A stretch of DNA of 64,000 nucleotides. Source: Macrostomum lignano. Its lineage: Eukaryota. A program made the translations under genes and the position numbers. Below, in pieces: positions 1 to 64,000 of this stretch. Under the pieces are notes generated by a model. That model searched no databases. It saw nothing but the letters and a program-made list of their open reading frames with translations, and had not been told where the DNA came from. The first letter of the stretch is position 1, and the number at the start of each line of letters is the position of its first letter. The stretch lies in NCBI GenBank assembly GCA_002269645.1, contig NIVC01000734.1, forward strand, positions 62,001 to 126,000. The letters are read 5' to 3'.

Positions 1-1285
1 TATTAATAGCAATAATCCTTGGCTTATCGAGTGCATTAATCCTTGGTTTATTAATAGCAATAATCCTTGGCTTATCGAGTGCAGTAATCCTTGGTTTATT
101 AATAGCAATAATCCTTGGCTTATCGAGTGCAGTAATCCTTGGTTTGCCAAGAGCAATAGTCCTTGGTTTTTTGAGTGCAGTAATCCTTGGTTTATTAATA
201 GCAATAGTCCTTGGTTTATTGAGTGCAGTAATGCTTGGTTTATTAATAGCAATAATCCTTGGCTTATCGATTGCAGTAATCCTTGGTTTGCCAAGTGCAT
301 AATCCTTGGTTTATTAATAGCAATAATCCTTGGTTTATCGAGTGCAGTAATCCTTAGTTTATTAATAGCAATAATCCTTGGCTTATCGAGTGCAGTAATC
401 CTTGGTTTATTAATAGCAATAATCCATGGCTTATCGAGTGCAGTAATCCTTGGTTTGCCAAGAGCAATAGTCCTTGGCTTATCGAGTGCAGTAATCCTTG
501 GTTTGCCAAGAGCAATAGTCCTTGGTTTATTGAGTGCAGTAATCCTTGGTTTATTAATAGCAATAGTCCTTGGTTTATTGAGTGCAGTAATCCTTGGTTT
601 ATTAATAGCAATAATCCTTGGCTTATCGAGTGCAGTAATCCTTGGTTTGCCAAGTGCATAATCCTTGGTTTATCGAGTGCAGTAATCCTTGGTTTATTAA
701 TAGCAATAATCCTTGGCTTATCGAGTGCAGTAATCCTTGGTTTATTAATAGCAATAATCCATGGCTTATCGAGTGCAGTAATCCTTGGTTTGCCAAGAGC
801 AATAGTCCTTGGCTTATCGAGTGCAGTAATCCTTGGTTTGCCAAGAGCAATAGTCCTTGGTTTTTTGAGTGCAGTAATCCTTGGTTTATTAATAGCAATA
901 GTCCTTGGTTTATTGAGTGCAGTAATGCTTGGTTTATTAATAGCAATAATCCTTGGCTTATCGATTGCAGTAATCCTTGGTTTATTAATAGCAATAATCC
1001 TTGGCTTATCGAGTGCAGTAATCCTTGGTTTGCCAAGAGCAATAGTCCTTGGTTTTTTGAGTGCAGTAATCCTTGGTTTATTAATAGCAATAATCCATGG
1101 CTTATCGATTGCAGTAATCCTTGGTTTGCCAAGTGCATAATCCTTGGTTTATTAATAGCAATAATCCTTGGTTTATCGAGTGCAGTAATCCTTAGTTTAT
1201 TAATAGCAATAATCCTTGGCTTATCGAGTGCAGTATTCCTTGGTTTGCCAAGAGCAATAATCCTTAGCTTATCGAGTGCAGTAAT
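1..1285. repeat. 24-bp minisatellite (alternating AATCCTTGGCTTATCGAGTGCAGT / AATCCTTGGTTTATTAATAGCAAT variants) inside Helitron copy 1
   Basis: Direct tandem periodicity; 8-aa periodic read-through ORFs. Confidence 0.95.
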
Positions 1286-1958
1286 CTAAGTGTTTTTATT
1301 TAGTCCTTTAATAAAAGCTTTTAATAAAAAATTTACACTACTACTTTTAAACTACTTAGATTCGAACCCAGGTCGCTGCATTAGCAGTCTGGTCTGCTCA
1401 GCTCTAGGCTAGCTCTCATCGAAGTTATCAGTGAATTTGTACCACTTATATAATTAATTCAACACTCACACCAAGTCAGGTAGAGTAAAAAGTCACGCGA
1501 AGCAGTTATGACATAATCAATTTCTTAGGCAAGTCAGTACCAGTGTCTATGAAAGTTAACAATATGGTTACGTAATATAAATTCAGTACTGCACTATGCT
1601 TTCACACTCAAAGCTGTGACGCAATTCAATTGAGTGTCAAATTCAGCCAGTGCACAGACGATAAATAAAGTGTATTGTGATGCAATCTATTTCAGAATCA
1701 GAATTCAACCAGTCAGTTTTTTCTCTAGCATTCTTACAATGCATTTCAGGTCGAAAGAGCTGCTTGACCTTTGCAAAAAAGCATGTTTTTCGAATATTTA
1801 ATCCCTTTAACATTGAGCAATTTCTTAGCCAATATGCATGTACCGTCCCGGGAAAATTTCTGATCGAATGGTGCAAGTTTGAAGAAAATCGGTTGAGCCG
1901 TTCGGGAGAAAATCAATTACAAGCAAGCAACCAAGCATTTCATTTTTAGTATATTAGA
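1..1958 (-). mobile_element. Non-autonomous Helitron, family A copy 1 (3' end outside window)
   Basis: Minus strand begins A|TCTAATATACTAAAAATG (5'-TC at 1958-1957), followed by a Helitron-type AACGGCTCAACCGATTTTC segment. About 670 bp (1290-1958) is homologous to 4990-5565 and 43180-43786. Confidence 0.75.
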
Positions 1959-2151
1959 TTGACTCCCAACCGTATTCTAAGAAATAAAGCCTATTAGTAG
2001 AAACTAGCAATCTTTGCCCCCCGTTGGGGGACATCTATATAGAGTCTCTGTTCTCTACAAGTAAGTAACAAAAAATAGCGAAATAAAGCCTTCACAAAGA
2101 AAACAGACAAAATACTCAAATGAAGTGCAATGCAAAAAGAAATCATCGCAA

Positions 2152-2400
2152 GACAGCAAGCATCCCCCAGATAGTAAGCATCCCCCAGATAGCAAGCATC
2201 CCCCAGATAGCAAGCATCCCCCAGATAGCAAGCATCCCCCAGATAGCAAGCATCCCCCAGATAGCAAGCATCCCCCAGATAGCAAGCATCCCCCAGATAG
2301 CAAGCATCCCCCAGATAGCAAGCATCCCCAGATAGCAAGCATCCCCCAGATAGCAAGCATCCCCAAGATAGATAGCATCCCCAAATAGCAAGCATCCACC
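2152..2400. repeat. 18-bp minisatellite (CATCCCCCAGATAGCAAG) inside Helitron copy 2
   Basis: About 13 near-perfect tandem units. Confidence 0.95.
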
Positions 2401-2479
2401 AGACAATAAGTAGCTAGTGCGACAATTTCTTTAGCATTATAGCGGCTCCTTTAAAATTCACTTACTTTTACATTTGAAA

Positions 2480-4975
2480 TTGTGTATATTTTATGTTTAA
2501 CAGGGTGGCTCTTTTATGTTCTACATTGTGGCTCTTTTTTGTTCAACATGGTAACTCTTTTATGTTTGATACGGTGGCTTCCAATGTCTGACATGGTGGC
2601 TCTTCTATGTTTGACATGGTGGCTCTTCTATGTTTGACAAAGTGGCTCTTTAATGTTCGACATGGTGGCTCTTTAACGTTCGACATGGTGGCTCTTTAAT
2701 GTTCTACATTGTGGCTCTTTAACGTTCGACAGGGTGGCTCTTTAATGTTTGACATGGAGTCATGTATGTGTTAGACATGGAGTCATGTATATATTTGGCA
2801 TGGAGTCACATATATGCTTTACATGGTGGCTCTTTAATGTTCGACATGGTGGCTCTTTAACGTTCAACATGGTGACACTTTAATGTCTGAAATGATGGCT
2901 CTTTAATGTTTGACATGGAGTCACGTATACGCTTGACATGGTGACTCGTTAATGTTTGACATGGTGGCTCTTTAACGTTCGACATGGTGGCTCTTTAATG
3001 TTAGACATGGTGGCTCTTTAATGTTTTACATGGTGGCTCTTTTATGTTCGACATGGTGGCTCTTTAACGTTCGACATGGTGGCTCTTTAATGTTCGACAT
3101 GGAGTCACATATATGTTGGACATGGTGGCTCTTTAATGTTGCATGTTGGACATGGTGGCTCTTTAATGTTCGACTTGGAGTCACATATATGTTAGACATG
3201 GTGGCTCTTTAATGTTGGACATGGTGGCTTTTTAATGTTCGACATGGTGACACTTTAATGTCTGAAATGATGGCTCTTTAATGTTTGACATGGAGTCACG
3301 TATACGCTTGACATGGTGACTCGTTAATGTTTGACATGGTGGCTCTTTAACGTTCGACATGGTGGCTCTTTAATGTTAGACATGGTGGCTCTTTAATGTT
3401 TTACATGGTGGCTCTTTTATGTTCGACATGGTGGCTCTTTAACGTTCGACATGGTGGCTCTTTAATGTTCGACATGGAGTCACATATATGTTGGACATGG
3501 TGGCTCTTTAATGTTGCATGTTGGACATGGTGGCTCTTTAATGTTAGACATGGTGGCTCTTTAATGTTCGACATGGAGTCACATATATGTTGGACATGGT
3601 GGCTCTTTAATGTTGCATGTTGGACATGGTGGCTCTTTAATGTTAGACATGGTGGCTCTTTAAATTTTTTTCATGGTGGCTCTTAAATGTTTGACATGGT
3701 GGCTCTTTATTATTTGACATGGTGGCTCTTTAATGTTTGACATGGTGGTTCTTTAATGTTCGACATGGTGGCTCTTTAATGTTCAACGTGGTGGCTCTTT
3801 AATGTTCGAAAAAGTGGCTCCTTTATGTTTGACATGGTGGCTCTTTAATGTTTGACATGGTGGCTCTTTAATGTTTGACATTGTAGCTCTTAAATGTTCG
3901 ACATGGTGGTTCTTTTACGTTTGACATGGTGGCTCTTAAATGTTTGACATTGTAGCTCTTAAATGTTCGACATGGTGGTTCTTTTACGTTTGACATGGTG
4001 GCTCTTTAATTTTCGACATGTTGGCTCTTTTATGTTTGACATGGTAGCTCTTTAATTTTCGACAAAGTGGCTCTTTAATGTTTGACATGGTGGCTCGATA
4101 ATGTTTGACATGGTAGCTCTTTAATTTTCGACATGTCGGCTCTTTTATGCTTGACATGGTAGCTCTTTAATGTTCGACATGGTGGTTCTTTATTGTTAGA
4201 CATGGTGGCTCTTTTATGTTTGACATGGTGGCTTTTTCACGTTCGAAGTGGTGGCTCTTTAAAGTTTGACATGGTGGCTTTTTTATGTTTGACATGGTAG
4301 CTCTTTAATGTTCGACATGGTGGCTATTTTAAGTATGACAAAGTGGCTCTTTAATTTTTGACATGGTGGCTCTTTAATGTTTGACATCGTGGCTCTTTAA
4401 TGTTCGACATGTCGGTTCTTTTACATTTGACATGGTGGCTGTTTAATGTTCGAAAAAGTGGTTCTTTATTGTTAGACATGGTGGCTCTTTTATGCTTGAC
4501 ATGGTGGCTTTTTCACGTTCGACGTGGTGGCTCTTTAAAGTTTGACATGGTGGCTTTTTTATGTTTGACATGGTAGCTCTTTAATGTTTGACATGGTGGC
4601 TCTTTTAAGTATGACAAAGTGGCTCTTTAATTTTTGACATGGTGGCTCTTTAATGTTTGACATGGTGGCTCTTTAATGTTCGACATGTCGGTTCTTTTAC
4701 GTTTGACATGGTGGCTCTTTAAAGTTCGACATGGTGGTTCTTTTACGTTTGACATGGTGGCTCTTTAATGTTCAACATGTCGGTTCTTTTACGTTTGACA
4801 TGGTGGCTCTTTTATGTTTGACATGGAGTCACGTATATATGTTTTACATGGAGTCACAAATATGTTTGACATGGTGGCTTTTTAATGCTTGACATGGTGG
4901 CTCGTTTATGTTTGGCATGGTGGCTCTTTAATGTTCGACATGGTGCCACTGATATGTTTGACATTGTGCTTCTTT
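2480..4975. repeat. 23-bp minisatellite (ACATGGTGGCTCTTTAATGTTYG) inside Helitron copy 2
   Basis: About 100 tandem units with higher-order block duplications. Confidence 0.95.
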
Positions 4976-7689
4976 TATGTTTAGCAGTTTCATGTTTTCA
5001 AGGTGTTTTAATAAAAAAATTATTTTGCACTACTAAGATTCGAACCCAGGTCGCTACATTAGCATTCCAGTCTGTTCGCATCTGGGCTATCTCTTTTCAA
5101 TTGGAGTACATCAATTGTGGCCCTTATAATTCAATTCTTACAGCAAGTCAATTAGAGTAAAAAGTTATGACAAAATCAATTTCTCAGTCAGCCAGTATCA
5201 GTTTCAATTCAAGTTAGCAATATTGGTTACGCAATTTAAATCAAGTCGTGTGTGCATTTCTTCGGCACTGTTTTCTACTTGTTGTGATGCAATCTTTATC
5301 AGAATTGAAATTCAGCCAGTCAGTTTTTTCTCTAGCATTCTTACAATGCATTTCAAGTCGAAAATTTTGCTTGACCTTTGCAAAAAAGCATGTTTTTCGA
5401 ATATTTAATCCCTTTAATATATAGCAATTTCTTAGCCAAGATGCATGTACCGTCCCAGGAGAATTTCTGATCGAATGGTGCAAGTTTGAAGAAAATCGGT
5501 TGAGCCGTTCGGGAGAAAATCAATTACAAGCAAGCAACCAAGCATTTCATTTTTAGTATATTAGATAACAAGTCTACTGAAACATGACATTAAAATGCAA
5601 GTCATTGGGTATATAAATAGAAAATTCTTTGCTTCTTATCATGATGAATCAAGATATGCATTTCAATTCTTAATAAAGTTTTAACTTACCTATTAAGAGA
5701 ATTAAAACCTTATGGCAGCACAACCAAAATGTCTAAAATGTAAACAACAAAAATTATATCATTTTCATTATTTTTAGTGCTGGAAAAAACTCAAAGCAAA
5801 TGTATGCATTACTCAGAAACAGCCTCTAAATTGTCTATCAAAATTAAATTCGTCAGATGCTTGGTGAAAGGTACTCATCATAGTTGTATGTATATTTATG
5901 ATACAAGAATAAAGAAATGAAATCACTAGAAACATACCTCAAAATTCTTGAAAAAATTATTGGCTGGTTGAAATCTGCAATTGAGTAAGATGCAAAATTA
6001 TAAAATGACTTTATTATATTTCAAGGACAAGAAAAATATAAAGACATTTATAAATTTATGTGCAAACTATATTTGTAAGGTATAGCAAGATATTTATAGA
6101 CCTTGGCTTTAGTATAAAGGACATTAACTTTAGTGTCAGAAATTTCTAGCATTTGTATTAGCTAGTGCACACTTGGTGCACAAGTCTTATAACATATAGC
6201 TTGATTAATTGTCAAAAAATTGGGTATGTTGCATGCACTACATAGATTAGTATATATACAAAGGATAAAGCATATTTAATTTCAATAAGGAAGCCATGCT
6301 AGGCCCCTATGTTATGCACTATAGTTTCTTATTAAAGCACACTATATAAATTTTGTTGAAGTATATAAATAGTATATTTTTAATAATAATATAAGAACGA
6401 TATAAAATCAGCTTTTCTAAAAAATCAATTAAATTATGAAATTATAATTTAATAAATAGCTTTATCAAATGTTACTTTAACTTTTACTTTAACATATTTT
6501 AACTTAGAATATACTTTTTTTCAATTTATATAAATGTTTAATATCTATATGGATAGCTTGACAAATCTACTATGCAGCTCAGCCACTGTCAGGAAGTTAT
6601 CCAATATATGCCAGAGTTTTTTAGGTAAAAGCTTATGTGCATGATGAGTATACCAAAATTTCAAAATTATAAAATCCTACTTTTGTGCTTTTGTGTTGCA
6701 ACAATAAAGGACCTTTTTCTATTACATAGGCTTAGTAGTTTGGTGGTTATGGTAATTTTCATTCTAGCCTTTTTTACTTAACAATTAAAAAAAAATTAAA
6801 GATACACAAAAATCTTTATAAAAAAATTAAAAAAATATATACAAAGAACTCACCTATACTCTGGATCATGTATTATTTTTATGCCTAAAAATCTGGGTAT
6901 ACACTGGCCTTATAGTCTGGATCATGCTAGGTGCATGCCAAACAAAAATTGAATAATTACAAATGCATACAAAAAATTGAATACATGCTTATTCTTGCAA
7001 CTATGCCCATGTTGCAACAATAAATGACCTTTTTAATTGTATAATGGACATTTTTTGTCAAATAAGTTGGTTGATTTTTATGCTTTTTAGCACTACTTAT
7101 AGCAGAAAATTAAAACATGGAAATTTTTTTAAATGCTTTAATTATAAGCTAAAAACCCCAGAAAGCTTACAATTTACACTTAATAATGAACTTTTATATT
7201 TTTTTCTACTTCACCATAACTCTTCCATATAATTCTATAAAGTGCATGCCAAGTATACATGCACACTTTTTATTAGGAGTAATATGCACCAACTGTGCAT
7301 GCATATTTTTGGTGTGCAAGGCCAATGCACACCCAAGTTTTCAGGTATATACTATTACTATATGTTCCATAGTGTGGCTCTAGAACAGCAACTTCTGCTA
7401 ATCCACCAGCAGCTTTCGCCCTTATTGGAATAAGTTGACAAAATGTGGACAACTGTCTGTCGCATTTTCAGATTCTCCTGAGGTCGCATTGTATGACAAT
7501 GGTGTCAAGTGGTGTGTCACATCGCGCAACAATGTGGCAACCTGGTGTCATCATGCATCACATTATTGATTTCCATAATGGGTCATAAAGTATAGGGTGG
7601 GGGACAAAGCATTGGTATGCCCCTCTCCCTTAGATATTTTACTAGGAGACATGTCCCCCCTGTTCTCCTCATTAGCAATGCCCTTGGAG

Positions 7690-7944
7690 GGGAAGGGAAA
7701 GAATCGAGAGAACAGAGGCAAGAGGGGAAAGGACAAGAGAGGAGAGGAAAGAGGGGAAAGATAAAAGAGATGGGACAAGAGAGAGCAGAGAGATAAGAGG
7801 AAAGAGTTAAGAGAAGAGAGGAGAAAGGAGAGAAGAGAGATAAGGGAAATATTAAGAGAGGATAAAGTAAGGAGTGAGAAGGGAGAAGAGAGAAGAGAGA
7901 GTAGAGAGAAATGAGAAGAGATAAAAAAGGAGAAGAGTGATAAG
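7690..7944. repeat. GA-rich low-complexity tract, left half; continues at 10277-10470
   Basis: Purine-only tract interrupted exactly at the TAAG duplication flanking the Sola2-like element. Confidence 0.8.
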
Positions 7945-9405
7945 GGGCAATTCCATGAGTGTGACGGTCGTAGCTTGATGACTTTGAACTTTAATTCTGA
8001 CACGAAAAAAATACTTATACCAGAGTTTTTTGTCTCAAAAGAACAATTCTGTAATGCAGTCTAGGGAAAACAAACATTTCTGCACACAGAAATTTATTTT
8101 AAACAAATGGGACACGATTTAGTGGTCGTAGCCACAGAATTGAGCACAGGTGCAGTTGGAAAAAAAGAATTTTAAATCCTGAGAATTACAACTGCTTAGG
8201 TATCTAAATTGGTCTGTTTCTGATAAAAAACACTAGCACCTTGAAAAAAGAGACAAAGCTAGGCGTAGTACTCTTTTTTATTAATTTTTATGATTATTTT
8301 TTGTTGTGACGGTCATAGTGTGACGGTCGTAGCCTTCAATTTACCCACTCTAACCAACTCAGAAATATTGAAAACTGCATGTAACACAAACAAAAAAAGA
8401 CTACTAAAAGTCATAATTCAAATTGTACACCAATGTTACGTATTTCAACAGTAATTATAAGTGACTAAAATCATTATTATGGGGGTCATCGTTGGAGCTT
8501 CCGATGGAAGGCTGCTGGACAATGACCCCAGTTGGCTATCCCATCAAGCGACCCCTGGCATCCATCTGGTAAATGGCGCTAATCCAACGTTAAAACATGT
8601 GTGCAATTTAACTATAAAATGAGTTAGAAAATGCATTTGAATTAGAAAATGGTATAATTGGCTACTAGGAAAGTAACTGCTATGAGCAACTGGGGGAACA
8701 GCAAAACGCTGACAGCAAAATGAACAGTAGTTGGGGTGAACAATCATTAGCCCAGGTGAACAAAGTCAAGGGCATTTAGTCACGCATTGTCAGGGGCAGA
8801 TACACACCAATAGTGAACAGTTATTTAATCAGACAGCTGCAGACATATAGCCAACCAGTCGGGATACAAATTATAGTCAAACTCAAAATGGGATGGGGAA
8901 CTCAAAGTGCCCACGATTGTTCTTGGGCGTGGGGGGCTGAAGATGCTGCACGATGTCTGACAGTGCATAATAAATGCAGTCTTGCTTCTTTGGCCAGTGG
9001 TAGGTGTTTGGCCCGCACTCAGCCATGACACTGACCTTGGCCTCTGGCTCGCCATTCTTTGTGCAGACTTTCACTACCTGGCCAGCGTACAGCTTCCCGT
9101 TGTAAGTGACAGCCACCCATTGGCCTTTGGCTAGCTGGCTGGCACTGCTGGCGTCTTCCATCACACCAGTGACACCACCAGAAGGCTGGTCACCATCAGG
9201 CCGGACAAGCTGCACAATAGACACGCCAATGGTAGACAGGGTGGCAGAGCAGTCCACTCCGTCAGGCTTGGCTGCCCAATAGTGTAGGCGCATGATGCCG
9301 ACAGTCTGGTAAAAAAAGGGGTTGGTTTATGGAATTCAAAATATTGTTGGGTGTTGTTTTTAAAAGTATTTTTGCCTTCTGTCTTAACTTTTTTACTTAC
9401 CTCTG

Positions 9406-9688
9406 GGCCCTATTGCAGCGCATGGCTTAAGTACGCCAGACGCCTACACAACCTGCGCCACGCTGTGAAATGACTTACCTATGAAAGAAACTCTAAAGCA
9501 AAATTAACGCAGTTTTGGGTAAACGGCAGGAGTAACTATGACTGTCTTATCAAGCCTAAATGCCTCGGCATCTAATTAGTACCGCGCCGCGCCGTACTAA
9601 TCGCCGCGCGCCGTACGCGCCGCGCCGCGCCGTATTAGATCCGCGCCGGACGCCGTCCGCCAAAATGCCCATGCGCTGCAATCAGGCC
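9406..9688. mobile_element. 283-bp MITE nested in the Sola2-like element
   Basis: 20-bp TIR GGCC(CT/TG)ATTGCAGCGCATGG; TCTG duplicated on both flanks (9402-9405, 9689-9692). Confidence 0.75.
9518..9580 (+). other. Diverged 28S rRNA fragment (helices H69-H71), not an rRNA gene
   Basis: GGGTAAACGGCAGGAGTAACTATGACTGTCTTATCAAGCCTAAATGCCTCGGCATCTAATTAGT aligns without gaps to conserved eukaryotic LSU ...GGTAAACGGCGGGAGTAACTATGACTCTCTTAAGGTAGCCAAATGCCTCGTCATCTAATTAGT. Confidence 0.85.
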
Positions 9689-12600
9689 TCTGGGGCCAAA
9701 GTCAGTTAGTCAGTTAGTCAGCCAAAATTCCTGTGACGGTTGTAGCTAACTTTGCAGACTTTTTTCTACTAGCCCTTAAGACTTATGTGAACCAAATTTT
9801 ACCAAATAAAAGTACACATGAAAGACTAATTTTTGTGCATTTTTACAATAGTAGGTCTTACAGGAAAGCCAAGAAAAAACTTTTTAGATTTTTTTGTGAC
9901 GGTCATAGCTGTACTACAGTTTTTAAACTTTGAAGTCCAATATTCATTGTCCTATGAACTTTACATTAAAAAGAAAGATTGCAATAAGCTGCAAAAGACA
10001 CACTTAACGTATAGAAAAAAAAGTATGGCTCAATGAAATACCAAACAGCCAGGGAATGAAATTATATTTGTTATAAGAAAAGCATTATATTTAGGTCCGG
10101 GTGAAGGGTATGCACATTGGAAGCAAAAAATTAAATGAAAAAAGGCAGCAGATTAAAAAAAAATAAAAAGGACAAAAATATACATGTTTAACTATATTAT
10201 AAACATAAAGTTGTCATTATTCAACAATTTTTTAATTTTTGTCCTAGTGGTGACCCATTCGTGGAATTGCCCTAAGAGATAAAAGAACAGAGTTGAGAGA
10301 AAAGAGAGGAGAGAGAAAAGAATAGAGGGGAGAAGGAAGAGATGAAAGAAGAAGGGAGAGAAAGGAAAGGAAAGAAGAAAGAAGAGATGAGAGGAGAGAA
10401 GAGACCAGAGTTGAGAGAAAAGAAAGAAAACAAAAGAGAATATCTAAGGGACATAGGGGGAGGCAGAGGTAGAGGCCAGAGTTTGCCTTATATTCTGCAC
10501 AGAATCCCAGCTAGGCCTAACAATATATTCATGTTTGTCTCAAATCCTAATTTTACACAAATGTATTCTATTTTACCCTAAATTGAACTCTATCCTAACT
10601 ATTAACAAGTTTTTGTTTGAGTTTGACCTCTGATTTTGAATACATGCAAAAATAGTTCTGGGGATTTGAATTCCCTAGGTTCAAAATCTATAGGTTTCAA
10701 CAGCTTGTATACTGTATACAAGTACAATGACAAAATTGTTCATTAAAAGAACATTAAAGCAGGTTTCCATCACTCTTTCCCTACTTCTCTTCCTTTAATC
10801 TTTTTGTCTAGCAGACAAATTTGTTTGCCAATTTGTACACAGCAGACAAACTTGTGGCAGACGAATTGACTAGCACCTGGAGCATAGGCCATAGGTGTCC
10901 TTATAATTTAGGGCCTAGCCTAACTAGAGCCTAAAAAAAGAATTAAAAAAATTCAGGGAGGGGACAATACAATATAGTGTGCTGTGCTGCTGCTGCATGG
11001 ACTCATTTTCTGGGGGGGGGGGCAGGGGGGCACGTGCCCCTAGCTAGAACCAAAGTTCTCATTGCACATAGGCCTAGTCATAGACACACTAGATGACGAA
11101 ATGACTAGGAACCGGGGCTGTGTAGCCTCTGAGCCCCCCGTCAGTCTGCACTGGCGGAACCGCCACTGCGTGCTTATTGGGATTAGGGATAGGTAAAAAA
11201 TTGATACATAATAATTATATAATTATATTTATAATCATATCTATAAATATAATATACACAAGAAAAATATAGACCTAGTAGTATAGTGTGACAGATTAGT
11301 AATAGTTGATCTGTGTCGTTTAAAATTCCAAATTTTACGTTTACGAAATGAACTGTTACACACTTTGAAGGGAGTGAACAAGGAGCGCGCGCGGCGGGCG
11401 GCCCAGGAGGAAAGGGAGAATCCTTTTCAAAAATTATTAGGTTGAAGTACAAATTTTTTACTTCCTAAAATATTTGTATTAAATAAATTTAAAAAATTAA
11501 GTCTTTTTTAAACTTTTAATGTTTTTGATCATATTCAGAAGCATTTTTAGCTTGCTTTGTTTTACTACGGAAATTTTAAATCCGTTAATGCGTCACGCAG
11601 GCAGGCCTGCCCGCAGCCATAATTGATCCTTACTTCACTTCACTAATTGGCCTGCTTGCTTGACTAGTCCTTGTGCTTGCATGCAGCTTGAATGAGTGAG
11701 TTAGTGAGAGAGTGAATGCATGAACCTTTCGCCTATCATCTTAAAATCGCACCATGAAGGTGAGCATATGGTGCGATTTGGCACCTTGTCTTTGGCGAAA
11801 AAGAAAACCCTGATCCCTACTTGCTGAATCTAGTCCATTTTTGTAATTAGGTAATAACCTTTTTGATAATAACTATTTTGGTGACAGACAACAAGACCTT
11901 GGCTTGGCCTAATATGATATTGTCATATTGATAAAAAATAGCTAATTATTGTTAACATTGTCATTGATATTATTTTTTATTAGGCCTAGTCTTACACTTG
12001 TAAGAACACTAGGCCTAGTCACTAGAGAATTTTTTAGCTTGATCTATCTCTAGCAGAAAAGAATTTTATATAAAACATAAAAAGTAGGCCCCTCTGCCTC
12101 TATTATGTTAGTCAGAGAATAAATAAGTATCATTACAATTTTTATGTCTAAAAGGCCTATAGGCTAGGCCCTAGGCCTATTCTATAAAAAAAAAGTTATG
12201 AAAAAACATATAAGAATGAAGCATATAAAACATTTGTGGTATATTTTTATTTTTGATAATTATAATTTGGCAATCTTTTACTTTACTGCGTTTAATTTTT
12301 TTAATGGTTCTTTTTAAATTTCAGAATATAAAGATGTTAGGAAGATAAAAGGTAAATGTCTAAGTGTTAGGTAAGTCAATTAGTCAGTAATAATGAGCCA
12401 CCCAGTACAGGAAGTGGCCAAACTCCTTTCTAGGAAAGAGCCGGTGCCAGAGATACTCGCTGAGATGCTTTCAAACAGAGCTTTGGAAGTGCCATGCATC
12501 GCAGCACAAGCTCGCATAGCGTGACATCAATGTCACACAGCTCGGCTGCTAGCCTTAGATTGGCCTTGGGCACTGATGTATGCAGATGCAGACATGACAC

Positions 12601-12766
12601 AGATAACAGTGATTAGTCCTTGTTTACAAATGTGATGGTCACCTTATTAGTGTCACCACAAGCCTCAATCTATATTAGTTTGTGCGGTGTTTCCAGAAGT
12701 AGTAGTTTCCAGAAGTAGTTTCACAGAAGTCTGTCCTAGTTGTAGCAGTACTGCCATCAGATGTAG

Positions 12767-12919
12767 TCACAGTTGACATAGTACTTTCTTCGCCACATGC
12801 CACTCTTGGAAAGTAGCAAATATCCAGCAACATTTCTTTAGTGTGTTTGTTAGAACCATTCCTTCGATGAGTGAACTGATTTCTTTGTCAGTCAGATTGA
12901 AAAATCTTTTGGTAGCCAT
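12767..12919 (-). pseudogene. Crypton-like (DUF3504-type tyrosine recombinase) N-terminal remnant, 50 aa
   Basis: Manual translation MATKRFFNLTDKEISSLIEGMVLTNTLKKCCWIFATFQEWHVAKK resembles the RF..l.eeel..l......NT.k.T.w....f.eW N-terminus of Crypton proteins; the catalytic region is absent. Confidence 0.4.
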
Positions 12920-14818
12920 TTTAACTAGCTAGCTAAGCCAAGCACTCACACTGTCTTTCTTCTTTTTATGAGCACTTCTTTCATTTAGTGGTACAGTACT
13001 TTAATGCTAGTGTCTATGGCCATTTTTGCTTTTAGCTTTGTACTTTATGCTATTCAACTGAGGGATACATATAATATTCCCCATTAATACTAGCCGAGGT
13101 CAATAAGTGAGGCACAAATGCATTTTTGCCCTAGCACTGGTATAAATGGGGAATATATACCATTTATATATACTATTTCTATTTATATTATAATAAACCA
13201 AATTTAATATATAAGATCATCTTCATAGGTTAGTTTCTGGATTATTGAAATTGATCACTAAAACCCTTTATACCTTTATACCTTTGGTTTTTTTATTTGC
13301 AATGTGAAGTGATAGTGTTATGATAGATAAATAAAAGGGATTAGATTAGAGTGCTTGTCAATTGTTGATTTGCATTTTGATAAAAAAACAACATTTTTGT
13401 CTTATCTCTTTCTCTCTAATGTGGTTTGTCATTAATTTCAATGATTATAAACCAAAGGAATGCCTAATGATTTATATGCATAAATAGAAAGATTTTTTTT
13501 TAGTTAAATTTGTCTAAAAAATATTTTGCCAATTTTTCCAAAAAAGTTATTATTTTAAACATAGTAATAACTGGCCTTGCTATTTTCTTATAAGATAATA
13601 CTAGGCTGTAAGCCAAACTTTTGATGCTCTTTAGCCACAAAAAAAGTAACTTTCCATTTTTAAGTGACTTGTTGAAACCATTTAATTGTACTCGTAGTTA
13701 TCACATTGCATCAAGACCTGGTCTTTGAAGTGAAATTGAAATAAAAAAATGTTGGTTGAAAAAGTAGAGTACATTTTTAATCTTTTTAGCCATTTTGTTT
13801 TTATAGCGGAAGAGTAATAGCATGTTTTGAAAAATGTTAAAAGAAAATGGAGGGGTAAGTGATGCATGTTTTGCATTCAATAAAAATATAACCTAGTTGT
13901 GAATATAAGTAAATTTTAATGATTGTTTGCCTAGAGAGAGTTTGAGTATTAGCCATTTGCACTTTTTCATTGAATTGTATACCATGAGATGGTGAATAAA
14001 TCAGCTGCATTGGTGTTAGATTCTCCTCTAACTGAGGAGTTGAACTTGTTATATCTATAGATCATCGAATATGAATTAATCCACTTTAGATTTGATAAGC
14101 TTCTAACCAATAAACAAATAGGCTTACTGAATCAGTCTTTTATGTTCTAGAATCTAGTTAGCACTATCTTGTGAAAAAGTGATGACTTGTCTAGTCCCAG
14201 TCACCAGTTGATGTTTAAATATATCATAAAGAGATGCCCCCAGTATCAGCAACTGGTATTGATCTTTGGTAGGATTTGACACTAGTGGTAAGTACTTAAT
14301 GTCCTATACTTACCATTTGTTACTTGCTTTACTCATATTCCTAGGCTTTAACAATTCTTCTGCTCAGGGCATATTGTCTCACTCATGGCTGGCAAATCTG
14401 CAAGGACATTTTGGTATTCACAAACAAATCAGTTTGATTTGCCTAGCTTATGTAATAGACTAGGATCTAGGTCAATGAAACAGACAGTTAGGCAACCAGA
14501 TGAAGGCTAACAGAAGCCAGTGTGTTCCCACACAGGTGTTGGGAATCGTTGATCCCAAATTGCACCCCACCTACCAATCTGGCTGTATTGTCGATCATTT
14601 TCCGAGTGCATCTAAAAATAGAATGCCAGAGCGCCGTTGAAAGTAAAGTGAAATCTGAATCTTTCCCCTTTAACCCTAATAGAAGAGATAGGCAGGCTCC
14701 CACGTTTTGCCATGGTAGATATAGATAAATGTGCACCTCTAAATGTACATTGTGAAATCTTTCCTATCCCTAGTCAATGTGCATTTCTTTCCTTCCAGTT
14801 CGACCCTACTATCAAGCA

Positions 14819-17496
14819 ATGCCTGGCGCTAAAAAGCAACAGCAGCAGCAGCAAGACTACAGTCAGTTAAAACTGACCGAATTGCGAGAGCTTTGTCACA
14901 ATCGCGGCATCAAAGTGTCCGGTAGGAAAAGCGAACTAATTGATCGATTAATTAATCTGGATTCGAACGGACACGATTCGAACAATAGTTCGAATACTAT
15001 TGCCGGGCATAGTAAGAAGAAGGCGGCAGCTGCAGCAGCAACAGATTCATTTGGCTTCAGCGTGGCTTACCGAGGCGCTCTGGTTGACTCCGGCGCCGGG
15101 GGCAGCGGCTCCGGCGGCTTTGACAGCTCATCAACGGCCACCATGGAAAACAACGATCATTTGTCTCGAACCGAGTCGCAGTTTCAACTACGCCAGCTGG
15201 CTAAAGAACGCGAACGAGCCGAACGGGATCGATTAGTACTGTGGCGCCGTCCATTTGCTACAGTTTACTATGCACTGTTGGAGTGCAATTTTCTATTGAC
15301 TAATTTGATTATACGGCTGTGGCATAACCGGCTGAGGGTAGGCCTAGTTGCTCTACTGCTCATGGCTCTGGCCGGTCTGAGACATGTTGAAGGTCCGCAT
15401 CGTCGGTATTTGGACATCGTCGAAGACACTGGACTGTGGTGCTCCTGGTGGATCTGGCTCGGGATCTTGTCTAGTGTCGGTTTAGGCACCGGCCTGCACA
15501 CGTTTCTCATCTATTTGGGCCCGCATATCGCCCGGGTTACACTGGCCGCTTACGAGTGTCGCACTTTGGACTTTCCTCAGCCGCCATATCCTGCCGAGAT
15601 TGGCTGTCCTAGCGAGACTGTGCCGGATACAGTGCTGGCGCCTTCTATATGGGCCATCTTGTCTAAGGTATATTCTACTGTCTTCTCAAATCCTCACAGA
15701 TCCTCTTCTGTCTTCTTAAATCCTCACAGATTCTCTTCTGCCTTCTCAAATCCTCACAGATCCTCTTCTGTCTTCTCAAATCCTCTCAGATCCTCTTCTG
15801 TCTTCTCAAATCCTCACAGATCCTCTTCTGCCTTCTCAAATCCTCACAGATCCTCTTCTGTCTTCTCAAATCCTCACAGATCCTCTTCTGTCTTCTCAAA
15901 TCCTCTCAGATCCTCTACTGCCTTCTCAAATCCTCACAGATCCTCTTCTGCCTTCTCAAATCCTCACATATCCTATCCTACCTTCTCAAATCCTCACAGA
16001 TCCTCAGGATAGGATCTGCCTTCTCTTAAATTCTTAATTTAGAAAGTGTTGGGATTTTAAATCAGTTGTGATCCCAACGCGATTACAAAAATCCGCAGGT
16101 CCGTCTCGAGGCGTTCAGCTGGGGCGCTGGCACAGCCATTGGCGAATTGCCGCCCTACTTTCTTGCCCGAGCTGCCCGACTGTCCGGCATGGATCCGGAC
16201 AGCGAAGAGCTGGACGAGTTAGAGGAGCTGCTGCACGAGCAGCGACATTTGGCCCGGTCGCCGGCTGCTAAAACCCAGTTGCCGTTTAGCACTCGAGTCA
16301 AGCTGCTTGTAAGCTGAACTGTGGTTGTTGTTAGTAAATTTGGGATTATTGATGAAGGGTAAAGACTTCAGGAGCATTGTCCTCCTCTGAGAATCTCCAT
16401 TCAGGACAAAGACTTCAGAACCCCCCCTTTTAAGAATATCCCTTCAGGACAATGACTTCAGAAACCCCCCTTTGAAAATCTCCCTTCAGGATAAAGACTT
16501 CAGGAACATTCGCCCCCCCCCCTTGAGAATCTCCCTTCAGAATAAAGACTTCAGGAACACGCCTCTGAGAATCTCCTTTCGGGATAAAGACTTCAGGAAC
16601 ATTGCCCTCTCCCCTTTGAGAATCTTCCTTCAGGATAAGGACTTCAGGAACATTGCCCACCTTTGAGAATCTCCCTTCAGGATAAAGTCTTCAGGAACAT
16701 TGCCCCCTCTGAGAATCTCCCTTTAGGATAAAGACTTCAGGAAAATGCCCCCTCTGAGAATCTCCCTTCAGGATAGAGTCTTCGGGAACATGCTCCCTCT
16801 CTGAGAATCTCCCTTCAGGATAAAGACTTCAGGAACATTGGCCCCTCTGAGAATCTCCTTTCATGATGCTTCATCTAGAAAATCGCCCTTAATGCAAATC
16901 TATATAACTTGTTAGATTTTAAGCATGCTTTGACCAATATCTTTATATACCTCAATCTCTAATCCCCGCAGGTGCACAACCTTGTTCAACGCCTCGGCTT
17001 CTGGGGCATCCTGCTATGCGCCTCGATCCCAAATCCTCTATTCGATCTAGCCGGCATCACATGCGGTCATTTTCTAATCCCATTTCAAACATTCTTCTTT
17101 GCCACCCTAATTGGCAAAGCTGTGATTAAAATGCACCTACAGATGCTATTTGTTGTGTTTGCATTCTCGCCGCATCTGGTTGAACGCTTGGCCACCTGGA
17201 TTGGCGGGGCGCCATTGTTTGGCCAGTTCATGGAGTCGCTGATTCGCGACCTGCTGGAGAAACAGCGTCGGTCGCTTCATCGTCCAGCTGGTGGAGAGGC
17301 CGCAGCTGCTGCGGCAGCCTCCAGCGGTAGCGCCGGTCGCAGCCTCCTACAGCAGGGCTTTGAGCTACTGGTTGCTGGCATGATTCTGTACTTTCTAGTG
17401 TCAATTGTAAACTCCTTTGCTCAGAGCTACTACAAACGGCAATACCATCGGGACAAGGCGGTACGGCGAGCTGAAGAGGCGGCTAAGTTCTACTGA
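14819..17496 (+). CDS. VMP1: Vacuole membrane protein 1 with N-terminal SAP domain; join(14819..15667,16099..16308,16972..17496), about 527 aa
   Basis: VMP1 motifs [46 protein letters not shown] and [21 protein letters not shown] phase-0 introns join in frame; AATAAA at about 17536. Confidence 0.93.
15678..16010. repeat. 30-bp minisatellite in VMP1 intron 1 (TCTTCTCAAATCCTCACAGATCCTCTTCTG)
   Basis: About 11 tandem units. Confidence 0.95.
16360..16860. repeat. About 43-45-bp minisatellite in VMP1 intron 2 (GAGAATCTCCCTTCAGGATAAAGACTTCAGGAACATTGCCCCCTCT-like)
   Basis: About 11 degenerate tandem units. Confidence 0.9.
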
Positions 17497-18248
17497 TTGA
17501 TTCGATTGATTTAATAATGAAAATGATACAGTGGCAATAAAGGCTAAAAAGTAGTTGCTTTTACCTGCGGGGACGCTTTTTGGCCTAGGTACAGTTTTCA
17601 TCGCGGTTGGGTAGCGTACCCAACAAGGTAACAAACCTTCAAATCAATGTAGGTCCATGGTATGGAAGAGAAACTATTAAGAAAAGTATGGAGAGATAAG
17701 GAAATAACCTCTTGGTCCAAGTTATAAAGGTCTTTCCTTTTCTTATTTACAAATCGTTTAAAATTGTTCTCTCCCTTGTACCTGGCGCAGTGAAATTCCA
17801 AAGTCCAGTTGCTTTTAGATTAGCGGGTTCTGTTTTGTGTTTGCCTTTTTTCCTAGCGTCAAGTATGAGAAAATCACTTTCATCGTTTGCAAAAGAATTT
17901 CTGTGTGAAATTCAGTTTTTGTTTTGTCATTTAAATTTCTTTAATTCTAAAAATTTCGATTAAAATATACGTGCATTGTCACCTAGTTCGAACGATTTTA
18001 CTAGTTTCCTAATTTTTTGAGTTCCTTGCTTTTTGTGTCTTTATTATCTGACTAGTTTTGTCGCAATCGTTCCGAAGTAGTCATTAAAAGCTAGTTAAGC
18101 TATCTCGAGAATATTGCAAGTGACATTCTAACACCTAACTATAGTTTTATGTGTAGCATTCCAACCTTAGTCGTGTCATGTCTTAACTTTGAATTTTGTC
18201 ACTTTCTGTTGTGAATCGCTTTTAAGATGGTTCGTTGAGCACAAACAG

Positions 18249-18460
18249 CCTCCAACATCCTTATAGAAGGGCCTCCAAAGTCCTTATAGAATGGCCTCCA
18301 ACATCCTTATTGAATCGCCTCCAACATCCTCATAGAATCGCCTCCAACATCCTTATAGAATCGCCTCCAACATCCTTATAGAATGCCCCCCCCAAATTTT
18401 TATTGAATCGCCTCCAACATCCTTATAGAATCGCCCCCAACATCCTTATAGTATCGTTTA
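18249..18460. repeat. 23-bp minisatellite (CCTCCAACATCCTTATAGAATCG)
   Basis: About 9 units. Confidence 0.9.
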
Positions 18461-19465
18461 CAACGTCACCCTTAAAAAGGTTTATTTTGAATTGCTAAAA
18501 TTTTCCCGAAACATTTGATACATTTGGCTCATCAATTGCTTTTAACTCGGCCGTTTCTTATGCTACTGATGCCACCATTAGCATAAAGTTCATAATGTTC
18601 TATCAAAAATTATTTGATATGCATTTGCTGTTAATTGTTTTCGGTAGTTATAAAATTTGATTTTACTTTCAAGTTTGATCTCTCTTACTATTGCTTTTCT
18701 ATGAGTAGTCTGTTATGATTTATCTTTGCCTCATTACATTCATTATTACAGCGATCCAATAGCAATTGATTGTGTGATGAATAACTTGTGCCATTTGTTT
18801 ATCCGCTCAAAAATTAGTTAACGTCTGATGCAATCCGTCATTCATTACGTACGAGCGTATATATTTGCACATGGGCTGTAACTGAGTCAGTCAGAAAAGA
18901 AATACGCGTTATTTATTTTCTTTGGCCGGTAATGGTTTCATTTTTGCTTACTTATAATTACAGGTCAAAGCCTTCTAATTGTTATAATATCTATGTACAC
19001 TTAACTGAGTATGTTTTAAGTGTTACTCATTAGCTTCAATTTTATTAGTAAAATAATACACGTGCTTAGCAGAATGCTTATGCGTTACTTCAGCATGATA
19101 TTTAATATTTTAATTCGCTCAGAATCGACTATGCCAAAGTTGTTTTCTTGCTTTTTATCTCCCTCCCTCCCTAACAACACTTTAACTCGTTGATAAAATA
19201 AACGGGACTTTGCACCGAATCAATGAATGGTTCTTTTGGCCATAGACATTTTAAATGGACAAGTGAACTTAAAACATCGATTCTATCAATCAAGTCTTTC
19301 TATTTTTAGAACTCTTTTTACATGTATAACTTTTTCCGACCTCGATTTGTTGTCTATGGTTGAAAGGCAATGATGTCCTGCATGTTAGGCTTGCCTCGGG
19401 GGGGGAGGGGGGAATGCGGCTGGCTTCTTAAGACTTAGAGCATAGTAGCAGCATAAAACAAAACA

Positions 19466-19810
19466 ATGAGCAATGCTTCGCCAATTACTCATTATCGACA
19501 TAGTCAGCTTCAAGGCCTGGCCTTGCTTCAATCGGAATCAGTAATTATCGTTGACAAACGGGAAGGCTATTCTTTCCCTACTAATAGTAAGCCTCGAGCA
19601 AAAGTAGAGGCATCAACAGGTAGAGAAAGTCGCTGCGTTGTTGTCAATGACGATCACCTGTTCCCAGACGCTGTAACTCCTAGCAAAGTTGATGTTAATC
19701 TGTGCGAAACCTACGACGTGCCGTATATGGACGATGATTGTTTCATACTGGACGAGTGTTGGTACATCACGGATGACAGCAGACTGACCTGCCTTCGCGG
19801 CGGAGAGTGA
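19466..19810 (+). CDS. Hypothetical 114-aa protein
   Basis: Non-repetitive ATG-to-stop ORF with more balanced GC than its AT-rich flanks; no recognised family. Confidence 0.3.
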   Translation: MSNASPITHYRHSQLQGLALLQSESVIIVDKREGYSFPTNSKPRAKVEASTGRESRCVVVNDDHLFPDAVTPSKVDVNLCETYDVPYMDDDCFILDECWYITDDSRLTCLRGGE

Positions 19811-21212
19811 TCAGGTCTGGACTAACATTTTACTACAATAATAATAGAAGTTGTTGAGTTTGACCTTTCTTGTTCCTGCTTAACCTTAAAATAGTTACAA
19901 GTAGTGCAACTTATACAATTTTCGCTACCAAATTCGTTGGTCAATTAAAGAACAAAATAACCCAAATTATAACCTGAACTCCCACCTCCACCTTGCATGA
20001 ATGTTTGAACTTTCTGTAACTCGTCAGTTCCTCGATCTATAACTTTGCTCTTGAATAACTTTTTCTACATGTACATGAGGCACAAACCTTGAGCAGACTT
20101 TGATTGCGTATTGAGAAGTTTCAAAAGAAGTTCGCACACCAGGTTGGCATTTGCGACCTGTAGCTGTTTCGTTTCATTAAGAGGACTTAAGCACTTTCAT
20201 AACTAGAATAACTATATATATACCGTTGTAACATTTCATAAGGCCTATTAAAAACTCATATGAAATAGACATTATATGTAGGCATGGCTGTTATAGTTAT
20301 TCAAATATTAGTTTTACGTTCACATAATTCACTGCATATTTGCCATAATAGTTCTCGCGTATAGATATTTTTAGATTAGTAAATAACCTTTCAAGCCGGG
20401 TTTTTCGATAGCTATACAATGTACGGGGCTCGTACATTTAAACTGTGTTGTACAGACCCCGTCAGTGGCTATTCCACGGAAAATCCATGGAAGAATTGAA
20501 CCTTCCTCGTTTCTACATGTACATTCTGTAGTAAATTTGATTCCTTATCTGATCGCTCTCTGGTTCAGCTAAGGATAAAATACGCGCGTGTTGATAGAAG
20601 ATAGATGGTTGATAGATGGTTGGTAGAAGAGTTGTAGTCTTCGCAAACTAACTACTCTTCACAAAAACATGGTAGACAAGCAAATAACAAAGCAGGAAAT
20701 GAACTTAAAAGTTCCTGGGAATTCGGCCATCATCTCGGAGAAGTACAATTGCTGCTCAACAGAGTACACTGGACTTTCACTTTCAAGATTAAACTGGATT
20801 CGTTCTAAATGCTCCAGATTGTTCAAGCTTTGCAAACGCAGGTTCAGCAAGTGCCACCGCACGATCTGGGACCACAACTTGTTCGACTCTTCAATTTTCA
20901 TATTGTCATATTTGATTGACAGCTTCCGACACAGAATTAAAAATACTGTTCATTTCAATGTAAATATACTGCAGCAAAAAGTATTCAAAACCTTTTAATG
21001 TATACATCGGATTTTCTCTCGAACGAGTCTGTCTATGGCCAAACCCCCAGTGCAGCGAGCGCTATTGCGTATCTGGAGTGGAAAGAGAAAAGAAAGGACG
21101 ATATGTCGTTGAAGGCGTTGCACCAGGGTGCACCCACAACCGTCCTGTAGTAGACTCTCCGAACCAGTGGCGTGTACACAGAAATTTTATTCAGAGGGCG
21201 CCGCAAATTTTA

Positions 21213-22308
21213 GGGGCGTCGTGGTGGGCGCCCTTGTCTGTTGGTGGGCGCCCCTGTCTTTTGATTAGCGCCCCTGTCAGTTGGTGGGCGCCCCTGTCAC
21301 TTGGTGGGCGCCCCTGTCTATTAATGGGCGCCCCTGTCTCTTAATGGGCGCCTCTATTTCTTGGTGGGCGCCCCTATCACTTAATGGGCGCCCCTGTCTA
21401 TTAGTGGGCGCCCCTGTCTCTTGGTGAGCGCCCCTGTTTCTTGGTGGGCGCCCCTATCTCTTGGTGAGCGCCCCTGTCTCTTAGAGGGCGCCCCTGTCTA
21501 TTAATGGGCGCCCCTGTCTCTTAATAGGCGCCTCTGTCTCTTGGTGGGCGCCCCTATCTCTTGGTGGGCGCCCCTGTCTCTTGGTGGGCGCCCCTGTCTC
21601 TTGGTGGGCGCCCCTGTCTCTTAATCGGCGCCCCTGTCTCTTAATGGGTGCCTCTGTCTCTTGGTGGGCGCCCCTGTCTCTTAATGGGTACCCCTGTGTC
21701 TTGATGGGCGCCCCAGTCTATTAGTGGGCGCCCCTGTCTATTAATGGGCGCCCCTGTCTCTTAATAGGCGCCTCTGTCTCTTGGTGGGCGCCCCTATCTC
21801 TTGGTGGGCGCCCCTGTCTCTTGGTGGGCGCCCCTGTCTCTTGGTGGGCGCCCCTGTCTCTTAATCGGCGCCCCTGTCTCTTAATGGGTGCCTCTGTCTC
21901 TTGGTGGGCGCCCCTGTCTCTTAATGGGTACCCCTGTGTCTTGATGGGCGCCCCAGTCTATTAGTGGGCGCCCCTGTCTCTTACTGGGCGCCCCTGTCAC
22001 TTAATGGGCGCCCCTGTCTCTTGGTGGGAGCCCCTGTCTTTTGATTAGCGCCCCTGTCTCTTGGTGGGCGCCCCTGTCTCTTAATGGGCGCTCCTGTCTC
22101 TTAATGGGCGCCTCTGTTTCTTGGTGGGCGCCCCTATCACTTAATGGGAGCCCCTGTCTATTAGTGGGCGCCCCTGTGTCTTGGTGAGCGCCCCTGTCTC
22201 TTGGGTGGGCGCCCCTGTCTCTTGGTGAGCGCCCCTGTCTCTTGGGTGGGCGCCCCTGTCTCTTGGCGAACGCCCCTGTCTCTTGGTGAGCGCCCCTGTC
22301 TCTTGGTG
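21213..22308. repeat. 20-bp minisatellite (GGGCGCCCCTGTCTCTTGGT), array 1
   Basis: About 55 units; same family and orientation as 31786-32385. Confidence 0.95.
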
Positions 22309-22877
22309 GACTTTCTGACTCGATGTGCAATTACAACAGGGCTTCAAAAAGTGCTCTTATCGAAGTCAATTATATTATCGCTGTCTTAAGAAGCCTTAAA
22401 AGTAGGATAGATTCGATCTTCGAAAAAGCCGAAAAAGAATGCTTAATTACGATGGTTAATTACGCTCGTATTAAACCATCGGTGAAGGAAGTATCTTCCA
22501 GCGTATGAACATTGTATTTATCGAATAATAATTTGATATTTTGGGAACAGCGCTTGAAGCAATGATTTTACACTAAATTTGATAGTGTAATTATAGGTAA
22601 TTAATAGGCAATTATAGTGTTGACTCATTAAATATGAATAGTAGTTTGCAGTATTGGGTTTAAAAGTTGTTCTAGATAAATTTAGTGTATTAAATATTTA
22701 TGATTCATGTTCATATTGTGCACTTCTTTAAAAACAATTTGGTAAATAGTATAAGTTTTGTTTAACTATTTTGACTGTTTTCTTTAACTATTTTTAACTG
22801 TTTTGTTTAGCACGACACACTGTTCTGCATTTACTGCACTAAACGTTCCGATGATCCAGACAACCTTCGAGACCATC

Positions 22878-23627
22878 CTACAAACCGTCTCGGTGACCCC
22901 AACGACCGCCTCGACGACTCCAACGACTGCCTCGATGACCCCAACGACCGCCTCGACGACCCCAACGACCGCCTCGACGACCCCAACGACCGCCTCGACG
23001 ACCCCAGCGACTGCCTCGACGACCCCAACGACCGCCTCGACGACCCCAACGACCGCCTCGACGACCCCAACGACCGCCTCGACGACCCCAACGACCGACT
23101 CGACGACCCCAACGACCGCCTCGACGACCCCAACGACCGCCTCGACGACCCCAGCGACTGCCTCGACGACCCCAACGACCGCCTCGACGACCCCAACGAC
23201 CGCCTCGACGACCCCAACGACCGCCTCGACGACCCCAACGACCGCCTCGACGACCCCAACGACTGTTGCGTCCAGTCCACCGAACTCCGTAGAACCGTTC
23301 CCATCTCTTGCTGCCCGAACGTCCTCGAATCTTGCCACCAGAATGTCTCCAAACCTTGCCTTCGGAGTGCCCCCATCGGTCACCTGAATGATTACTCGAA
23401 TTGCTGCCTAATTTCGAATCTCTCAAGTCGCCTGTAGTAGGCTCGTCGTTGTCAACTGGAGTTTGAACCGTTGTTGGCGTTTTAGGCGTCGTTATTGTTG
23501 AGCTCACGCTTGTTGTCGTGGAGTCCGCAGTTTGGTTTTGAGATGTCAAATCGGTAGAGCAGCCTACACGTGCGTAGAGGCTCAGTAGAAACGGCAGACC
23601 AATTGTTAGCAGCAGCAAAGGGCGCAT
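22878..23627 (-). CDS. Secreted precursor with tandem xxRW-G-RR repeats; candidate RWamide neuropeptide prohormone (249 aa)
   Basis: Hydrophobic signal peptide MRPLLLLTIGLPFLLSLYARVGCS, a Ser/Thr-rich spacer, then 18 heptads of which 15 are xxRW-G-RR. Degenerate RW motifs continue in frame into the unique upstream sequence. Confidence 0.6.
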   Translation of the reverse strand: MRPLLLLTIGLPFLLSLYARVGCSTDLTSQNQTADSTTTSVSSTITTPKTPTTVQTPVDNDEPTTGDLRDSKLGSNSSNHSGDRWGHSEGKVWRHSGGKIRGRSGSKRWERFYGVRWTGRNSRWGRRGGRWGRRGGRWGRRGGRWGRRGGRWGRRGSRWGRRGGRWGRRGGRWGRRVGRWGRRGGRWGRRGGRWGRRGGRWGRRGSRWGRRGGRWGRRGGRWGRRGGRWGHRGSRWSRRGGRWGHRDGL

Positions 23628-24260
23628 GATCTGCGTCGGAGAAAGATTATAGAGCAGCTGGGATATTGAGTAGCCTTTGTATCTTAGGGATAAGAAAATC
23701 AGTACTCACATTGTCGCAGATTACAACCGATTGTCGGTCCTTTTAGTTAGCTATTTGACAAGATTTCAAAAGCACGGATTGTAGTAAGTAAGAGTTTGTT
23801 CTTCATGAAACTGCGCTGCCGCAGTCCTGAATCCTTTTAGGCGAAATGGCAGTTCAATGCCATAGACTATAAACTGTAAATCAAGGTACAGAACCTGTTG
23901 GCTTAGCTGATAGCTGGGAATAAAAATTGTCTACAATAAACGCATGGATGAATAATATAACTGGATCGCCAGAAGCTCGATTTTTTTGGTCCTAGCCATA
24001 GACAAGCACCAGCATCACAAGAAGCTCAGAATGCCGTACTTTCTACGCATTTTCACTTATCCTACTAAGTATAATTATAAATAAATGTGTGAAAGTTTGC
24101 GTTAAAAAGTTGTTATATAAAAAAGAGAGCTGGAAAAGCTCAGCTAAGAACTGAGCGAAAATATATGTAACTAGGCAGCTGCGAGCTGCAAATCCGACAA
24201 CCTCAGCCTCAGCCTCCGAAAGCCTCAGCTATAAGCTTATAACACTAACTAACTAATTAA

Positions 24261-25296
24261 CAGTAGGAATACCAAGCCATTTTTTCCGCCCGTCGAACTA
24301 CCTGACAATTTTTTTTGCTGCGCCGGAACGGAGCAACGCAGGCACACGAAATTCAAGAATCGTGTGTCCGGCAGAAGTCCAGCAGTTGAGGTTTGCCCAT
24401 TTTTGAAGCTTGATAAGAAAAACCTGACATATTTGCAACAGGATGTCCATAGTCACCTGGTGTAATCTGTTAAAGTTGCCGACGGCGTCGGGGTGATGAC
24501 TGAAGGCTCGAGAGACTAGCTGAGAATGTCCGGCAGTTGAGGTTTGCCCATCATTGAAGCTTGATAAGAAAAATCTGACATAGTTTCAACATGATCTTCA
24601 TAGTAACCTGGTGCCACCTGTTGAAGGTGCCGACGGCGTCGGGGTGATGGCTGAATGCTTGACTGACTAGCTGAGGATGTCCAGCAGTTGATTTTTGCCC
24701 ACTGTCGAGGCTTGATCAGCGAAACTAGAGAAATCAGCATCAGGCTGTCCATAGTCACCTGGTGTAATCTGTTGAAGGAGCCGACGGCGTCGGAATGATG
24801 ACGGAATGCTTGAGAGACTAGCTGAGAATGTCTGACGGTTGATTCTTGCCCACTGTCGAGGCTTGATCGGCGAAACTAGAGAAATCCGCATCAGGGTGTC
24901 CATAGTCACCTGGTGCCACAGCTGTTGAGGGTCCAGAAGCTCCACCTGGGTGAAGGCTAGTGACCAACGAAGTCAGAACTGATGCAGACACATGTGGTCG
25001 ACGTGCTGATGAAATTTGGAGACTTGGCAAGGCTGCACTGAGGCGCAGTGCTGATTGGCGCACAGGGGTGTACTGAATACACTAGCGCTTATGGGAAAAA
25101 TCCGACCTTCTGGCAGAATCGTCGAATATCTCGACGGTCCGGAGGGCTGGCGACTTGATTCTTGTTTGAGAAGGTGCGCAACAAAAAGTTAGCCCGTGTT
25201 CTTGAATTTCGTGTGCCTGCGTTGCTCCGTTCCGGCCCAGCAAAAAAAATTGTCAGGGGGGGGGAAATTCCCCCCCCCCTCTTGGTAGTTCTACTG
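24261..25296. mobile_element. Non-autonomous TIR DNA transposon containing a 151-bp tandem repeat
   Basis: CAGTAG...CTACTG termini flanked by TTAA (or ACAGTAG...CTACTGT flanked by TA). About 58-bp subterminal inverted repeat 24301-24359 / 25199-25257. Four internal 151-bp units start at 24377, 24528, 24679 and 24830. Confidence 0.75.
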
Positions 25297-25684
25297 TTAA
25301 CTAACAAAACTATCTGACGAACTACCTATCTAACACAAGACAGACTAACTATTCTGTTACAAGTTTTCAGGGAAGAATAAGTTCAACAAATTTCTAGCTA
25401 AATTAACTGTGCACCTGCCTCTTTCATGATGCGCTTGCAGCATCTTTACCAAACAAACCAAGCATACATTGCAAAACTCTCACCCTTGACAATGCGTGAG
25501 AAGCATTCCAGGTGGTAATCAACTTTGCAATTGTCTTCATATGTCTAGTGTTCCCATGCGGAACTCACTGAGCACGGTTTTCCTGTCGCAAAAAAAGAGG
25601 TGGGACTGTGAACAGGTGTGTATTGAGCATAGCAACGGGAAAACACAACCAAATGTAGCCCCGGAGGGTAGGCCCTGAGCTCAT

Positions 25685-25720
<36 letters not shown>

Positions 25721-25833
25721 GAATTAAGTGGAAATATAATTTCTCTACGCTTGTATAAGTGCCGTCAAAATTTGTTTGGCAAGAAGAGCTCCCGCACGAC
25801 GAGTGTAATACGGCAGAATCAGACCAAGGAAAC

Positions 25834-28800
25834 ATGAAGAATGTCTGCGTATTTATCATTCTGATAGGTAAAGCATACATATCACTTTTCTTTGCTACTG
25901 ACAATTGAAAATTGTAGTCAAAACTTTTTTCTCGGCAAAATTACGTTTTGAAAGCTAAATTTTATCTAAATTTTCACACCAAAAAGAGCGTCATTTTAAT
26001 TATGGTTGGTTGGTTACAGAATAGTTGCGTGTTCTTACAGAATAGTTGCGTGTTCTTACAGAATAGTTGCGTGTTCTTACAGAATAGTTGCGTGTTCTTA
26101 CAGAATAGTTGCGTGTTCTTACAGAATAGTTGCTTGTTCTTACAGAATAGTTGCGTGTTCTTACAGAATAGTTGCGTGTTCTTACAGAATAGTTGCGTGT
26201 TCTTACAGAATAGTTGCGTGTTCTTACAGAATAGTTGCGTTTTCTTACAGAATAGTTGCGTGTTCTTACAGAATAGTTGCGTGTTCTTACAGAATAGTTG
26301 CTTGTTCTTACAGGATAGTTGCGTGTTCTTACAGAATAGTTGCTTGTTCTTACAGAATAGTTGCGTGTTCTTACAGAATAGTTGCGTGTTCTTACAGAAA
26401 AGTTGCGTGTTCTTACAGAATAGTTGCGTGTTCTTACAGAATAGTTGCGTGTTCTTACAGAATAGTTGCGTGTTCTTACAGAATAGTTGCTTGTTCTTAC
26501 AGAATAGTTGCGTGTTCTTACAGAATAGTTGCGTGTTCTTACAGAATAGTTGCGTGTTCTTACAGAATAGTTGCGTGTTCTTACAGAATAGTTGCGTGTT
26601 CTTACAGAATAGTTGCGTGTTCTTACAGAATAGTTGCGTGTTCTTACAGAATAGTTGCTTGTTCTTACAGGATAGTTGCGTGTTCTTACAGAATAGTTGC
26701 TTGTTCTTACAGAATAGTTGCGTGTTCTTACAGAATAGTTGCGTGTTCTTACAGAATAGTTGCGTGTTCTTACAGAATAGTTGCGTGTTCTTACAGAATA
26801 GTTGCGTGTTCTTACAGAATAGTTGCTTGTTCTTACAGGATAGTTGCGTGTTCTTACAGAATAGTTGCGTGTTCTTACAGAATAGTTGCTTGTTCTTACA
26901 GGATAGTTGCGTGTTCTTACAGAATAGTTGCTTGTTCTTACAGGATAGTTGCGTGTTCTTACAGAATAGTTGCTTGTTCTTACAGAATAGTTGCGTGTTC
27001 TTACAGAATAGTTGCGTGTTCTTACAGAATAGTTGCGTGTTCTTACAGAATAGTTGCGTGTTCTTACAGAATAGTTGCGTGTTCTTACAGAATAGTTGCG
27101 TGTTCTTACAGAATAGTTGCGTGTTCTTACAGAATAGTTGCGTGTTCTTACAGAATAGTTGCTTGTTCTTACAGGATAGTTGCTTGTTCTTACAGAATAG
27201 TTGCTTGTTCTTACAGAATAGTTGCAATTTTTCTTACAGAATAGCTGCTTGTTCTTACAGAATAGTTGTAATTGTTCTTACAGAATAGTTGTAATTTTTC
27301 TTACAGAATAGTTGCTTCTTATTACAGAAAAGTTGCCTGTTCTTACAGAATAGTTGTTTGTTCTTACAGAATAGTTGCAATTGTTCTTACAGAATTAGTT
27401 GCCTGTTCTTACAAAATTAGTTGCCTGTTCTTACAGAAAAGTTGCGTGTTTTTACAGAATAGTTGCTTGTTCTTACAGAATAGTTGGGCGTGTTCTTACA
27501 GAATAGTTGCTTCTTCTTACAGAATAGTTGCCTGTTCTTACAGAATAGTTGCTTCTAATTACAGAATAATTGCGTGTTTTGAAAAATAATTCTAAATGTC
27601 TACCACCTTTTTTCAGAGTTTTACCAGCTTAAAAATAAATATTGAATCTCACCCCCTCTCTCTTCTTCATAGCCGTATGCGTTCACCAGGTATCAAGCAA
27701 CTCCGCCAGCTACATCAGTGATGAGGCTGGCATAGTCTTGGACCTAGCAACCAGCAGCAATATTACCAACGACACCAACACTCGAAACGAAGTTGAATGC
27801 ATGGTGCGCTGCCGTCTGCAGGCCTGCGCTGCCGCCACATTTGTGAAGAGAGTGAGCACCTGCCAACTTCTGGTTATCTACGACGCGAACCTGCAAAATC
27901 CTGGACTAATGTCTACTCACGTTGCCAGGGTGATGCAGCCAGAGGCTGGAGATCAGTTCTGGAAGATGAAGGATTTCGACAGCCATGTGATTAGCAGGAA
28001 AATTAACAATTTTACTACTGTGTTTAAAAGTGAGTTGGTCTTGTTTTGGTTTTTTGGATCTCTATATTTCAATGTGCACTCTCTGCGCCTTGGGGTTGGC
28101 CTTCATGGCTGTTGGATCGCTAAACACCCTACCGTCAAATTTTAGTGCGCACACAAACCCCAAAAAATGTGACAGCGAACAGAACCGAACCAGAAGTCGT
28201 GGTGCGAGGGTCAGACGGGTTTATCGCTGAGTTGCTCCTTGATTCATGGCCTTTATCTGCCATCGATCGCCATACATTTATTAAAACGCTCAAAATTTCG
28301 ATATGCATAAACATAAAAAGCTTTGGGATTTCCTAGACCAGGGCTCGGCAAACTTTTTCAACTTAAGGGCCAGATTAGAGAACCTAGAGCATGAGTGCGG
28401 GCCGGAGGAAGGAGAGAGGAGAGAGAATAGAGAAAGGAGACCACAGGAGACTAGGGAAATGAGAAAACAAGAGAGAAGAGAGACGAGCAAATAGAGAGAT
28501 GAAGAGAGAGGAGAGTAGAGAGGAGAGGAGAGAGAGGAGAGAGGAGAGAAGAAAGAGGAGAGAGGAGAGGAGAGGAGATAGAGGGGAGAGTAGAGAGGAG
28601 AGGAGAGGAGAGAGGCGAGAGGAGAGAGGAGAGAGAGAGAGAGGAGAGAGGAGAGAAGAAAGAGGAGAGAGGAGAGGAGAGGAGATAGAGGGGAGAGTAG
28701 AGAGGAGAGGAGAGAAGATAGAGGGGAGAGGAGAGAGGAGAGGACAGAGAGGAGAGAGGAGAGAGGAGAGATGAGAGGAGAGAGAGGAGAAGGGAGGAGA

Positions 28801-31648
28801 TAGAGGAGAGGAGAGGAGATAGAGGGGAGAGGAGAGATGAGAGAGGAGAGAGGAGAGGAGAGAGAGAAGAGAGGAGATAGAGGGGAGAGGAGAGAGGAGA
28901 GGAGAGAGAGGAGAAGGGAGGAGATAGAGGAGAGGAGAGGAGATAGAGGGGAGAGGAGATAGGAGAGGAGAGAGAGGAAAGAAAAGAGAGGAGAGGGGAG
29001 AGGAGATAGAGGAGAGAGGAGAGAGGAGAGAAGAGAGAGGAGAAGGGAGGAGATAGAAGAGAGGAGAGAGAAGAGGAGATAAAGGAGAGGAGAGGAAGGA
29101 AGAGAAGAAAGGAAAGGAGAGAGGAGATTAGAGAGAAGAGCGCTGAGAAGAGATATAAACATTGAGTGGGGTGGATTGTTATTGTAAAGTTGCAAAGGAC
29201 CCGTGGACCCGATATAGAGGCTCTTGCGAGAGGCATGTGGCCGGCCGATTTGAGTTAGCCGACATTCAGAAGTCACTGCTTCTTAATCAGTGTAACACGA
29301 TAAAAAACCCACTTCCAGACTCGAGCACGGGAAGCGTTGGCTCAATCCGAAACTGGACCATCGGAGTAACCGGCTGCTACCTGATTGAAGGCCTGGGTGC
29401 CGGAGGCGGCGGCTACGAGCTCGACAAATCCCATAGCAGAGGCGCCAAAATCTCCGGATTGTTCAACTTCTCAATGGGCAGTCAGCTGAGGATTGTTGTC
29501 GGCCAGTTGGGACGCAATGGGAGCAACAGGGCCGGAGCTGGTGGCGGCGGCGGCAGCTTCGTGTACGGTGCTGAGGACAACAAGCTGTACTTGGCGGCTG
29601 GTGGCGGCGGCGGGGCTTCGTCTTGGTATAAAGGTTGGTACGAAGAGTTTATGATGCAGATAGCTTAAGTTGTTTGAGGTGGCGGAAATGAAAAGCAGCA
29701 GAAATCGTTGAAGAGTTGAAATTAAGTTTTTTTAGTTGGAAAGTTAGAAAGCCGAAATCATGTAGAAGTTGAAATCACTTTGAAAATAAAATTTCTCTTT
29801 TGCCCTGCAGCTACAATTGTTGCTTGGGTTACATTGTTGTTGAGGTTGTCACATTTGCTGTTGAGGTTGTGGCATTGTTGTTGAGGTTGTCACATTTGTT
29901 GTTGAGGTTGTGGCATTGTTGTTAAGGTTGTGGAATTGTTGTTAAGGTTGTGGCATTGTTGTTGAGGTTGTCGCATTGTTGCTGAGGTTGTGGCATTGTT
30001 GTTGAGGTTGTGGCATTGTTGTTGAGGTTGTGGCATTGTTGTTGAGGTTGTGGCATTGTTGTTGAGGTTGTGGCATTGTTGTTGAGGTTGTGGCATTGTT
30101 GTTGAGGTTGTCGCATTGTTGTTGAGGTTGTGGCATTGTTGTTGAGGTTGTGGCATTGTTGTTGAGGTTGTCACATTTGTTGTTGAGGTTGTGGCATTGT
30201 TGTTAAGGTTGTGGAATTGTTGTTAAGGTTGTGGCATTGTTGTTGAGGTTGTCGCATTGTTGCTGAGGTTGTGGCATTGTTGTTGAGGTTGTGGCATTGT
30301 TGTTGAGGTTGTGGCATTGTTGTTGAGGTTGTGGCATTGTTGTTGAGGTTGTGGCATTGTTGTTGAGGTTGTGGCATTGTTGTTGAGGTTGTCGCATTGT
30401 TGTTGAGGTTGTGGCATTGTTGTTGAGGTTGTGGCATTGTTGTTGAGGTTGTGGCATTGTTGTTGAGGTTGTGGCATTGTTGTTAAGGTTGTGGAATTGT
30501 TGTTAAGGTTGTGGCATTGTTGTTGAGGTTGTCGCATTGTTGTTGAGGTTGTGGCATTGTTGTTGAGGTTGTGGCATTGTTGTTGAGGTTGTGGCATTGT
30601 TGTTGAGGTTGTGGCATTGTTGTTAAGGTTGTGGAATTGTTGTTAAGGTTGTGGCATTGTTGTTGAGGTTGTCGCATTGTTGTTGAGGTTGTGGCATTGT
30701 TGTTGAGGTTGTGGCATTGTTGTTGAGGTTGTGGCATTGTTGTTGAGGTTGTGGCATTGTTGTTGAGGTTGTGGCATTGTTGTTGAGGTTGTGGCATTGT
30801 TGTTTAGGTTGTGGCATTGTTGTTGAGGCTGTACGTAGAATTGTTATTGGGGGTAGCATTGATGTTGGGGGAGGGGGTAGTATTGTCGTTTGGGAGAGGG
30901 GATGCATTGTTGTTGGGGGTAGCCATTATTTTTTTAGCTTTCTTTCGGGGCTTCAGAGCTTCAAGTTTACAGATATTGTTGCCTTCTTGATGAAAACTAC
31001 ACTTCTGGCTTCTAAAGACAGTTTAGAGTGAAGTTTAAACATTCTAATTAAAAGCTCCAAAACAGGTGCCTGGATCACTGGTGACACTCTGATTAGTAGG
31101 GGTTGTAGCCCCAGTGGTTAAAGCGCTAGACTCACGACTGAAAGGTTTGAAAAACGCTTGAAAACTCAGGAAGAGACGGGTCAGCTCAGGTCAACGGCTC
31201 CGATTCGCGCCACAACCCGACCTACGCGAACCGCACCGGTTTCGGGGGCACCAACGGCCAGCCGGGCTTCAACGACCCCGCTCTGGCGACATCTGGACAC
31301 CACGGCGGCTGCGGCGCCGGCTGGCTGGGCAAAGCTGTCAACCCGAGGCGAGGCACCAACGACGGCCAAAGAGGCGGCGGTCTGGCCGACGGCTGGCTGG
31401 GCGGAGCTTCGACCGGCAGCGGCGGCAGCGGCGGATTCGGTGGCGGAGGCGGCGGCGGCGACACTTGGGGCGCCGGCGGAGGTGCCGGCGGCTACAGCGG
31501 AGGCGGAGCCGGCATGCACCACAGCCATAGCGGAGGCGGCGGCGGCTCCTTCTGCGGCGGCGTCGGTTGCACTGGCGTCTCCGGCAGCAACGCGGACCAC
31601 GGCCGAGTCACCGTCAGGCTGGTGGCATTCGGCGACACCTGCCAGTAG
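25834..31648 (+). CDS. Secreted PAN/apple-like plus ALK/LTK-type glycine-rich domain protein; join(25834..25867,27673..28029,28146..28201,29291..29633,31170..31648), about 422 aa
   Basis: Splicing gives signal peptide MKNVCVFIILIAVCVHQVSS; ECMVRCRLQACAAATF..CQL (PAN-like); NWTIGVTGCYLIEGLGAGGG, AGGGGGSFVY..LYLAAGGGGG and GGFGGGGG..GGYSGG..GGGSF (glycine-rich domain). All junctions are phase-consistent; exon 3/4 boundaries are least certain. Confidence 0.75.
26013..27580. repeat. 21-bp minisatellite (CTTACAGAATAGTTGCGTGTT) in intron 1 of the glycine-rich gene
   Basis: About 74 highly homogeneous units. Confidence 0.97.
28338..29268. repeat. GA-rich low-complexity tract, possibly within a hAT-like MITE, in intron 3
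   Basis: Purine tract 28405-29150; left end CAGGGCTCGGCAAAC resembles hAT/Charlie MITE termini; right end is degenerate. Confidence 0.6.
29826..30830. repeat. 20-bp minisatellite (GTTGTGGCATTGTTGTTGAG) in intron 4
   Basis: About 50 units. Confidence 0.95.
31099..31147 (+). other. Truncated tRNA-derived (SINE-head-like) fragment
   Basis: GGGGTTGTAGCCCCAGTGGTTAAAGCGCTAGACTCACGACTGAAAGG: A-box/D-arm-like and anticodon-arm-like, with no intact T-arm. Confidence 0.35.
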
Positions 31649-31785
31649 GCTGGCTGTTTTGACGGAGTCGTATAGAGCTTACGCTCGAATATCCTCAAAC
31701 ATCCTGTTAGTTGGTCGCTGATCTGTGCAGCAGTAACAGATACATTTGAGAGTTTGAGACGCTTTGTAATCTTTTGTCTGTTTTG

Positions 31786-32385
31786 TATCCCTGTCTCTTG
31801 GTGGGTGCCCCTGTCTCTTGGTGGGTGCCCCTGTCTCTTGGTGGGTGCCCCTGTCTCTTGGTGGGTGCCCCTGTCTCTTAGTGGACGCCCCTGTCTCTTG
31901 GTGGGCGTCCCTGTCTCTTGGTGGGTGCCCCTGTCTCTTGGTGGGCGCCCCTGTCTCTTGGTGGGTGCCCCTGTCTCTTAGTGGGCGCCCCTGTCTCTTG
32001 GTGGGCGTCCCTGTCTCTTAATGGGAACCCCTGTCTCTTGGTTGGCGCCCCTGTTTTTTAATTGGAGACCCTGTCTCTTGGAGGGCGCCCTTTTCTTTGA
32101 ATGGGCGCCCCCGTCTCCTAATGGGCGCCCCTGTCTCTTGGTGGGCGCCGCCTGTCTCTTAATGGGTTCTCTTGGTGGGCGTCCCTGTTTTTTTAATGGG
32201 AGCCCGGCCTGTCTCTTATAGGGCGCGTCTATCTCTTGGTGGGCGCCCCTGTCTCTTGGTGAGCACCCTTGTCTCTTGGTGAGCGCCCCTGTCTCTAATG
32301 GGCGCCCTTGTCTCTTGGTGGGCGCCCCCGTCTCTTGGTTGGCGCCCTTGTCTCTAAATGGCCGCCCCTGTCTCTTTGCAGGCGC
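31786..32385. repeat. 20-bp minisatellite (GGGCGCCCCTGTCTCTTGGT), array 2
   Basis: About 30 units just downstream of the glycine-rich gene. Confidence 0.93.
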
Positions 32386-32643
32386 CTTTTTTGTAGTGAA
32401 CATCGACTTGTTTAATGTAAAAACTAAAATCCTGTCTTTTTAATTTTTCAAAATTTATTCTGTTTCATTCGTTTAATTTTTGCCTCCAAAAGACAAAAAC
32501 AAAACTTTATTTATATATCCTCCCTTAGGCCTTAGGCTTTATGGCCTGGCCATAGACTACAGAAGAGTATTTCTTTGAAAATTTAGTCTATGGTAGAAAG
32601 CCCCACACCCTTATCTATACCGTGGGCACTGCCTTCATTGATA

Positions 32644-33328
32644 TCGCTTTTGACGCTCTAGATAAGACTTTAGACATTCAAAATAAGACTGCATAGGATC
32701 GCAAGCAAGGCCAGGCTAGCCACGGCCAGAGCATGCCCAGTCTTGGCTGCAGGAATGGCTTGGCCATAGACTAAAAATGGAATATCAAAATGAGAATAAG
32801 ACGCTCAATATGAGAATGAGTGTGAAAGCCTTCAGATATCGCTCTAACCCTCTGACCTTCAGCCAGCTCTCCTTCTTCACCCCTTGGGTTGCATCTGACC
32901 CCTTGGATTTCACTGTGATGGCACCATCGATTCCTGCAGCAGACCGTCAGCGTCTGATCGACGCAGTAAACAATGGATCAACCATCCTGGCTGCCGCTCA
33001 AATTCTCAAGATCAAGAGAGCGTCCGCCTTTAGGATCGCTGCGGAGTTCCGCCTCCATGGCAAAGTTGAATCCCTACCTCGTGGCGGTCGGAGAGAAGAA
33101 AATTGCAAGGCTGACAACGACTGCCAAAAAGCAAATAAATTACGTTCACTCCCGGTCTCATATTGAGCGTCTTATTCTCATTTTGATATTCCATTTTTTA
33201 GTCTATGGCCAAGCCATTCCTGCAGCCAAGACTGGGCATGCTCTGGCCGTGGCTAGCCTGGCCTTGCTTGCGATCCTATGCAGTCTTATTTTGAATGTCT
33301 AAAGTCTTATCTAGAGCGTCAAAAGCGA
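32644..33328 (+). mobile_element. Internally deleted Tc1/mariner (IS630-like) element
   Basis: Near-perfect 172/173-bp TIRs (32644-32815, 33156-33328) with TA on both flanks. Internal MAPSIPAADRQRLIDAVNNGSTILAAAQILKIKRASAFRIAAEFRLHGKVESLPRGG is a transposase N-terminal HTH; no DDE domain. Confidence 0.85.
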
Positions 33329-33934
33329 TACTGCAAATAAAGAGACAACTTAAAAAACACGCAGTTCAATTTAGAATTTATATCAGCCAAAAGAGAACAA
33401 AACTGCGACTATACTACTGCCAGCGATATTAGTATATAACGTTTATTGGTTTATTTTTTTATCAATCAGAAAATTATAGAAAAGAGATGGCAAATTAGTT
33501 TTGAAACTGATTTTTCTGAATAACAAAAGCGAACCGGTAGATTAATCAAGATTAATAAACATATTAATTATTATAGGCAAAAATTAGACGAACAGTTGGC
33601 CCAACAACAATAGAAACCACAGGAAATTAGTTAACTGTTTTGCTGAATAAAAAGCAATCTGAATTGAAAACAAGAGCCAACAAATAACGCACTGTTATTT
33701 CCACCGAGTTACAAGACTTGGAAAACTTGAATAACCATTTCATTATCATTTTGTGCGCTCATTTCTTAGTAATAAATATAAAGCAACTAAAAATTTTGAC
33801 AAAAAAGACACACAAAAGTTTAACAATCAATACTAATTAGCATATTATAACTATATGTTAGGTTTACTGTCAATTGTTAGGATTCTGTTGAATAAATAAA
33901 ACAAGTGATCATCAAATCGTGATTGTTTGTTTTT

Positions 33935-41597
<7,663 letters not shown>

Positions 41598-41727
41598 TTA
41601 GAAACTAAGAATCATCATTACGTCTTAGGGGGAAGCAGATCAGAGGTAAAAAATGTGGATTTTTTCAAGTTTCTGAAACCGAATCCGAATATCCAATTGT
41701 GTTTCAAATGCAAGAAAAAAGTAAAAA

Positions 41728-41790
41728 GGTAAACGGCGGGAGTAACTATAACTTTTTATAAAGTAAAAAATGCCTCGTCATCTAATTAGT
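41728..41790 (+). other. Diverged 28S rRNA fragment (H69-H71), second copy
   Basis: GGTAAACGGCGGGAGTAACTATAACTTTTTATAAAGTAAAAAATGCCTCGTCATCTAATTAGT; 63-nt ungapped match with exact flanks and a mutated centre. Confidence 0.85.
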
Positions 41791-42070
41791 AGTATACTCT
41801 AGTCTACTAGTCTACTCTTCAAGTGAAATTCAAGTGAAATTCAAGTGAATTCTAGCAATTACAGTTTGAAGAGTAAATAAGTTTGAATTAGACTTAATTC
41901 TTATATAACTAATATAGCTAATTCTAATTACTAATACTACCATAACTAATGTTATATTTGTGCAATTTGAGAACTTTATTGTACATCAGTGCATTTGCAT
42001 TTAAAAAAACCAACAAATGATTACACTTGAGCAACGATTGCCAAAAATGTTTCTGCGACTTTAGGTTTAA

Positions 42071-43786
42071 CTAGCAATCAGCCCCCCCCCCCATTGGGGA
42101 GCCAAAAAATGCAGTACAAGTTTTTTTAATAAACTACATGTAAGCGTCTCTTTGCATTATACCTCAGCAACCCCTTGTAAGCCTTGACATGTCAGCAAAT
42201 CCCCCCCACAAGCCTTAGCATATCAACTCCCCCCTTGACATCTCAGCTATTCTCCCCATAAGCCTTGACATGTTAGCGATGCCCCCCATAAACCTTGATA
42301 TCTGAAAAATCCCCTGTTAACCTTGAAACCTGCTAAAATCTAACCCTCAACCCAAAACTAACCTAAACCTAACTTTAACCCAATGTAAAGCCTTGAAATC
42401 TCAGCAATTCTTCTCCCCTAAGCCTTGACATTTAGTGATTCCTTTTTTAAGCATCATAGCACTATACCAATTCCCTCCAAGCCTTGACATCATAGCAATT
42501 CCCAAAAATTTTTTTTAACTTCAATATGACTCTTCTTTTACGTATACATAGTGCTTCTTTTCTTTTTTACATGACTCTTCTTCTATCAGTCCCCCCCCCC
42601 ATTACAAGCCAACAAAGAATGCAATAAAAAAATTGAGTAAACTACATGTACTTTGAAGTAGCTTCCCTCCCCCCATAATCTTAGTTTTCTCCGTAAGCCT
42701 TGACATCTCAGTAATTCTTCCCAGCACAGCACAATAGCTTCATTTACTTTTTATATGACACTTCTTTCATGTCTGATATGACACTTATTTTGATTTTTAC
42801 ATGACACTTCTTTTATTCTTCTATGATGCTTCTATGATTTCTCAAATGACACTTTCATTGGTTTTTATATGAGACTTCTATGATCTTTTGATGACGCTTC
42901 TAAGATTTTTTATATGACGCTTCTATGATTGTTTACATGATGCTTCTATGATTTTTTACATGATGCTTCTATGATTTTTACATGATTTTTTCATGACGCT
43001 TCTATGATTGCTTACATGATGCTTCTATGATTTTTTCATGACCCTTCTGTGATTTTTTACATGACGCTTCTATGATTGTTTACATGACACTTCTATAATT
43101 TTTACATGATGCTTCTATGATTTTTTCACAAAGCTTCTATGATTGTTTACATGATGCTTCTATGATTTTTTACATGACGCCTTTAGTCCTTTTTTATTCC
43201 TTTAATAAAAGCTTTTAATAAAAAATTTTCACTTCTAAAATTCGAACCCTGCATTAGCAGTCCAGTCTGTTCAGATCTAGGCTAGATCTTATCAAATTTA
43301 TAAATGAAATTGTAGCACTTATATAATTCAACACTCACTCACGAAACAGTTATGACATAATCAATTTTTCAGTCAAGTCAGTATCAGTCTCAATTAAAGT
43401 TGACAATATGGTTACACAATCTAAATCAAGTCTGGTGCTATACTTCCACACTGCATTTTCAATACTGCAACGCAATTCAAGTTGGAGTTATATTTCCATT
43501 ATGATGCAATCTATTTCAGAATTAGAATTCAACAAGTCAATTTTCTCTAGCATTCTTACAATGCATTTCAATTCGAAAAGTTTGCTTGACCTTTGCAAAA
43601 AAGCATGTTTTTTGAATATTTAATCCCTTTAGCATTTAGCAATTTTTTAACCAAGATACATGTACTATCCCGGGAAAATTTCTGATTGAACAGTGCAAGT
43701 CTCATGAAAATTGGTTAAGCAATTTTTGCTAAAATCAATTGCACACAAACATACAAGCAAGATTTTCATTTTTAGTATATAGGAGA
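42071..43786 (-). mobile_element. Non-autonomous Helitron, family A copy 3 (complete, more diverged)
   Basis: 3' CTAG at 42071-42074 with a CCCC-ATT-GGGG hairpin. 5' region 43180-43786 is homologous to copies 1 and 2. Internal repeats: AAGCCTTGACAT-based (42180-42720) and about 23-bp ACATGATGCTTCTATGATTTTTT (42760-43180). Confidence 0.75.
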
Positions 43787-46700
43787 TGCCTCAAGGGTCT
43801 AAAAATTAAGTAACTTAATATTTGATGTAACTTTTTTATAAATATGTTACTGCTAAAATGAACAATATGATATAAGTGTAACATTTCTGTTTTTTAATAT
43901 ACTTTCTTATTTCAAAAGTTTTATTTCTTTTACATTTTAATTTGGTTAGGTTTTTTGATTTTTTATATTTGGAGACATTTAGAAATATTTAGAAAATAAT
44001 TTTTTTTAAATCTAAAGCATAATTTGTATTTTGAAAAAAACTGGGACATTTTTTTACATTTGGATTTTGAATCTGAAGATTTAGACCTATCACTAGTAAA
44101 AAGCTAAAGTTATTTCCCATTTATAAACTTCTGTGGAAAGGAGAAACTAAGGCTACAGATAATTTTTTTGGCCAAAACATAGCCAAAGCTTTAGCCTTTG
44201 GCCATAGACTCAAATAAATTAGGAATATGTTTATTCTTTACTTGGCTGTTAATACTATCTATGATTAAAAAACAATAAAGAACATCATATATTAATAGTG
44301 AAGCAGAGAGCTACTCAGCCATATTTCTATTTGGTTATACCTATTCATTAGCCATAGACAACATAAAAAATTGGTTTGATCTTGATATCAATTTTGTCTC
44401 AATAGATACTATAGAGCTTGAGAAGGCTTTGGGTTTAGCAATGAAATTTGTTCTACTAAACTAAATATGGCTCATATTGCAAGTGTAATATATGCAAGAA
44501 AATTCTGGTATACAAATGCTTTAGATAGTGTACATATGGCATACAAGGAGGAAATACAACTTTATAGCATAATCATTGGCTTACAACTTTTAATTATACA
44601 TGCTCAAGTTTGTGGCACAGTGTACAAAAGTGTTGAAGTATGTCATAGTTGCATAAATTATGCTAAACAATCTTTGCTATAATAAAGTTAATTTTAAACT
44701 TATGACAATAAATTGATTTTTTAAATAATATACTTTAAGTTGCTAGTTACTAGTAAGTAATATACCTAAAACAATAATATACATAACTATTTTGTTTTAC
44801 TAATTGTTTCCATTTTTAAATAATATAGGTTTCATTTTTGTAGCAATTTAGTGATGGATTGAAATTATTTTTGTATCAAAATTGAAATTGAAATTTTTGA
44901 GCTCAACAAATTTCTATATTTTTGCTAATCAAGCAAAAAAAGTTTTATACTTGCATCTACATGTATGACAGTATGAGCTTACAAGTTTTTAAAAATATCT
45001 TTAGTATTTGAGTCAGAATACTTAAAATTATAAAATAGAAAATGCTAATGTATTATATATTATACATTTGTACTTAGAATAAAAGGCATATTATTCTTTA
45101 TCACTATTTAATCTAGAGATCTAGATATATCAATTTCATTAAGGCTTTAAAAGTCTTTATCCAATTAATATCTATGCTGATAAGTTCAACTAATGAGCTC
45201 CCATAGAGGTTGAGGTGGTTGCAGCACAAAGCCTGGAACAATGTGTGCCCCGCACAATCTTTTCTTATAAAAAAGGTGATTCTTGCCTTCCCTGCTGAGT
45301 CTTTGAACCATGCTTCCTTTCGCTTCCTATATATTATCTTACTTATATAGCATGATCATGAATGTCTAATTGTTAAAATATAACCAAAATTTTGAAATGA
45401 TTTTCAATGAATAGTGTCAAAATTCAAAATTAAAACTGAAAATTTTTCAATGCAAAATTGGGTTTGAAATTTGGAATATTGAAATTGAGATCAAATTTCA
45501 ATCTATCATTATAACAATTATTTGCCGTGTATCTATTGCTTGTTGCATTGGTTATGTGCTTTTAATTATATAATTTTCAATAGAATACAATTTATTAAAA
45601 CATTTCATTAGTGTCATTTACTAGTATACACTTTACTAGATAGCCAAATACTTTCTGGCAAATGTGTGACACAATCTGCAATATCGAATATAGTATCTAT
45701 AAATGATTAAGACACCTTTATGATGCAATTGATGCAGTGACTCTAATAACAACAAAGAAATGCAAAAATCACTTTTTGTATGCTTATATGGCAACATGTA
45801 TGGTTGATGGTCATTTTGTCTATTGCCAGTTTGTCTACCATTCTTTTGTTTGCAAAAATACGCTGTAGTCTTTTTGTCTGCCACAAAATATTAAGACTAA
45901 GTACAACACTACCAGTACATATAATATTGAAAATAAATATCTGTATATCTTTAAAAAATACTTATAATAAAGTTAACAAATTCATTACATTAGAAGCACA
46001 AATGTATGATCTAAAAAATATTTTCCTAAGGGACCCATAGTATAGGCCTACACATACACTAGGCTAAACTTTTTGTTTGTTATATGAATTTTGTCAGCTA
46101 TATATATAATTGTTCATAATGAAAATGTATTATCATTGGATGGTGTCATAACAATGCCTTTAACAGGCGGCAAACTCTGTCTTGGCCTTTAATAATTTGT
46201 ATTGATCCATATATCTTAGAAATTTCTAGTATACATGCCTTCTTTTAACTATAATATGGCATATATATTTTCTTTATTCAAAAAACTTGATTTTATTTGA
46301 ATATTCTGAATATTGCTTTTGTCATAATATAAGCTATATAATAAAATTAGGTTATCATATTTAAAAGCAAAGCCACTAAGCATAATTAACATTAAAAAAG
46401 AATTATAAAACCTTTTTTAATATAGGTATTTGTTAAAACTTTGTCTTTTTATTAGAGTTTTTGATAGTGCTGATTCAAATTCAAGCTTAGTTTTATGTAG
46501 TTTAAACCCAACTATAGGTAGCTTAAAGCAAACCATAGTGACATTGGAATTAATGGGTTTTCAGATGGCTAGGATAGAATCTTTGCTTGGTAATTTTAGA
46601 ATGAAAGATTGTGACAAGTTTTTTTATATTAAACCATGCAAGTTTTTTTTGCATTTGAATTTTCAAATAACTTCTTTAGGATTTTTCTGACTAAATTGCA

Positions 46701-47939
46701 ATCCTATTAAATTTCGAAACTGCAACTAATTTATCAACATGGCATAAGCTTGAACTTGATTGAAGTCCAAAAATAACTAAAAGTAAAACCACTCATTTTT
46801 CCTAAAAATACTTACTCTTGTGTTGCTTGATTTGATGCCATAGTTGCTGGTAAAATTTTGAAATAAACAATTTAAATTTCGATGACACTATAATTTACAA
46901 ACAAAGATACAAATTTTCAAGAAACAAATGGAAAACTAGGTACTGCAAATTAGCGTGTGGGTGCCGATTGCGAAAAATTCTTTTTTTAGAAATAAGCTCA
47001 GTTGTCAGAATAACAAAGTGACTAATATAACTAGGAGTTATTAGTGAAGCACCATAAAGATGAAAGTGGTAATATTAAAAAAAATCATAACGATAACACT
47101 GCTTGACCTACATTTCATGACACTGAAAAGATTAGCGTTATACTTTTATCACGCCAAAACTGCACCAAACGTAAATTTACGTATTAAACTTTCGCCGACA
47201 CTTATTCAGACACTTCTACAGACACTTTAGTTTCTGTCGTACGAATCGTAGGAACAAGCATTAAATTTGTTTATTCCTAACAAACTATCAGTAAATACTT
47301 TATTTTAAGTTTTTTTGCTTCATTTTATTAAATATAAATCATGAAATTTGTTATTCTGCATAGATTCTCTTCACGTGAAGAAGAATGTTAAATTTGTCCA
47401 GGACACTTCCTAATTCATATTTAATAAAATAAAGCAAAAAAAGCTTAAAATAAAGCATTGTATTTTATCATACGGTATTTTATTATTTCGCACACATACC
47501 GTACTACTTGTAATCCTTCATTCATTTTAACAATATTCTATACGTAATAATCCTACGCTTATGTTACTTTTGTACATGATTATAGTTATTTTTCGCCTCG
47601 TGTATTTTCACGTGCATGCATATTAGTATTTCATGCGTGTCATGTTACTTCGTAGAGTAGTTTCTATCTATGTACATGTATTTACTTTGCAATATTCTAG
47701 AACGATATTTTATCGATTCGTTTATTGTACATTGCACCTGGGGGTTTCTTATTCAAGGCTTTCTCTTGTTTTTGGGATTAGTCGATTTCAATCTCAAAAT
47801 CTCAAATTCTTGCCATTAAAGATATTTTGTGAGGGCGATTGCCTACTTATCAGTTGGTTTCCAAGACACTTCCTTTGCAATCTAGCCTTCTTTGATAGTG
47901 GCCAATTTGCTGGACGGCTTCCCCATTAGCTTCATTTAT

Positions 47940-48420
47940 CTTAACTTAAGCTCCCACCATCCCAACCACAACATGCATGTAGTGCCAAAAATTCTGTTTG
48001 AGTCCCTTACTTCAGGGACGTAATTAGAGCTACCTTTTACATGAAAGTGAAAACATGTCCTAACTTTAGCCCCCCTCTATTTCAACACCAAAGTGTCTTT
48101 GTTGCTTGAGTCCCCGATTCTAGGGACTTAAGAGCTTCCTCAAATTCATCTCAAATTTAGCCCCACGATCCCAACCCCAGAGACTTAAGAGCTCCCCTTT
48201 AAAGTGATTCATCTTAACTTTAGTCCCACCACCCAACCCCAATCTCCACGTGGTGTCAAAACTTGTTTAAGTTCCAAACCCCCAGGGACTTAAGAGCTCC
48301 AGCCCCTGCATTGAAAAGTGAAAACATTCATCCAAACATTAGCCCCCACCACCCAGCCACAACGTGCTCTCTGTTGCTTAAGTCTCCAAATTCTTGCATG
48401 GACTTCACTTACGAGCTCTT
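47940..48420. repeat. Degenerate tandem repeat of about 100-120 bp (CTTAACTT..GCCCC..CCCAACC..GGACTTAAGAGCTCC)
   Basis: Motifs recur 4-5 times. Confidence 0.55.
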
Positions 48421-48832
48421 TAAAAGTGAGTAGTTGCTCAAACTCGGCGAGATTCTAAATTCAGTATGAATATAAAATGAGTGCGTCCTCCTGAGCAAGT
48501 GCTCAAAATCAATTTCCCAAGAGTTTGTGCTCTTTCGTGAGCAAATGGTAGATTTATCTCTAGGTTTCGAGTGTTGTCGAAGTGCTAACGCGCACTCGTG
48601 CCAAGACTATTTACGCACGAAGGAACCTAGTGATAGATTCATTGACTTATGGGCAAAGCATTCTTCTGGTTTTAGCCATAGACATAGATAGATTGGAATT
48701 TACCGCACGCATGGACTATAAGAGGGATAAGTGAAATTTAGGTTTGGCCAGAAAGTAGAGACGAGAGAAGAAATACAACCGAAAATGTCTGGAATCATTA
48801 GACTAATTGACTACTCTTAATTTCCGAGTGAA

Positions 48833-49180
48833 ATGATTTCGGGTCTTACGTCTACGGAGATTGATCAGGCTTTGGCCTGGCAGGAAGTGATGGCACTGGT
48901 TGACGAGCAACTGGGTGTCGCTGACGATTTTACCGAAGATCTCGACGAGGTGAGCAACAAACTCTTCGAATTGTTACCGGAGATCGATGGACCTGGCCAG
49001 GAAGAATCTGCACTGACGCAGTTGGACGTAGATTTGCAGGAACTTGAGAAGATCAACTGTGTTGAAGGGACAAAGCGACAAGAAGTTCTCTACTTGGGCC
49101 TCTTTCGGAAGTTTGTATCTGCATATCCAGCCATGAAGTTCGATGCTCCGCATTTGAGAAATTTCTTTAATTCATATTAA
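48833..49180 (+). pseudogene. 115-aa ORF, possibly a Crypton-like N-terminal remnant
   Basis: Acidic N-terminus followed by ELEKINCVEGTKRQEVLYLGLFRKF..LRNFF, weakly like the NT.k.T...lF..w motif; ends next to the foldback insertion. Confidence 0.3.
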
Positions 49181-49187
49181 GAATTAT

Positions 49188-50812
49188 GGGTCTACGACGT
49201 TTGCCTGCGGGACGTTTGCCAGCCGACGTTTGCCTGCGGGACGTTTGCCAGCCGACATTTGCCAGCCGACGTTTGCCAGCCGACGTTTGCCAGCGGGACG
49301 TTTGCCAGCCGAAGTTTGCCTGCCGGACGTTTGCCTGCGGGACGTTTGCCAGCCGACGTTTGCCAGCCGACGTTTGCCAGCCGACATTTGCCAGCCGACG
49401 TTTGCCAGCGGGACGTTTGCCAGTCGGACGTTTGCCAGCCGACGTTTGCCAGCCGACGTTTGCCTGCCGGACGTTTGCCAGCCGACGTTTGCCAGCCGAC
49501 GTTTGCCTGCCGGAAGTTTGCCAGCCAAAATTTGCTAGCCAATATAAAGCCAGTCAGTGAAAAATTTGATACTGAAACATTCGCAGTTTAGCGGTTTGAC
49601 AAAAACCGTTTTTACTCCAACTTTTTGACGGTTATTCGCATATATACAAGTTTGAAAGCAAAATCTATAAATTATGCAATTTATGCAAAATCTATATAAA
49701 TTATGCAATTTATATAGATTTACATCTAATATCCAGTTTAACAACGATTTTCTTTGAATGTGAAAATATTGTTTACTTTAGACAATTGTGTATCGTTTTT
49801 CTCAGTTTGAGATGCTTGATTTTTGATGTGCGAAAGAAGACGCGCAGATTACAACGGGAATCTCCAGCGATTAAGTTATGAGGCAAACAAAAAGAGCTGC
49901 TGAGCGGTAATTCTGGCTAATCTATTTCTCAGTTCATTGGGAGATCCAAAAGTAAGCAAATTGATTCCAATTCTGTTGTATTACTACTCAAGTAAGCCAG
50001 GAAACCGCGATCTCAACGTACATGTGTAGACGAGTCTAATGCGGTACGTTTTTATAGTAAGCTATATAGCTGAATAGCCAGACAAGCCGCCAGTAGCAAG
50101 CTAGTAGAATAGCAAGCGCTAGACACTACGTAGGCAAAGCTTAGTCACGCCAAGGACTACTAAAGTAGAAGTACGCAGCACTCGAAATCTATGAAAAATG
50201 TTTTGAAGGCCATAGGGAGATAGGAAGTTTTCATCTTTTCAGCACAACAATTGTTATTGCTTTCATACGAGGCAAACCCAATGTTCATCTTTTGATATGT
50301 TGTGTCAAAATCGTTGTTAAACTAGATATTAGACGTTAGACTGATGAATTGCATAATTTATATATTTTGCTTTCAAACTTGTGTACATGCGAATAACCGT
50401 CAGAAAGTTGGAGTAAAAACGGTTTTTGTCAAACCGCTAAACTGCGAATATTTCAGTATCAAATTTTTCACTGACTGGCTTTATATTGGCTAGCAAATTT
50501 TGGCTGGCAAACTTCCGGCAGGCAAACGTCGGCTGGCAAACGTCCGGCAGGCAAACGTCCGGCAGGCAAACTTCGGCTGGCAAACGTCCCGCTGGCAAAC
50601 GTCGGCTGGCAAACGTCGGCTGGCAAATGTCGGCTGGCAAACGTCCCGCAGGCAAACGTCGGCTGGCAAACGTCCGGCAGGCAAACTTCGGCTGGCAAAC
50701 GTCCCACTGGCAAACGTCGGTTGGCAAACGTCGGCTGGCAAATGTCGGCTGGCAAACGTCCCGCAGGCAAACGTCGGCTGGCAAACGTCCCGCAGGCAAA
50801 CGTCGCTATCCC
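49188..50812. mobile_element. Foldback-type DNA transposon (MULE/hAT/P-like, non-autonomous)
   Basis: GGG...CCC termini; 8-bp TSD AGAATTAT (49180-49187, 50813-50820). TIRs of about 510-560 bp (49188-49751 / 50307-50812), each starting with a 14-15-bp GACGTTTGCCAGCC tandem array. Confidence 0.85.
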
Positions 50813-50849
50813 AGAATTATGAATCCAGATCAGAATCCAATCCAGATCA

Positions 50850-53800
50850 GCTCTGGCACAATATCAGAGTTTGAGGTGAAACTCGCCAGTTATTGCTCAC
50901 TTTATTCATATATGGCCAAGTGAAATACTTTTAAATGTGGGTTTCGGCTCTCTGTCGAATCTGCGTCCGAATGCTCTAAGTTGAGGCAATAAGCGGCAAG
51001 TCCGACTCAGTGTTTTCCTGCGGTGTTATACCCTCTCTTATGATGTTACTCGTATATTTCAATCTAAGCCACTGATGACGATTCGCTGTATCGTCTATCG
51101 TTTTGATCTATTATATTAACTGATCGTTTTTCGTCGCTACTAAAAATATAATAAACTTGGCCAACTAAGCAAGAAAAAATATATCAGTTTAATTGCATAT
51201 TGGACTGTGCTACTACTTGCATTTTTCTGTTCTCTGTTTGGTCTTGTTCTGCCAAGGACTGCTACGCTGCGCCAGATTAAATTCGTCTCATTTAAATAAA
51301 GGTCTCACCGAGACACTGAATTAATTACGTTAACAATCCCAACAGGTTTATTACTGCATCTGGATTCTGCACTTCAAGGGCTACATCTACTCTACATTCT
51401 ACAATATTGGTTTGGCTATTATCGGAATTGACAACTGTTTAATTTGTCTTCTTCAACTGATTCTGCGATTGCATCTGTTCTACAGCTTGACATCAGGTCT
51501 ACACTAGGTCTAAAACTTGGCATAAGATCAATCAAATCTATTTCCAGGTAAGCCCCTTTTTGCCTGCTGCTAGGGACCGTCTGGCAGATTAGCCTTGCTT
51601 GTGGGTTGCATGCTTGTTCTAGAATTAGGATTTAGGCTATTTTTTTGGTTTTATTAATTTCTCTGCCAGAAATTTCTTTTTTTGTATTTGTGTGTGCTTT
51701 TCTATCTGCTTTCTTCATTTTCCTCTGCATCACTCTCTGTCTTGAGCATTATGTCAACTGAGGCTGGGGAGGAGGCTCTTGGTGCAGCTGATGATAGGGC
51801 TACACCAGCTCCAGGAGAAGTGAAATCTGGCGAATCAATGTCGGATTCACATGATTCACATGTGGGCCTAAATACAGATGAATCATCACATTCAACAAAC
51901 CTTTTACTTGCAAACACACTAGCTTCTCTGCACCGCATGCTAGAGGACCACTAAGTAGTAAAGGAGCAGCAAGGTCAACTGGATAGTGTCCAACATTGTG
52001 TTGCTCCTATGGCTAGTATGGTTCGGTTGTGGCCACCACCACCTTATTCAGCCAATATGAAGTTTGATGTTTGGGAAGCACAATTTTTGGCATACTAATT
52101 ATCTGCCCATCAGGTACCTCCCGAACAACAGTCAGCGATCTTACTTTCCCTCTTGTCGCCAGTGTCAAGAATGACCGTCTAGTATCTTATTCTCACTCAG
52201 CAGGCATGTCAGTAAACCAGGCTGAGCCGCTGCTAAAAGCCAGGTTCTGTCATGGGCTGCGAAACAAGGCATTGGCCGAGAGACTGATTCTGTGGAGTCA
52301 AGAAACACTTGGAGTCTCCTCAGCTGATCTAGTCCAAAAAGCTAAAGGTATGGTGGGGGTGCAGGAGTTGTTGCATCCATTTCCAGCACCAACAGCAGGT
52401 GCAACTGCTAACTTCCGATCAGTTGACCCAGTTAAGGATGCTTTAGAGGCCAGGGTAGCTGAACTTGAAAACATATTGCATCAACAGCAGCAGGTCAGGA
52501 GTCACCAACATGATAACCCACCGCCGACATTCCCAGCGGCCCTGACTTCAACCGCTGTAGGAATTGGTAATCCAGCTTTTGTCAGGCAGGTGAGCCAGCA
52601 ATCTAACCCTATGCAAAGCCAAAACCCCCATCTGCAAAGCCAAGAGCGTGCCACCGCTGCGGGAACACTGATCACCTGGTCGCTGACTGCCCATGTCCGC
52701 CAGCGAATCAGAACAGTGCCAGGGGGCCAAAAGTGGGCCAACATTCTATTAGTACCACATCAGAATTTGGGAGAATTGTTTCTTGGAATCAGAAATACGG
52801 GTTTATCCAGTTAGAACAACTACCAGAGAAGCTGTTTGTTCATCATAGCCAACTTTCGGGCTTGCTGCACCAACTTTCAGAGCACCGCCAGATCATTGGC
52901 ACTAGGGTGCAGTTCCAAAGTCAGGTTGCTTCAGGTCGTGAACATGACCAGGCCTGTTCTGTCACGCAGTGTCAGGATACTTCACAAGTGCAGTGTGGTC
53001 AGGTAAATCCAGTTGAGGACCAATCTTTCGAGTCTAGTTACTTTGTTCAGTTGGTAATCGGGGAGAGCCAACGCGAGTGTTATAAGCCAGCAGGTGATGG
53101 AGCGCCTTGTCTCTGCGAATCCAATTAATAATATCTTCACTTCAAGCCGAAAACATACTACTGCCGCAGCATTCAATGGCTCAACAACTCAGATACTGGG
53201 AGCGCTGAGGTGTGAAGTAACACTAGGGAAGCTAAGCAAGACTCATGTCTTCCTTGTCACCCAAGAGTCGACTGCAGAGGATCTGCTCGAAATCGACTTC
53301 CTTCGAAGTTTCCAGGTTGTGATTGACTTCACCGAAGGCAGAGCCCTTGTTGCAGGTGAAGCTGTCCCACTAGTTGAAGGGGACAAGGGTATCTTCCGTC
53401 TCCGCCGTGTGGTAGCTGGGTGCACCACAGAATTACCACCACAATCCGAAACTTTAGTACCAAGTTGGGTTTTAGACAATGCTCCAAATTTTCAAGGAAT
53501 CATTCAATGCAAAATCTTCAACACCGACACCGAGTGCCTAGTAGCCCGCTCTGTCAACATGTCAAACCAGTCAAACCATGTGCTGGTCCGATTACTTAAC
53601 AGTAGTGACCGGCTAACCAAGATTGAGCGAGGACAGGAAAAAGTATCGTTCCAGGAACTAGGTCAAGACACGGTAGTAGTACAAACAACACTCAATGAAC
53701 AAGACTTCTCTATTGACAACGTTGACAATTTAAATAGCAAGATAGCTAAACTACTACATCCAGATCGGGGTACTACAGCATGGTTAACAAAAAAATTTTC

Positions 53801-54275
53801 GCTTAGACCAGGCAAAACTCACAACAAAGCAGCTGGGTCAAACTCTCCGGTTATTGAATTATTTTATGGGACAAATCTCAGAGCGGAACTGATCTGGGGC
53901 GAACTCGTCTTTACGAGATGCCTATTGAGCTCTCCTATGACCGGGTTAGTGAGACTCCATCGAGTTCGAGATCGTCGGTGACTGTGCCGTCAGATGCTCT
54001 ACCCCAATTGCCCATCGACGGTGAAGCCGCTCCAGTTGCCGTCCAGGAGGAAGAGGAGGCGGGGTCGGCAAGCGCTCAGACTGGTGAGGAACCAGATGGT
54101 GAGGAAAGTCTTGGCGCTGGTACGGAACCAGATACTACCGAATCGCCGATGGCCGAAACCCCCCCCCCCGAATCCTGTCACGTCGCATGATCAGGCGGAT
54201 AGTGAGTCAGCGGCGTCTCCAGAACCTGAGAACCAGGTCTGGGAGGGTGGTGCGCCAACCGAGTCGGTTCAGGGT
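50850..54275 (+). mobile_element. Degenerate, internally deleted Ty3/Gypsy-like retroelement (left arm of palindrome)
   Basis: Gag-like helical region (LLKARFCHGLRNKALAERL); CCHC knuckle CHRCGNTDHLVADC (52649-52690); cold-shock domain (52769-52963); aspartic protease lacking its DxG motif (..EDLLEIDFL); PR-RT spacer; integrase-end-like SPVIELFYGTNLR; terminal RSGRVVRQPSRF (54226-54270). RT, RNase H and integrase core are missing. Confidence 0.75.
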
Positions 54276-54478
54276 GTTCCTGTGCAGCTTATTTAGAAAT
54301 TCACCAGAGACCGTTTTTGCTCTTCCACTGCCGGCAAGAGCCCAAATCGACCTGCAAAGATTTGCCAATGTTATACCAAATAATTTTGAAATCCCAAATA
54401 CTAAAAATAGTGCTTACCTGCTTTGTGCTCTAAAGTTAGCACTAAAAAAATAAATTTTAGAATTTTTTTACTAGACAA

Positions 54479-55361
54479 ATGTCGAAATTACCCACTTATC
54501 GAAAATCGGCGGGCTCAACTGAGCCACCTAGCAAGCGCGCAAGCAATCGTCAGTCCTCGGACTGGACTACTAAAAGTAGTGCTGCTGGCGGATCCTCTAC
54601 GGCCATATCCAATGGTAGAGGCACAACAAGCCGTACGTCAGTGCCCCCGGCCCAAAGACGGCGCTCGTCCGCTGGTCCATCCAGCAAAACAACGCCACCC
54701 ATTGCACCATGCACATTAACACCAGGGTCGGACCACTCGTCGGCACCGAACTCTCCTGTGCTCACCAATCCAGCCGATAGCGTACAACCGGAGGTTATTG
54801 AAATTCCGGCTGACTCTGACTCTAGAGGTACCAACACGGTCCTTGAGGAGCCGGACCAGGTCACTGAGGACCCAGGCGCTGCAGAATCGGACGCTTCCAA
54901 CAGTAACGACGCTGCTGATGATGTCGATGCGGACTCAGTGAGGTACCTCCAGAGCCCCATCGGCTTCCCTGTGCACCCGGACCGAACCGGGGAAAATATC
55001 CAGCGCTACGGCGACGTACTTGAGTACTATCCGAAGCTACTTGAATCTGTATCCAAACAGCTCTATGACCGCCTAATAGCTGACCTATTGCCAAAGGCCG
55101 TCAGGCATCGGCCGCATGAGCAACGTAGGGTGGTATGGTACGGCCCCAGCTACTCGTACTCGGGCGTACCATTAGAGCCCAACCAAAAGTGGCACCCGGC
55201 TGTCGAGGACCTGCGAGATTTCCTGGAGATCAACGCGGACCTCGGCATGCCAAAGTTTAATTCGTGCCTTATAAATTTCTACGAATCAGCGGATGATAAT
55301 ATCCCGTACCACGCCGACAATGAGCCCGAGCTTGGCACCGATCCGTACATCGCCACAGTGT
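54479..55361 (+). CDS. AlkB-family (ALKBH2/3-like) 2OG-Fe(II) dioxygenase, C-terminally truncated, with long low-complexity N-terminus
   Basis: RRVVWYG.SYSYSG, FNSCLINFY and HADNE (HxD at 55310-55318), then IATVS; truncated by the right palindrome arm before the distal His and Arg motifs. Confidence 0.8.
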
Positions 55362-58300
55362 CGGGGGGGGGGTTTCGGCCATCGGCGATTCGGTAGTATC
55401 TGGCTCCGTACCAGCGCCAAGACTTTCCTCACCATCTGGTTCCTCACCAGTCTGAGCGCTTGCCGACCCCGCCTCCTCTTCCTCCTGGACGGCAACTGGA
55501 GCGGCTTCACCGTCGATGGGCAATTGGGGTAGAGCATCTGACGGCACAGTCACCGACGATCTCGAACTCGATGGAGTCTCACTAACCCGGTCATAGGAGA
55601 GCTCAATAGGCATCTCGTAAAGACGAGTTCGCCCCAGATCAGTTCCGCTCTGAGATTTGTCCCATAAAATAATTCAATAACCGGAGAGTTTGACCCAGCT
55701 GCTTTGTTGTGAGTTTTGCCTGGTCTAAGCGAAAATTTTTTTGTTAACCATGCTGTAGTACCCCGATCTGGATGTAGTAGTTTAGCTATCTTGCTATTTA
55801 AATTGTCAACGTTGTCAATAGAGAAGTCTTGTTCATTGAGTGTTGTTTGTACTACTACCGTGTCTTGACCTAGTTCCTGGAACGATACTTTTTCCTGTCC
55901 TCGCTCAATCTTGGTTAGCCGGTCACTACTGTTAAGTAATCGGACCAGCACATGGTTTGACTGGTTTGACATGTCGACAGAGCGGGCTACTAGGCACTCG
56001 GTGTCGGTGTTGAAGATTTTGCATTGAATGATTCCTTGAAAATTTGGAGCATTGTCTAAAACCCAACTTGGTACTAAAGTTTCGGATTGTGGTGGTAATT
56101 CTGTGGTGCACCCAGCTACCACACGGCGGAGACGGAAGATACCCTTGTCCCCTTCAACTAGTGGGACAGCTTCACCTGCAACAAGGGCTCTGCCTTCGGT
56201 GAAGTCAATCACAACCTGGAAACTTCGAAGGAAGTCGATTTCGAGCAGATCCTCTGCAGTCGACTCTTGGGTGACAAGGAAGACATGAGTCTTGCTTAGC
56301 TTCCCTAGTGTTACTTCACACCTCAGCGCTCCCAGTATCTGAGTTGTTGAGCCATTGAATGCTGCGGCAGTAGTATGTTTTCGGCTTGAAGTGAAGATAT
56401 TATTAATTGGATTCGCAGAGACAAGGCGCTCCATCACCTGCTGGCTTATAACACTCGCGTTGGCTCTCCCCGATTACCAACTGAACAAAGTAACTAGACT
56501 CGAAAGATTGGTCCTCAACTGGATTTACCTGACCACACTGCACTTGTGAAGTATCCTGACACTGCGTGACAGAACAGGCCTGGTCATGTTCACGACCTGG
56601 AGCAACCTGACTTTGGAACTGCACCCTAGTGCCAATGATCTGGCGGTGCTCTGCCAGTTGGTGCAGCAAGCCCGAAAGTTGGCTATGATGAACAAACAGC
56701 TTCTCTGGTAGTTGTTCTAACTGGATAAACCCGTATTTCTGATTCCAAGAAACAATTCTCCAAAATTCTGATGTGGTACTAATAGAATGTTGGCCCACTT
56801 TTGGCCCCCTGGCACTGTTCTAATTCGCTGGCGGACATGGGCAGTCAGCGACCAGGTGATCAGTGTTCCCGCAGCGATGGCACGCTCTTGGCTTTGCAGA
56901 TGGGGGTTTTGGCTTTGCATAGGGTTAGATTGCTGGCTCACCTGCCTGACAAAAGCTGGATTACCAATTCCTACAGCGGTTGAAGTCAGGGCCGCTGGGA
57001 ATGTCGGCGGTGGGTTATCATGTTGGTGACTCCTGACCTGCTGCTGTTGATGCAATATGTTTTCAAGTTCAGCTACCCTGGCCTCTAAAGCATCCTTAAC
57101 TGGGTCAACTGATCGGAAGTTAGCAGTTGCACCTGCTGTTGGTGCTGGAAATGGATGCAACAACTCCTGCACCCCCACCATACCTTTAGCTTTTTGGACT
57201 AGATCAGCTGAGGAGACTCCAAGTGTTTCTTGACTCCACAGAATCAGTCTCTCGGCCAATGCCTTGTTTCGCAGCCCATGACAGAACCTGGCTTTTAGCA
57301 GCGGCTCAGCCTGGTTTACTGACATGCCTGCTGAGTGAGAATAAGATACTAGACAGTCATAGAAGTCTAAGATAGTCTCTGTACTATTTTGGACGGCTGC
57401 TATAAGCTCCATATAACTTTTCTGTTGAAGGTTAACATCAGTATAGCGGTTGCGCAGTGCCTAAAGCGCCTTTGAACATGCATTTTTATCAAGCTCATTA
57501 TTGAGGAAAAATTCTTAACACTGGCGACAAGAGGGAAAGTAAAGATGACTGACTGTTGTTCAGGAGGTACCTGATGGGCAGATAATTAGTATGCCAAAAA
57601 TTGTGCTTCCCAAACATCAAACTTCATATTGGCTGAATAAGGTGGTGGTGGCCACAACCGAACCATACTAGCCTTGCTGCTCCTTTACTGCTTAGTGATC
57701 CTCTAGCATGCGGTGCAGAGAAGCTAGTGTGTTTGCAAGTAAGAGGTTTGTTGAATGTGATGATTCATCTGTATTTAGGCCCACATATGAATCATGTGAA
57801 TCCGACATTGATTCGCCAGATTTCACTTCTCCTGGAGCTCGTGTGGCCCTATCATCAGCTGCACCAAGAGCCTCCTCCCCAGCCTCAGTTGACATAATGC
57901 TCAAGACAGAGTGATGCAGAGGAAAATGAAGAAAGCAGATAGAAAAGCACACACAAATACAAAAAAAGAAATTTCTGGCAGAGAAATTAAGAAAACCAAA
58001 AAAATAGCCTAAATCCTACTTCTAGAACAAGCATGCAACCCACAAGCAAGGCTAATCTGCCAGACGGTCCCTAGTAGCAGGCAAAAAGGGGCTTACCTGG
58101 AAATAGATTTGATTGATCTTATGCCAAGTTGTAGACCTAGGTGCCAAGCTGTAGGCCTAGTGTAGACCTGGATGCCAAGCTGTAGAACAGATGCAATCGC
58201 AGACTCAGTTAAAGAAGACAAATTAAACAGTTGTCAATTCCGATAATAGCCAAACCAATATTGTAGAATGTAGAGCAGATGTAGCCCTTGAAGTGCAGAA

Positions 58301-58821
58301 TCCAGATGCAATAATAAACCAGTTGGGATTGTTAACGTAATTAATTCAGTGTCTCGGTGAGACCTTTTTTTAAATGAGACGAATTTAATCTGGCGCAGCG
58401 TAGCAGTCCTTGGCAGAACAAGACCAAACAGAGAACAGAAAAATGCAAGTAGTAGCGCAGTCCAATATGCAATTAAACTGATATATTTTTTCTTGCTTAG
58501 TTGGCCAAGTTTATTATACGAAGTATTTTTTAGTAGCGACGAAAAACGATCAGTTAATATAATAGATCAAAACGATAGATGATACAGCGAATTGTCATCA
58601 GTGGCTTAGATTGAAATATACGAGTAACATCATAAGAGAGGGTATAACACCGCAGGAAAACACTGAGTCGGGCTTGCCGCTTATTGCCTCAGCTTAGAGC
58701 ATTCGGACGCAGATTCGACAGAGAGCCGAAACCCACATTTAAAAGTATTTCACTTGGCCATATGAATAAAGCGAGCAATAACTGGTGAGTTTCACCTCAA
58801 ACTCTGAGATTGTGCAAGAGC
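55361..58821 (-). mobile_element. Second copy of the degenerate Gypsy-like element (right arm of palindrome)
   Basis: Near-identical reverse complement of 50850-54171 with the same frameshifts, plus arm-specific indels. Confidence 0.8.
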
Positions 58822-59112
58822 ACGAACTCAAGATATATTCCGAACGCATTAAAAACAAGCGAAGCTAGACTCACCAAAATCCTTATGGACGAAGTTTTTC
58901 CAAAGGCCTTTCATCAGGTATCCGGCGGCAAACCTGAAGCTAGGAAGGTAGTGTGGTACGGTCCAGAGTACACCTACGGTGGCACAACGATTGAGGCCAA
59001 CGATGCTTGGCACCCCGTAGTGACTCACTTAGCTTCCTGGCTGCACGTTGAGCTTAAGCTTCTATTGCCAAACTCGTGCCTGATCAACTTCTACAAGGAT
59101 AGCACAGTTTCG
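58822..59112 (+). pseudogene. Second AlkB-like fragment (paralogous to 54479-55361), lacking HxD
   Basis: ARKVVWYGPEYTYGG..WHPVV..PNSCLINFYKDSTVS; fused in frame to the downstream LINE sequence. Confidence 0.7.
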
Positions 59113-62100
59113 GCGGCACAAATACGGCGAGACCCCACAACCGAAGTCACCAAGGCGCCCAGGCCAAGAGCGGAGAGCCAGTCAAGAGTAAGAAAGGACG
59201 AGGACAAAGACGATATCGAGACAGGCAGGAGCGACAGCCCTGATAGCAGCAGCGAGGAAGCGCCGCCGGAACCGACGCTGGGAATCAGAGAGAGCCACCC
59301 CAGGAGCAGAAGGCCGGAGAACTCACCACTACACCCGCGAGGTAAAGATCAGCGAGACCCCGCCCTCCGCAACCGAGGGGCTGAATCAAGCTCCCGGGAA
59401 GAGGACACGCTGACCAGAGCACCCCCCACGGAGGAGGAGCCGGAAAGCGGCCCCAGCGAGAACACCACGGGTCGGCAGCTAGGAGAGGCGAGCAAGCGCA
59501 CAGCACCAGCCCGGAAGGCCCCCAGGTTGTGGACCACCCAGGAGGACAAAGTGGCGGAGAAGGACGCTTCCAATCCGACGCGCGGAAAAGAGAAAGGCTC
59601 CACAGAAGCGTGCCGCCAGTGTCACAGGAAAATACGCAGCGACCATAGAGGGCTACAGTGCCTGGGCTGCGGGTCGGTCAGCCACCGTGCATGCACCGGC
59701 CTTACCAGATTGCGGCGCGAGCAGCTGATCAGCTGGACCTGCCAAAACTGCTGCAGAAGCAGTACCGGTAAGGCGGAATATCAGGCCTCCAAGCCCAGCG
59801 GGACGCCACAGAGTGCAGAGAACAGCAGGCAGAAGGCGGGTCGGTGCGCCATCTGCCAGAAGCACAGGCGGAAGGGCCAAGGCACGGAGTGCAGCGGCTG
59901 CGCTAAGAAAATCCTCCGGCTCCGGCGCTCATACGAGGAAGCAACGAGACAAAATAAAGCACCTCGGATGGACCTGCGTCGAATTTCAGCAGCAGCCCAA
60001 AACGGGCAACAGCCATAAGCCGGAGCAGAAGGAGCAGGACACCAGGGACATAGAATAAGAAGCCCACAGGGCAGAGGACGCGAAACTCTCCTTTCTGCAA
60101 TGGAACTGCGATCATGTGAGGGCCAAAAAACCGGAACTAAGAGACTTCCTCCAACGTCACCACATTGACGCCGCGATGATTCAAGAAACCAAACTTCGCA
60201 GCGAAGACGGAGTTATTTCTATACCCGGCTACACCGCAATCAGAAAAGACCGAACGCGCACGGACGCTGATTAAAGAAGGCATCAGGTACGAAAAGGTCG
60301 AGCTCATTCAACGAACCGACGGAGAACACCTAGAACTACTCTGCGTAAAAGTCTTCCCTCCAGGACAGACGGAAGCCATTGGCCTGGCCAACGTGTACAT
60401 ACCACCTCAATCTTCGTCCCCGTTGAACCACAGAGAGCTCCACAATCTCCCCAGCGGAAACAACTGGATCATTGCCGGCGAACTCAATGCGCACCACGAG
60501 CTCTGGGACAACAACTGCCCCAGAGACTCCAGAGGGGAGGCATTCGTTGAATGGATGGACGACCACCTGTTCACGGCGCTCAACGACGGAGAGGCCACGC
60601 GAAACAGCAGAGATGGGAAATCGAGCACAGCACCAGACATCACAATGGTCCCAGCGGCCGACAGTCACCTCTGGAGCTGGACAGTGCAGAAAGAAATGAG
60701 CTCCGATCATCTGCCGATCATAATCCGGAGAGCGGGTACAGAAACAGAGGCGGCGGCAGAAAGAAAAGTGATATGCTGGAACTGGAGGAAGGCAAACTGG
60801 GAAAAATACCGAGAGGCGGTGGCTAACACGTTGACAGAACCAGGTCGGAGGCAAGATACCATCGAGCAGGAAGAAGGCAGAATCAAGCGGGCAATTCAGG
60901 AAGCAGCGCGGAAGCACGTCGGCACCATCGCCAGGAAAACACGTAACATAGATTTCGTCGAAGAGGACATCCTGGAAATGATGGAGAAGAAAGACAATGT
61001 CCGCGCGGCAGAAGGTATCAAATCGGAAGCCTGGAAATGGAAGGCCCTGGACCAAGAGATCAAGACAACCATGGCGGACCGCAAAAAAAGAACAATGGAG
61101 GCACCACCTGGACAAACATGCGAGCAACAGCAAGATGTGGACGCTGGTCAGCCAGTTAAGCAGAGCCAGGGCAAAAAGAGAGGAAGATCAAATCATGGAA
61201 CACGAGGGAAGGAAGTACAAATCGGACAGAGCGAAGGCGAACATCATCGCTAAAACATACGCTAAGGTCAGTACCTACCAAATAAAAGCAAACCACCGCT
61301 GGGCAAAAAAGCAAGCTAACGCAAGGCCCGGGATCCTGGAATGGCAACAGCCAAAGCCCGCGGACGACGAGGAGATCTCAGCGGAAGAGATTAGAGAGGC
61401 GCTAGATAAGACGGACAGCAACAGGGCGGCAGGCATGGATCACATCCACCCAAGCTGCTCAAGGAGCTGCCGAAGGCAGCCCTGGAAGAAGTCCGGAATC
61501 TGTTCATCTGTTCCGGAGCAAGCCTACGCACCATCGAACTGGCGAATGGCCCGCATTATCCCGCTGCTCAAAAAGGGAAAACCGGCCAGCGAAATAGGAT
61601 CGTACAGACCGGTAAGCCTGACCTCGTGCCTGGGCAAGCTGATGGAACGCGTGTTGGCAGCCAGAATCAGATCCACGCTCGAAGCCAACGGAACACTCAG
61701 CGACAACTAAGCGGGTTTCCGAGCAGGTCGGTCAGCCGAGGACCAGGTGCTCCGCCTCACCCAAGCCATTGACGATGCCTTCCAGAACAGAGAAAAAACC
61801 ATCCTGGCCCTGTTCCACTTCGAAAGGGCCTTCGACAAAGTGTGGAGAGACGGGCTCATCATTAAGCTGCTCAACACGGGTATCGGAGTCAAGCTTATTC
61901 TCTGGATCCAGGCCTTGCTGATGGACCGCAAAGCATGCGCCAGAGTAGGCAACGTCGATAGCAGGCGCGAAAGATTTCGGCAGGGTCTCCCGCAAGGATC
62001 CGTGCTATCTCCCCTGCTCTTTATTATCTACATCAACGACCTCCTCAAAAAACAGGAAAATATCGAAGGGCTAGAAGTCAGCGGCTACGCTGACGACCTA

Positions 62101-63850
62101 GCCACCTGGTCTTGCAACAGATCGCCAGATGTTGCGCTCGAAAGGCAGCAGCTAGCCACCAAGACAATCCAAGACTGGAGCGAAAAGTGGCTGATGCCGA
62201 TCTCAGTGCCCAAATGCACGCTCACCATCTTCAGCAACGACCCGGCCACGACGATACCTGCCGGGAAGGTCAAACTGAACAACCAGGAGATCCGGTGGGA
62301 AGAGCACCCTAAATTCCTGGGCCTCACGTATGACAGGAAGCTCAGTTTCAGCAAGCACGCGGAGACGGTAGTGACTAGCTGCAGGAAGAACCTAAACTTA
62401 CTCCGTAAACTAGCCGGTAGCGACTGGGGATGGCAACCGGAACTGGTACGTGACACCTACAAAGCCACAATCCGCAGCAACATCACGTACGGAGCTTGTG
62501 CTTGGACGCCTTGGATTTCCGCCCCAATTTGGCGGAGGCTCGAGGTGCTACAAAGGGAAGCTCAAAGAATCATCACCGGAGCGACGGACACAACACCGGT
62601 GGAAGCCCTGCGCTGAGAGAGCCAGCTGCAAGACCTCAAACCGCTGTGCACGGTTATCTGGGGCACCAAGCTCGACCGCTGGCTCCGACTGCCAGAGAAA
62701 TCCCGGAGGTACAAGACCGCAACCAAAAATGTACCGACAAGACTGAAGCGGATCGGTTGGCGCAAGGCAGCCCAGGAGGCGCTGAGGGAAGCCGGGTTCC
62801 TCGATCTGCCGAGAATCAAGGACGAGGAGGACGCCACACCCTGGAGCGGATGGCGTAAGGCCCTCATCGACGCCGAGGCAGACAGGCAAATAACGATGGA
62901 AGGCAACAAGTGCATGGCCAAGAGAAGGCTCCATGCCAACTGCCCGAAACCGGACTACACACTGTACACCAACGGCTTGGTCAAAAACGGCAGAGGAAGA
63001 AGCGGAGTGGCGATTTTCACCGGCGAAGCGGAGAAGGAGCCTCCGATCCAAACCATCGCCAGACCGGCGGGGACATCGCCTCCTCGTTACAAGCGGAGCT
63101 CGGGGCCCTGGCGGCGGCCCTAGAGTGGCTAGAGAGCAGGCAGGACTGGCAAACGGCCCAAATTGCCTCGGATAGCAAGAGCGGACTCCTGGCCATCAAA
63201 GGCTACGGCAGAAACCCCGTGGCGATCAACACCCGGAAGACGCTCGCGAAGATGATCAGCAGAGACAAGCAGCTTGCGCTGACATGGATACCAGCGCACT
63301 GCGGCCATCCCGGAAACGAGGCCGCCGACATCATAGCAGGCAACGCGACGGAGCTCGCCCAAGGTCAGACGCCGGTGCTAGCCAGCCTGGTCCAAGCACG
63401 CCTAGCAGCCAAAATGGCCAAAAAGCAAGGAAAAGACCGGCAGTGGGCTCACGTCCGAAGCAAGAACACCTACGGCACCGTCAGGTCTGCGCGCCACCCA
63501 CAGTTCAAGTCCCGGACCGAGGCGGTCAGCTTCTGTCTTTTTCGGACGGGCCACTCGCTGGAGCTCGAAGCCTATCAACTAAGGTTGAAAAAGGACACCG
63601 ACGGGCTCTGCTGGGAGTGTGGCCTGGAAGAAGAGACGGTGGTCCACGTCATCGAAGAGTGCCCCGCCACCGAGCTAGCCAGAAGGCAATACGGGCTCTT
63701 GCTTATGACGCACACGAACGAGCTACCCGAGCCGATCCTGAGCTACTGGAACTGGTACAGGTGCCGCCCCAAATGGAAGGAGAAGCTCGACGAGGTGTTA
63801 AATACGGCTCAGCTATAACAACAACAACAACAACAGCAACAGCAGCAGCA
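59113..63850 (+). mobile_element. Degenerate RNase H-bearing non-LTR retrotransposon (Ingi/I-superfamily-like): PHD-PHD-APE-RT-RNase H-CCHC, probably 5'-truncated
   Basis: PHD CRQC..CLGC..SHRAC..WTCQNC; APE FLQWNCD, IQETK, IAGELNAHH, SDHLP; RT QGSVLSP and YADD; RNase H AELGAL, SDSKS, WIPAHCGHPGNEAAD; zinc finger CWEC..ETVVHVIEEC. Stop codon runs into a (CAA)n(CAG)n tail at 63817-63856. Several in-frame stops (60056, 61708, 62614) and frameshifts. Confidence 0.9.
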
Positions 63851-63926
63851 GCAGCACAGCCCCCACACCTCCTCGCGGTGTGCTGTGGACACCCGCCCTC
63901 TCCCTGGGCTGGTGACGAAGGGGGGG
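63851..63926 (+). ncRNA. HDV-like self-cleaving ribozyme at the 5' end of a downstream Ingi-like element
   Basis: P1 GCAGCAC(63851-57)/GTGCTGT(63880-86) with G.U at the cleavage site; P3 ACC/GGT with L3 TCCTCGC; P1.1 CC/GG(63887-88); P4 CACC-GCCC/GGGC-GGTG; J4/2 A-C(63916)-GAA; P2 CCCCCAC/GGGGGGG with one mismatch. Confidence 0.88.
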
Positions 63927-63933
63927 CATACCT

Positions 63934-64000
63934 ATGGACTACTGCTGGGACTGCAAGAAGTGGAAGCTGATCAAAGCCGGAGACGTCGAGAGCAACCCGG
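63934..64000 (+). CDS. Start of LINE ORF with a 2A/StopGo peptide (MDYCWDCKKWKLIKAGDVESNPG...), cut by the window edge
   Basis: Exact D-V-E-S-N-P-G motif in frame with an ATG 8 nt after the ribozyme; the final Pro codon lies outside the window. Confidence 0.8.
   Translation, partial: MDYCWDCKKWKLIKAGDVESNP

Follow-up and report, generated by a model that had tools for sequence, protein, structure and literature searches.

Does the open reading frame (ORF) on the minus strand at positions 22878-23627 of the window, the whole stretch of 64,000 nucleotides of the flatworm Macrostomum lignano analysed here, encode a multi-copy precursor of GGRW-amide neuropeptides, or is it a by-product of tandem-repeat expansion? 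The ORF lies at NIVC01000734.1:84878-85627 (window position plus 62,000 gives the contig coordinate) and is as the preliminary description had it: 249 amino acids, from an ATG at 23627-23625 to a TAG at 22880-22878. This ATG is the first in-frame one past a stop and has an A at position -3. The predicted protein begins with a signal-peptide-like stretch, followed by a Thr/Ser/Pro-rich spacer, a zone of decayed repeat units and 18 heptads. An exact look-up of the GGRW-frame protein returned no database record.

The heptads are encoded by a 21-bp tandem array at 22890-23267 (minus strand), with the consensus GGCGGTCGTTGGGGTCGTCGA, read as GGRWGRR. TRF delimits the array at 22884-23263 (18.1 copies, 94% matches), and a search with the consensus, for which chance predicts 0 units, returns 18 at 22890-23267. 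The unit count first reported proves exact: 15 regular units (11 GGRWGRR, 2 GSRWGRR, 1 VGRWGRR and 1 NSRWGRR) precede three imperfect terminal ones (GGRWGHR, GSRWSRR and GGRWGHR), and a tail of DGL plus the stop codon (22878-22889) directly follows the last unit. Eleven of the 18 units are identical in DNA. Among the 15 xxRW-G-RR units, RWGRR is invariant and all amino-acid variation falls at peptide positions 1 and 2. The array shows the features of a minisatellite: head-to-tail units within the 10-60 bp range, high identity between units, variation in copy number (see below) and degenerate units at the edges, namely decayed units on the 5' side and imperfect ones on the 3' side.

All six reading frames are open over the array, and its openness is therefore no evidence for a gene. 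On the minus strand the frames read GGRWGRR, AVVGVVE and RSLGSSR; on the plus strand they read STTPTTA (a mucin-like heptad), RRPQRPP and DDPNDRL. Of random 21-mers with the base composition of this unit, about 69% are open in all six frames. Among random stop-free 21-mers of the same composition, a Gly-dibasic motif occurs in about 8% and a hydrophobic-Gly-dibasic motif in 2%. Since a single 21-mer was amplified, the 15 potential cleavage and amidation sites count as one observation rather than 15. Upstream of the array the GGRW frame alone stays open, over 147 codons, until it meets a stop at 23708; the two remaining minus-strand frames are closed by stops at 23382 and 23410. Only 11 of 20,000 shuffles of local composition left this 147-codon stretch open. 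The window contains 7 unmasked segments that stay open for 147 codons or more, so that in practice long open runs occur here more often than under the simple null model.

Between the spacer and the array, aa 83-120 (23268-23381, minus strand) are made of five decayed direct units, recognized by DNA alignment to the tandem consensus: GDRWGHSE, GKVWRHS, GGKIRGRS, GSKRWERFY and GVRWTGR. The older motifs GDRWG, SKRWE and GVRWT pointed out in the preliminary description are thus present, and in the DNA alignment they line up with the 21-mer as degenerate copies. The further claim that they support the GGRW frame over the other two holds only weakly, because all three minus-strand frames are also open through most of this zone. 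Trp is kept in frame in 4 of the decayed units, although unit lengths range from 21 to 27 nt. The Gly-dibasic signal is absent from all of them, its place being taken by GHS, RHS, GRS, ERF and TGR. Indel lengths between the decayed units were considered as a test of frame conservation and set aside, the DNA alignment being too ambiguous for counting indels.

At the N-terminus, residues 1-23 (MRPLLLLTIGLPFLLSLYARVGC; 23559-23627, minus strand) resemble a signal peptide with predicted cleavage after VGC (VGC|S). Under a heuristic that combines hydropathy over 12 residues, a basic n-region and a -3/-1 motif, this stretch passes with a best 12-residue hydropathy of 2.6, a basic n-region and a 15-residue hydrophobic core, in agreement with the signal peptide first noted; 15 of 2,094 shuffled ATG-ORFs (0.7%) pass as well. 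One other ORF in the window passes, and it is an artefact of an AGAC repeat. The next part, the Thr/Ser/Pro-rich spacer (aa 24-82; 23382-23558, minus strand), may itself have a repeat origin. About 66 nt of it align to about 3 decayed reverse-complement units of the 21-mer, in the plus-strand reading TTPTTAS, with a local score of 16 (P=0.0075 by dinucleotide-preserving shuffle), a score reached by none of 108 genomic control segments. A seed-based search for inverted repeats found no match between spacer and array. The alignment signal, modest in strength though significant, is only suggestive of a Thr-rich spacer made of decayed inverted units of the same 21-mer. If the inverted units are real, stalk and array would be one satellite read on opposite strands, and this would suggest that the ORF was assembled from repeat DNA and is not an old gene. 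In Pfam, a New_glue match on aa 1-66 stays below threshold (20.8 bits against a 31-bit cutoff); it covers the signal peptide and the Thr-rich stretch only, and membership in this family was rejected.

The same locus is present on a second contig, NIVC01000491.1, where the ORF is intact, encodes 256 amino acids with 19 units and carries one non-synonymous R-to-S change. The two copies are 99.7% identical: within 2.1 kb, 5 substitutions and 2 indels separate them, and one of the indels is a 21-bp unit. The difference of 18 versus 19 units demonstrates copy-number instability of the minisatellite. With so few differences between the copies, a dN/dS test of selection has no power. Further paralogous contigs were sought through a neighbouring 114-aa gene, and the search returned the same contig only.

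Splice-like signals occur both upstream of the ORF and inside it. Upstream, splice-site motifs suggest a putative 79-nt 5'-UTR intron (23631-23709, minus strand), with the donor AAT|GTGAGT (23709-23704; GT at 23709-23708) and the acceptor CCGACGCAG|ATCATG (AG at 23632-23631), leaving 3 nt between the intron and the ATG. The donor of this putative intron contains the in-frame upstream stop (23708-23706). When the intron is removed, an in-frame TAA is still found a few codons upstream of the junction, with no other ATG between. Both sites fit the species consensus, a GT[G/A]AG donor and a CAG acceptor (PMC8629364), and they resemble the acceptors of genuine introns in the window, those of VMP1 and VCP, which read ...C(C)GCAG|G. 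Inside the ORF, splice-like sites at 23378-23396 (minus strand) were compared with the VMP1/VCP junctions and the species consensus. One of them, A|GTAATC (GT at 23395-23394), is donor-like and may be compared with the real VCP donor AG|GTAATT. The other, CAG|GTGACC (23386-23378), had also been proposed as a donor; judged by the species consensus it looks more like an acceptor (CAG at 23386-23384). In its TTCAG|G context it is similar to [T/C]TNCAG, the motif of trans-splice acceptors, and the spliced leader (SL) of M. lignano ends in ATG (PMC8629364).

The codon usage of the ORF was compared with a model built from ten VMP1 and VCP exon blocks of the window (1,251 codons). In leave-one-out scoring, all exon blocks reach +0.10 to +0.64 bits/codon in the true frame and are negative in the other two. 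The unique 120 codons of the ORF score -0.15, which ranks them at the 19th percentile among chance open segments (-0.02 +/- 0.16), and their GC3 is 0.49 compared with 0.53-0.81 in exons. The synonymous-only score, from which the effect of amino-acid composition is removed, is -0.10, compared with 0.24 +/- 0.07 in a bootstrap of the exons (0 of 20,000 replicates as low), and falls within the range of chance open segments (-0.23 +/- 0.22). The Thr codons are mostly ACA/ACG, while the exons prefer ACT/ACC (P=0.006). By codon usage, then, the unique 120 codons look non-coding; this evidence is moderate, not decisive, and the model, trained on two housekeeping genes, may misfit a tissue-specific, low-complexity secreted protein. 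On the array itself, RSLGSSR scores lowest in codon usage among the three minus-strand frames (-0.55).

In homology searches, the N-terminal 127 aa had no significant match among about 5.8 billion protein clusters, which include the NCBI and UniProt proteomes of M. lignano, and the full-length ORF had no homologue in the same clusters. An exhaustive HMMER search against 1.84 billion representatives matched the repeat part alone; the matches examined are of two kinds, unrelated heptad ORFs on minisatellites and genuine W-amide precursors that agree in the motif alone. The orthologue search proposed in the preliminary description thus found no homologue, in databases that apparently hold no other Macrostomum species. 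A codon-level degenerate scan of metagenomes for RWGRRGGRWGRR yielded one match, which was rejected as a coincidence in a high-GC bacterial gene. Among the papers searched there was none on the repeat or on a Macrostomum RW-amide.

Comparison with known peptide systems shows which of them the predicted product resembles. The closest architecture, found by the exhaustive search, is that of the Elysia chlorotica protein RUS77409.1. It is recorded as a 'hypothetical protein' and is plainly of the molluscan APGWamide type: a signal peptide and a Ser/Pro-rich spacer precede 17 APGW-G-KR heptads, many of them directly back-to-back. The two proteins, both spiralian, share the signal peptide, the spacer and heptads composed of a tetrapeptide ending in W, a Gly and a dibasic site. 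However, RUS77409.1 has APGW instead of GGRW, acidic spacers between blocks of 3-5 units and a Cys-containing C-terminal peptide, and its units, unlike those of the candidate, are not a near-identical DNA minisatellite. The BLASTP alignment between them rests on the periodic W-G-basic-basic pattern alone, and since the likeness is confined to this periodicity, no homology is shown. The candidate is accordingly not a member of the APGWamide precursor family, as APGW units, acidic spacers, the Cys peptide and homology beyond the motif are all missing.

A second likeness concerns the peptide itself. GGRWamide is the name of a nemertean neuropeptide (MS peptide 4) found by mass spectrometry (PMC8557429). 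It shares with the candidate the hexapeptide GGRW-G-R and a predicted C-terminal GGRW-amide, and nemerteans are likewise spiralian. However, the nemertean peptides have a length of about 30 residues and contain two cysteines (..CVLK..YVMC..DGGRW-G-R-S) (PMC8557429), and their precursors have monobasic cleavage, long spacers and only a few copies. With no Cys past residue 23 and no spacers, the candidate does not belong to this family. The spiralian CCK/sulfakinin-type peptides, too, end in GGRF/Y/W-amide, as in the brachiopod ..DDYGFAGGRW-G-R and the oyster FDYNFGGGRWamide (PMC4200219). They have a D-Y (sulfotyrosine) core, 1-2 copies per precursor and a length of 10-16 residues, none of which applies to the candidate; with the DY motif in none of its units, membership in this type was rejected as well.

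Short peptides with a similar end are also found outside these families. The cnidarian Antho-RWamides are short peptides ending in RW-amide (pGlu-S/G-L-RW-NH2), and the RGWamide of Platynereis is a short W-amide that resembles the predicted peptide in its RW-/GW-amide end. The N-terminal residues of both differ from those of the candidate, and there is no sequence relation. A further comparison is with translated minisatellites. The best matches of this kind in the exhaustive search are GGRWTVD, GNRWPVM, AAGRWPL and GGRYGRK repeats, and heptad-repeat ORFs are predicted over 21-bp arrays in many genomes, as in the candidate. None of the minisatellite-type matches examined joins a signal-peptide-like start to a hydrophobic-Gly-dibasic unit, whereas genuine W-amide precursors do. 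Judged by sequence, the candidate has the build of a short W-amide precursor and is a member of none of the families compared, from all of which it differs by the absence of acidic spacers, the near-identical DNA minisatellite and the lack of relatives.

The GenBank annotation (GCA_002269645.1, NIVC01000734.1) places a single-exon CDS of 181 aa at 22831-23376 on the minus strand, an exact product match, which shares strand and repeat with the GGRW ORF and lies in a different frame, RSLGSSR. On the second contig the annotated product, of 188 aa, is also in the RSLGSSR frame. This annotation was derived from RNA-seq, through StringTie/TACO transcripts, TBONE cutting and TransDecoder ORFs (PMC5730564). 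In the 20.5-kb locus around the CDS (window positions 12831-33376) there are at least 7 arrays, of which the GGRW array alone has an annotated CDS; this argues for specific transcription of the locus. The neighbouring annotated 114-aa 'gene' is likewise without any support. The surroundings hold both genes and many repeats. An ORF at 14777-16012 belongs to a SAP-domain VMP1 gene (98% identical to BOX15_Mlig014031g1), CDC48/VCP exons lie at 35.3-41.5 kb on the minus strand, and retroelements occupy 52-64 kb; Rfam and tRNA scans of the window found no RNA gene. TRF reports 76 rows for the window, with minisatellites of 14-35 bp period, and many of the arrays fill VMP1 and VCP introns. Several other arrays of the window yield ORFs of 200-446 aa, one with a signal-peptide-like start. 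In the genome of M. lignano as a whole, simple and tandem repeats make up 15% (PMC5730564).

When the likelihoods are roughly tallied, a real translated gene comes out at near-even odds, about those of a coin-flip. The rarity of the signal peptide, the intron signal and the locus-specific annotation weigh for it; codon usage, the frame of the annotation, the lack of relatives and the repeat-derived spacer weigh against it. The reading we favour, with a confidence somewhat short of an even chance, is that the ORF arose as a by-product when a minisatellite expanded within an orphan locus that is transcribed; at most it would be a proto-gene under no constraint. The locus is a young, copy-number-variable 21-bp minisatellite whose unit is free of stops in six frames, one of them happening to read GGRW-G-RR. 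Replication slippage or unequal exchange amplified a single 21-mer to 18-19 copies, as the identity of the units, the decayed flanks and the 18 versus 19 copies show. The adjoining sequence, made in part of decayed direct units and apparently of inverted ones, remains open up to the ATG of a signal-peptide-like stretch. From this we infer that no conserved GGRW-amide neuropeptide system stands behind the ORF.

The next reading, a multi-copy amidated peptide precursor processed to GGRW-NH2 and its variants, is a minority possibility that we regard as unlikely. Dibasic cleavage and amidation from a C-terminal Gly are established steps of peptide processing, and tetrapeptide amides such as FMRFamide and APGWamide derive from multi-copy precursors. 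Along this route the signal peptide would bring the protein into the secretory pathway, a prohormone convertase would cut after each Arg-Arg, a carboxypeptidase would trim the Arg residues and peptidylglycine alpha-amidating monooxygenase (PAM) would turn the Gly into the amide. Each precursor molecule would yield 11-12 GGRW-NH2, 2 GSRW-NH2 and 1 VGRW-NH2, to be released from neurons or gland cells. Release of GGRW-NH2 from neurons, that is, a neuropeptide in the proper sense, we hold to be doubtful. A signal-peptide-like start that chance produces in 0.7% of cases, 15 xxRW-G-RR units varying at peptide positions 1-2 only, the architecture shared with the Elysia protein, the GGRW-amide C-termini of nemertean, brachiopod and oyster peptides and the intron-like signal before the ATG all fit a precursor. 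However, the amplified 21-mer amounts to a single observation of the motif, and the decayed units have lost the Gly-dibasic signal, the very part that selection would keep. Acidic spacers are absent and the mature protein would have a net charge of +55 and a pI of 12. No homologue was found in any flatworm or other proteome, in databases without other Macrostomum species; the codon usage is non-coding-like and the annotation is in another frame. The neuropeptide precursor of the preliminary description is partly supported: it stands in its motif grammar and its spiralian precedent, while the tests of a gene in this frame were negative or uninformative: there is no homologue, the codons look non-coding, the copies are too alike and the annotation lies elsewhere.

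An uncleaved cationic protein had been named there as an alternative, and we find it about as likely as the neuropeptide reading. It would be a lineage-specific secreted protein, left largely intact, with an O-glycosylated Thr/Ser-rich stalk and a polycationic Arg/Gly/Trp domain of 126 residues, and it is in our judgement rather improbable. Such a protein, made in a gland cell, could be antimicrobial, adhesive, coacervating, or associated with mucus or eggs, acting through charge and cation-pi contacts. Peptides rich in Arg and Trp act on membranes, and cation-pi pairs are a driving force of coacervation and of adhesion under water. The signal-peptide-like start and the mucin-like spacer, with its sub-threshold New_glue match, are consistent with this, as is the composition of the array, which lacks acidic spacers and counts 52 Arg, 48 Gly and 18 Trp among its 129 residues. 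By composition, the 249-aa protein is of low complexity and disordered. The objections to coding status are the same as for the precursor (no homologue, non-coding-like codons), and 18 exposed Arg-Arg sites would be hard to shield from the convertases of the secretory pathway. We know of no related protein in the adhesive or prostate gene sets of M. lignano.

That another frame provides the product, either the annotated RSLGSSR (181 aa, 22831-23376) or AVVGVVE, which would be in frame with the terminal ATG of the SL if trans-splicing used the CAG at 23386-23384, is very improbable: the CDS annotated on both contigs and the trans-splice-like TTCAG|G speak for it, but neither frame has a signal peptide, domain or homologue, RSLGSSR has the lowest codon score on the array, TransDecoder ORFs of at least 100 aa arise automatically on a repeat open in all frames, and the annotated 114-aa neighbour is equally unsupported.

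The significance of the locus depends on which of these readings is correct. If the ORF is untranslated, it would be a cautionary case in which a 21-bp array open in all frames mimics prohormone grammar in a genome with 15% tandem repeats, and in which automated annotation has already given the array a different and equally unsupported protein. There is also a small chance that a peptide gene is being born here from a minisatellite, by the joining of a signal-peptide start, a stalk of inverted units and a fresh direct array with about 15 GGRW-amide copies. Platyhelminthes would thereby gain their first multi-copy RW-amide precursor, one specific to Macrostomum, and its product would be convergent on the C-terminus of the nemertean GGRWamide and the spiralian CCK/sulfakinin-type peptides. 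If the ORF is translated and processed, GGRW-NH2 would join the sparse neuropeptide catalogue of an experimentally tractable flatworm, and a minisatellite would have made a multi-copy peptide precursor in one step, which would bear on how such precursors originate.

Among the proteins compared with the candidate ORF, RUS77409.1 from Elysia chlorotica (P0200) carries 17 APGW-G-KR units. It is labeled 'hypothetical protein' in the public database, with no further annotation, and is evidently an APGWamide precursor. The 21-mer that forms the minisatellite of the candidate ORF (22890-23267) encodes a mucin-like heptad, (S)TTPTTA, when read on the plus strand. The Thr-rich spacer of this ORF (23382-23558, minus strand) resembles roughly three inverted copies of that 21-mer in decayed form.

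An annotated 114-aa gene is located on the plus strand (19466-19810), between VMP1 and the candidate locus. No Pfam match is on record for this gene, and the open segment that holds it is chance-like. The gene is probably a TransDecoder ORF within a non-coding or read-through transcript. This case shows that an annotated CDS in GCA_002269645.1 attests transcription, not coding.

In the neighboring genes VMP1 (14807-17493) and CDC48/VCP (35341-41528), minisatellites take up the greater part of the introns, for example at 15674-16005, 16356-16867, 36557-37159, 37525-38032, 38600-39264 and 39959-40551. As a result, several conserved exons of these two genes continue directly into long, repeat-encoded open frames. 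CDC48/VCP also contains a break in its reading frame, on the minus strand within 37370-37470, at approximately 37417. Here, in GAATTCCCGACAAGTTCGCC, the Pro codon at the break in ...YPVEFP|... is one base short, and therefore the two conserved halves of CDC48/VCP lie in different frames. Either this break is a homopolymer indel of the long-read assembly, or the gene is a frameshifted paralogue.

At higher coordinates, two arms of an inverted duplication (52171-54168 and 55363-57360) are 100% complementary, the match being perfect over 1,998 nt; there are also outer arms at 51735-51974 and 57672-57911. The 1,998-nt arms hold retroelement gag/protease-like ORFs, and the 1.2-kb core between them carries an ORF for an AlkB-like 2OG-Fe(II) oxygenase (54479-55396). 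This structure may be a genuine palindromic element, or it may have been created by the assembly. A non-LTR retrotransposon region with reverse transcriptase and RNase H-like ORFs is found at 58810-63970. Ahead of these ORFs lies another one (58810-60018), in which a PHD finger is accompanied by a further AlkB-like fragment; this second fragment resembles the AlkB-like ORF in the core of the inverted duplication.

Finally, a 20-bp satellite, TGGTGGGCGCCCCTGTCTCT, forms two separate arrays, 21222-22309 and 31789-32376, with 9.5 kb between them. The satellites of the Macrostomum lignano genome are dispersed families, and one of the TGGTGGGCGCCCCTGTCTCT arrays directly adjoins the candidate locus (22878-23627).

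What the first reader, a model, noticed from the sequence alone, without database searches (positions are those of the whole stretch)
63817..63926. HDV-like ribozyme whose P1 strand is built from the upstream element's microsatellite tail
Seen: a full nested double pseudoknot with P3/L3 ACC-TCCTCGC-GGT matching the HDV antigenomic ribozyme, a G.U pair at the cleavage site (cut between 63850 and 63851) and catalytic C63916. The 5' P1 strand GCAGCAC is the last part of the (CAA)n(CAG)n tail that begins at the stop codon of the preceding LINE. Established: HDV-like ribozymes process the 5' ends of R2, L1Tc/Ingi and other LINEs from read-through transcripts. Inference: head-to-tail elements in which the ribozyme cuts tandem co-transcripts into unit-length RNAs, and the element may target CAG/CAA repeats or its own tail because these complete or match P1.
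Basis: partly seen in the sequence, partly recalled or inferred. Interest (0 to 1): 0.85.

Follow-up and report, generated by a model that had tools for sequence, protein, structure and literature searches.

The report
HDV-like ribozyme heading a LINE
A small self-cutting RNA motif of the hepatitis-delta type sits directly behind the repeat tail of one broken jumping gene (LINE) and just before the start of the next; this arrangement is already known from other LINEs, and the idea that the neighbour's tail builds part of the ribozyme could not be tested.

Summary
Bases 63851-63924 (+) carry every helix of an HDV-type nested double pseudoknot in canonical order. P1 is 7 bp and opens with a G.U pair, and the 13-nt P3-L3-P3' core is identical to the HDV ribozyme. 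P1.1, P2 and P4 are present, and J4/2 reads ACGAA with C63916. A strict descriptor hits once in the window and 0 times in 400 shuffles. Three Rfam HDV-type models align full length in register, but all score below their gathering thresholds.

The motif lies between the (CAA)n(CAG)n tail of a 5'-truncated, frameshifted LINE and an ORF that starts 10 nt downstream. That LINE encodes PHD, APE, RT and RNase H. The ORF opens with a 2A peptide (GDVESNPG). Relatives (~40% RT identity) share the 2A-PHD-APE-RT-RNH plan and (CAA)4-6 tails.

The best reading is a 5'-processing ribozyme of the downstream LINE, as in R2 and L1Tc, so a new member of a known kind.

The tail-coupling idea is untested. No second copy was found anywhere. 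The P1 strand lies 3' of the cut, so it travels with the downstream RNA. Relatives' tails carry no (CAG)n tract and sit at varied sites. R2 and Perere-3 are precedents for flank-derived P1 strands.

The parts
58822..63818 (+). Upstream LINE copy, 5'-truncated and broken. ORF1 remnant 58810-60018 has an AlkB-like remnant and a PHD finger. APE is in 60393-61253. RT is split between 60997-61710 and 61747-62616. RNase H plus a C-terminal Cys/His motif is in 62910-63818. There are frame changes between APE and RT and between RT and RNase H, and a stop at 61708-10.
   Evidence: ORF list. Pfam: PHD, Exo_endo_phos_2, RVT_1, RNase_H. The 5' junction at 58821/58822 comes from comparison with the inverted copy of the flank.
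63816..63818 (+). TAA stop codon of the upstream LINE, directly abutting the tail.
63819..63839 (+). (CAA)5 CAG CAA: the microsatellite 3' tail of the upstream LINE.
   Evidence: Sequence. Relatives end in (CAA)4-6 at or within a few nt of the stop codon.
63840..63850 (+). (CAG)n tract 5' of the predicted cut. Its owner is unresolved: tail, target or 5' junction filler. The full (CAG)5 runs 63840-63854 and overlaps P1.
   Evidence: Sequence. Upstream CAG registers pair with the P1 3' strand at only 6/7 positions.
63851..63857 (+). P1 5' strand GCAGCAC. The predicted cleavage is between A63850 and G63851.
   Evidence: 7/7 pairs with 63880-86, and this is the only such register. The HDV-F-prausnitzii model alignment starts at 63851.
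63860..63864 (+). P2 5' strand CCCCC. J1/2 is AG 63858-59, and the linker AC is 63865-66.
63867..63879 (+). P3 (ACC/GGT) enclosing L3 TCCTCGC. C63871 and C63872 form P1.1.
   Evidence: Identical 13-mer in the HDV ribozyme. Unique in the window.
63880..63888 (+). P1 3' strand GTGCTGT (63880-86), then GG (63887-88), the 3' strand of P1.1.
63890..63914 (+). P4 hairpin: CACC-C-GCCC, loop TCTCCCT, GGGC-T-GGTG.
   Evidence: -14.3 kcal/mol on its own
63915..63919 (+). J4/2 ACGAA with the presumed catalytic C63916. HDV has GCUAA at this position.
63920..63926 (+). P2 3' strand: GGGGG 63920-24 within a run of seven G.
63934..64000 (+). Start of the downstream ORF: MDYCWDCKKWKLIKAGDVESNPG, a 2A (StopGo)-type peptide. 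It is cut by the window end.
   Evidence: Read (ATG at 63934-36). Relatives L002, L003, L126 and L129 have RAGDVExNPGP at the N-terminus of their PHD-APE-RT-RNH ORFs.

Best explanation
Bases 63851-63924 encode an HDV-like self-cleaving ribozyme that forms the 5' end of a LINE. That LINE's first ORF (ATG 63934) opens with a 2A peptide.

This copy lies head-to-tail directly behind the (CAA)n(CAG)n tail of a 5'-truncated, frameshifted LINE with PHD, APE, RT and RNase H domains.

Inferred mechanism: transcription entering from upstream, through the dead copy or any host promoter, yields a co-transcript. The ribozyme folds co-transcriptionally and cuts between A63850 and G63851. This releases the downstream element's RNA with a 5'-OH at G63851. 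The upstream fragment is left ending inside its microsatellite tail.

The whole ribozyme, including the P1 strand GCAGCAC, stays on the released RNA and is copied into every full-length daughter. The folded ribozyme ends 10 nt before the AUG, so it may also support cap-independent initiation, as reported for R2.

Shown here: the fold, the core identity, and the LINE and 2A context. Inferred: cleavage activity, the read-through source of the transcript, and any role in translation.
For: - All five helices and both junctions are in canonical order, with a G.U pair at the cut and C63916 in J4/2.
- The 13-nt P3-L3-P3' is identical to the HDV ribozyme, and J4/2 ACGAA parallels its GCTAA.
- The strict descriptor gives 1 hit in the window and 0 in 400 shuffles.
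- Three independent Rfam HDV-type models align end to end at 63847-63930, one starting exactly at 63851, with E = 0.038 over 4227 families. That is roughly 2e-3 per family when scaled to the whole window.
- The motif is on the same strand as the LINE ORFs and lies between a LINE tail and a 2A-initiated ORF.
- The 2A-PHD-APE-RT-RNH plan is confirmed in relatives.
- HDV-like ribozymes at LINE 5' ends are established for R2 (PMC3774820) and L1Tc (PMC3185411). L1Tc and Ingi also carry a 2A (PMC3708506).
Against: - All Rfam scores are well below the gathering thresholds.
- No second copy exists in any searchable source, so there is no covariation support.
- The ~40% relatives have no detectable ribozyme, and one has only ~28 nt of 5' UTR.
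- A competing nested hairpin (CACACC/GGUGUG plus CACAGC/GCUGUG) is the MFE of the isolated RNA at -31.2 kcal/mol.
- The upstream (CAG)n can pair 6/7 with the P1 3' strand, and with CUGCUG at 63941-46. Either could slow folding.
- Only 22 codons of the downstream element are visible, so its LINE identity is inferred.
Confidence: 0.75

Rival explanations
1. Tail-coupled P1. The ribozyme-defined 5' end GCAGCAC matches CAG-type repeats. After reverse transcription, the cDNA 3' end anneals to a CAG/CAA tract, such as another copy's tail, to prime second-strand synthesis. The family would then preferentially land behind its own tails and build head-to-tail arrays that the ribozyme cuts into unit lengths.
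For: - GCAGCAC is the exact in-phase continuation of (CAG)5.
- The two elements abut with no intervening flank.
- In R2, target-derived sequence forms P1 and is proposed to form a cDNA/target heteroduplex (PMC3774820).
- In Perere-3, TSD sequence contributes to the ribozyme's P1 (PMC8501958).
- 3 of the 15 (CAA)n runs listed in relatives are followed by CAGC.
Against: - This is a single junction. In-phase continuity has a 1-in-3 chance.
- P1 lies 3' of the cut, so the ribozyme is complete without any flank.
- Relatives' tails are pure (CAA)4-6. None is followed by a (CAG)n tract or a 2A ORF, and their flanks differ. L003 has an ordinary TSD, TACAATGTGT, at an AT-rich site.
- Those relatives lack the ribozyme, so they test the idea only weakly.
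Confidence: 0.2
2. One-event origin. The pair is a single insertion copied from an uncleaved dimeric read-through RNA of a tandem donor, with reverse transcription stopping inside the upstream unit's ORF1. The junction would then say nothing about targeting at this site.
For: - The upstream unit is 5'-truncated at 58822, exactly where the host repeat ends, and the empty-site copy continues with unrelated sequence.
- No TSD is visible between the two units.
Against: - The idea only moves the question to the donor array.
- The 3' end of the downstream unit lies outside the window, so the flanking TSD cannot be checked.
- It requires the ribozyme to have failed to cleave.
Confidence: 0.2
3. Inactive relic or chance look-alike. 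The motif resembles an HDV ribozyme but does not cleave in this copy, because of mutations or competing folds, or it was never a ribozyme.
For: - Rfam scores are sub-threshold.
- A competing nested MFE exists, and z-scores are near 0.
- The neighbouring copy is decayed.
- The loose descriptor alone is not significant.
Against: - Every position known to matter is intact: G.U, 7-bp P1 without mismatch, L3, P1.1, and C in J4/2 followed by NAA.
- The strict descriptor gives 0 hits in 400 shuffles.
- The location is exactly where LINE ribozymes occur.
Confidence: 0.12

Closest known systems
HDV ribozyme (the version used in reverse-genetics plasmids; antigenomic by my recollection)
   Same: The P3-L3-P3' sequence ACCUCCUCGCGGU is identical. 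Both have a 7-bp P1 with a G.U pair at the cut and GG forming P1.1. J4/2 follows the pattern xC-N-A-A before a G-rich P2 strand.
   Different: The P1, P2 and P4 sequences are unrelated. P4 is shorter. There are two extra nt between P2 and P3. The context is genomic LINE DNA, not a circular RNA satellite. The score is below the Rfam RF00094 gathering threshold.
R2 retrotransposon ribozyme (Eickbush lab; PMC3774820)
   Same: An HDV-like ribozyme at the 5' end of a non-LTR element that processes a co-transcript. In many R2 lineages, the P1 5' strand is upstream target (28S) sequence that stays on the RNA and is proposed to anneal to the target. This is the closest precedent for the tail/P1 idea.
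   Different: R2 is an REL-endonuclease, site-specific rDNA element with one ORF and no 2A. Here the element is APE-type with RNase H, has a microsatellite tail, and site specificity is not shown.
L1Tc / Ingi L1TcRz (PMC3185411, PMC4035085, PMC3708506)
   Same: An APE-type LINE with an HDV-like ribozyme in its first ~77 nt, followed by an ORF with an N-terminal 2A peptide. Upstream sequence modulates cleavage.
   Different: The trypanosomatid Pr77 is also an internal promoter and has a different sequence. L1Tc has a poly(A) tail. The clade of the window element was not determined.
Perere-3 twister-variant ribozyme of Schistosoma mansoni (PMC8501958)
   Same: A 5'-terminal ribozyme of a non-site-specific LINE, in which flanking (TSD) sequence contributes the 5' strand of the terminal P1 helix.
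   Different: A different ribozyme class (twister variant), and the flank-derived strand lies differently relative to the cut.
2A-PHD-APE LINEs of invertebrates (Crack, CR1 and Ingi families in PMC3708506)
   Same: The N-terminal 2A-like peptide is followed by a PHD finger and APE-RT. Relatives L002, L003, L126 and L129 show the same plan.
   Different: That paper describes no ribozyme (0 occurrences of the word). Here the 2A starts only 17 residues from the Met, and the ORF1 region also holds an AlkB-like remnant.

Membership tests
HDV-like self-cleaving ribozymes (structural class) | Nested double pseudoknot with P1, P2, P3, P1.1 and P4 in canonical 5'-3' order | tested here: met
   All helices were located and every pair is standard.
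HDV-like self-cleaving ribozymes (structural class) | About 7-bp P1 without mismatch, starting at the cut with G+1 in a G.U (or G-C) pair, directly 3' of P3 | tested here: met
   G63851.U63886 plus six Watson-Crick pairs. It is the only 7/7 register.
HDV-like self-cleaving ribozymes (structural class) | Conserved L3 (UCCUCGC) supplying two C for P1.1 with the GG after P1 | tested here: met
   Identical to the HDV ribozyme core. C63871/72 pair with G63888/87.
HDV-like self-cleaving ribozymes (structural class) | Catalytic cytosine in J4/2, followed by about 3 nt and then the P2 3' strand | tested here: met
   ACGAA at 63915-19, with C63916, then GGGGG. The catalytic role itself is inferred.
HDV-like self-cleaving ribozymes (structural class) | Site-specific, divalent-ion-dependent self-cleavage giving a 5'-OH and a 2',3'-cyclic phosphate | not testable with these tools
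   Needs an in vitro transcription and cleavage assay.
HDV-like self-cleaving ribozymes (structural class) | Compensatory changes in the helices among homologues | tested here: inconclusive
   No homologous copy was found in the window or in metagenome, genome or viral contigs.
Rfam families RF00094 HDV_ribozyme, RF02682 HDV-F-prausnitzii, RF01787 drz-agam-1 | Covariance-model score at or above the curated gathering threshold | tested here: not met
   20.9 against 50, 22.3 against 44, and 17.9 against 37 bits. It is not a member of these narrow sequence families. The alignments are nonetheless full length and in register.
LINE 5'-processing ribozymes (R2 / L1Tc type) | Lies at the 5' end of a non-LTR element, on the same strand, upstream of its first ORF | tested here: met
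   It ends 10 nt before an ATG that opens a 2A peptide, the N-terminal signature of related PHD-APE-RT-RNH LINEs. The rest of the element is outside the window.
LINE 5'-processing ribozymes (R2 / L1Tc type) | 5' ends of full-length genomic copies or transcripts coincide with the cleavage site | not tested
   No other copies and no transcript data were available.
Target-derived P1 (R2 upstream-cleaving type / Perere-3 type) | The P1 5' strand is flank or target sequence rather than element sequence, with recurrent insertion next to that sequence | tested here: inconclusive
   P1 continues the (CAG)n tract in phase. This is only one junction, and the (CAA)n runs listed in relatives show no (CAG)n tract and no tandem partner.
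2A / StopGo peptides | D(V/I)ExNPGP motif with a suitable upstream tract | tested here: inconclusive
   GDVESNPG is present at 63979-64000. The final Pro codon lies beyond the window end.

The most novel reading that the evidence does not exclude
The ribozyme-defined RNA 5' end (GCAGCAC...) is deliberately microsatellite-like. Its cDNA complement would anneal to CAG/CAA tracts, above all the family's own 3' tails, to prime second-strand synthesis. A non-rDNA, APE-type LINE would thereby build self-perpetuating head-to-tail arrays, in which one ribozyme cut makes both the 3' end of the upstream RNA (inside its tail) and the 5' end of the downstream RNA. This would be R2's target-heteroduplex logic transferred to a microsatellite-tailed LINE.
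Probability: 0.15. Interest if true: 0.6.

Novelty: new member of a known kind. Interest (0 to 1): 0.35.

Why it matters
If active, this adds a further LINE lineage (2A-PHD-APE-RT-RNase H with a (CAA)n tail) to those that rely on an HDV-like ribozyme and read-through transcription instead of their own promoter. Like L1Tc, it also pairs the ribozyme with an N-terminal 2A peptide. That is useful for annotation and for ribozyme surveys, but it is not surprising. The tail/P1 coupling would be more interesting. It would link 3'-tail sequence, 5'-end definition and insertion preference in one mechanism, and it would explain tandem LINE arrays. The present evidence for it is one junction.

Tried and rejected
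- Rfam at gathering thresholds over the whole window found nothing.
- A search for a second copy in the window found none, either by core pattern with up to 2 mismatches or by self-BLAST.
- An exact 22-nt core scan of metagenome, genome and viral contigs found 0 hits each.
- A degenerate core scan of metagenomes returned 120 loci, almost all chance. Only L023 and L091 look like compact HDV-like ribozymes, and neither is related to this family.
- The ORF1 protein search found no homologues. The RNase H and RT searches found only relatives of 45% identity or less over most of the query.
- Ten relative loci were fetched and scanned with my descriptor, and four of them also with Rfam. No ribozyme was found.
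- My loose descriptor turned out to be non-significant on its own, and its second window hit at 13139 is an AT-rich chance match.
- MFE z-scores were uninformative for a pseudoknot.
- A look-alike 16-mer, GCAGCAGCAGCACAGC, at about 10981-10996 (-) is not followed by a ribozyme.
- In L130, 'CAGCAC ... GTGCTGTG' follows the tail. By eye (from the output) it does not give an HDV fold: no P3/L3 precedes the GTGCTGT.
- The Ruminski et al. 2011 paper could not be read. Statements about ribozyme-assisted translation rest on my own knowledge of that paper.

Full report
**1. Observation**

The sequence at 63816-64000 reads: TAA stop (63816-18), (CAA)5 CAG CAA (CAG)5 CAC AG, then CCCCC AC ACC TCCTCGC GGT GTGCTGT GG A [CACCCGCCCTCTCCCTGGGCTGGTG] ACGAA GGGGGGG CATACCT ATG.

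Every element of an HDV-type nested double pseudoknot is present in the canonical order:
- P1: 63851-57 pairs with 63880-86. It is 7 bp, and the first pair is G.U.
- J1/2: AG.
- P2: 63860-64 pairs with 63920-24.
- P3: 63867-69 pairs with 63877-79.
- L3: TCCTCGC.
- P1.1: C63871/72 pairs with G63888/87.
- P4: 63890-63914.
- J4/2: ACGAA, with C63916.

The 13-nt P3-L3-P3' string is identical to the HDV ribozyme sequence printed in PMC11055280. That ribozyme's junction GCTAA-GGGAG parallels ACGAA-GGGGG here.

**2. Is it more than chance?**

A purely structural descriptor that I wrote is not selective. It gives 2 hits in the window, one of them an AT-rich chance hit at 13139, and 0.58 hits per dinucleotide-shuffled window.

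Adding the a-priori core TCCTCG and a P4 of at most 60 nt leaves only the 63867 site in the window, and 0 hits in 400 shuffles.

Rfam gives nothing at gathering thresholds. In a focused search, three HDV-type models align full length and in register. HDV-F-prausnitzii scores 22.3 bits (E 0.038), starting exactly at 63851. HDV_ribozyme scores 20.9 bits and drz-agam-1 scores 17.9 bits. A control 5' region from a relative gives no HDV hit under the same settings.

Only the register starting at 63851 gives 7/7 P1 pairs. The CAG registers upstream give 6/7, with a mismatch next to P3.

Nested MFE folding is uninformative, with z near 0. The nested subset P1+P3+P4 is -24.5 kcal/mol, against an alternative nested MFE of -31.2 kcal/mol. 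A competing hairpin therefore exists.

**3. Context**

The upstream ORFs carry PHD, APE (Exo_endo_phos_2), RT and RNase H domains on the + strand. They are broken by at least two frame changes and a stop.

The copy is 5'-truncated at 58822. There a host repeat ends, and its inverted twin at 50850 continues with unrelated sequence.

Ten nt after the ribozyme, an ORF starts: MDYCWDCKKWKLIKAGDVESNPG. This is a 2A-type peptide, cut by the window end.

**4. Relatives**

The ORF1 search found nothing. The RNase H and RT searches found only relatives of 45% identity or less over most of the query, mostly in one ENA assembly. I fetched ten loci.

L002, L003, L126 and L129 carry RA(G/R)DVExNPGP, then PHD-like fingers, APE, RT and RNase H. 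A (CAA)5-6 tail follows a few nt after the stop. The window's downstream ORF therefore has the N-terminal signature of this LINE group, and the (CAA)n tail is a group trait.

L003 is full length with the TSD TACAATGTGT. It has only ~28 nt of 5' UTR and no HDV hit.

Of the 15 (CAA)n runs listed in the relatives, none is followed by a (CAG)n tract or by a 2A ORF, and their flanks differ.

No second copy of the ribozyme exists in the window or in three collections. Covariation and 5'-junction surveys were therefore impossible.

**5. Mechanism**

The best-supported reading is a 5'-processing HDV-like ribozyme of the downstream LINE. A read-through transcript is cut 5' of G63851. The released RNA carries the complete ribozyme, followed almost at once by the AUG and the 2A peptide. 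The upstream fragment ends in its tail.

Cleavage, the read-through source and any translational role are inferred. The translational role draws on R2 work by Ruminski et al. 2011, which I could not read here. L1Tc combines the same two features, and its upstream sequence modulates cleavage (PMC3185411; PMC3708506). That is relevant here because (CAG)n can pair with the P1 3' strand and with CUGCUG at 63941-46.

**6. The tail-coupling claim**

As a description it is correct: GCAGCAC continues (CAG)5 in phase.

As a mechanism it is untested. The P1 5' strand is 3' of the cut, so it belongs to the downstream RNA and needs no flank.

Three histories fit the junction:
- The downstream copy inserted at the tail.
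- The truncated copy inserted into a CAG tract just 5' of the ribozyme. Several relatives' tails abut CAGC, which hints at CA(A/G) primer microhomology.
- A single insertion from an uncleaved dimer RNA.

The window ends too early to see the TSD that would decide between them.

Precedents make the idea reasonable but not new in kind. R2 ribozymes often use upstream 28S target sequence as P1, with a proposed cDNA/target heteroduplex (PMC3774820). Perere-3 twister variants use TSD sequence in P1 (PMC8501958).

**7. Verdict**

This is a well-formed, very probably genuine HDV-like ribozyme at a LINE 5' end, and a new member of a known kind. It does not reach the thresholds of the three narrow Rfam families. 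The tail-coupled P1 remains a hypothesis (about 0.15-0.2) that a copy survey in the source genome would settle.

Noticed in passing
window 54479-55396 (+) and 58834-59097 (+): An ALKBH3-like 2OG-Fe(II) oxygenase ORF (Pfam PF13532, E 4.6e-11; PDB ALKBH3, E 2e-15). A 42%-identical remnant of the same domain lies in frame at the N-terminus of the LINE's ORF1, upstream of its PHD finger (weak Pfam hit, E 0.0085). An AlkB-type domain inside a LINE ORF1 was not found in the literature search, which returned only orchid Ty3/Gypsy elements.
   Followed up: partly
window 50850-54168 and 55363-58821: A large palindrome. The inner ~2 kb of the arms is 99.6% identical and the outer 1.3 kb is 92% identical. 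A 1.2-kb spacer (54169-55362) holds most of the AlkB ORF. The LINE's 5' junction sits exactly at the outer end of the right arm, and the left arm continues with TGATCTGG....
   Followed up: partly
window 63840-63854 with 63941-63955: In the MFE fold of 63800-63960, the (CAG)n tract pairs with CUGCUGGGACUGC inside the first codons of the downstream ORF. This is a possible competitor of ribozyme folding, or it may be coincidental.
   Followed up: no
L002 7840-7872, L003 8046-12578, L126 ~7686, L129 ~7851 (ENA sample ERZ26859072): A LINE group with an N-terminal 2A (RAGDVExNPGP), PHD fingers, APE, RT, RNase H and a (CAA)5-6 tail. L003 is full length with the TSD TACAATGTGT and a ~28-nt 5' UTR, and has no detectable ribozyme.
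   Followed up: partly
L023 458-522 (-) and L091 1126-1195 (+): Two compact, well-formed HDV-like ribozyme candidates in JGI metagenome contigs, found by the degenerate core scan. L023 has the same J4/2 ACGAA as the window motif. Their contexts were not examined.
   Followed up: no
window ~10981-10996 (-): GCAGCAGCAGCACAGC is identical to the 16 nt at 63845-63860, but is followed by unrelated AT-rich sequence. This is probably microsatellite coincidence.
   Followed up: partly
window 1-50000: The window is packed with minisatellite arrays (periods 14-151, many over 500 bp) and has few conventional ORFs. The source organism was not identified.
   Followed up: no
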